The notes: generated by a model from the letters alone, not told the origin. DNA of 63,837 nt, filler included, from Olpidium bornovanus S191 (GCA_017911155.1; 33 parts of 33 records of this genome joined end to end with filler, not necessarily neighbours in it), one strand, 5' to 3'; shown: positions 1 to 63,837, counted from the first letter of the whole stretch. Numbers and translations: made by a program.

Positions 1-19
1 ACTATGACCAATTCCTCAC

Positions 20-3000
20 GTTCAAAGCTGAGATGTGGACTACGGGCACGTCACCGCCAATGTTTTCTAAGTGGATGTGGCAAGCGATAAGGTCGCCGAA
101 CAATTTCTCCTGGGGACATGGGGTTCACGCGAGGTCCGGTTAGCAAAAACGACCCACAAAGTATATCAAAATGTTTCCGACAACATGATAAAGCTCACCA
201 TGCTTTCAACCCCAAGATCACACTTATTAATCGCAACGATGATGGGAACTGCGTCACGAATCAAGAGAACACGGAGCACTAAATATCTTCACGGCCATGT
301 GCTTCCACCAACCCGCCCCGTTACAACTGAATGGCATACCCTTAGCCTCGAGGGCGTAACGGATCGCTTCACGGGTCTGCGGCATCACACCGTCGTCTGC
401 CGCAACGACCAGAACAACGATGTCAGTGACGTTGGCCCCACGTTTCCGCATAGCGCTGAAGGCGGCATGGCCCGGCGTGTCCAGGAAGGTAATGGGTTTC
501 TCCTTCGACGGGAGCGTGACTAAGGAGCAATGGAAGGCACAAGAGAAGGACGAGCCCCGCGGCGATGAAGAGTAGCGTGAGGAACAGTGAACTAGACAAC
601 ACAGCTAACCGGCTGCTAGGAAAACATCTCAAACGACCGACCACGCCACAACCTCGCTGTCCATCTCCCATTACCAATTTCTCACCCGAAAACGCCCCGA
701 TGTGTTGCGTGATCCTCCCAGCCTCCTGCTCCACGATGTTGGAGCTCCGCAGCGCGTCCAGAAGCGTGGTTTTCCCGTGGTCGACGTGGCCCATAATCGT
801 CACCACGGGAGGGCGGATTGGAATAGATGAGGGGTCCTCCGGTGGTGGTCTGGAAAGAAAGGGTAACGGGTTTGTGCGTGTTTACGTTATATGTGAGTGG
901 ACACGTGAGGGTGACCGCAAGAAAATTGAACGTGCCGAGATGGTGAGTCGGTTTGGAACGGCAACCGTAAGAACATGTTGTTAAAACCATCCGATGACTT
1001 TGGAGCCCACGCAAGTCACATCGTCCGGAGGCCCAACAATAGTGGAGTTTGCTGAATCACCGCATTTACGAACGGCAAAATCTAACAAACCGGCGCAAAG
1101 GCCACTTCCGGTCGCGAAAAGGCGAAAGGGGAGACAAAAACGTACCGCGGGTGCAGATCAAATTCCGGCGCCTCCTCCATGAAAATAGGTTCCACGTTGA
1201 ACTCAAGAGCAAGGTTTGAAGCCTCCTCCTGTGTCAAGACTGCGGCAAAATGTAAACCACCAGAAAACACGTAGAATAAAAAGTTATGACAAGCCATAAG
1301 GATAATAATCGCACGCTCAACACGAGCCAGCCGACAGCCACGTACTATGTTCGGCTGTCAACTCCATGCCTAATTGCCGGGCGGTACGGAGAACGGCATC
1401 TACGGATCGCAACGACGCATATGATTTAGCGCAGGTCACAGAAATTGACGGCCGTTCGTGCACTGGGCGGTACATCAAAGAAAACTTACCAGTCGACTTC
1501 TTGATGCACGCTGCAAAGGCGTTAAGCTTGATAACCTTGGGCACGATGATCTGCTCGACCTTCTCGACCTTCATGCGATGGCGACCGGCAACTGGAAGCG
1601 GCTTGTCGATCGGGTCGTTCTCATACATATCTGCACTACTGTCTCTCTCAGCCGTGCGCCTTGGCCCACGTGCGCCCCCTTCGGGGACATGCAAGTCCAT
1701 GCCGCGCCCCGCTTTTCCGAGGCCATCGTCTCTGCGGCGCCACATGGGGCTCTCGCCCGGAATTTGCAGTTTATTAGATTCCTTCCGCAATAGCATAGAA
1801 TTGGGAGAAAGTCTCGGCTTCGACTGACAAGGTGTTCCTTCCCACGCGGTATCCACAGCAACATCGCCGTGGTCTTGTATCGCCCACCCTCGATCAGATG
1901 CAGGAAATGGGGTTTGTGCCTGAGGTCTCGCCAACAAATTCAGTTCTGGCCGTGGCGGCAGCGGTGGAAGCGCCTGAACAAAAGCAGGATACGACACGTG
2001 AGCACTGCATCCGGGAAATCTCCCTAAGCGAAGCACCAAGATTATACTAACGGTGCTCCTAGACAACGGCCAACGCGCTTCCTCGGCCGTCTGTGCAGTT
2101 CACAACGGCGAGAACCATAACAAAGTTTTAGTGTTCCGCGTCGGTTGTCCCGGCAGGTCTGCATCCGCGTATGCAAAACATGCTGCTCGCCGTCCGTACG
2201 TTTTCTGACCTGCGCAACGAATGCTTCCCGGGATCGTCTGCGTGGGGGACGGAAGGTCGCGTTCCAGCTTGCATGGCGGAACTTGGGGACCACGTGTCGC
2301 ACGCAGCCGCACCGCGCTGGAAATGTTGCGTTCCCGCTTGCATGGCGGAACTTGGGGACCACGTGTCGCACGTGTCCTGCTGCTCCTTACGCGGCCAGGT
2401 CTGAGGCGCCACTTCCCAGTCTCCGTTGGATTGCGGGACGGAAGTTTTTGTTCCACCCCGCATGCCCGTGCTTGGAGACCACGTGTCGGGAGCAGTCACA
2501 CCGCGCTGGAAATGTTCCTGCGCCGGCTCCTCCCGCGGCCCCCGCTGAGCCGTTACTTCCGTGTCCCCCTTGAAGTGCGGGACGGAAGTTCTCGTTCCCT
2601 CCCGCATGCCAGAGCTTAGGGACCACGTGCCGGAAGCAGTCACACCGCGCTGGAAACGCTCCTGCGGCTCCTCCCGCGGTCCCCGCTGAGGCGTTACTAC
2701 CTCCCAGTCCCCCTTGGAGTGCGGGAGAGACGTTCCCGTTCCGGCCCGCGTGCCAGAGCTTGAAGACCGCGTGTCGGAAGTAGTCACATCCAGCTGCATA
2801 CGTTTCTCCTGCTCCTTCCGCGGCCACCGCTGCGGTCCGCTGCCGCTAGGCGTCGGCCCCCAGTCTGGAGACAGCCGCAGATCACTTCGGTGCCACGCTT
2901 GCCGCCGACTTTGCTGTTGTTCCTGTCGCTGCTGCTGTTCTGGTTGTTGCGGCGATTGCCGCTGCGAGCTACGCAGGGAGATCACAGGCTTGCGACCGGT

Positions 3001-3381
3001 GGTGAACTGCGGTCTCGGGCCCCGCAGAGCATCTTCGAGCGCTCCCACCCAATCCGAAGACGAGCCACCGCTGCTGGACTCGTGGTGAACGCCGCTTTGG
3101 GCGGAGCGGAGAGTGGAATACAGCCACCTCCGCCGGCCTGCACGCCTCTGCGCAGCACTCAAAGCAGAAAAGCGCGGCACCGCCTCCACGCGGACGGAGC
3201 GGGGGCGGTGCAGGAAGCGCAGGCAGGCGCAGCCCGCCCGGCCGACCGCAACACCGGCGGGGAAATCGGCGGCGGCGGCGGCGTCGCGGCCGCGGGGTGC
3301 GGTGCCTGCCGCGGCGCAGAGCAGCGCGGCCTGCCGCGGTGGCCAGGCAGCGCGGGCGGACGCGGGCGTCAGAGGCATCAT
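20..3381 (-). CDS. IFM1: Mitochondrial translation initiation factor IF-2, multi-exon, 3'-partial
   Basis: Spliced exons give G1 [32 protein letters not shown]3 [36 protein letters not shown]4 [11 protein letters not shown] and G5 [16 protein letters not shown] introns are visible. The Arg/Ala-rich N-terminus from ATG 3381 resembles a presequence; linkage of the repeat-rich first exon to the GTPase exons is inferred. Confidence 0.92.
2250..2830 (-). repeat. Imperfect ~140-bp (~48-aa) coding tandem repeat in the IF2 N-terminal exon
   Basis: Translations [22 protein letters not shown] / [39 protein letters not shown] / [40 protein letters not shown], plus two partial [13 protein letters not shown] copies. 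Boundaries approximate. Confidence 0.85.
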
Positions 3382-3450
3382 CCTCGGCGGGAGGCGGGGG
3401 TTTGTTTTGGGAAAGAGCTGGAGGGACCGCGGGAGAAGTGGAGAAACTCG

Positions 3451-3488
<38 letters not shown>

Positions 3489-3592
3489 CCCCCCCCAAAA
3501 AACTGCGTTCTCCACCAAAAACCCCCAAAAGGCCACCCCAAACACACACAACCGCCGGCCAAAAAGGAGGGGGGGGAAGAGACAAAGAACAC

Positions 3593-3692
3593 NNNNNNNN
3601 NNNNNNNNNNNNNNNNNNNNNNNNNNNNNNNNNNNNTTAATTAATTAANNNNNNNNNNNNNNNNNNNNNNNNNNNNNNNNNNNNNNNNNNNN
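3593..3692. other. Artificial contig linker (N44-TTAATTAATTAA-N44); first of 32 identical copies
   Basis: Identical 100-bp cassette with stops in all six frames recurs throughout the window (e.g. 5066-5165, 6605-6704, ... 62567-62666). Confidence 0.99.
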
Positions 3693-3821
3693 CATGGGGA
3701 AAGGTTTCCTTGATGATTGGGGAAGGCCTCTTCCCTTGGTTATCCAGATTCTGCAAGTACCCAACGCACAACTCAAATTTTTGACCCAGCTGGGCCAAAC
3801 GTCCCTTCCTGGGGCACCCCT

Positions 3822-4630
3822 TGTTAAGTTATGTGTTTCGCCGCGTGCGAAGACGCATTTTCTTTTGACAAAACGAGATATATTATACATCACGTCTGCA
3901 AAACGGGAATTGACATTTCTAACACCCCTCTTCGATTGAAGAAGGGGAAAACAAAATCAATCGATAATAATGAGAAAATCATGAAAGCACGACGACCAAC
4001 CCGAGTTCCGCCACACACTGGAGGAAACAGGGTTTAGGTAAGCCCTTGGTAAAAATGTCTGCAGTGTTAGCTGTAGTCATGACGGGTAAGACTTGAATGT
4101 TGCCCGTGGCCACCTGCTGATGCACAAAAAAATGTCGAACGGCAATGTGTTTAGAGAAGGAACCAATCCTTTTGCCGTTAGTCGCCAACTCCACGGCACC
4201 TTGGTTGTTGACGAAAAGGGTGGTTGTGGGAAGCAGAAGTTTGAGAATACTTTCCAAAAGTGATCAACACCAGAGAATCTCTTGGGCAGCAGCCAAGGCT
4301 GGAACAAGCTTAGCTTCCGTAGACGACAAGGCCGCACATGATTGTTTAGTGCACTTCCAAATGAAGGGTGACCTGGCGAAGAACACGACATAACTCGTGA
4401 TTGACCTCCGATCAGTTGTGTCATTCGCGTAATCGCTATCTGCATACAAATACAGCGTTTGCTTCAGAGGTGAAGTCTTGAAGGAGGCTGCGTGTACCTT
4501 TCAAGTAGCGCAGAGTTTGTTTCTATTGTAGATGATATCACGGATATCATGCTCCGCTTCTTTGCACCATTACATTGTTCAGTTCGTTGTTTTCGCAATA
4601 TTATTGCCTGTATTTGTGCTGTAGCACGGC
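3822..4630 (-). mobile_element. Degenerate Ty1/copia 3' end: RT C-terminus/RNase H, PPT and candidate short 3' LTR
   Basis: LRYLKGT, then a frameshift, then YADSDYA..DRRSITSY..WKCTKQSCAALSSTEA..EILWC*..DNQGA-like NNQGA..SKHIAVRHFF..ADIFTKGL. PPT GAAGAGGGG (3933-3925) abuts TGTTAG at 3924; a matching TAACA end lies at 3822. Confidence 0.85.
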
Positions 4631-4906
4631 CCTCGAACCGTCGCCCTGGACCGACGCCACGGAAGGCGGGCGGCGGGCGAAGGGTGGCGGGCGAGGGGCA
4701 GCGGGCGAAGGGCGGCGGGCGAGGGGCGGCGGGCGAAGGGCGCAGGGCAAAGGGCGAGAGGCGGTCGAAGGGCAAAAGCGGCGGCGGGATCAAAGGCAGG
4801 ACGGCCCCCGAACCCGGGGGTCGACCAATAGCATAGTCTCCCTCGAAGCCCGCCAATCAAAAAGCGCTTCCCCCCTTCCCCCCCCGAACTCCGCCAATCG
4901 AAGGGC

Positions 4907-4939
<33 letters not shown>

Positions 4940-5165
4940 CCCCCCCCGGGGCCCCCCCCCCCCACCCCCCCCCCCCCGGCCCCCCCCCGCCCCCCCCCCC
5001 CCGCACGCCAGAGCTCGGAGCACCGCGTGGGAACCGCGCGGGAAGGGACCGGACGCACCGCATCGNNNNNNNNNNNNNNNNNNNNNNNNNNNNNNNNNNN
5101 NNNNNNNNNTTAATTAATTAANNNNNNNNNNNNNNNNNNNNNNNNNNNNNNNNNNNNNNNNNNNN

Positions 5166-6604
5166 AGGGGGACGTCGACGGCTTACTTTGTCGAGCACAC
5201 GTTCGCAGTTCCTGTACGAGCAGTGTCAAGTGATGTTGGTGGCCGTCAAGGTTTACGTCAGCCAAAAGAGGTCGCATCATCTCATGCTCAACCCGGGCTT
5301 CAACTATGTTCTCAAGGAGGGAGACGTGTGCATCTATATCTCTCAGAGCCCAGAAGAACTGAAGGACGTTCGCAGACTGGTAAGGCCGCTCCCCAGTTTT
5401 TGGCAGACCGCCGGAAATCCGCCGCAAAACCGCCGAAAGTACGCGAAGCACTTCTCACTGCGGAACCGGCGACCAGACCCGTTCGGAGTTTACCCGGGTC
5501 TGCGACCGACTCCCTAGCATATACCAAACAGCATCTCATTCGGGCGTTCACGCAACCCGGACGGAGGAAGTGACCAAGGTGATGGCCAAAAGCAGCCCGA
5601 CTCTGTCGCGGCACTTTCCCGTGCCAGACGGGGACGTCTTCGTGGGGCAACCTGGTAAAAATTAAACTCGTCGCTCGTTGGGCAGAATATTCTTCTCTTC
5701 CTCCCGCTCACCTTCCCCCTCCCTCCTCCCCTCCATTTTTCACCCCGACACCTTGACGTCACCACGGATACGTCCGACAGACCCTCCCCACGTGGACGGA
5801 AAAGCGCCGTACTGCCGGCTTTTGAAGAACCCGCCGCAGACTTTCGAGGAGGTCGTGCTCCCCAACGCGAGGGACTTCAAGGACCACATACTCATATCCA
5901 CGGGCTCGAGCGACCTTTTCCGGATACTGGCTACGCTGCGGCTGGCGCACATCACCGAAGCGGAATACCGGGACGTTGTTATCCTGACAACAAACCCGCC
6001 GACGCCGGAACAGTTCGCGTACCTATCCGTGTTTCCGAGGGCGTACTTCGTCATCGCCGACGGGATGACCAAACGCGGATTGGTTGACGCAGGCACGTGC
6101 CCGCGCCGCATTCGCGCGAACAAGCTCGCGAACGCGCGCGCGCACACCCGTGCCCGCGGTTCTTGAGCGGCGGGGGGCGATCCGGCGAGCGAATGTTGTC
6201 TGAACGCGTTTTTTTTCTTCTTTTTCTCAACGTCCCCGCGGGCCGGCGCCAGGTTTATATAACGCCGCGCGAGTGATAGTTATGTACCAATCAACGAAGC
6301 AGCGCGAGTTCCAGGATTCTCCAGCCATGTGAGTTTGAGGTTCTGGCCTAATCCGGCCCTTGCGGCGAGCGCCATAATAATAACATTTTTCCTTTTTTTT
6401 TTTTTTTGTTGTTGCTGCGCGCGCCGTCCACGGATGGCCAGTATGCAAAATCACCTCATACAGAAAATACTGGAGGGAAGAGGCATGGGCGACAAACATA
6501 TCATCGTCGAGTTGGCGGAACGGGGATCCATCAGATATCTGTCGGCCGACCTCCGTGCGCGTTCGGATAAAGGCACTAAGCACGACCTCGTGTTCCTCTT
6601 TAAC
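5166..6604 (+). CDS. Slo/BK-family (Ca2+/Na+-activated) potassium channel, cytosolic RCK region, internal fragment
   Basis: Exons encode FLYEQCQVMLVAVK..HHLMLNPGFNYVLKEGDVCIYI (RCK1 end), KDHILISTGSSDLFRILATLR..RDVVILTTNPPT..LSVFPRAYFVIADGMTKRGLVDAG (RCK2) and DKHIIVELAERGSIRYL. Confidence 0.75.
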
Positions 6605-6796
6605 NNNNNNNNNNNNNNNNNNNNNNNNNNNNNNNNNNNNNNNNNNNNTTAATTAATTAANNNNNNNNNNNNNNNNNNNNNNNNNNNNNNNNNNNNNNNN
6701 NNNNGGGGTGCGCGTTCCCCCCCCCCCCCCCCCTTTTTCCTTTCCCCCCCAGGGGCTGGGGGGGCCCCCCCCGCAATTTCCCCCACAGGGGGGGGT

Positions 6797-6829
<33 letters not shown>

Positions 6830-6832
6830 CGC

Positions 6833-8131
6833 TCACGGGACGCCGCTCTCCAGCGCGGCGACGGCGGCGTCCACGTCCCACCCCTGGAGCTCGAGGGCCT
6901 TCCACGCCCTCTCCTCGCGGGTGGGCGGTGGCGCGGCGTCCGGCGCCCGCGGCGGCCGCGGGCTCCACCCGCCCGCCATCATGACCCAGTCGACCATGCT
7001 CTCGACCACCGCGACCTCGCGGCAGGCTTTCCAGGCCTGCTCGACCTGCGCGATGACTGCTGCCCGCCGGTCCGGGTCGACGCGCTTCGCCGCCGCTGAG
7101 AAAGCGGCGGAGACGGGCTTGTGGTCTGACACCCGGCACTCGTGCCGCCGGAACATGACCTGCCTCAGGCCGCGGCGCTGCTGCTGCTGCGGCTGGTCCG
7201 GCGCCGCCGCCGCCGCCCGCGAAGCCAGAGGAGGCAGCGGCCGGTGCAGCACGCGGTCGCACCAGGCGGGGCACCGCTTCTTCTCCGACGTGTCGTACCG
7301 GTCAGGGCTGGCCCCCGGGTCGTACTTGTACGTGGGCGCGAACCGCGGCTCCCACTCCACGAACCCGCGCGAGCCCAGCGCAAAGAACGGGTTGCGCAGC
7401 CGCTGCCGCCGCAGCTGGTCGTTCTCCAGCAGCGCGTCCCACTCCTTTTGCGCCACCAGTTCCGTCACCCTGGCCCGCGGGAGGTCGATGCGGTAATTCA
7501 GGTCCCCGAAGAACACCACGCATTCGTGGTCCAGGATCTGCGACCCGTCCCCGCCCGCGAGGAACGATGACGGCGCAGTCTGCGCCGCCGGCAGCACCGT
7601 CTTGTAGAGAATGGCCGCCGTGTCGTTGTTGCGCGCCGAGACCTGCGACTGCCCGGCCGCCAGGTGGCAGTTGACGAAACACAGCGACGTGTCGTCGACG
7701 AGAAAGCGTATCGCGATCGCCCCCTGAGTCGTTTTTTTTTGAAACAAAGCGGAAGGGCGCGGGGGGAGGTTGGCTGGGGGTGGAGCGTAGCAGACAAAAA
7801 AAAAAGACGAAAACAAAAAAAGGAAGGCGCACGGGGTCGCAAAACAGGTTCCTTTCGCCGGCCCCCGTTCAACCTTGTTTCCGTGCAGGCCCCCGAGCCC
7901 CGTTTTCACGGTGGTGAACGCCACCTCCGATATCCTCTCGGAGTTGACCAGCCGGTCCTTTACGAACACGCAAATGAAGAGACCGACGAGGTTCTGACAT
8001 TCGACGAGCGTGTACGAGAAGTCCGGTCCGTGCACGTCCCAGACGGCTTGGATCAGGCGGTCCCGCCAGAGCCTGTACTGCTGCTCCATCTTCTGCGCCG
8101 TCTTGGCCGCTTTCGCCTTCTTCGATTTCAA
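6833..8131 (-). CDS. Inositol polyphosphate 5-phosphatase (IPPc), C-terminal part with a UBA-like tail; intron 7724-7873
   Basis: LVGLFICVFVK, VKTGLGGLHGNK|GAIAIRF, CFVNCHLAAG, FFGDLNYRID, FAPTYKYDPG, PAWCDRVL and SDHKPV motifs; ends ERAWKALELQGWDVDAAVAAL*. Confidence 0.93.
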   Translation of the reverse strand: MKSKKAKAAKTAQKMEQQYRLWRDRLIQAVWDVHGPDFSYTLVECQNLVGLFICVFVKDRLVNSERISEVAFTTVKTGLGGLHGNKVERGPAKGTCFATPCAFLFLFSSFFFVCYAPPPANLPPRPSALFQKKTTQGAIAIRFLVDDTSLCFVNCHLAAGQSQVSARNNDTAAILYKTVLPAAQTAPSSFLAGGDGSQILDHECVVFFGDLNYRIDLPRARVTELVAQKEWDALLENDQLRRQRLRNPFFALGSRGFVEWEPRFAPTYKYDPGASPDRYDTSEKKRCPAWCDRVLHRPLPPLASRAAAAAPDQPQQQQRRGLRQVMFRRHECRVSDHKPVSAAFSAAAKRVDPDRRAAVIAQVEQAWKACREVAVVESMVDWVMMAGGWSPRPPRAPDAAPPPTREERAWKALELQGWDVDAAVAALESGVP

Positions 8132-8246
8132 AAGGGATTCTTTCGTTTTTTTTGTATTGGCACAATTCCGGGAAAAAAATTTTGGACGACAGCGGCGTAC
8201 AATTAGAGATAAATAAATGTATACGCCCTCAGGACAGCAAAACGCG

Positions 8247-8299
<53 letters not shown>

Positions 8300-9061
8300 C
8301 CCACCNNNNNNNNNNNNNNNNNNNNNNNNNNNNNNNNNNNNNNNNNNNNTTAATTAATTAANNNNNNNNNNNNNNNNNNNNNNNNNNNNNNNNNNNNNNN
8401 NNNNNCGATTGTTCCAACATCTCTGCAACGACGTCACCGAAACCTCCCCCATGGCCTACCGGACGCACGATTTGACGGCAGCGACCTGCTTTTGGCGAAA
8501 AATCCCAAGAGCACGCGTAGATCGACACTTCTCTCATCAACAATTTATCCCCCCCCCCAATCCCCCTATTTCCCCCCCCCATTCATTTTTTTTTTTTTTT
8601 GCGACCGACAACAGTCAAGACGTGCGCAAGAGTTCGGGCTCGCCTGCTCCACGCCCCGCCCCGTTTACGAGCAGCTGAGCGAGCTTTTTTTTTTTTCCGT
8701 TTCTCATCCTTGGTCGGCGGCTGCCAAATCCCAATTTTCCTTTGTCGGTCAGGGTTTGTTCGGGACCCCCGGTATCGGAAGAGACGTGAAAACCCCGCTC
8801 TGCTCGTACTCGTGCAGGTCGAGATCACATGCAAGTACGCCGGGGAATTTCGGGAGTCGGGAGTTGCAATCACCGACGTGGCACGCAGCGCCAGAAAACA
8901 AGACCTCGGCGGGCGTTTTGCTGAGGACTTACGGCTGTCGTTTTCGTCATGTCCCATTACGCAAAGGGACGGGATTTCCGGCGGTGTCGACACGCGTGGC
9001 GTCTACGTCGCAAGGGGCTGCCCCCGGCACCAGGATCAAGGGAGAACAAAAAAAGGGAAAG

Positions 9062-10062
9062 ATGGACGTCCTCTCCGGCACTGCGGCGTCGGCAGCAGCG
9101 GCGGCGCCGCAGCCTCGGGCAGGGACGCGCGGTCCGCCGACCCTCCCGCCGGAGCTGCTGTGGGCCGTGCTCTCGCACTTTGACATGTACGGCTCGGAAG
9201 CCCGGCGCCGCGGCGGCCGCGGCTCTCCGCCCCGCCGCTGCCGACAGTGCGCGCGGCGCCTGCCCGCCGCCGGCGGGCCCGCGTCCGGCGGGTGCCGGGG
9301 GTGCGCGGCGTCTGGCTCGGCGGCCGCGCTCCGCAGCTGCGCGCTGGCGTCGCGGGACCTGTTTCGCGTCGCCGCGCCGATGCTGTACCGGGCGCCGTTC
9401 GAGGCCGTGGCGCCCGGCGACGGCCGCCGGCTCGGGGCGCTCGCGAGGACGCTGCTGTCGTCCCTGTCCGAGGACGAGCGCGCGCGCGTGTGGGGCGGCG
9501 CGGGCGCCGCCGCGAACTTCCCGCTGTTCGGGCGCCGGCTCCGGCCGGAGGACGAAGAGGAGGCTGAGGCGGCGGCCGCGGCGGCGGCTCCGCTCGCCCC
9601 GAGCCGCGGCCGGAACAGGCGGAAGGCCAAGGAGGCGGCCGAGGTCCGCGCGGACGCGTTGCGGAGGTTGTCTGCGCTCTCCAACGCGGCGGCTCAAGCC
9701 GCCCGGCCCGGCTACTTGTCGCACCTCGCCGCTTTCGATTTCGGCAAGTTCGCCCTGGGACTCAAAGCCCTGGGCGTGGTGCCCAGGTCGCCTGAGCTGC
9801 TGGAGGCACTCCACGCGTTTGTCTTCCTGCGCGCTCCTCGCCTCTCCGCCGTGTCCGTTTGCTGGTCGGTTGCGTACTGCTCGAGCGGCTTCCGGTCTAG
9901 TATACCGCGTTTAAAGGACATAGCGGCGGCCAGGGGCCGCTTCCTAACCGCCGTCCACATCGCGCATTTCGAGGTCGTCACGATCCTTCGCGAGCTCACC
10001 CCGCATTGCTGCAACCTGCGCGAAATCATCGTCAACGTCCAAGGCGGGTATACCATCATGGC
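9062..10062 (+). CDS. F-box-like protein, 3'-partial
   Basis: PTLPPELLWAVLSHF followed by LRSCALASRDLFRVAAPMLYRAPF, a typical fungal F-box pattern, then an LRR-like tail (PRLSAVSV, HCCNLREIIV). ATG at 9062 is inferred. Confidence 0.7.
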
Positions 10063-10195
10063 NNNNNNNNNNNNNNNNNNNNNNNNNNNNNNNNNNNNNN
10101 NNNNNNTTAATTAATTAANNNNNNNNNNNNNNNNNNNNNNNNNNNNNNNNNNNNNNNNNNNNAAAAAAAAGGGGAAAAAAAAAACGGGCCGAGGG

Positions 10196-10231
<36 letters not shown>

Positions 10232-10246
10232 AAAAAATAATCGTAC

Positions 10247-11073
10247 GCTGAAACCCTTCTGCGGGTCCCACCCGATGTGGCCCAAATGCTGAAAGTTTTT
10301 TGGCTGCCCGATCATGCTTTTGTCCAGCTTAGGACGTTCCTTCTTTGTTTTCGACCTCGACAAAGAGTCGAAAAGCGACGACGACGCCCTCCCTGCTGCC
10401 GGCGGAGCAGCCGCCACCGTTGCAGGCCCGGGAATCGGGATCGTTCGAACTAAAAAGGTGGGCCCGCAGTAAGGCAGGAACCATGGTCGGCGGCGGGGCG
10501 CTTTTCAAAAAGAAGGAAAGTTCGGGCGCCCTTCCGCTCTCTCTCCCCCTCTCAATTTTTTTTATTCTTTTTGGTTTGGCGGAGTTGAGAAGGTCCCTAA
10601 CACCTGCCGCTGTCTTTTCAAGTACCTGCCCTGTTGCTGGCGACCCTCCCCCACTCCCCCTCCGCCCGCTCGGGAATGTCCCCCACCCCTCTCCGCGCCC
10701 AAGGCCCCAAAATCAATTTTTCCAAAAAAAAAAAAAAAAACTCACGCACTCTTTTGCTTGTTGCGCTCGCCGCGCGTAGTCACGCGCTTGTAAAAGGTGT
10801 TAGCTTCGTGCTCATTCGCGAAAGAAAACCCTGCGACGTAGTTCTGCAGGGGGGGGGGGGGGGGGGCGCGCGATGAGCATATTTCGCTTTCCGTCGGATC
10901 AACCGCAAACCGAAGGCCGAGGCGGGGTGAGTTGGGGTGGGGGAGGGGGGAGAGGAGGAGAGTCTGCTGTGACCAAAACCCACGTCGGCCGGGAAGCTGT
11001 GGAAAAAGGAGAGATCCAAGTTGTACTGGAAACCCTCGAACAGCTCTTGGTCCCACAGAAGGCCTCTACCTGA
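10247..11073 (-). CDS. WASP/Las17 homolog, internal fragment (WH1 C-terminal half, basic region, CRIB/GBD)
   Basis: Exons SGRGLLWDQELFEGFQYNLDLSFFHSFPAD | NYVAGFSFANEHEANTFYKRV | KTKKERPKLDKSMIGQPKNFQHLGHIGWDPQKGF. Confidence 0.92.
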
Positions 11074-11090
11074 CTGGCGGGACCGCCGGC

Positions 11091-11159
<69 letters not shown>

Positions 11160-11616
11160 GAAANNNNNNNNNNNNNNNNNNNNNNNNNNNNNNNNNNNNN
11201 NNNNNNNTTAATTAATTAANNNNNNNNNNNNNNNNNNNNNNNNNNNNNNNNNNNNNNNNNNNNAAATGAAAAAAAAAAACAAAAGAAAAGGCTGGGTTGG
11301 GATTTATGAAAGAAATCGTCCCGCCGCAGGCTGCGTTTCACCGTATGGCAAGGACAGGTAAGCATCGTGAACAAATATCGCATGTCTGTGCTTCAGCAAA
11401 CCACGCAGCCTCTGACATTACGCTCCCGGCGCCGAACGAACAATGACGCTGGAGTGAATTGTTATATGACGAGCGAGGCGCATCTCCGCCGCACCCCTCC
11501 CCGCCCGCGTCAACGACGGCTTCCGGTGCTATGCAGAGCCCGCTACGCGACGGCGCCTCCAACATTTCTTTTGGCCTCTGCGGGGTCTCATATTTACGGT
11601 GAACTGGGAAAAAAAC

Positions 11617-11647
<31 letters not shown>

Positions 11648-11761
11648 AAAAAATATTCAACCCCCGCGTCCCCTACACCCTGACCCCGCCTTTTCCCCCA
11701 CCTGGCGCCACATGGTCCGCCCGCGGACACCCGCAGCGACCACTTTGAGGAGCCGCCAACA

Positions 11762-23800: not shown

Positions 23801-24727
23801 GTGCAAATTGGCTGTGAACCGCGAAAGGAATGAGACTGCTGTGTCGACATCAGGCCTGGTACGCGTTGCAAGATAGAGGAGCGAGCCAATTAACTTGGCG
23901 AAGCGTGCTCGCTAAAATAAGAATACCGACAAACCAAAAAAAAACCAAAAACTTAAAAGAAAAACAAAAGAAAGGGCGAAAGAAAACAACAAAAACAAAA
24001 AAGGCAAAAAAACAAACACAAAAAACAAAAAAAAAAAACAAAACAAGAAATAACGAAAAGCCAAAAGAAAAACCGGAAAAACTTAAAGAAGCAAGAAACA
24101 AAAATAACAATAAATGGAACATATATAAAAAGCTGCCGCCAACCCTATGAATTTCCCAAACCGCAGTTGTTGGAGGAAGTTTGAAAACTCCAGGTCGTCC
24201 GCTAACCCAACCCGCAGCCTCCCTCTCGCTCTCCTTCTAACCCCCCCCCCCCTACCCCCCCCCCCCCCCCTTCCCCGCGCCGCCGTGCCCTCGCCGGCTA
24301 TGCTACCAAATATAACGCAGACCAAACTCAAACGTGCGGTCGAAACGCTTTTTCTCCCTCCCCTCCCCCTTCGCCGCGGGGTCCTTTGCCCCCTTCCCTG
24401 CGGCCTGGAACATTTGGACCACGGTACCCGCAGCCTGGTCGTCGGTTCGGGAAAATTATACCGCGGACGGAAAAGGAACCCCGGCGGGAACGCCACCCCC
24501 CCCCTTTTTTTTTCCGACCAGACCCTCTTTTATCTCTTTGTCCGCCCAGAGTGCCTGGAGCCATAGCAGCAAACGGCCTCTTTTGCGCCGGAGCACCGGA
24601 GCGGCAGAGCACGGGGAAGGGGGGAAAAGGCGGCGGGGGAGGAAAGGCGGGCGTGTGGCGGCGGCGGGAAGCGGCGGAGCGACCGTGGGGAGCGGGAAAG
24701 GGGCGGGGGGGGGGGGGGGGGGGGGGG

Positions 24728-24825
<98 letters not shown>

Positions 24826-25170
24826 NNNNNNNNNNNNNNNNNNNNNNNNNNNNNNNNNNNNNNNNNNNNTTAATTAATTAANNNNNNNNNNNNNNNNNNN
24901 NNNNNNNNNNNNNNNNNNNNNNNNNCCGAGGTGCGGTATTCGTGCCGAGGCAAAAACCGGGCGGGCAACGGAAACGCACATCGGGCATTCCGGCGGCTGC
25001 CAAGGACGCCCGCGTCGGGGGGTGCGGCGGTTTACGCGTAATCATGTACGAGGGCGAAGCGCACGCGCGCACGCTTGTGAGCAAGGCAAAATCCTGCTGG
25101 GCCCTAAAGAAAAATCCGCGATCACAGTACAATTCCATTTGCACAGCCACACACTTTACTGCCATCATCA

Positions 25171-27200
25171 TCACTCCTCATGAGATTTCTCCTCGGTTAC
25201 GGGCTCTCTTATCATCTCGACGACATTATACCTGCGACCGCCGATAACAGAGCACATTGTGATGACAACAGTTCATTAAACGCTTCGGCGACGCGGGGCG
25301 GCTGGCAACATGGAACCGCCCCACAGAGAATTGGCACCTATCGGACAGGACCCACTTTTTAAACTTCATATAGTCTTTTACTACGCTAATCCCGCAGATA
25401 TTCTGAAGATTTCCGTTAGCAGCAAAAATCATTTCCCCAAGCACCGCGCGCAACCCCATTGACGGCTCTCTTTGCGCGTCTGCTACGCTAAGAATCCGCA
25501 AAGACTTACCCGAAATGCTTCTACCAGAATTACCAGCTCCGCGTTCTCCATTTCCGCTTTGTGATTGTCGCCCACAACTTCGGCTACCACTTTGATGATC
25601 TCGTCGCGCTGGACGCCCCCGCATTGTCGAATTTTGGGAATGATCTTGAACTGGCGAAAAAACAGAGACCCCCCACCAACCCCAGGGGCAGTAAGAGACC
25701 GCGCCCGCGGGCAAAGAAGTTCAACAGCGCAACCAAGTCACCGTTTTCGGTTCGCCCCCCTCCTGGTGGAAGTGTGGCGCAAGCAGCTGCTGGGCGAGCT
25801 TCCTGATGTCATTGATGTTGGCGCGGCACGTGCCCGCGAATGGGACAAACCGTTGTGAGTATCTGCGATAGTTTTGCCAAACGGCCAGGGATGGAGGAAA
25901 CAAAAATGAGCGAAGCGGCGAGCCGTCTTTCGGACGGAAAAAATCACGGCTTGGGACTCCCAAAGAGCCGACGTTCGGACGGGGAAGATCACGGCTTTCG
26001 ACTCGAAAGTTGATTGCCGAGAAATGGCGAGAAACCTGCCAGGAAATAGGCGGGAATGACGGCATCGAAAAAATGCTAAAACGCCGTGTCGCTCGCACCT
26101 GGTCTTCAGCACCTGCGTCTCGTCGACATCCGCCAGGAGCTTGTGAACCAGCGCAACCGGATCCACACCGCGGCATTGCACAAAAATAACTTTTTTTTCG
26201 TTTTTTCCGCCCGTAAAATTGGGAGCGTCAAATTCGGGGTTCGTAAAGCCCCTTTTTGCCCCGGCGCCCGAAGAGCCGCGCAAAGTTATCGGCTCTCGTA
26301 CCGCAATCCGTGGAGGTGTTGATGGACCTAAAGAACGCGCGACCGGGGGCATTGGACTTGTTCAACTCCGCCAGTTCCGCCGCGACGGAGTCTTCAATGG
26401 ACACGCCGGTCTTCGCTTGCGGCTCGTCGTCCTCCGAATCAGAAAGGTCAACAGCCTCCCCGTCTCGGCGGCGGAGCGTCGTTTGCGTCGCAGGCTGCGT
26501 CGTCGTAGCAGTTGGGAGCTCCTCGTCGCATGGCAGGCCCTCGGCGTACTGTTGGTCGGGAAGGCCGCGACCCTCCTCAAAATAAGTCGGTCAAGCTCCC
26601 CGCTGGGCCAGCCCCAATAGGGCAGAGAAAAGCTGCCGCTCCGCCGACGCCAAGTTTTTTTTACGTTTTTTTTTTTCAATTCCCGTTCGCACCTCAGCAA
26701 ACAAGTTATAGATCTCTTTAACCGCCTGACCCTCCTTCCCGACGAGGCAGGTAACAAGGACGCCGCGCATTCCCGGCTCAATTCCGAAAGCGGCATACTA
26801 GGTTCGCCCGCGTGTGGGGGGGAAGGATAAGCAAAACGTGAACATGAGCGTCTCGCCCGGGAAAATGGAAAAGAAAAAAAACAACAAAAAAGCAACCCCG
26901 AACGCGGCGCAGGCTCCGTAGACGGCGGGCCTGGGCGGTGGACATGTCACGCGATTCGCGCTCCGGCAAGATAACGGCGCGCGGAAAACGCGGCACAAAG
27001 AGTTTCGGGCGGCTTGTTCTAGAAGGGGGAAGGGTGACGCGCCACACGGCGGTGCTCACCGTGGCCTGGTTGGCCCTCCAGCTTCCCATTCCTCCTCGTC
27101 CTCCTCCTCCACCTCCCCTTCCGCGGGGCCCGCCGCCCCTCCCTCCTCCGCGGGAGTGGGGAAAGTTTCCCTTGCGCTTCCTCGGCGAAAAATCTGCCAT
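25171..27200 (-). CDS. TAN1: THUMP-domain tRNA acetyltransferase adaptor, apparently complete, multi-exon
   Basis: MADFSPRKRK..RGG-rich | IEPGMRGVLVTCLVGKEGQAVKEIYNLFAE | YAE..IEDSVAAELAEL..TDC | VIFVQ..DPVALVHKLLAD..KTR | YSQRFVPFAGTC | FKIIPKIR..RDEIIKVVA..LVEAFR | NICGISVVKDYMKFK | KYNVVEM..*. Confidence 0.93.
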
Positions 27201-27304
27201 TCCGCTCGGCGCTTTCCCTTGGGCAAATGGCGAGGGAGGGAAGGGCGCCGGGCTGGGGCGTGGCGTGGCGGAGGCGTCGCGCCTTCGTGAGCCCCAATGC
27301 ATCC

Positions 27305-27314
27305 GTCACGTGAC
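27305..27314. promoter_or_regulatory. Palindromic E-box GTCACGTGAC upstream of TAN1
   Basis: Perfect palindrome 105 bp upstream of ATG 27200. Confidence 0.55.
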
Positions 27315-27816
27315 CGGAAGCCGTCGCCACTTCCCCTCCCTTTCCCCAGATGCCGCGCGGGACATCCCCCGGCAACCCCTCCGTGGGCCCCGCGCGATTT
27401 TGGATCTCGGCTGTGTTTTGGCAACGGAATCCACCAGAACCTGCAGGGTCCCAGCACGGCTCGCCGATCCGGGTCCGAACGGAAGCAGGCGGCAAAGCCT
27501 CGCTGAATGACCTCCGGCCAGCCAGGACTTAAAAAGCCTAAATACTTCAACGGAACTGGACCAACGAACGAAGATGCGTGTTTCCGAGGGCAATACTTTC
27601 ACCGCCACCGCGGATAGAGAGCCACCCGCATTGATCTTCTGCATCCGGTAACTGCACGAGAAGACAGTTGATGGATGATAACTTTGCACCAAGTCTAGCA
27701 TTGTGGGCGGAGCCCCAACACGTGGACGCCCGGACGCCTTCCAGCGAAATTGGAATACTGGCGCTTCTCCCCAAATCGATAACCCACATTGGCGCGTCAA
27801 CCACGGTATCCCGCCG

Positions 27817-28926
27817 TCATCGCGGAGCTCTTCTCGCAGGGATCGGCAGACCAGAACTGCGCCCCATTCCGATCGTGACGTCTTCGTCAGCCTCCAGGCC
27901 CGTTGCAAAGGGGGAACCCCCATGCTTTAACCTCAACAGTGCAGGGGATTCGTCCCTGAGAGCGCAGCTGGAAGCCATGCGCTTGATCTGCTGGAGTTGG
28001 CGCTCATAAGGGTTTGTCCGGATCGTGAACGAGCCGGCAGAGGCAGGTCCCTGTCGTGGACCAAGGAGATCCACCGTGGGTTCCTCCACAGATGCATTGC
28101 CCGCGTCGATGTCTATCTCTTCTTCTTCATCCAGCTGCACGCCTTCGAACGTGAACGAGCCCGCAAAGGCAGGTCTCTGTCGTGGACCAAGGAGGTCCGC
28201 CGTGGGTTCCTCCACTGCTGCATCGCCCGCGCCGGTGTCTATCTCCTCTTCTTCATCCAGCTGCACGCCTTTAAACCATTCGGAAAGGTCCTCAACAGTT
28301 GGCGGGGGCTGGACGGCCGGCGGCTCTGTGTACGCTCCGGTCAGAGTTGGCACCGGCGGAGACTCTGTGTCCGCCGAAATGAAGGATAGTTGGGGAAGCG
28401 GCGGAGACGAGAGCAGCTCTCCGCCACCCTTCTGCGCTACGATTTGCTCTTCTCCCTCGGAATCAGAAACGCCAAACTCCCGCGCCTCGGCAATCTGCGC
28501 CCTGAGGTTTAGCGCATCCGAGTTGACCGCATTAAATATCACGTCGATGTCGTCTTTGAGCTCCTTATGCGCTCGCATCTTCTCCTCAAGGTCAACCTCA
28601 GTCGAGACTGTGAACGGCGACGGCGAACCGCTCGGTCCCGCGGAGACGTAGCGCAGCCTGCCGCCCCGTCTTGCCGACGATACCATCATCCGCAGGGTAG
28701 CGGAGTCTGGTCGGAGCGGCGGAACCGGACTATCAGCGACATAGGCCAGCAGCTCCTTTGCTCTCCTCCGCGCCGAGTTACATGGGGTCGCCGCCGCGCC
28801 GCGCTTCGATATGGACATGCGCCGCCCTCCCCGGGTCTTCGGCGTCGTCAGGGGCGGAGATCTTGCAGGCGCAGGAGTCAAGCCACGGCGGGTGCTGAAG
28901 GACCCCCGACGGTCCGCCTTCGGCAC
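27817..28926 (-). CDS. Hypothetical acidic/low-complexity protein with an internal 42-aa duplication
   Basis: 369-aa stop-free ORF that is open upstream toward the contig end; no family recognised. Confidence 0.5.
   Translation of the reverse strand: MPKADRRGSFSTRRGLTPAPARSPPLTTPKTRGGRRMSISKRGAAATPCNSARRRAKELLAYVADSPVPPLRPDSATLRMMVSSARRGGRLRYVSAGPSGSPSPFTVSTEVDLEEKMRAHKELKDDIDVIFNAVNSDALNLRAQIAEAREFGVSDSEGEEQIVAQKGGGELLSSPPLPQLSFISADTESPPVPTLTGAYTEPPAVQPPPTVEDLSEWFKGVQLDEEEEIDTGAGDAAVEEPTADLLGPRQRPAFAGSFTFEGVQLDEEEEIDIDAGNASVEEPTVDLLGPRQGPASAGSFTIRTNPYERQLQQIKRMASSCALRDESPALLRLKHGGSPFATGLEADEDVTIGMGRSSGLPIPARRAPR
28025..28276 (-). repeat. 126-bp tandem duplication (2 copies), in frame
   Basis: FKGVQLDEEEEIDTGAGDAAVEEPTADLLGPRQRPAFAGSFT / FEGVQLDEEEEIDIDAGNASVEEPTVDLLGPRQGPASAGSFT; copies start at 28025 and 28151. 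Confidence 0.95.
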
Positions 28927-31289
28927 GAGCCGGGGCCCCGTGGATTCCTTCCTGATGCCGCCGAAGGGTAGGGTAACCGGCGGTGAAAATGTAGGGGACG
29001 CCGGCGAGGCGTCGTTCGAGGCGAANNNNNNNNNNNNNNNNNNNNNNNNNNNNNNNNNNNNNNNNNNNNTTAATTAATTAANNNNNNNNNNNNNNNNNNN
29101 NNNNNNNNNNNNNNNNNNNNNNNNNGGCGCCTCACGACGGAGTAGCGTGGTAAGAATAGTAACACGAGCAATGTAGTGGGACATATATGGAGGGTGCCGC
29201 GCGCGGATTACGCCAACGTCATCGGCAGGTCTGCGAATTCGAGGGGTCCGGGGAGCGGAGAGGGGCGGAGCGGGGTGAAGGCATCCGCATCCCCACTTCG
29301 TCGTGCATCTATATACTTGCAGCGGCTTGCCTTAGTCCGGCGTACGTGATCTTCGCAAACAGCGCTTTTTATGTAACGCCTGGGGAGATAGAGAGGGGGA
29401 GGAAGGGAGGGGGGCAGGACCGGGAGGGTTACGCTTCTATGTCGAACTCGATTGAGGGATCGGGCAGGCAGCGCTCCCTGGTGACTTTTTTTTTTGCGGA
29501 TTGGGGATGATGCGTCCGATGATTCGGGTGACGGCAAACCATCGATGACGGCCGGCAATGGCGAGATGCCTTCGCTCTCTCTCTTGACGATATGACGCAA
29601 GGCGGGCGTGATGAGATGAGGTGACGACACCTGTGGTGACCGTCAAGGTTTCTGGCTTTCTCTTTGGCTCTATTTCAAAATTTCCTCTGCGTGAGGCACC
29701 GCCATTGAGTACGTTTGACCAGTAATGGAAATTGTTCTATTTCCAAAAAAAAAGAAGAAAAACGATGACGACACGCCGAAAATGCGAACAACGAAAACTG
29801 CCAAGCGCCAAACAAGTGCAAACATTTCTAACTCTCTGATGCGGGATTAAGATTCCCTTCATTGATGTTAGCGACAGGGACAACGGGTGCAGTGGCAGTT
29901 GCAGTTGCGCGGCGGATGCAAATGGCGGTGTGCCGATGCAATAGCAGTAGGTAAAAGGAACAAGAACGACAAACCCGACGATTCGAAGGCGTCTGGCGGC
30001 ACCGCAGCAGTTACCGCTTGCAAGGAGGCCTCGTAAAAGCATTTCAGTAACAATAAAGACAACCCTTTGGCGGTTACCAGTTATGTTCTTACGATTCACT
30101 GTCTTACTTTATTGCGGTTGTATTCGTCCCTTTCGTTGGTGAGCGCCCCGTTTATCAACTTATATATAGAGATTTTAGGTAAATTATGTCAGCCTTCTAC
30201 AGAGGCTTGTTAGCTTCACAGTTCGCCGGGAAGTCCTTTAGACTAAAAAAAACCCGCAACCGTCTCCCGGCCGCCCCGGCGTGGCGGCGGCGAACAAAGG
30301 AGCGGCCGGCTGGGTGCCGCGTCGGGGTGTAGTCCGCGAACTCGCAACGGCCCGGCGCCGCACACTGAGGCAAACCACGAGGCCCGTCGTGCGCGGCAAA
30401 CTTTTCGGTTTTTTCTTTGGGGTCAGCTGCGGCAGAACCCGGGCGGGGGTTCCCCCGACAAAGTCGCCAAGGGCGTCTTGCCACAGGAACAATAGGTCGC
30501 CGCGAGGCTCGCCGCGGCGTGTGCCGTCCGCCGTCCGCACGTGCTTCGCAAAAGGGAGGAGGAAGGGCCGCAGCGGAGAGGGCACGGGAGCGTGGTGCGG
30601 CCCGATCGCGACACAGTGATCGCGGCTGTTCACTTTCGCCGCCGTCCTCCTCGTCTTCCTCCCCGTCGCGGCCGCGGTCGCCCCCTTTCTCTTTCCCTCG
30701 CCTGCATCCTCGCCCTCCTCGCGCTGCTCGTTGTCCTGCTTTCCCTCGGCAGGCGCGCTGGCGGGCAGAGGGGTTCTCGGCGTCGGTTAATAACAATTAT
30801 ATTAGGATAGTAAATTCGTTCTCACAGCGCAAACGGCGGCGGGCGGGCAGCGCGAGTGCGCCTCCCCAGTCACGTGCTCCGCACCCTTCGCCCCCCCGGC
30901 CGCAGGGCCCGTCGCGATTGACCTTTTTGTTTGACAGACGAGCGGAGCTGGGCATCACAAACAATCGAGGAGGACATTGCTGGATTTGCCCGGAACAAGG
31001 CAAAGGCACATCTGGCGGCCGCCGGCGCCCCTTTTTATTTGATGCGTCGTCCCATTTTTTTTTTATCTCGCGCAGACCCGCCTTTGCGAGGGGCAGTGGG
31101 GGTGGGACAGGGGCAGTGGGAAAAACGGTTTGTATTTTCCGCTGCAGCCCAGGCCAATCGGATCTGCACTTCTTTGCTCGTTCCCATGANNNNNNNNNNN
31201 NNNNNNNNNNNNNNNNNNNNNNNNNNNNNNNNNTTAATTAATTAANNNNNNNNNNNNNNNNNNNNNNNNNNNNNNNNNNNNNNNNNNNN

Positions 31290-32466
31290 CATGCGATCGA
31301 AGATGAACGGCACACCGGGAAGGATGTGCACGTTGTTGTTTACAATTGCCAGAGGAACCTGTGCGGTGGGGAAGTGGGGTTGGGTGGGGTGAGGGGAGGA
31401 GAAGGTTGTCCGTCAATGCACCAGGAACATTTACGTTAAGGACATGATATAGTCCGGTCGGGTTGATTAATTACGCGGTCCCTCACCCATAGATCCGGGG
31501 ACGTAAACACGACCTGCGCGTTCTTCGGGATCAGCGCCATACGTTTTCTTGACTCGGTGATATTCTGACTTGGGTCTGTGGCTGTCAATATCTTTTTCAT
31601 CCGCTCAAGCGTCGGCTGATGGTAATCCAGCGGCGAGTTGAAAGCATTGGCGATCGATTCATAACTGGGACCGTAGACAAACCTGGTCAGCGTCGTTCCG
31701 CACACGCGTCATCCGAAATTACACACTGAACTTTACGTGAAGCGGCCGAACATCGCTTACGTTATATCTGTGCGCATAATGACGCAACGCGGGGTTTCCC
31801 AATAAATTGCTGGTCGACTGCGGCCTCTCCCGACTGTCGCAGTCGAATTTCTTCAGACTTACCATCATGTGTCGGGCCTGAGCCATCGACGTTGCGACCG
31901 ATTTAAAACCGAACCAGGTTTTCGCCGTGCAGACCATCCCGGTTTTAGCCGACACCCTCCTCACCTATGCCGCCGCTTGTGAAGACGAGATCGTATGTCG
32001 CGCTGAGGTAGCGAACACTGAAGACCGAAATTGGATGCCGGCGATTCAGGTAAGCTTTGCGGGCCCGCTCCGCACGGAGTGATGAATCCGTTCCGCCCGC
32101 AAATACCTGTTAATTATATCCTTCTCGACGTCGGGTACAATCTCTACGCGTCTGAGCTCAATTCCGTGGTCAAACAACAGCTTGGCCAGCGTGTTGGTGT
32201 TCGTGTCCTGGGTCTTGCCGGAGAGTATCTGAGGGGACGCGCGAGAGAAGGGCCACCGTAAGGGCTGCAGGGTGTTCGTCTGCCAATTTGCCACCTGTTT
32301 TCGTTACCTCGTCGCCGATGACGCACATCGCCGCCGTTTTCGACGACGACGACGCCATCGTCCCGGACGCAGTCCCGAACAGCTTTGCGAACCTTCCGGA
32401 GCTGCAGGCGGCGGGGCCGCGTCGGGCGGCGGCGAGGCGATAGGTACCGCCGACGACGGCGCCCAT
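31290..32466 (-). CDS. Molybdopterin-binding (CinA/MoCF_biosynth-like) domain protein, 3'-partial, with micro-exons
   Basis: AAMCVIGDE|ILSGKTQDTN..GIELRRVEIVPD..|..YDLVFTSGGIG|PTHD|DIT|YESIANAF..RKRMALIP..DLW|VPLAIVNNNVHILPGVP. Exons 32466-32308, 32228-32107, ~32018-31965, 31877-31863, 31767-31761, 31664-31487, 31358-31290. Confidence 0.92.
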
Positions 32467-32647
32467 GTCCCGGGGAGCACGGGGACCGCGGGCGGGTTGT
32501 TGCTGGGAGTGGCGCGCCACGCAACTGGCACGCGCGTGAGAAAACTGCTGCGACACAACGTTCTTCCTAGCCCGGCTTGCCCCTCTTGCGCCGTCCCGTT
32601 CGCAGAATTCAGGCGGCCGTATAAAAAAGGCAGGCTGCCCTCCGCTC

Positions 32648-32710
32648 TCGCCTCGCCTCGCCTCGCCTCGCCTCGCCTCGCCTCGCCTCGCCTCGCCTCG
32701 ACTCGACTCG
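32648..32710. repeat. (CTCGC)n microsatellite upstream of the CinA-like gene
   Basis: About 11 CTCGC units grading into CTCGA units. Confidence 0.95.
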
Positions 32711-34524
32711 GAGCTCCGCGACCCGCCCTGTGCGCTCGGCACGCGCGCACACGACAGCAAGTCGCTGTGCTTCCCACCTCTCCACTCGCTCCGCGAACGT
32801 TCGTACGGGCGAAGAGCTGTGAGGGAAACAAAAATTCATTCATTTTTACGTCATCGCGATAATCTCTTTCATCCTTAATGAAATGGCGGCAACGTCAGCA
32901 CCAAGGAACCGAGTGACGGTCTCAGCCATGTCCTGGTTAAGGCTCTGTCCGAAGGTCAGCTCAAGGGAAAAAAATCCTGGAATGGTATTCGGCGTGGCAT
33001 TGTATGCCAGCTCAGCAAATAATAATGCACCCTTTCAATTTTCCCATGCTCTGCAGCGACAACGACGATTAGTGTCTTTGCCCGCTAAGCCATTCGGCGT
33101 GAGTGCGGGCATAGAGGCTCTGCAACGACACTTGAGCCTCCGAAGGCAAACGAACGGGACCCGACTTGCGGTTGTTCTAGCGCGCCTCCGGTTCGACGGT
33201 CGACGCCAAGGTTCCCAAAGAGTTCGGCGAGACGTTGGTGTTTAGTGCGAGCAACGGAAAGGGCCCAGCTCTGACAGGAACTCCAATTTCCAGCTGAGCC
33301 AACCCCCTCAGCAGTCGGGGGCGTTGTTCCACTGCGGAATGCGAATGCGTCGGCCGTACTATATGGCGTTAGCGCTGGTGAAACGAGAACGGTTGCCACG
33401 GCCTCGACAGCGCTTGCGGTGGCGGCGAACGCGCGACGGGGAAGCAGGTGGAGAGCGGGATTGGTCGGTCGGCGAGAGCAAAACGATCGCTGAAGACGGA
33501 CGGGGACAAACGGTCGAGCCCTGGCCACCCTGGACAGTGAGGAGATGCGCGACGGCGACGGCGAACACAAACGCGGACGGCGATGGGAGACGGCTATGGC
33601 GGACGGCGATGGCGGATGGGACACTCGTCTCAAAACCCGGGCGAGTGCGGTCGACGGGGACGGCGACGGCGGCCAGCGCATCGATCAGAGCGGCCTGGGG
33701 GGACTCGCTCGGTCGGCGGTGATGACGACGTGACGAAAGCGAGCTACAGGGCCGTAGACACGGCGCCAGGCGGCGGCGGCTTCGGCGACGGTTGGCTCGA
33801 GGTCCTTCAACGCGCTGTGAAAGGTCGACGAGCGAAATGGTCGGGTCGGCAGGCGACGGCATCGATGGCTGCGTCGAAGTCGACGCCGAGTGCGGTCGTT
33901 GCACTGCCGCGCCACGAGGCGGCGTGCCGGCGTTTCACGACACCGAGCACGTGGGCGTCGGCGTCGGGGGTCGGAAAGGCGGGGGGCGGCATTGCGTTTC
34001 ACCCATCCGAAAGACGGGAACGGTCGAGGGGGGAAAGGTCGAGCGCGTCGGGCACATCAACGGAAAGGGAGATGGAGGCTGCGGCGGTCACATCGCACTC
34101 CATCGCGGTCGACGACAGGGTGCCGGTTGCGGCCGAAGCGGGCCAGAACTGGTCGGACCGGGGGCTGTCGAACCGGCGGTGACAGCAGCGCTCGTCGGCG
34201 GTTCGGCCGAGGGCCCCGTTCAGGCAGAGCGGGCGTCTCTTCCGAACCGCCCAAAATCCCCACGAAATTTTCTTGATAGGGAAGCCGTGCCTCTTCAGAG
34301 CCGGCAGAGTCCCCTTGCGTATTCCCCTCCGGACCCCGTCGGACGCCGAAAAAACCGAGGGAGCAAAAAAAAAAAAAAAAAAAAAAAAGGGGGGCTCCCC
34401 CCCCCCCCCCCCCCCTTCAACCCCNNNNNNNNNNNNNNNNNNNNNNNNNNNNNNNNNNNNNNNNNNNNTTAATTAATTAANNNNNNNNNNNNNNNNNNNN
34501 NNNNNNNNNNNNNNNNNNNNNNNN

Positions 34525-34740
34525 CCGGCTGACGTTTTTACTAGGCCGCTAGACAAGACGGAATTCGTCAAGTTCAGGAGGACAATCTTGGCGTGAGCCG
34601 TCGAAGGCGCCCACCAAGACTTTCTCGAATGATTCAAAGCCATGCGTCTGAGTCAAGATGGAAAGGTAGAATAGATGCACTAAATATATGTAAAGCGCAC
34701 ATGGACGCTCATAGTGCGCTTAGTGAGGCGGGAAGTTGGA
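34525..34740 (+). mobile_element. Ty1/copia extreme 3' end (RNase H C-terminus, PPT-like tract)
   Basis: PADVFTRPLDKTEFVKFRRTILA* (34525-34596); purine tract AGTGAGGCGGGAAG at 34722-34735. Confidence 0.7.
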
Positions 34741-35445
34741 AAATAAAGGGAGAAAAGGAAAGGGGGAAGGCGGTGCCGCGGACGCACTGTGCGCACCAGC
34801 CCTTGTTGGCACTTTGCATCTCCATGCAAAAGGGGCCTAGAGCAGATAGAAACGCCACCCGCCCGAACACAGTCTTCGGGTTCCGCTTTCCTTTTCCCGG
34901 GCTCGCGCGGGGCTTTGTTCCGGCTCTAAAATCAACACCATGAGCGGGATCCTCATCCGCAGGCCACTGCTGCATCATCTCCCGGCCCGCCCGCTGTCCT
35001 CCCACCGAAAAGAGACGGTCAGATTTGATTTGATTTGCAGGGTGTCAACATCAGTCAAATCACTGCTCATTCTGCATTCTTTTATTTTCTTTTTGTTTTA
35101 TTTCCCTCCCCCTCTTCCCCCCCCCAAGCCGCCTCACTCCGCCCGACAAAACACCGGCTCCCCACGTTCCCCGCGCATCCCAACCGCTCGGGCCAAGCTT
35201 GCCTAGCGCCGGAACCGGGTAGGTATTCTCCGTAAGGGCGCACGGGACGCCCGCTGGCCAGTTCCGCGTCGGTCGCGGGGCCCCGTCCACGTTCGTCGTA
35301 TACGCGCCACCGCGCGGCGGAGCGCCCCCCGGTTGTTGCCTTGTGCCGTCCGGCCCGACCGCGACCGTTCGACTTGCCGACTTACCGGGGGATTTTTTTT
35401 TTTTTTTTCGCTTGGAAGAAACCGAACCTTTTTTCGCTTGCCGCC

Positions 35446-38061
35446 ATGAGCTACGTGGAGCCGCATCTGTTTTCGCAGTGCACGGTGCTGGTGTGCGCGA
35501 AGCAGCTCTTGCGGAGAACCCCGTGTTTGGCCCGGGTTGGGCAAGCCTCCCCGGCTCTGGCACGGCATAACGTTGGCGCTGAGGCCGGAAAGCCGGCGTC
35601 GTACGGCACTGCCGTTGCGCCCGGCCGCTACCCGCTTCCTCGCCACCGGTTGCAAAGTCAACGCGGGGCCCGGCGGCAGCAGCACAGGAGTCCCAGCGGG
35701 CGCGCCAAGTGGCCCACCGATGCCCTTGCGAGCCTGGCGACGTGCCGCGCCGCAGCCTTTCGCCGGTTACCAGCGCCAGCAGCGGGGGGGACCAGGTTTT
35801 ACAGCACCACTACCGCGTCTGCAGTAGGCGAGTACTCGCCGGAGTCGGCGGCCGCGCCGCGGTCGGACGCTGGTGGCCAACCTCGCCGGAAAGCCGCGCC
35901 GCGGTCGAACGCTGGTGGCCAACCTCGCCGGAAAGCCGCGCCAGTTACTGCGTCAGTGGAGGCTACCCGTGCCGGGAACAAGCAGCTAATCTATCTGAAG
36001 AACAACCACTCGGCCGACCGCGTGCTCGCGTTGTTTCTTGAGCTGAAGAGGGACGGCGTGGCGAACGCCTCAACTTATTCTATTGTCTTCGACGCTCTGG
36101 CCAGAGGGCGCTCGCAGACCTCTTCTTCGCCAACCGCGCTGCTGTCTTTTTGGGACGATTACCGCAAGCTGGACGGTTGGGACAAGCGCGACAACGACTT
36201 CATCCGCGAATGCATCCTTTGCTGTCTTAGCCGCGCAGCGCTGGACGTTCACAAGAAGCTGGTAACCGTGTGCAGGCGGAAGGAGGAGGCTTTGAAAGCG
36301 AACGTCCGGGACGAGGGGCAGCTGACGAATCTTGACGAGGAGATCCGCTCGCACCAGGCCTGTGCAGATCACTGGTCGGCTCTTGCCTTGAACCACTTCC
36401 GTGAGATTGTGAAGCCGACCTCGGATGCGTTCGTTTATGCCCTGTCCTGCGCAACCGGGAAGGCCGGCACCGCAGAGCTGCGCACGCTGATCGAGCGGGC
36501 CACCGAGGTCTACGGTTGCTTTCCACCGGCCCTGTACCCGTATGTGATCGAGAGCTACGGCAAGGCTGGGATGCTTGAGGAAGCCCTTCGCTGTTTTGGA
36601 GAGCTCCAAAGCAAACCAAACGTCACGTATATCGTCTCGCGTTTGGCCACTTCTGCCGTCATACAGGCGCTCCTGAGCGCCAACAGGGTCGAGGACGCTT
36701 TGGCGCACGCCAAAACGTACCTCAATTTCCTCGTCAGCAAATCGGCGGTAGATATTGCCATTGCAGCGGTGGAGCAGGGGAAGATTGCGATCGCTTGCGC
36801 CTCCTTAGAGACGCTGAAGCTTGCAGGCCGCGCACTCGGTTCGGACAACCTTGCCGGCCTGTTGGGGCCGATTTTAGAGAGCGGCTGCGACGACATCTTC
36901 GCCCCGGTCATCAAGGCCCTGCTCGCGTTTGACCAAAAAGAGCCAGTGGTCCGCGAGTTCATCAATGCGTTACTCGTCGCTAATATCGAGAAGGGCAACG
37001 CATACGCCGCCCTCAAGGCGGTGTCGATCCTTGCAGATAATGACGTCCTGCCACCTACTCCGACCCTGGCCATCTGCCTCAGGAAAAACGCTGAAACCCC
37101 GGAGGCAAAAGAGCTCCTGTTGAAGACGCTGTTGACGATCTCACGCACAGTGGACACTATCCTCAAAGATCACGCGGACGCGTCCTCGGTCAAGGACCTG
37201 TGTCTGGACGTGTCTGAAAGCCTGGCACAGCAGTTCCGTGATAACCTCACGTTTATTCTTATGAGGGCGCGTCTGGACCCCGATACCGTGCACGAAGCTG
37301 GTGAGAAGTTTTTTGCCCAGAACACTCTGAGCGGGGAGGAGGACCACCAGCTCGCTTTCGAAATGGCGTACAGGATGCGCGATGATGAACGTATCATAAA
37401 GGTGGCCGAAAAGATGCGCAAGTCGAAATTTTTGCCGCCTGGCATTGGCCGTTTGCACAAACAGTGGATTAGCCGGGCACTCGAGAAGGATCCGCCCAGC
37501 TACGACTGGTGGCAGAGCCGCGCGACCATCCTTCCCTCTGTTAACATAACAAACCCTTTAGGCTATAAGCCCGTTCTTGATGACCCGGATAACCCTACCA
37601 GTTTGCCTCTGAGTTGGGGCGAAAGCAGAGGTTACGCCCAAGGCAAGATGCTTTACACCGCGGCACGAGGGGATGACACGAAGGATGTCGTCGATCTTTT
37701 TGAGTCGACGGTGAAGAGCAACAAGATAACCTACGAGCTAGTCAGTGGATTATTCGCGCAGTGCGGCGTCAACAAGGACTTTCCAACCGCCCAGCGACTC
37801 GCGAAAGTTCTGAACGATGCTGGCATGAATACCACCATCACCGAGGAGCGTGACCGCCTTCGAATGCTGGCCCGCACGGGCCTGGCCATCGCTTGCGTTG
37901 TTGGAAAGCATCACAATACGGCACGGGAGCTTCTCACTAACATGACAACGACGGAGAAACTCCTGCCGCCCGACGCGAACGTTTACGGCCTGTACCTTTC
38001 CCACCTGGATTCTGGAAATGATGCCGCAGAGGCCGGCGCCATTCACCAGGAGGTTAATCGC
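35446..38061 (+). CDS. Pentatricopeptide-repeat (PPR)-like mitochondrial protein, intronless over the visible part, 3'-partial
   Basis: More than 870 codons stop-free; presequence-like start ending RFYST; PPR-like units NKQLIYLKNNHSADRVLALFLELKRDGVANASTYSIVFDALARG, LYPYVIESYGKAGMLEEALRCFGEL and PPDANVYGLYLSHL. Confidence 0.75.
35851..35942 (+). repeat. 42-bp coding tandem repeat (AAPRSDAGGQPRRK x2 plus partial)
   Basis: Two copies differing by one base, at 35851 and 35893. Confidence 0.95.
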
Positions 38062-38207
38062 NNNNNNNNNNNNNNNNNNNNNNNNNNNNNNNNNNNNNNN
38101 NNNNNTTAATTAATTAANNNNNNNNNNNNNNNNNNNNNNNNNNNNNNNNNNNNNNNNNNNNACACCCCCCCCCCCCCCCCCCAACTCCCCTCTAAAAAAA
38201 AACTCAC

Positions 38208-38698
38208 CAAGAACTTGACATCGAACCAGGTTTCTACTTCCGACGCTACCTTGCTCGACTCGGCCCCGTTCCGTGTCCTGCCGCCGGTAAGGCAGACGTG
38301 GATTTGCCGCGGTTCCGCCCTTACCGTCAGAATCCCTTTCTGCGGCGCGGAGCCCCGGCCCCGAACGTCCTCGCCGCATTTGTCGCTCTCGAGGACAAGG
38401 TCGGCATCGAAAATGGACTGTTCAAACGTCGTGAGCAAATAAAAATGAATAATAACGGGGTCACTTTTCGGGCGGCAAAACGGAGCGGAGATCTCGAAAA
38501 AGAGGAGTAAGGGCTGTGGATATTGCTCGGAACGAGCCGTGAAGGAGCGGGAAGGGGGGAGCGCACTTTCAACGCCACAAGCTCATACTCCTGCGCCTCC
38601 GTGTTCGTGCGACCGACTTCGGCGCAGCAGGATTCCACTTCGCCAGCGGCGTGGGCGCCGCTCCCAGCCCGGCGAGGGAGGCTTTGGCGGGGCGGCAT
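38208..38698 (-). CDS. RWD-domain protein N-terminus, RNF14/Itt1-like RBR E3 ligase candidate, 3'-partial
   Basis: EAQEYELVALK|SIFDADL..IHVCLTGG..WFDVKFL|GTGAGT matches the RWD start (EAQ..EL.AL.SIY) and the RNF14-type RWD layout. RING/IBR domains are not in the window. Confidence 0.6.
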
Positions 38699-39104
38699 TT
38701 CTGGTGGGCGGCGGAGGTGGAGGGAGTGGGTGGCGAAGGGCGCCAATCTGCTGGAGGCCGGCGAGTTACTGGGGCGAAACGCGCTGTCGGGGAACGGCGC
38801 CGTTAAACATGAAACCCATGCAAAACCTGAACTCACTGCGTCAACGGCAGAGGCTGTCTAACCTGCCAGACCACCCGGTGCAGCTGCTCTAGACTCACAA
38901 ATTGAATAAAATTGGTTTCGAAAAAATTTCTGGTACATATGAGGTAGGGGGGGGGCGGCAGCCCGCCCCCCCGGACCCGATGGGTATAAAACGCCCCCCC
39001 CCCCAAGACGAAATTTTTTTTAACCCCCAACATAACACACACACCTTAGCCCAAAACAAATAACAAAAAACTAAAATTCACTCAGTCAGCACCAACAAAC
39101 CTCA

Positions 39105-39360
39105 ATGCCAAGACCCAAATTGCAGAAAGCTGCACTTCAAAATAATGCAGCCATTGCACGTCAATCCCATGATTCACGCCAACCCGAAGCAGAAGAAGAG
39201 TTGGGGGTAGTCATTGACACTGAAATTGATAACAATGATGATGAGATGGTGCCTGATCAAGACGTCCTCGACCAGTGGGTTGAGGAAGTGGAGCAGCCTC
39301 GTTAAAATCCTTAAAAATTTGAAAATGCTGGCAGCCACCAACAGAACGTTTACAAAGGTA
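39105..39360 (+). mobile_element. Possible decayed DNA-transposon ORF start
   Basis: AT-richer than flanking genes; MPRPKLQKAA..acidic tract, stops, then KFENAGSHQQNVYKG, reminiscent of fungal transposase N-termini. No catalytic motif seen. Confidence 0.3.
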
Positions 39361-39544
39361 ATTTGTTGTTAGCTTGCTCATTTTTTGCCACCGTTCTTCC
39401 NNNNNNNNNNNNNNNNNNNNNNNNNNNNNNNNNNNNNNNNNNNNTTAATTAATTAANNNNNNNNNNNNNNNNNNNNNNNNNNNNNNNNNNNNNNNNNNNN
39501 ACAGCAGGCGAGACTGACCACGGTCCGTCCGTCGTTTTCCGTAG

Positions 39545-39780
39545 GTTGGTTCCACGAAGTGACTTCGTACGGACTCCGCGCCGACGACGGCCAGACCCAC
39601 CCGAACGATGGGATTCACATGGCGTTCAACTACTGGATGGTTCCCCCGGCAACTGACGATCCCGCAAAGCCTTACGAAGACGATTACTGGGAGAGCGAGT
39701 GGGCGGAGGTCGAAAGGGCTATCTTGGACGGGATTCTCTGCGAACCCTTCGAATCGCGAAGCGGGGCTTCGCCAAGACAT
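39545..39780 (+). CDS. JmjC/cupin-like domain protein, C-terminal exon
   Basis: Acceptor TAG at 39544, then GWFHEVTSYG..IHMAFNYWMVPP..PYEDDYW, the W.H.V..S..H.A.NYW end of a JmjC (cupin_8) domain. Confidence 0.8.
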
Positions 39781-40380
39781 GTACGTCCCGCGTGCCGCGT
39801 CAAAATTTGCGGCCCGATGATTTTTCTTTTTATCCGTCTCTCCCGTTTCTTTTGGATGGTTCCGGGACGTCCTCCCATTTCGCTGCTGACACCTCGGTGA
39901 TTTTGCGGACCGCTTTTGCCAGAGCCCCGCTCACGAATCTTCGGCATCAGAGGAGGAGGAGCATTCGTCGTCAACGCGGGCGACACGCCGTCCTGGTATC
40001 TCCCGGCCGGCACCGGAGCTCGCGTTCGTCTCAACTTCCTCGTCGGGTGGTGCAGCGCCGAGGCGCCGCGTGCGCAACAAGCGCAAGACGCGCCCAAAAC
40101 CCAGGTGGATCGTGAAAGACGCGTAAAAGATGATGGGGTGGCTTCGGAGTTTGGCAGCCAGCTCAACCCACCGACCCTGACGCAACGCTATGTCCAACCC
40201 CGGGGGACGGAGACGGAAACGGGTGCGCGCGAGCTGGGATACGGTACTTTAATCATTGGTGTGGACTAGCCTTTTTTAGTATGAGCTTCCTAACGGAACT
40301 ACAGTGGTCGATAGAGGGGCGTCGCCTTTGGCACTCGACGCACAGGTGGCGATCTTCCCCTTTTTCCACTTGTTCTTCTA

Positions 40381-40600
40381 CACTCCCCTTTATCACACGT
40401 ACCTGACTTTGATGGTCACCACTCCCCTTTATCACACGTACCTGACTTTGATGGTCACCACTCCCCTTTATCACACGTACCTGACTTTGATGGTCACCTC
40501 TATCTACGCGTCTCTACTTTGTTGTTCAGTGTGTATCACACGTACCTGACTTTGATGGTCACCTCTATCTACGCGTCTCTACTTTTGTTGTTCAGTGTGA
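40381..40600. repeat. Compound minisatellite (39-bp unit x3, then alternating 36/29-bp modules)
   Basis: CACTCCCCTTTATCACACGTACCTGACTTTGATGGTCAC x3 (40381, 40420, 40459), then CTCTATCTACGCGTCTCTACTTTGTTGTTCAGTGTG / 29-bp core / second copy. Confidence 0.95.
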
Positions 40601-40772
40601 CCCGGCGGTTTCGCTTTTGCGAACCTCTACCATCTCCTGGAACATGACNNNNNNNNNNNNNNNNNNNNNNNNNNNNNNNNNNNNNNNNNNNNTTAATTAA
40701 TTAANNNNNNNNNNNNNNNNNNNNNNNNNNNNNNNNNNNNNNNNNNNNCATGATGGATGATATGCTACCCAC

Positions 40773-42182
40773 CTTATCATACTGGCACAAAATTATGTGC
40801 TCGAGGTTGTCTGTGGTGGTCGCGTCGTTAGTCTCCTCGTCGCTATCGTCTAGGTCGGAGTTGATATCGTCGGAGTTCTCGCCGTCATCCCCACCATCGA
40901 ACTGCAGCAGCCGACTCGACGGATGAGTAGGCGAGGATTCTGGATCGAGCTCTGGCGGTGACAGCTCAGCACTTTGTGGCTGCTGAGCGGAAAAGGACGA
41001 CGCAAATGTCGCAGGAGGAGGCTGCCGACTCGAGCTCGCCGTCGACAATCGATCAAGCTGACAGGTGCACGCGATCGACCCGATAACACGCAGTCAGCTC
41101 CGCCGCGACATGCGCAGGGCTGCAATTCCCCGTCGCGAAGGAAGTGAAGCTCCCTGTCGTCGGTTCTCTTGTACATACCGACCGTCGTTCATCGCTCCAC
41201 TGGGGTTCGCTCCGGTCCGCAGTCGGACCGAGAATTAGTTCCTCCTCGTCCGCAGCTCCGTCGTTCTGTGGTATTGTGGCCACAGCGTCGCCCGCTTCCT
41301 TTTTCCCCGTGCCTTCGGCGGCGTAGTGATGTTGTTCTTCCTCCTCGGACGAGTACTGCTGGTGGCTGGCGTCGGCGAGGGCGGCAAGGCTTGTGGCGGT
41401 GGCGGACTCGCCGGCGTACGTCGTGTCATACTCCGACGTGTCCTGGGCTTCGTACGCGGCACGCTGCAACATATCTCCGTAGTAATCCGCGCCGTCGTAC
41501 GGCTCCTGCGCCCCCTCCGCGTCATGGTGTGGCGTGACTTGCCCCGCGGCGACAAGGCCCTCCGAAACTGGCTCAAAACCCGATATCCGCTCGCGAACGA
41601 TCCGGCCCTCCCAGCCCTTTTTTTGCCGAACGCAAGCAACGGGCGGCGGGGCGGCGGCGGCGGCGGCGGCAGAGAAATGCCCCGGTGAGCAGACGGCCCG
41701 TTATAAACGCGCGGCCCGATAACGTCACACGGCCCAGCTGCGCCTTCTTTTCCTCTTGTCGGCGCAGCTCACCCGCAGCAATTCTTCCAGCAGCGACTCG
41801 TCCACCCCGTCGTCTTCGAAGTCCGACCGCGAATTCGATATTACCGCGTCAATGACCTGCCGGAAAATCGCAGCCTTAAAAAATCACGGATGCCGGCGTT
41901 GGCGACGAAAAGGGAACGGTAAGGTCAGCAACGGACGGAAATGTAAAGACGTCGGTATTTACCACTCCAGCCAGAGAGCGCAACGGAGGGAAGGGGGGGG
42001 GGGGGGGGGATATATCGACGCGCCTCCGCCCGTTCAGGCCAAAAACTGCGCGGTCGACAGTTTCGCAGCTTCTTTCACGCGGACGCAGCGGGGGTCCTCC
42101 TGCCAATGTTCTTTCCTCTCTGCTTCCCATCCGCGGAGCGCGGGATGCGCTGCGGTACACTCACAGCTGTCGGAGCGCTCAT
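40773..42182 (-). CDS. TOA1: Transcription factor IIA large (alpha/beta) subunit, 3'-partial
   Basis: MSAPTA|AAIFRQVIDAVISNSRSDFEDDGVDESLLEELLR|GWEGRI..IPQNDG..LLQFDGGDD..DDINSDLDDSD..HIILCQYDK|GT. Confidence 0.92.
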
Positions 42183-42272
42183 GGTGCTGTCCGGGCCAGT
42201 TCCCGCTTCCGCGGGTCTGGTGAAAGAGCAAAGAAATTTTGTACACGGTCGGAAGGGTGCGTGAGGTGGCGA

Positions 42273-42282
42273 GTCACGTGAC
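42273..42282. promoter_or_regulatory. Palindromic E-box GTCACGTGAC upstream of TOA1
   Basis: Perfect palindrome 91 bp upstream of inferred ATG 42182. Confidence 0.55.
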
Positions 42283-42465
42283 AAATGCCTTGCAAAAGGA
42301 GAAGGAAACCCAGCTTTGCCCAAAAAGTCAATTAAAGGAATTGTCACCGCTTCTCGCTGCGCATGNNNNNNNNNNNNNNNNNNNNNNNNNNNNNNNNNNN
42401 NNNNNNNNNTTAATTAATTAANNNNNNNNNNNNNNNNNNNNNNNNNNNNNNNNNNNNNNNNNNNN

Positions 42466-43737
42466 CATGCTCGCCGATTTACTCTCTGCCTGAGCCTCGT
42501 CTTTTGCCCGGATTAACGCCTCTTCAACTTTTCGTTTCTCGTCTTCGTGCATTGAAAAGTGGTCAAAAATCATTTCCGCACCGCCACGCGACGAAATCAT
42601 CGAATTTATTGGTGGGTTATAGTAGATATTTTCTGTAAACCATTGTTTTGATTTTCCTTTAAAACCATCATCTTCCTGCAGAAGCACCGACGTTACATCG
42701 AGACGACATCTAAGGCCTTACCGTATACATTTGAACCGAAGGAAGTCGTCGGGTGTGTAGAGATAATATTAATCAAATCCTGCGCCTCGAACAGCCGCCG
42801 GTCATAGTGGCATATCGCGGAGGCTTCGCGCACCCTGAACACCTCGTTGACGATCGCCTCGTAATAGTGCAGCTGGTCTATGGTCGTGAAAGTCCGCAAG
42901 GTCCAGGACATCTCGCCTGGTGAAAATCCATCGAAACGGGTATTATCAATCAAACAGCCGGGCACAGAAAAATAAAAATGAACGAGAATACGAATCGCTC
43001 GTGTACGCACCCACCACTCTCAACCCCGCCCAGCCTTCTGCTTTGGCAGTGGTGGCACAGTTGTCGAGAAACTCAACCATCCTTTCCGGCTCGAACTTGC
43101 CATACTGTGTATATGCATCCTCGTAGTGAAGAAAGACAAGCTGCTTAGAGTCTATGAGGACTTGAAGGTTGAGCACAAAGTCATCGTCGCCAGTCCTGTC
43201 GCTGGAAGTGCGGCGAGCTTCTGCGGAATTCCCTGTCACAACGCCCGGCGTGCCGCGTGTACCAGGGCCGATAGGTGGATATTCCGGTAACGGAGATTTT
43301 CTCAGACGGTTTTCCTCGAACACCCGAGTGAAATGCCTGACAGCCGCACTCCCAGTTACCGCATCGACGATGTAGATGAGCTTCTCTCCGTTGAGCGCGC
43401 CTGTCTTCAGGAATAACTTGATATCTCGCCACCGGTCCTCGTCGGAATTGTAAACCCCACAAACGTGGTCTTTGACCTGCAGGGACTCGACTGTCTTCCG
43501 TGCGGCGTGCTGGCTAGCGACGGCGGAAATCAGCTTGCCTTCTTTTGATATACAACTCGAGAGGTATGACGACGTTGTGGCGCGACGAACGGTGCTTTCG
43601 GCGAGAACCAGCGGCCGTTCCGAGATCGGGTCACGCAAACCCCACGGGAAACACGTCCGAGGTACGGTGGCCGGGCCGGCTTGCGCATCTTGTGCGTCCT
43701 GTGACACAGCAGGACCGCGGTGTAGTAGAGGCATCAT
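42466..43737 (-). CDS. MEDS-domain sensor protein, probable histidine kinase, 3'-partial
   Basis: KDHVCGVYNSDEDRW..FLKTGALNGEKLIYIVD..LIDSKQL..AYTQYGKFEPERMVEFL..AKAEGWAGLRVVG|EMSWTL..YYEAIVN..SAICHYDRRLF..IISTHP..VY|ENIYYNPP matches the MEDS consensus; it is followed by EDEKRKVEEALIRAKDEAQAESKS. Introns 43010-42917 and 42721-42633. Start codon uncertain. Confidence 0.85.
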
Positions 43738-44107
43738 GTGCAGACGGCGGCCTGCACAGCCGTGACGGAAGCAGCGAGGTACGTTTTTATTTAAATACGC
43801 AGCGGGCCAGCCGCGTCTTCCTCGGTGCGTGCGGGAACCGCAGTTATGGTGCACAGCGCGGACGGTCCCGAGGGCGTATTTCCGTTCCCGAAGCTCGTTT
43901 TGAGGCAGCAGCGGCCGTCGAGCGGAACCTCCCAACAGCGCGAGAGCCTGACGTTTTTCCTTCCTGCGGCTAAGCTACCTGGCGCAAAAAAAAAAAAAAA
44001 AAAAGCGAGGCGAGAGAGAGGAGGCGGGAGAGATGAGACGGGAGAAAGGCGGACGGGCGAAGATAGGAGGGCGAGGACGGAGCAGGCCGAGCAGGCCGGA
44101 AGTGCAC

Positions 44108-44230
44108 GCCGGAGGTGCAGGCCGGAGGTGCGGGGCCGGAGGTGCGGGGCCGGAGGTGCGGGCCGGAGGTGCAGGCCGGAGGTGCAGGCCGGAGGGGCAG
44201 GCCGGAGCGCAGGCCGGAGGTGCACGCCGG
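44108..44230. repeat. 13-14-bp minisatellite (GCCGGAGGTGCRG)n, about 9-10 copies
   Basis: Direct inspection; lies upstream of the MEDS gene. Confidence 0.9.
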
Positions 44231-44553
44231 ATGTGGGCGACTGAGAGAGTTGCGTGCGCGCGCGCGTGCGCTGCGCTGCGGCAGGCGGGCGAGGAGGACG
44301 GAGTGGTGCGCTGAGTAAGGAAGGACATTTGTGCCAGCCATTAGTAAAGCGGAAAGGACAACCAACCACCAAAAACATGNNNNNNNNNNNNNNNNNNNNN
44401 NNNNNNNNNNNNNNNNNNNNNNNTTAATTAATTAANNNNNNNNNNNNNNNNNNNNNNNNNNNNNNNNNNNNNNNNNNNNGAATAAGATCCAGCAGAAAGT
44501 GCGAGAGAAGGGAAGCGAAAAAAAAAAATTTAAAACGCACAACGGGGAAAAAT

Positions 44554-46109
<1,556 letters not shown>

Positions 46110-46249
46110 NNNNNNNNNNNNNNNNNNNNNNNNNNNNNNNNNNNNNNNNNNNNTTAATTAATTAANNNNNNNNNNNNNNNNNNNNNNNNNNNNNNNNNNN
46201 NNNNNNNNNACCACCCCTTCGCGCGCGCGCGCGCGCGTTCGCGCCGCAG

Positions 46250-47255
46250 AAACGTACGACCGGAAGATCCGGGCGGCGCACCAGCAGATCGCCGAGCTGG
46301 ACGCCCAGGTCGCGGAGCTGGACCGGCGGATCGCGAAGCAGCGGCAGGAGATGGGCGGCGTCAACGCCGCCACGGCGACGAGCCTGGGCATCCAGAAGCG
46401 CATCCGCGTCCTCGAGAACCGGCTCGACAAGGTGGGGGGGATTAGGGGAGCCGGTCCAAGGCGTTTTTACTTTTTCTTTTCTTTGTTTATTTTTTTTTTG
46501 ATTTTGGTTTTATTTTTTGGTTTTGGTTTTTTTTTTTGGTTTTGTTTTTTTTTTTTGGTTTTGGTTTTTTTTTTGGTTTTAGTGATGGTGATGGTGATGG
46601 TGATGGTGATGGTGACGAGGAGAAGGAGGAGGAGGAGGATGAGGGGGCGAAGGGAAAAAAGAAGAAAAAGACAATCGCCTCTGTCCTCCCTCCACCCCTC
46701 CCCCCCTTCCAACCCGGGTTTTGCTGAATCCACTTGTTTCTCTCTCTCTCTTTTACTCTCTCACTCTCGCTTCTCTCTCTCACCCCTCCTTCCGTCTCTA
46801 TCTCTCCCTCACTACTCTACTTTCTCTCTCTCTGTTAACCCTCTCTCACGGCCAATTCCCCCACCGCCCTCTTCCCCAGTCGCTGACGAAATTCAACGAG
46901 GCGCTCGCGCACAACAAGCGGCTGCGGGAGACGATCGACAACTTGCGGCGCGAGCGGGCGGTGTTCGAGAACATCCGGCGCAAGTTCGAGCGCGAGATCG
47001 CCGAGCAGGACAAGCGGATGGCGGACGCCATCGAGTCGGCCAACGCGGCGTACGAGGCGCGCGACGAGGCCCAGGCCAAGACCGTCGCGCTGAAGGAGAA
47101 GGCCGAGAAGGAGAAGCAGGCGCACATGCAGGAGATCAAGGAGCTCGACAGGTTCCTGGAGCAGGACAGGAAGCTGAAGGAGTTCATGGCGACAAAGGCC
47201 AGCGAGCGCCACGAGGCCCACGACGCCCGCGGAGGGTCGGGGTACACGCTCAAAC
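46250..47255 (+). CDS. ODAD1: Outer dynein arm docking complex subunit DC2 (CCDC114/CCDC63 family), internal two exons
   Basis: QEMGGVNAA..IQKRIRVLENRLDK|SLTKFNEALAHNKRLRETIDNLRRERAVFE..IESANAAYEARDEAQ..KEKQ..EIKELDRFLEQDRKLKEFM. Confidence 0.9.
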
Positions 47256-47258
47256 GTA

Positions 47259-47317
<59 letters not shown>

Positions 47318-47552
47318 CGGGGGGGGGGGGGGGAGGGGGGGGGGGGGGGGGGGGGGGGGGGNNNNNNNNNNNNNNNNNNNNNNNNNNNNNNNNNNNNNNN
47401 NNNNNTTAATTAATTAANNNNNNNNNNNNNNNNNNNNNNNNNNNNNNNNNNNNNNNNNNNNCGCCCCCCCCCCGAAACCCCCCCCCCCCCCCCCCCCCCC
47501 CGTCAGGGTTCGTGGAATGGGGTGGGTTGCGTGAGGGGGATGCGCGGTTCAC

Positions 47553-48856
47553 CTGAGGTAATCTTTGTGCCGCTGGCCGGCGAAGATGTACAGCTGCCGT
47601 TCCTTAGGGTTGAACAGCATCGAGTGACCGATGCGTGACTTCAGCGGACCTTCGGAGGAATCCGTTCTGCAAAAGCGGGAAATCCCGGGAGCGCGCGCGG
47701 ACATTTTTAGAAAACAAAAAAGGGTCAAAGCTCCCTTCGTCAAAGGGCGGCCGCATCATCTGTCTTGGCCCCTCTCCCCGTTTCCCCCTCCCCTTCCCCC
47801 CCCCCATCCCCCGGCGTACGCACCTTATGCGCTTCCACCGGTTCATTGGGATGTGATACGCGTACAGGCCGCTGTACGTGTGGTTGTTCGTGTCCGGATG
47901 CACGATACGTCCGCCGAAAACGTACATGACGTGGGTGGTGGGGTCCACGCACATTTGATGGTCGTAGATGAGTTCAGGGCCGCCGTCCGCCTGGATTTCC
48001 AAGGAAAAGCGTTTTTTTTTGTTTTTTTTTTTTTGCTTGCGTCAGGCTCCGCCCCCCACCCTTTGTGCGCCGCAAATCCGCTAGATTCCAAAAAAAAAAA
48101 AAAAAAAAAAAACGGCCGAAGAAGCGCAGACAACGGGCGCGACCATCCCCCCTCCCCCCCCCCGCCTCCCCTCTCCGTTCGGCGTGCCCACCGCCGTGTT
48201 CCCGGAGATTTTGAACCACGTCCCCCTGGCGACGTCGTATCTGTAGAAGTCGCTGTCGAGGTTCGTGTTGGCCCTGCTCTCCTGGTCGACGTAGCGGCCC
48301 AGCACGTAGATCTGCTGGAGGGCGGGGTCGAAGGTGATCTTGTGGCACGAGCGCGGGCACGGGCCCCCGTCCATGCGGGTGTCGGGGCAGATCAGGATCC
48401 AGCGGTTGAGCGCAATGTCGTACGCCCAGAAGTCGGCGATGTCGCGGGTGCCGTCCCCCCCGCCGAGGAGGTATATCCTCCCGGCCTGCACGTCGATGCA
48501 CATCTGGTGCCCGCCGCGCATGCACGGCGTGTCGCCGGCTGGAGAAGAGACGGGCAAAAAGAGGAACTGTCATGTTGAGGAGGGTGAAGGGAAGCGGCGG
48601 TAGAAAACGTTTTCCTGGCATTTTGGGAAAGATCGCGGGGCACAAAAGAGCAGTTTGCCATCCGCGATCCCCCCGGCGGGAAAGGTGGAATGGGGGGGGG
48701 AAGGGGACCGCCCCGCTCCCGCTTACGCAGGTTGTCCGGAATGATCCGCTTCCAGAACGGCTTGTAGGGGCAGTTGCTGATGTATTCGTCGAACAGGCCG
48801 CGGTCGGCGGATTGCTGCATCATGACCTCCGCTTGCATCAAGTTTCCCTCCGTGAC
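47553..48856 (-). CDS. MKLN1: Muskelin (LisH/CTLH plus kelch repeats), internal exons
   Basis: GLFDEYIS..PYKPFWKRI | PCMRGGHQMCID..IYLLGG..DIADFWAY..GPCPRSCHKITFD..IYVLGRY..SDFYRYD | GGPELIYDHQMCVD..YVFGG | KSRIGHSMLFN..LYIFAGQRHKDYL. Confidence 0.93.
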
Positions 48857-49531
48857 CTTTTTTATTTTTTTTTTTTAAATTTTTTTCCCAAAACGGCGGC
48901 GTTGCCTCGCGCGCGTTTTACCAATCCGGCCGGGCGGGATANNNNNNNNNNNNNNNNNNNNNNNNNNNNNNNNNNNNNNNNNNNNTTAATTAATTAANNN
49001 NNNNNNNNNNNNNNNNNNNNNNNNNNNNNNNNNNNNNNNNNGCCATGACATCTGGGGCCTTTGCATCTGCCCGCGCATTTGCCGGCATTATCCGCCCTTG
49101 GAATCCGTCTTCGCACGTAACTTCTCATCTGGCTTCGCATTCTTGCTTCGCTGTCGACCCCGCGCCTGCCCGGCGGGCATCAGGCGCCGTTACCTTTGCG
49201 TCAGCATTCACACGTAGCTTTTCATCCCAGTGCTCGCGCCGCCAAAGCATCTCCCAGACAGACGTGCGCACCAGATGCAGGCCACGGGCGAACGGGGGCT
49301 TGTTGACGGGCAGGCAGGCCGGCTCTCTGTCGCCAGGTTGCCTCCCCCAACAGGCAATATTCGGGTGGGGTGGGGGGGGGGAGTGTCGAAGGTGGGGGCA
49401 CGCCAGATCCAAAAAAAAAAACCCAGGCAAAAAACCCCGCCGCCACTCCTCTGTTCCCCCCCTTCCCCCCCACCGCGAAAAGTTTTCCCCGCAGCTGTTC
49501 CGTACCGCCTAGCCCGTCCCCGCTGAACACC

Positions 49532-50185
49532 ATGTCCGAGTCCGGCGAGCCCGTCGTGGCCGTCGCCAGCGCAGACCAGTTCAAAAGCGCCATCGCCGGT
49601 CCAAACCTCGTCGTCGTCGACTTCTACGCCACGTGGTGCGGGTGCGTGTCCCGAAAAAAAAAGAAAACGAAAAACCTTGCCGTCCCCACCCGACGCCGCC
49701 GCCTTCCGCTTCCTTGCTTTCCCCGCGCCCACCGGCGCACTGGCACCGCCGACGTCGCGCCGTTTTCAAGGCGCCGCGCGGGGACGCGAAGGGCGCCGGC
49801 GTTTTTATTTTTATTTTTATTTTTTTTTTGCTTCCCCGCCCTTTTCGCCGCCCACCGGGGCTCGGCATACGTTGTTTGTGCCGGCCGAGCGCGCTGTTTT
49901 GGTCCCGCATGGCGCGCACTGCTCGACCGTGACCCCCGCGGCCCTTTCTCCCCCCCCCCTTTCCCATCCGCCCGTTTTGCCCACGTGTCTCGCCTGTGCA
50001 CGAGACGTGTCTTTTTTTGAATTCTGTGCTCGTTCATTTCTTTGCCGAAATTTTGACCCGCTTTGCCCCCCGAAATTTTCGACGGGAAACGCAGACCGTG
50101 TAAGATGATCGCGCCGAAGATCGAAGGTTTCGCCAAGGCCTACCCGAACGCGAAATTTTTTAAAGTCAACGTCGACGAGCTTGCG
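49532..50185 (+). CDS. TRX1: Thioredoxin, first two exons, 3'-partial
   Basis: LVVVDFYATWCG|PCKMIAPKIEGFAKAYPNAKFFKVNVDEL; exons 49532-49641 and 50095-50185. Paralog number not determinable. Confidence 0.95.
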
Positions 50186-50368
50186 GTACGCGTTCGGGTT
50201 GCCCCCGATGACGATCCCATGGCCGCACGTGGACGGGATAGATGTTTTGCACTCCGGGTGGATTTTCCCTTGCTTTTGCAGCGGCGAGGGTTTAAATGTG
50301 GAATGGCTGGTGCCCGATTGGATGTGCTGGCCCGTTCTTACCAGAAACCTTTGTTTGCGATTTCTTTT

Positions 50369-50413
<45 letters not shown>

Positions 50414-50567
50414 ACGAACCTCCCCCCACACACGGCGGCACAGCGCCTCCCGCCCCCCCCCCCCGCCNNNNNNNNNNNNNNNNNNNNNNNNNNNNNNNNN
50501 NNNNNNNNNNNTTAATTAATTAANNNNNNNNNNNNNNNNNNNNNNNNNNNNNNNNNNNNNNNNNNNN

Positions 50568-51179
50568 AAGAGATCAGTTGGCTGCGACAAATCTACAATA
50601 CCATCACGGGCGACCAAACAGCGACCAAACTTTACATTGACAATCGTGGCGCAATCGAGCTGGCGTCCGACCCGCGCCGCACTTCAAATGGTCCAAACAT
50701 ATCGACCTCCGGCATTTCTACGTTCGCGAATGTGTGACTGACGGAAAGGTCGACGTCCTCCCGGTTCCAACCACTGAGAACCTCGCGGACAAAATGACGA
50801 AAGGTCTCCCAGCACCCGCGCTTTCCAAGTTCCGCGATGCAATCGGTGTCCAACCTTTGCCCTCGGCACAAGACGTCAAGACGGGCACCGGTTAACGTCA
50901 TGGAAAGGCACGCGGGATCTGCGAAGGCGGAGATCGCATATTTTTTTTTTCGTCTCTTTCTCGTACACGTAACCTCACCTCTTATTTCACCCCTCCGAAG
51001 TTTTCTTTTCTTTACCTTTCACCTGTTACCATGTGCGCTCGAGGAGGGGTGTCGTAGAAAATGGTAGGTACGAGCGCATTAAAAGAAGAAAACCTCCGAA
51101 CGAGAACAACGCTTTTCCACACCCCGAATAAATAATAAAAGAAAACTAGGCGCATAAAACTGCACATACGGACCTAACA
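50568..51179 (+). mobile_element. Ty1/copia 3' end: RNase H, PPT and ~130-bp 3' LTR
   Basis: EISWLRQI..LYIDNRGAIELA (frameshift) SKHIDLRHFYVRE..ENLADKMTKGL; PPT GAGGAGGGG 51041-51049; TGTCG at 51050 to TAACA at 51179 with AATAAA inside. Confidence 0.85.
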
Positions 51180-51182
51180 AGA

Positions 51183-51900
51183 ATGACGCCAAGACGTTTC
51201 ATGGAATGGGTCGAGGCGCCTCGTGATGGCGCCGACCCGGAAGTGGTGATACGCGAGTTCAACCGGAAGTTTGAGCAGCTTGACCAGCGCGGGAGGGCGA
51301 GGTTTTACGATCGCACGGAGTTCCTGTTCCGGGCGCTGGCGGCCAACAGGCGGACGGAGGCAATGAAAAGACTTCGCGATGGCAAGAATCTGGTGGAGGA
51401 TTGGGGGCGGGTGGCTGAGGTCGTCCGCGAGATGTCGCGGGGCGATTAGCTGCTCAGGAGGGTGGAAACGGCGGTCACCGACGTGGAGACGAGGCAGGAG
51501 CGCTCGCCGACCGAGGGCCCTCCAACGAGACAAACCGCTGACAGGGGACCAAGGAAGGAGGCCGAGATGGATGAACTTATCCGGCAGATGGGGGCGCTTA
51601 GGCTGGATCTCAATCGCTTGCTGGCTTCAACAGCCCTGGGTGCAAATCCTTCGACGAGGCCTTCGACGGGGCGGCCGGACCTAGGGCTTGCTCGGGACCT
51701 ACCAGCTCAGCAAGACCAGGGGCAGAGGGATCTGTGCATCTGGTGTGACGCACCTGGCCATCGGCGGGCGCAATGTCCCGATTTCCAGGCCGCGTTGAAC
51801 GCGAGAGCCATCCAGTTGGTGGCCGGGAGGATCTGTAGGCTGGATGGAAGCGTGCTGGGGGTAAGGTTCGGGAGGGGAGGAATGTTGAAATTTTCCCACG
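51183..51900 (+). mobile_element. Ty3/gypsy-type Gag with CCHC zinc knuckle, interrupted by an in-frame TAG
   Basis: ..DWGRVAEVVREMSRGD*LLRR..EMDELIRQMGALRL..CIWCDAPGHRRAQC..LDGSVLGVRFGRGGM; the two ORFs (51183, 51462) share a frame. Confidence 0.75.
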
Positions 51901-53696
51901 TGACCCGATGCCACCAAGAGGTGACCGACGGCGAACGCAGCAGCAGCGCCGCAGAAGACAGAACCGCGCAATGCGGATGCCGGACGGAAGCATGCGAATC
52001 GNNNNNNNNNNNNNNNNNNNNNNNNNNNNNNNNNNNNNNNNNNNNTTAATTAATTAANNNNNNNNNNNNNNNNNNNNNNNNNNNNNNNNNNNNNNNNNNN
52101 NGTCAGTGTCCCCCCCCTTCCCAGTTTGAAGTGCGAAGCCCGGAGTTCGGTCCTTGAACTATTCCGAAGCCAAAGCGTGCCTCGACGAAGCCGGCCCCTA
52201 GCTCAAAAAGGCCCTCGGCGGGTTCGGCTCCACTCACCTGCTTTCTTTTCCCCGTCGTCTTGAAGACGCCGAACCACGGCTTTTGAGCTCGACACCGGGC
52301 CTTGTGGAAAGTCGTTGTTCCAGCTCTTGCACTTGAAACTTCAAAACCCAGCCTTTGAATTCCAGTTCTCGCGAGCGTTCTCTCCGTCTCCCTTTCTCTT
52401 TTCTTCTCCTACTCGCTCTGGGGTTCGTTTGCTCTACGACTTTAACGCTACTCGAGAACGCGTTTGTTCTATTCTGCGAGAGTTTTCGCCGCGCGTGGGG
52501 GTTCGGGAGGGGGTGTTTCTAGAATTTTTTTTGAGGGCGGAGCGGAAGAAGGAAATTCTTTGGGGGGGGGGGCACCATACACGTCTAAAGTCACAACGCG
52601 TAATCCATCTTCTTCCGCAGCCTCGCGTTCAGCCCAATATTTTATCGGTAGTCGCCTTGAGTTTCTCGCTTCACAACAGCCGCCCCCCCGGGACTGACGA
52701 GCTTGTTTCGGCAGTCACGGTGTATCACGTGACTGACAGCTCTTTTGGTTTTTAACGAGTCGGATTTGGCTCCATCAACGCCACTCGCCCCACGCCGATA
52801 CCATACCGCACTTCAGTTTCCCGCGCGTCCACCCGTCCACCCAGCCACGATGTCGTCCTCTGCGTCCGCTGCTCCTGCGTCCGCCCCGGTCCCGTTCGCC
52901 GGGAGACGTCTCGATGCCAACACTCGTCGGATCTATACGGCTATCTGGGCGTACCGGTTGCGCGATTCCCGCATCTTGCTTGCTGCCGCGGCTGCGTGCG
53001 TCGCCGATCGGCCAACACCGGAACGTTAATGCACTTTACGTGGACGCATGATTTGCTTTATCCATTACGCGTGGAGGTTTTGCGCCGTCCACGAGGACGG
53101 ACACACCGAAGCATGCGTTGCCCTTCTCCAGTTAGTCCCGATCCTTCCTTCGTAATGCAACCCCACTTTGGCAAAAAACCTCGCGTTCGATTCCTTGCAG
53201 ACTTCGCCGTTCCATGATCGAGGCCTTCCTTCAGGTCATGAATTGGCCAGCCACCTTTTGGCTGCCCGCGGATTCCCGCGACCTGGAATTCCTGTTCCTT
53301 CCGTCAGACATGCAATACTGTGGTCCTGGTGGCCCTGAGGATCGTGACTATGATCCGCGTCCCGCCCCCGTCGCCGATGACAGTTATATTCAAGTCCGCG
53401 TTCTCATGCGCCCGGTTTTCCCGCCACAACCAGACGCCGAACTCCCCGACGATGCCCCGGCAGCCATCTCTCCTCACGCTCGGAATACCTGGTTCCCCGA
53501 GTCCGCCAAAGTGCCGAATCCTATAATTTCCTCCGCCGGCTCGCTGTCACACGGGAGGATCCTCCTATTGACATGTCCCGGGTTGATCAGGGTCAANNNN
53601 NNNNNNNNNNNNNNNNNNNNNNNNNNNNNNNNNNNNNNNNTTAATTAATTAANNNNNNNNNNNNNNNNNNNNNNNNNNNNNNNNNNNNNNNNNNNN

Positions 53697-53920
53697 CTGG
53701 CGAAAAGGATACGCAATACGGAAAGTGCCAATTCCGGCAGGTCAGCGTTTTGTGACCTGTTCACATTTCCTGATTGACCTCTGCAAAGTCATGCCGTACC
53801 CGCAAATCGCTGGCGGGGATGCGCCGTTCGCGCGTCCCAGAAGACGATAGCATTATCCTTCTCGTCCGTCGAAATTACAAAGTCCTCTTTCCAGGAGAGG
53901 GCAATCTGGGCAGGAACGGT
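53697..53920 (-). CDS. WD40-repeat protein C-terminal exons, WDR47-like (tentative)
   Basis: Exon 53920-53800: QIALSWKEDFVISTDEKDNAIVFWDARTAHPRQRFA|GH, resembling the last blades of WDR47. Confidence 0.55.
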
Positions 53921-55503
53921 CTGCGAAACTCATGAAAATTAGCGCCGAATGGAACGTGGAATCAGTCGAAAGCAGAAAAAGCTAAAGGTGCGCAAACGCC
54001 AAAGAGCGAAAATCAGAGTAACGTAAAGAGGAGGCGGGGGAGGGGGGGGGGGGAAGGGGGGGGGGGGCCCGGGGGGGGGGGGGGGGGGGGGGGGAGATCG
54101 GAGGACGGGACGGTCGAGACGCGGACGGTCGAGACGCGGACGGTCGAAACGAACACGCGTCCCTCTGGCCTCAGGGCGGCGGAGGGTCGCGCGGCGGCGG
54201 CTTTCCGGGAGGCTCGCGAATTTTCGCGGCACTCAAAACGCCCCGTCACGAAAAGCGGACCGGCGCGAGAAACCGCGCCCCGAGCTGACCCCCCCCCCCC
54301 CGCGGCGGGGGGGGGGGGGGGGGGGTGGGGGGGGGGGGGGGGGGGGGGGGGGGGGTAAGGAGGGAAGGGAAGGCCGCAGTTAGGATTTACGGCACGGGTT
54401 CAGACTTCGTGTGAAACCGCGGCTAGGCGGGCGAGGTCCGCCGTCACTGCTGTTGGACAGCCGGCAGGCGCTGCTCGCGCCGGCGACCATTCTGGGCGCT
54501 GGGTCGTCGCCGCCCGGAATCGTTACGCACAAGCGACGTTTTGAATGGAATGGCTTGGCCGATCCGGCTTGTGCAGCCTGGCATTCGTCAAACCGTTGGG
54601 GAATCCTTGGGGTATAGGCTCCTCGATGAGAGCCGTCAATTGGAGCGCCAAATACGCCCGGAGAATTCGACAGCGGCGCCTATTCCACGGGCGTCGGCCG
54701 GATGGGGAGCGCCAACGTCCCCCTCCCCCCCTCGCCTTCCCCTGGTCGTGTAACAAGCCGAAAAAGGCAAGACTCGTGCAGGTGGAACAGGGTTAAGATC
54801 TCGTTGTCCCCCGCCCCCCGCCCCCGCTCCCCTCCCCGCCGCCGGTATCCTCTCGTTCACCGCCAGTTCTTCTGGAAGTAGGGGCGAATCTGATATCAGG
54901 CTGACCGACTTATCCTCGGTTGTCGCGTTAGTGCGCCCAACGACATCCGCGTTCGCGCGCGGCCGACAAATGAACGTTTTTTTCCTTTTTTTATATTTCT
55001 TTTTTTTTTGTAGTCGATTTCCCGGGGGAAAGAGGGTGCGAACGACGTGAATTTTGGACGAGGAAAGAAATTCTGAAGCGGTTAAGCGAACCGCGACTGA
55101 GACCAGAGAAATCCCCCCCGCCCCCCGCCCTTTTTCCCTCCCCACCCCCTTCCTTCCCGCCCCGCAGAATCATCCACCCATAGCAACGTAAACTCCTGCC
55201 CTCCTCCTAAACCGTCCCACATCAACCCCTCTGCTGGCCGTCGTTCGCTCCTCCGTTCCGTCCGGCTGCGCTGCTCGTGAAGCATGTCCGGCGACGGCCG
55301 ACGTTCGTTTGCGATTTCGCAGAGTGAACCATTGCGTGCGATTCCTTTTATTTTCTTCCTTTTTTTTTTTCTTCTTTTTTCCGGAATCTGCTAAACGTGG
55401 AAANNNNNNNNNNNNNNNNNNNNNNNNNNNNNNNNNNNNNNNNNNNNTTAATTAATTAANNNNNNNNNNNNNNNNNNNNNNNNNNNNNNNNNNNNNNNNN
55501 NNN

Positions 55504-55573
<70 letters not shown>

Positions 55574-57474
55574 CCCCCCCCGCCCCGCCCCGCCCCGCCC
55601 CGGACCTCCTCCCCCTCCACGCGCTCAGGCGGTTGGCCAGGAAAAGAACCCAAAAAAAAAAAAAAAACGAAAAAAAAAACCAAAAAAAAGGGCGAGCTTC
55701 GACCCGGCCTGGAGATGGCGGGCCTTTTCGACTGGTTTTTCCTTCCTCCGACAGCGCGCAAGACCGGTTTCCGCCCTGTGCCCCGGCACAGCAGGACGTA
55801 CTCCGTCGAAAAAGCGATCAAATGGTAAGAGGGAGGGAGGGGAGGGGAGGGGGGCCGCGTTGACACGCACGCACGCACGCACCCCGCGGGTTCCCCTCGC
55901 CGCCGCGCGCCCCCCCCCCCCCCGTTGCAGTTTGTTGTTGGCTGGTTTCCTTTCCGCCTCTCCTCTGTCTTCGGTCCGTCTCTTCCTCCTACCGCGCCCC
56001 TCCCCGCCGCGAACGCTGAAAATCCCCGGTTTCCGCCCCCTTTTCCAACCTCCGCGCTTTCCGCCCCCGGTCCACCTCCCTCCCCGCCCGGGGTGGGGTC
56101 CTATTCGCCGGCTCCGGACGCAGGGCACCGACTTTTGGTCGCTGGTATTTTTGTACTTTCCTCGCCGTGGCCTACTTCTGCGAGGGCATCGGCCCGATAA
56201 GGGACCTCACTTTTGCCAAGCTGCCCATCAAACTTAAGCGTTGGTCTCTGCCGGATACGGCATAAGGACGGGAATTAACGCGCGCAGGTGAGAGGGCCCG
56301 CCGCCGCCGTGACACCGCAGGGCGAGAGGGGCGTGGGAGGAGAAGAGGGAGCGTGATCGGGGCGTCTTGTTAACCAACCAACCCCCCCCCCCCCGCGCGT
56401 TTTCTTTTAAAAAAAAAACATTTACTGGCCCAGGGGGTTGTCGCCGGTGTTTGTAGCGTCGGTCTGCAGCTTGGCAAACATCACCCCCATCCCTTCCCTC
56501 CTCGCGAGCAAGCCCTCTTCTCCGGTGGCGGGGGTAAAAAAAAAGAAATAGGGAGCAGATCAACGTACATCGCCGGAAACACAACGCACCAGCACCCCTT
56601 CTCTCTTGTGTTTCGCCACCCGTCCTCCGACCGCATTTAACCTTTTTTTTTCTTCCACTTTCTCGCCCGACCGACCGTGCCGTCCGGAGGGGTCGGGGAT
56701 CGGCCCCCCGGCTGATAAGCGCGGCCCCCCTCGCCCCGTTGAAAACTCCCGAGCGAAATAAACGAGGATCGTGTTGAATTGGGGGGTGGCGGTTTTGGTG
56801 TACGAGGGGTTTTCTGGCGGCCCGGCGGCGGGTCTCACGCCAGCGGTCTCTGGCCTTCCGGCGCGCGCGCGCGCGGAGGGCTGCGGTCGCTTTTGACTCG
56901 CCGCCTCGGGCGGAGGAGGTTGTTTATCGATCGGTGTTTGATAAACCGGCGGGACGTCGGCTGCAGAGAAGGAAGCCCCCCCGGGTTGGGGACAGAGCCG
57001 CGGACGAGAAGGAGAAAGGTACCGGGACCGGCGGAACGCTTTGGTTTGCCTCAGATCCTCCTGCTTTTGCCGAATAAGGGGCTCTTTTCCTTTCTCCACG
57101 GAAACAGCGGGGGTGACGCTGCCTACCGAAAGCTGCAAACCGCCGAAGCAGACATTTGCGGACGTAATTCGCGCGGCCGCGGGCCGGTGGGGCCGCGGGA
57201 AAACGGTCTTCAGTTTCGCGATGGCGGAGGGCCGATCGCGTGCGTCATTTGTCACCGCGATGCCATTGTACAGTCGAAAACGTAATAATTTAATAATTTG
57301 AGGTCAGTCCGGCAGGTTGTCTGGATTCCGAAGGGGGTCAGGAGGGTGGTTTTTTTTTTCGCGGGAGGAGGAGGAAGAAGGAGGAAGGGGAGGGGGGGGG
57401 GGGGGGGAAGGAAGGTCCTGGACGCAAAAGGTGGTTGTGGGACTTCGGATCTTGCCGGCAATTCGAAGTACGTT

Positions 57475-58650
57475 TTACGTCTGTACCGAGTGTTCGAGTC
57501 GAGCCTTCAGCCTCTCGACTTCCCGCTCCGAGCGCAGCGCCCTCTCTCTGCTTTCGAGAGCCTCACGCTCCGCCCGGCGCTTTTGCAGCTGGAGGTTGCT
57601 TTCCGCCAGTTCCTGGAAAGGGCGCGGAACGAAGATTAACCACACAGAAAAAAAAAAAAAAAAAATCAAGAAAAAATAATAAAAAAAAAATTCCCCCGGA
57701 AGGCGCGCGGGTGTGTGGAAACGCGCTCACCAGCTCCTCGATCTGCTGCTTCATCTTGTTCGTCCGCTCCAGGATTTTGGTCATCTCCTCCTCGTAGCGC
57801 GCGCGGGCCTTGTCCCGCTCCGCGAGCGTGTACTGCAGCTCCCGGATAGTGCGCTCCGTTTTCCGCGCGTTGCGGATCGCGTCGTTCTTGTCGCGGGCCT
57901 CCGAGTCGAGCTGCGACGCCAGGTCCTCCAGCCGCGACTCGAGCCGCCGCGACGACTTCTGCGTGTCCGCCGCGGCGCCGGCTTCGAGGTCCACGATCCG
58001 AAGCTGGAGCTCCTTGTTCTGGCGCTCCAGGGCCAACTGTGTGTGCGTGGGTGTGTGTGTGTGTGCGCGCGCGCGCGCGCGAGTTTGCCCGTTGGAGGGG
58101 GAAAAAAAAAATCCGCGCGGGTGGGTGTCGTCAGGAAAGGAGAGGTTCGCGTGCCTGATCACGCGGAAACCTCAAAAAGCAAGATGGAGGAAATGAAATT
58201 GCGTGTGTGTGTGTGGGAGGGGGGGGGTGCCGGGTTCGAAAAATCTGTGAAAGCAAGAGAAGAAAAAAAGAAATGGAGATTAAAAAAATGGTGGGTGGCG
58301 ACGGGGCGGACCTTGCTGCGCTCCAGCTCCGACGCGACGTCCCTGTGCTTCTGCAGCTCGGCCGCCGAGTCCGTCGCCGTCATCTCGGCCTTGCGCAGCT
58401 TGTCCTGCAGCGCGGACGAAATGTCCATCTGCTCCTCCAGGAGCGACCGCAGCTCGACGCACTCCTGGTCCTTGGCATCGAAGTTGCGCAACGCGGCCTG
58501 TCGGCTGCGGTTCGCCTCGTGGATGCCCTCGTTCATCTCTTCGACCCGGCCCTCCAGGTTACGCTTCGACTTCTCCAGGGCCAGCCGTTGCGCTTCCGCG
58601 TCGTCCAAATTCGCTCGGAGGTCGCGGACCTGGGCGAGGAGTACGGCCGT
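57475..58650 (-). CDS. Myosin II heavy chain, C-terminal coiled-coil tail, last three exons
   Basis: LALEKSKRNLEGRVEEM | LALERQNKELQLRIVDLE..LESRLEDLASQLDSE..RKTERTIRELQ..KMKQQIEEL | ELAESNLQLQKRRAEREALESRERALRSEREVERLK..*. Confidence 0.88.
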
Positions 58651-59066
58651 CTGGGAGGAGAAGAAAGGGGGGGGGGGGGGGGGGGGGGGGGGAAAAAAGG
58701 AGGGGGGGGGGGGGGGGGAGGGGTGGGGGGGGGAAGGGGANNNNNNNNNNNNNNNNNNNNNNNNNNNNNNNNNNNNNNNNNNNNTTAATTAATTAANNNN
58801 NNNNNNNNNNNNNNNNNNNNNNNNNNNNNNNNNNNNNNNNCCCCGACTTAGCCAGGGACAGTCCCGAGGAGGAGAAGCAGAACGGTGTGTGGGAGGAGAA
58901 GGAGGGGGGGCGAACGTGGGTGCTAGAAATGAGCGCAAAAAAGTTTATATATGCATTCATGATTACCAGGCGATTGCAGATGCGGAAGAACCCCCCAAAA
59001 CGAGTTTTTTTTTCTCCCTTTGTTTTAGTCCGCAAAAGCAGGTGGAAAGTGAAAATGGGTAGGACA

Positions 59067-59162
59067 CGCTTGAGGTGGTGTTCGTTGACAAGGTGGTAAA
59101 AGGGCGAGAGGTGGCGCTTGAGGTGGTGTTCGTTGACAAGGTGGTAAAAGGGCGAGAGGTGG
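59067..59162. repeat. Perfect 48-bp tandem duplication
   Basis: CGCTTGAGGTGGTGTTCGTTGACAAGGTGGTAAAAGGGCGAGAGGTGG x2. Confidence 0.95.
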
Positions 59163-59735
59163 ACCCGCTGAGGCCCAAAAAAGAAGGGCGACGAAGCGGC
59201 CGGGAGCGTCGGGGGGGTGCGCGCTCTCCGACATTTTGCGTGATGCGGGAGGGAGGAGGAGGAGGAGATGCAGGATCAGGGGCCGGGTGAGGGATGCTTT
59301 CCCTACCCACGGGGCGACTTACCTGCGCATTTTTGGGAGCGACTTTCTCGGTGTTTGATTTTTCACTTTCGTCCCTTTTTTTTTTTTTTTTTTTTTACAT
59401 CGTGTCCTCCCAGGAGGTCAAAAAGAGCCGCCGTTGTGTAGCAGACGCGTTTCTTCGGTCAACGTGGCAAACGAATCTTGGGCCGGGCTAATTTAAACCT
59501 GGCTCAGCTCCGAGCTAATTTAAACGCGAAGCGAGACGTGCTGCGGCTGCAGTTTAGGTGCCACGGGGAATCTCCGGGAAATCGGCTTCCGAGAGAGAAA
59601 GCGAGATGGGGAAAAAGAGCGCACAGCCCGACAGATCAGCTTTCCGTCAGCGAGCTCGCGCAAGCCCGTCCTAACGGAAAGTCGGGTTTTGCCTTTTACG
59701 CCCGGAAAAAAAAAAAAAAAAAAAGGAAAATTTTT

Positions 59736-60467
59736 TTACGAAGCCTGGTCGACCGCAGCTGCGAGCGCAGCGGCTCCGATGCCGCTGCCGTCTTTAATCG
59801 TCTTGAATTCGAACCGCGCCAGAGCTTCGGTTCCCATTAGCTCCGCGAGCGCCTGCTTCATCCGCTCCACAAAGCCGGGATACAAATTGTACACCGACCC
59901 GTCGCCGGCGAGGGTGCTTGGCAGCCGGGAAGAGCTCGCCCTGTCGTTCTGAAGAGACAGGACGGCGGCGACTGCCGCCGCCGAAAGCCGCGCGGAGCGC
60001 AGGGAAATTAGCTGGCATAGACGGTGGATTATCTGCCGGTCCTCCAAGCTCGTCTGCATCTGGACCTGCTCTTTAAAAATGCGCTCGACGCTCTTGAGCT
60101 GTGCCGATGTGTCACTGGAAGTTTAGGACGGAGGTGGATTAAGGCCGGGGTGCGCTCGCAAAAGGTGGAGAAATATAAACCACCCCCCAACGGGCGAATC
60201 TGGCAAGATTCGTACTTCTCAATTGCCGCCATAAGTTTCGTGTCAAACGCCCACAACTCGTGCAACGTAGGAGGGAGATTGCCTCCCGAAAACACCCCGC
60301 GCTTGGCGAGTTCGGCCATGGCCCGCCTGACAACCTCGCCAAGGTACATGCCCGAAATCAGCTTCTCCAAGCGCTGCCTGAATTAGGGACTTTTTCCCAT
60401 AAGCGAACAGAGCAAACGCACCCGACAAGCGTGGACCCAACTAATCAGGATCGAAAACTTACTTTCC
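59736..60467 (-). CDS. Hexokinase, C-terminal exons
   Basis: GK|QRLEKLISGMYLGEVVRR | RSARLSAAAVAA..AGDGSVYNLYPGF..KDGSGIGAAALAA..*. Confidence 0.96.
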
Positions 60468-60567
60468 NNNNNNNNNNNNNNNNNNNNNNNNNNNNNNNNN
60501 NNNNNNNNNNNTTAATTAATTAANNNNNNNNNNNNNNNNNNNNNNNNNNNNNNNNNNNNNNNNNNNN

Positions 60568-62566
60568 ACTGTGCTGGGAAGTCTTGGATTCTGCGCCGGT
60601 CGCTGCTTGTTCTGCTACTCTAACGCGTAGGTCGTCCCTGGACTCCGCGACCGAGGACAACGCGAACGCAGGGCGTAACCTGGCCATGTGGTTCAACGAA
60701 CTGGAGGGAGCACGGCCGCGCACTCAGCCGAGTTCACGCTGCGCCACCCCTCTTGCATCTCCTCGGCGGGAGTCGAACGCGTCCGCCAGCTCGTATTCGT
60801 TTCACGCCGCTTCGGACCACTTTCGGGAAAGCCGAGCTGGTAGCGTAGATTCTTCCGCCAGCGGTCTAGCTGTCCTCGCCATGGCCGAGGCCGTGCCACC
60901 GTCAGCTTCGTCGGGATGTTCCGTCTCGGTTTTGCCGCCAACGAAACGGCCTCTGCTGCCGCACGGCGCACCGGCAATAGTTTCCCCAAGATTGGCAACG
61001 GCTGAGGCATGGTTACCGCCCGAGAGTTGGTGGGTTCGGACGCCAACGGACGATGCGGAGCATGAGTCTGGTCGGAATTCAGACGATATCGAGGAGGCTA
61101 CGTGGGACGCCAGCTCCGACCGTAATACGGTACAGTCGGCGCGCTTATCTCTTGGGCTATCGGTAGTTTTGCTGCTGTGGTGCACAACGAGCTCACCCTG
61201 GCGCCCAACAGTACGTTCTTCGCATTTTCCGGCCGGACGATTCTTTTTCGACAATTTCATGCCAGGTGAACACGAAGGCGGCCGAGATTTGCGCCGTGCT
61301 CGCGAAGAAATTTTTTTTGCGGGACGTTTCGTTGTACCAGCTTAGCGTTCGGAAGAACGGCTTGGGTGCGTTCACTTCCGTTTCCGCGTTCGCGTTTAGA
61401 CCTGGGCCGCATCGGTTGACGTTTCGGCGTTGCTAGACCGGGTTTTGGCGGCCAATGAGAAACCTGTGCAGCTGATGCGCCGCTGGCTTGAGCAGCTAGG
61501 GCACAGGCAGCGTGACGGTCTGGAAGACCTGGGCAGGGAAGATCACAGTTACTTCTTCCGGTTTACGTTTGGAGAATCGATGGTCCCGAACCTGCCGCTC
61601 CTGGTACAGAAATTTTGAATGGCCGTTGGTTCAGGGAGATTTCGACAACGATCATTAACGCGGTCTTTGCAGGAGGCGAATGTGACCAGCCACGGTCGTT
61701 TCAGGCACGTTGATTTCCAAGCCAGAAATCTGCAGACGATCCCGATCGTCCTGTTTCGGAATGCGAGCCAAATCGATTCGCTTGATGTTTCGGAGAACCT
61801 GTTGATCGACATTCCTCTCGATTTTATCCAGTTGTGCACTTCCTTGCGCGAGCTGCGCATCTCCGGGTGCAACTTGGAAAAGGTTCCCAGTTCAATCCTG
61901 CACGCCGCAAATCTCAGGCACCTCGATCTCAGCCACAACAAGCTGAGAGATCTGAACCACGCTCACCTCGAAAACCTGTCCGTGTTGCAGAGCCTCCTGG
62001 TGGATCACAACGAACTGGAGTCCTTGCCGGACGGCTGGAGGCTGTTCAGCAGCCTGACGTCTCTCTCGGCCTCGAACAATGCGTTTGCTGCGTTCCCCGA
62101 GGTCATATGCCAGGTCTCGACGTTGCAGGAGCTGAACCTGAGTTTCAACAAGATATCTAGCATTCCGGCCGCGATCGGCGCGCTTCTGGATTTAAGACGA
62201 TTGCTGCTCATTGCAAACCACATTAGCGGTCCGCTTCCTGCGGAGCTGGCTTCGCTTAAGCACCTCGAGGAGCTGGACTTTCGCACCAACGCCGTCACGG
62301 ACATCGGCGTGATTGCAGACATTCCCTCGCTGGAGCTGCTTTTTGCTGACCGGAACAGCATTGCGGTCTTCGCACCGGTAGTCCTTGCCTCCGTGGCGCA
62401 ACTGTCTCTGAGCAAAAACGTTTTCACCAACTTTTCCCCCCTGGGCATGGCCCCATTGATGACGTACCTGAACCTGTCTGCGTCGAAGCTTGCCGACTTC
62501 TGCGGGAGCGTGCCGTGCCAATTGCCCGCATTGGAAGAACTCGTTCTAGACGACAATCACCTGGCG
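60568..62566 (+). CDS. CYR1: Fungal adenylate cyclase, internal fragment (Ras-association domain plus LRRs)
   Basis: YVLRIFRPDDSFSTISC..LAKKFF | DRVLAANEKPV..WLEQLG..DLGREDHSYFFRFTF | HVDFQARNLQTIPIVLF..LDVSENLLIDIPLDFIQ followed by many LRRs. Confidence 0.95.
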
Positions 62567-62666
62567 NNNNNNNNNNNNNNNNNNNNNNNNNNNNNNNNNN
62601 NNNNNNNNNNTTAATTAATTAANNNNNNNNNNNNNNNNNNNNNNNNNNNNNNNNNNNNNNNNNNNN

Positions 62667-63837
62667 CATGCCGACCTGCGCGCTCGGCGGCTCGGTCAGG
62701 GAGCTGACGGCCGCCGACTTCGACAAGTTCGTCAACGGTTCTCTGCCGGCCCTCGTCGACTTCTACACCCCGCGCTGCGACCACTGCGAGAGGGTAAGGG
62801 AGGGCGGACACCGGGGTGAAAGGGGGGCGGGGCCCGTTTTTTGTCTCTCTCTTCTCTTTATTTTTCTGTTACCCTCCGCGTCGTGTCATTAAATCCCAGC
62901 GTCCTCCCTGGGGCGCGGTCGGGCTGAAAGCTCGCGCCGGAGTACGAGCGGCTCGCCGACGCGTTCGCGCGCGCGGCGGGCGAGGTGGTGATCGCCCGGG
63001 TCGACGGGGAAAAGTTCGCCGCCCTTCGGAGCCGCTTCGGCGCGGCCGACCCGGCGACCATCAAGTGGTTTCCCGGGGGCGCCGCCGCGCCCACCGGCGC
63101 CCGCCGGCCGGAAGATTACGCGGGACGCCGCGAGCTGCGTGACCTCGTCAACTACGTGGAATCTAAGACCGGTGATTACCGTCGTTTGTTTTATTTGTTG
63201 TTTTTTTGTTGTTGTTGTTTCTTTGGTTGGGAGGGAGCGGGGGGGAGGGGGAGGGGATGCGATGCGAACCTGAGGTGACGAGGAGATTTTTTTTCTTTCG
63301 AGGTTTTTCCGGGCTTACGTGATGCGCGGCGCATGGCTTCACGCGCCTCGTCGTGTTTCTGGCATCGCTTTCGACGCTCTCCAGGCATCAGGGCGGAGAA
63401 AGGCTCGAATTCCGACAAAAGCCGGGGCGGCGGCGTGGGCAACGCCGCGGGGCGGCTCGCCGCTCTCGACAGCATCGCGCGGGAGTTCGCGCGCGAAACC
63501 AGCAGGGAACGCCGCGGCGAGATTTACGACCAGGCGAAGGAGCTCGCCGACGGCTGGGTGCTGCTGGCGGAAAGCGCCGCCGCGCTCCGCGGCGTCGGCG
63601 GCGAGGAAGGAACCGCCGGGGGGAAGTCGGAGGACGGGGAAGAGGAGGAGGGCCGCGGCGCGGAGAAAGCCCCCGGCGCCGTCCGCGCCGCTGCAAACAA
63701 GGTCACAGGCGCGGCAAGCGGCGCCGCCGGAGCCGTCGCCGGGAAAGCCGCGGACGCAAAAGCCGCCCTCGCGTCGGGCGCGACGAAGGCCGCCCGCGCA
63801 GCCGCCGAAGACGTCCGCGCCTCCGCCGACAAGGTCA
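62667..63837 (+). CDS. PDI-family protein (one thioredoxin domain, ERp29_C-like region, Ala-rich tail), partial
   Basis: VRELTAADFDKFV..ALVDFYTPRCDHCER|LAPEYERLADAF..VVIARVDG..TIKWFP..DYAGRREL..LVNYVESKT|G..AGRLAALDSIAREF; exons end 62793, 62931-63171, start 63385. Confidence 0.85.

Follow-up and report, generated by a model that had tools for sequence, protein, structure and literature searches.

The locus described here raised the question of whether a eukaryotic gene assigned to Olpidium bornovanus encodes a small-molecule sensor of prokaryotic type, and to which output such a sensor would be joined. The window, that is the whole 63,837-nucleotide stretch of DNA that was analysed, includes at 42466-44379 one entire 1914-nt contig of the Olpidium bornovanus metagenome-assembled genome. 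Translation and a Pfam scan identified a gene on the minus strand of this contig with a complete MEDS domain encoded across three exons, and the exon coordinates (43737-43011, 42916-42722 and 42632-42466) were consistent with GT-AG introns. Considered as a whole, the observations are best explained by the 5' part of an Olpidium MEDS hybrid histidine kinase gene with a prokaryote-derived sensor, which is the reading that we favour on balance. The features of the locus were as follows:

43011-43737, minus strand: exon 1, with the ATG at 43737; Pfam MEDS E 1.5e-15; RNA contig collinear from 43976 to 43010
42917-43010, minus strand: intron 1, 94 nt, GTGCGT...CACCAG, phase 1; RNA joint in run X2
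42722-42916, minus strand: exon 2, MEDS second half (profile positions 106-161); Pfam E 6.9e-13; covered by RNA contigs
42633-42721, minus strand: intron 2, 89 nt, GTAAGG...TTTACAG; RNA joints in runs X2 and X5
42466-42632, minus strand: exon 3, cut by the contig end; end of MEDS (NIYYNPP), linker and signalling helix; gapless BLASTP to the metagenomic kinase P0072
42466-42555, minus strand: signalling helix, residues about 334-363, MHEDEKRKVEEALIRAKDEAQAESKSASM; probable lead-in to a HisKA/DHp helix
43177-43323, minus strand: 49-residue insertion in MEDS, residues 139-187, VFEENRL...TGDDDF; from the alignment with 40 homologues
43738-44190, minus strand: 5' leader, from RNA-contig coverage; without AUG; contains a poly(T) tract and some of the 13-nt repeat array

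Logan contigs from runs X2 and X5 contained the joints 42632/42722 (89 nt skipped) and 42915/43010 (94 nt skipped), the skipped stretches being bounded by GT..AG on the minus strand, and the RNA contigs lacking both introns came from two independent studies. Since the introns were removed in RNA, they are real and the gene is nuclear, eukaryotic and expressed. The preliminary description, made from the DNA alone, had proposed a nuclear eukaryotic gene with two canonical GT-AG introns of about 90 nt, one of them inside GLRVVG/EM, and the RNA joints bore this out. Intron 1 interrupts the motif GLRVVG/EMSW at a site where the alignment has no gap in the prokaryotic homologues. Exon 3 had been placed too far upstream, at a ctgcag; the real acceptor is tttacag, directly before an exon that begins slightly downstream at 42632. 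Exon 1 encodes 87 non-conserved N-terminal residues followed by the first half of MEDS (profile positions 1-105).

The start codon proposed previously, the ATG at 43737, was the first AUG of an RNA-covered leader extending to at least 44190, and no ATG was found when the minus strand of 43738-44327 was scanned. This ATG is therefore the best choice of start, there being no AUG in the RNA-covered leader upstream of it. The leader region includes about 11 copies of the 13-nt tandem unit GCAGGCCGGAGGT with 89% matches (window 44091-44235), a GA-rich 14-mer repeat (44007-44049) and an 18-nt homopolymer (poly(A) run 43978-43996). RNA contigs span 44021-44190, so that the leader repeats appear to be transcribed. 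An Rfam scan of the piece returned no RNA family.

Contig 1 of run X2 was 3161 nt long, with the piece corresponding to only its first 1328 nt. The transcript continues for at least 1833 nt beyond the contig end, about 611 codons including the 3' UTR, and the protein has a length of at least about 970 residues. Both RNA runs differed from the assembly by 43187 T>C (D184G), which lies within the disordered insertion described below and indicates that the RNA samples contained the same organism in a slightly different strain. A frameshifting alternative donor 4 nt upstream (window 43011-43014, 98 nt skipped) was present in a single low-depth contig of run X5 and reflects either a minor isoform or a misassembly.

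A real MEDS domain in an intron-bearing eukaryotic gene was confirmed. The HMMER comparison with Pfam MEDS (PF14417) that had been suggested previously gave 57.8 bits for exon 1 and 49.2 bits for exon 2 when each was scanned separately, both above the cutoff of 29.8, with the exon boundary falling exactly between profile positions 105 and 106; residues 109-420 of the NCBI model scored 105.4 bits. The eight motifs from which a complete MEDS-like domain had been proposed were all found in the spliced protein, followed by a helix:

Residues 90-96: motif DHVCGVY
Residues 113-123: motif GALNGEKLIYI
Residues 209-220: motif YTQYGKFEPERM
Residues 235-247: motif GWAGLRVVGEMSW
Residues 261-266: motif YEAIVN
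Residues 278-285: motif CHYDRRLF
Residues 296-298: motif THP
Residues 308-315: motif ENIYYNPP
Residues 339-360: helix EKRKVEEALIRAKDEAQAESKS

The invariant columns of the prokaryotic alignment were all kept (16 of 16), including His91 and Cys93 of DHxC, Cys278 of AICxYD and His297 of THP. Columns conserved at 90% or more matched in 33 of 44 cases when the NCBI model was used for the alignment; four of the eleven mismatches were due only to the lack of exon 3 in that model, and the real NIYYNPP raises the count, made by eye, to 37 of 44. Two additions were specific to the eukaryotic protein, namely the 87-residue N-terminal tail and the 49-residue insertion (139-187), the latter missing from all 40 aligned prokaryotic homologues and predicted to be disordered in the AlphaFold model (pLDDT <50 over model residues 65-100). 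The protein visible here contained neither a transmembrane or hydrophobic segment (maximum KD19 0.97) nor a Walker A motif, and the product is most probably a soluble cytoplasmic receptor.

A word-indexed protein search returned a single close protein, KAG5458693.1 (P0001; UniRef A0A8H8DHQ4, 420 aa), whose 90% cluster has one member and whose title reads 'MAG: hypothetical protein BJ554DRAFT_1035 [Olpidium bornovanus]'. This deposited model has three faults. Its first 108 residues derive from the repeat-rich leader via an intron without RNA support, nine spurious residues (AYTSDSYSR) derive from intron 1 at a position where all 40 aligned homologues are gapless, and exon 3 is absent. The truncated model bears the automatic UniProt tag 'MEDS domain-containing', and the deposited annotation hides any link of the Olpidium MEDS domain to a kinase.

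The AlphaFold model (pTM 0.77) gave KaiC CI, FlaH and DnaB as its best PDB matches, with a TM of about 0.55 over about 230 residues, while its AFDB matches were MEDS proteins and MEDS histidine kinases with TM values of 0.64-0.68. An Atlas structure matched with a TM of 0.83 when normalised by the match, and weak Pfam KaiC matches were observed in several homologues. MEDS is thus predicted to be a RecA/KaiC-like alpha/beta domain without a P-loop, in which the invariant His and Cys would occupy the place of the P-loop and form a putative ligand or cofactor site. A predicted fold would be common to the Olpidium domain and the RecA-like ATPases KaiC CI, archaeal FlaH and DnaB, whereas Walker A is lacking in the Olpidium domain, identity is about 9% and ATP hydrolysis is not expected. 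A sequence search found no solved MEDS structure.

Searched exhaustively with HMMER, 1.84 billion cluster representatives yielded 412 proteins at E <= 1e-3, with only KAG5458693.1 itself below 1e-30 and the next best match at E 9.3e-11. These representatives included no relative closer than about 40% identity, no orthologue in another sampled eukaryote or prokaryote and no full-length version of the protein; the proteins predicted from RNA contigs are therefore absent from the searched collections. In pairwise comparison, the best prokaryotic MEDS domains were 28-39% identical to the Olpidium domain. The 83 contigs of relatives that were checked by genomic context or record title were all bacterial or archaeal, and the gene neighbourhoods of three close representatives had a prokaryotic arrangement. 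When one genome of each GTDB species was scanned with a pattern, 370 members of this MEDS subfamily were confirmed in bacteria and archaea, including Chloroflexota (Anaerolineae, Dehalococcoidia), Desulfobacterota, Actinomycetota, Nitrospirota, methanogens and others. As the checked relatives were all prokaryotic and no eukaryotic orthologue was found among the representatives, the sensor is best read as prokaryotic in origin, which these sequence comparisons support well. One of the relatives, P0142 (L082:807-2156), lies beside a ribosomal protein S17e gene (L082:2657-2926) on a densely packed contig, which is probably archaeal because of this neighbour.

A maximum-likelihood tree of 176 rows placed the Olpidium sequence without support, at the tip of a branch whose length, 2.18 changes per site, is seven times the median (0.3). 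Its weak neighbours, P0142, P0149 and P0072 (SH-aLRT 35 and 14), also have long branches, and grouping with them may be long-branch attraction. The long branch could reflect a relaxed or changed function of MEDS. Naming a donor lineage from the tree was dropped in view of the 2.18 end branch and the SH-aLRT values of 35 and 14. Horizontal acquisition, which had been thought probable previously, is consistent with the prokaryotic relatives as far as the origin of the sensor is concerned, while the tree gives the donor no supported position. A prokaryote-derived sensor would later have gained two spliceosomal introns and the 49-residue disordered insertion, the route of acquisition being inferred.

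The gene probably belongs to Olpidium bornovanus itself. The DNA and RNA for the genome came from non-axenic zoospores washed off sand-grown cucumber roots, and a raw assembly of 187 Mb was reduced to a 29-Mb working assembly via tetranucleotide binning and similarity filters (PMC7865070); with such a source and binning, the assignment to Olpidium is the submitters' inference. The sequence recurred nearly unchanged (one difference in 1.3 kb) in RNA runs of several studies that shared one organism label, and no read matched among about 10 million in each of two other very large RNA runs so labelled. This pattern is that of a frequent passenger or parasite of the labelled organism rather than of the labelled organism itself and fits an obligate root parasite. 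A real, eukaryotic gene that belonged to another eukaryote of the zoospore wash, such as a protist or a root-associated fungus, and was mis-binned is the main competing account. It would be helped by the passage of contigs without a database match through the filters from 187 Mb to 29 Mb, by the small size of the contig (only 1.9 kb, without a phylogenetically informative fungal gene) and by the organism label of the RNA runs, which differs from that of the best match. Near-identical recurrence under one label together with zero reads in two runs is, however, the pattern expected of Olpidium on its host, and an orthologue was present in no annotated genome of a 15-billion-protein collection, which rules out the host plant and contaminants that have been sequenced and annotated. 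We therefore regard mis-binning as rather unlikely. A sequenced contaminant, e.g. an amoeba or oomycete, was rejected for annotated genomes given that the protein collections contained no orthologue, and another, unsequenced eukaryotic contaminant is a possible source of the contig. It is very improbable that the gene is a non-functional, decaying relic of a transferred gene or an artefact of assembly or annotation. The very long branch (2.18 vs a median of 0.3), the frameshifting donor in one run and the faulty deposited gene model point in that direction, but the frame is open through three exons with every invariant MEDS residue kept, the gene is transcribed and correctly spliced at a word depth of 81 in run X2, and the sole strain difference sits in the disordered insertion.

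With an expressed Olpidium gene as the preferred reading, the output of the sensor was considered from the helix that follows it. The preliminary description had taken this helix for the coiled coil preceding the H-box of HisKA. It is primarily the conserved post-MEDS signalling helix, which also serves as a PAS or GAF lead-in; its continuation nevertheless has a gapless match to the HisKA lead-in of P0072, a 651-aa metagenomic MEDS-HisKA-HATPase_c-REC protein. S-helices of about 40 residues are located between sensor and output domains, and MEDS is among their listed partners (Anantharaman et al. 2006, PMC1592074). The helix is conserved in the family as 'L..W(L/I).NL.ERKRAEEAL', and its core 'E(R/K)KxxEEAL' and position in the Olpidium protein match the homologues; the same helix precedes PAS or GAF elsewhere. 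Homologues run from the helix into PAS/GAF about as often as straight into HisKA, and in many of them it continues into the PAS cap 'SEE+YR.LFE', whereas the helix of P0072 instead reads ERKRIEEQLIKAKEEAEQALKAKSQFLAIVSHEIRTP.

The continuation of the Olpidium helix, IRAKDEAQAESKS, aligned without gaps to the HisKA lead-in of P0072. Exon 3 matched residues 196-247 of that protein in a gapless BLASTP alignment (E 5e-6 for the pair) from YY.PP through EKRKVEEALIRAKDEAQAESKSAS, which stops seven residues before the phospho-His of P0072. Spacing from the PP motif to this His is 53-58 residues in direct MEDS-HisKA fusions and 54 in P0072, and the Olpidium contig ends 48 residues after PP; an H-box would be expected 5-10 residues past the contig end. 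Direct MEDS-HisKA fusions were found in P0142, P0149 and P0072, with HisKA starting at residues 245-255. Domains among the best 79 relatives included HATPase_c in 33, HisKA in 25, HisKA_3 in four, HisKA_2 and HWE in one each and a receiver in 10. The further transcript, at least 1.83 kb, has the length expected for HisKA, HATPase_c and receiver domains plus a UTR. The visible part, which ends with the contig at residue 363, contains no H-box, ATPase or receiver residues, and exon 3 had no Pfam match. One possible register places a Ser at the conserved Phe of the HisKA lead-in (KSxF), normally a hydrophobic position. On this sequence evidence the gene product is probably a histidine kinase and, if a kinase in a eukaryote, it would likely be a hybrid with a receiver because of what is established for eukaryotic histidine kinases (reviewed in PMC6324907).

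An arrangement in which the helix is followed by PAS/GAF modules or a non-kinase output (HD-type phosphohydrolase, GGDEF, STAS or Ser/Thr kinase), so that the gene would encode no histidine kinase or a kinase only after further sensor modules, is unlikely. In its favour, the best 79 relatives include about 32 with PAS, eight with GAF, three with HD and two with GGDEF, the 'ERKRAEEAL' helix often continues into a PAS N-cap, Atlas clusters include MEDS fused to STAS, TetR, zf-HC2 and Fer4, and the further residues, at least 611, leave room for extra modules. The IRAKDEAQAESKS continuation nevertheless lacks the PAS cap '[YF]R..F/L.E' and has the gapless P0072 match, and most long relatives end in a kinase anyway. 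To our knowledge HD-GYP and GGDEF outputs have no partners in fungi, which also argues against such outputs here.

The prokaryotic MEDS-HisKA-HATPase_c(-REC) kinases available for comparison with the preferred architecture were P0072 (metagenomic), P0142 (the probably archaeal contig), P0149 (bacterial contig) and Methanosarcina acetivorans MA2082. Common to them and the Olpidium protein are the motifs DHxC, GEKxxYI, LRVxGEMxW, AICxYD, THP and YYxPP, the post-MEDS helix and, as predicted for the Olpidium protein, its spacing to the HisKA start, and all are soluble and cytoplasmic, in the Olpidium case by prediction (bioRxiv 10.1101/2024.10.04.616672). The Olpidium gene differs from these kinases, with which it has 28-39% identity, in its two introns, 87-residue tail, 49-residue insertion and eukaryotic host, and its kinase part is predicted. 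Early-diverging fungal hybrid histidine kinases with homologues of ethylene receptors or CHASE cytokinin receptors likewise have a sensor type common to prokaryotes and plant-associated fungi (PMC5285503, PMC6324907). Those sensors are membrane-embedded or extracellular, whereas the Olpidium MEDS sensor is predicted to be cytoplasmic.

The order of parts would be an unconserved N-terminal tail, the MEDS sensor, the signalling helix and then probably a HisKA-HATPase_c core and receiver. We infer that a small membrane-permeant or intracellular ligand would bind the degenerate nucleotide pocket of MEDS, that the resulting change would pass along the signalling helix to a dimeric DHp helix, and that altered autophosphorylation would feed a His-Asp phosphorelay. 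With a soluble cytoplasmic sensor, the ligand would need to be membrane-permeant or made internally. The MEDS family was predicted to sense simple hydrocarbon derivatives, a proposal attributed to Anantharaman and Aravind (2005). EtnR2 of Mycobacterium NBB4, a stand-alone MEDS protein, was required alongside EtnR1 for a reporter to respond to ethylene oxide (0.2 uM), and ethylene itself gave no response of that reporter (bioRxiv 10.1101/2024.02.19.581074; PMC11507031). DcmR of Methylobacterium DM4 regulates dichloromethane dehalogenase in a system that responds to dichloromethane. Both use MEDS as a sensor module, as would the Olpidium protein, and respond to small C1/C2 electrophiles, but EtnR2 acts through a CdaR-type activator and DcmR has an HTH domain, neither with a kinase output; they are likened to the Olpidium domain by the shared MEDS module rather than by sequence comparison, and their ligand evidence consists of reporter responses. 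By analogy with EtnR2, a C1/C2 electrophile related to ethylene or ethylene oxide is a candidate ligand class. A role in host ethylene chemistry or zoospore behaviour, including the sensing of volatiles by zoospores that the preliminary description had suggested, is speculation, and it is doubtful that the gene encodes a first eukaryotic MEDS receptor kinase, captured from a prokaryote, that senses a permeant host or rhizosphere compound and feeds a phosphorelay for zoospore behaviour or infection.

Eukaryotic histidine kinases are few, and the sensed signal is known for a minority of them. A full-text literature search found MEDS discussed only for bacteria and archaea, and a survey of eukaryotic histidine kinases that predates the Olpidium genome (PMC6324907) was not among the papers matching the term MEDS. 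Within the literature searched, no eukaryotic histidine kinase has been recorded with a MEDS sensor. Precedents exist for bacterial-type sensor domains in eukaryotic histidine kinases (PMC5285503), and the gene is most aptly seen as a sensor-kinase architecture familiar from prokaryotes, its kinase part predicted, that in a eukaryote carries introns and is expressed. Should the predicted kinase output be correct, it would represent a new cytoplasmic sensor class in eukaryotic two-component signalling, a clear example of how a prokaryotic sensor was domesticated with the gain of introns and an insertion, and a tractable soluble protein for learning what MEDS domains bind, a question that extends to bacteria. 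Olpidium is an obligate root parasite and plant-virus vector that is not culturable alone, and a candidate host-sensing receptor would for these reasons be useful for its biology.

The missing 3' part was searched for in JGI metagenome contigs by a protein-pattern scan and an exact 24-mer scan, neither of which found it. The contig had been noted previously to end at a CATG, and this NlaIII site was present at both ends (42466-42469 and 44376-44379), which is unlikely by chance. It suggests that the contig ends were set by a restriction-based library step or trimming and that the neighbour contig probably starts at the same site.
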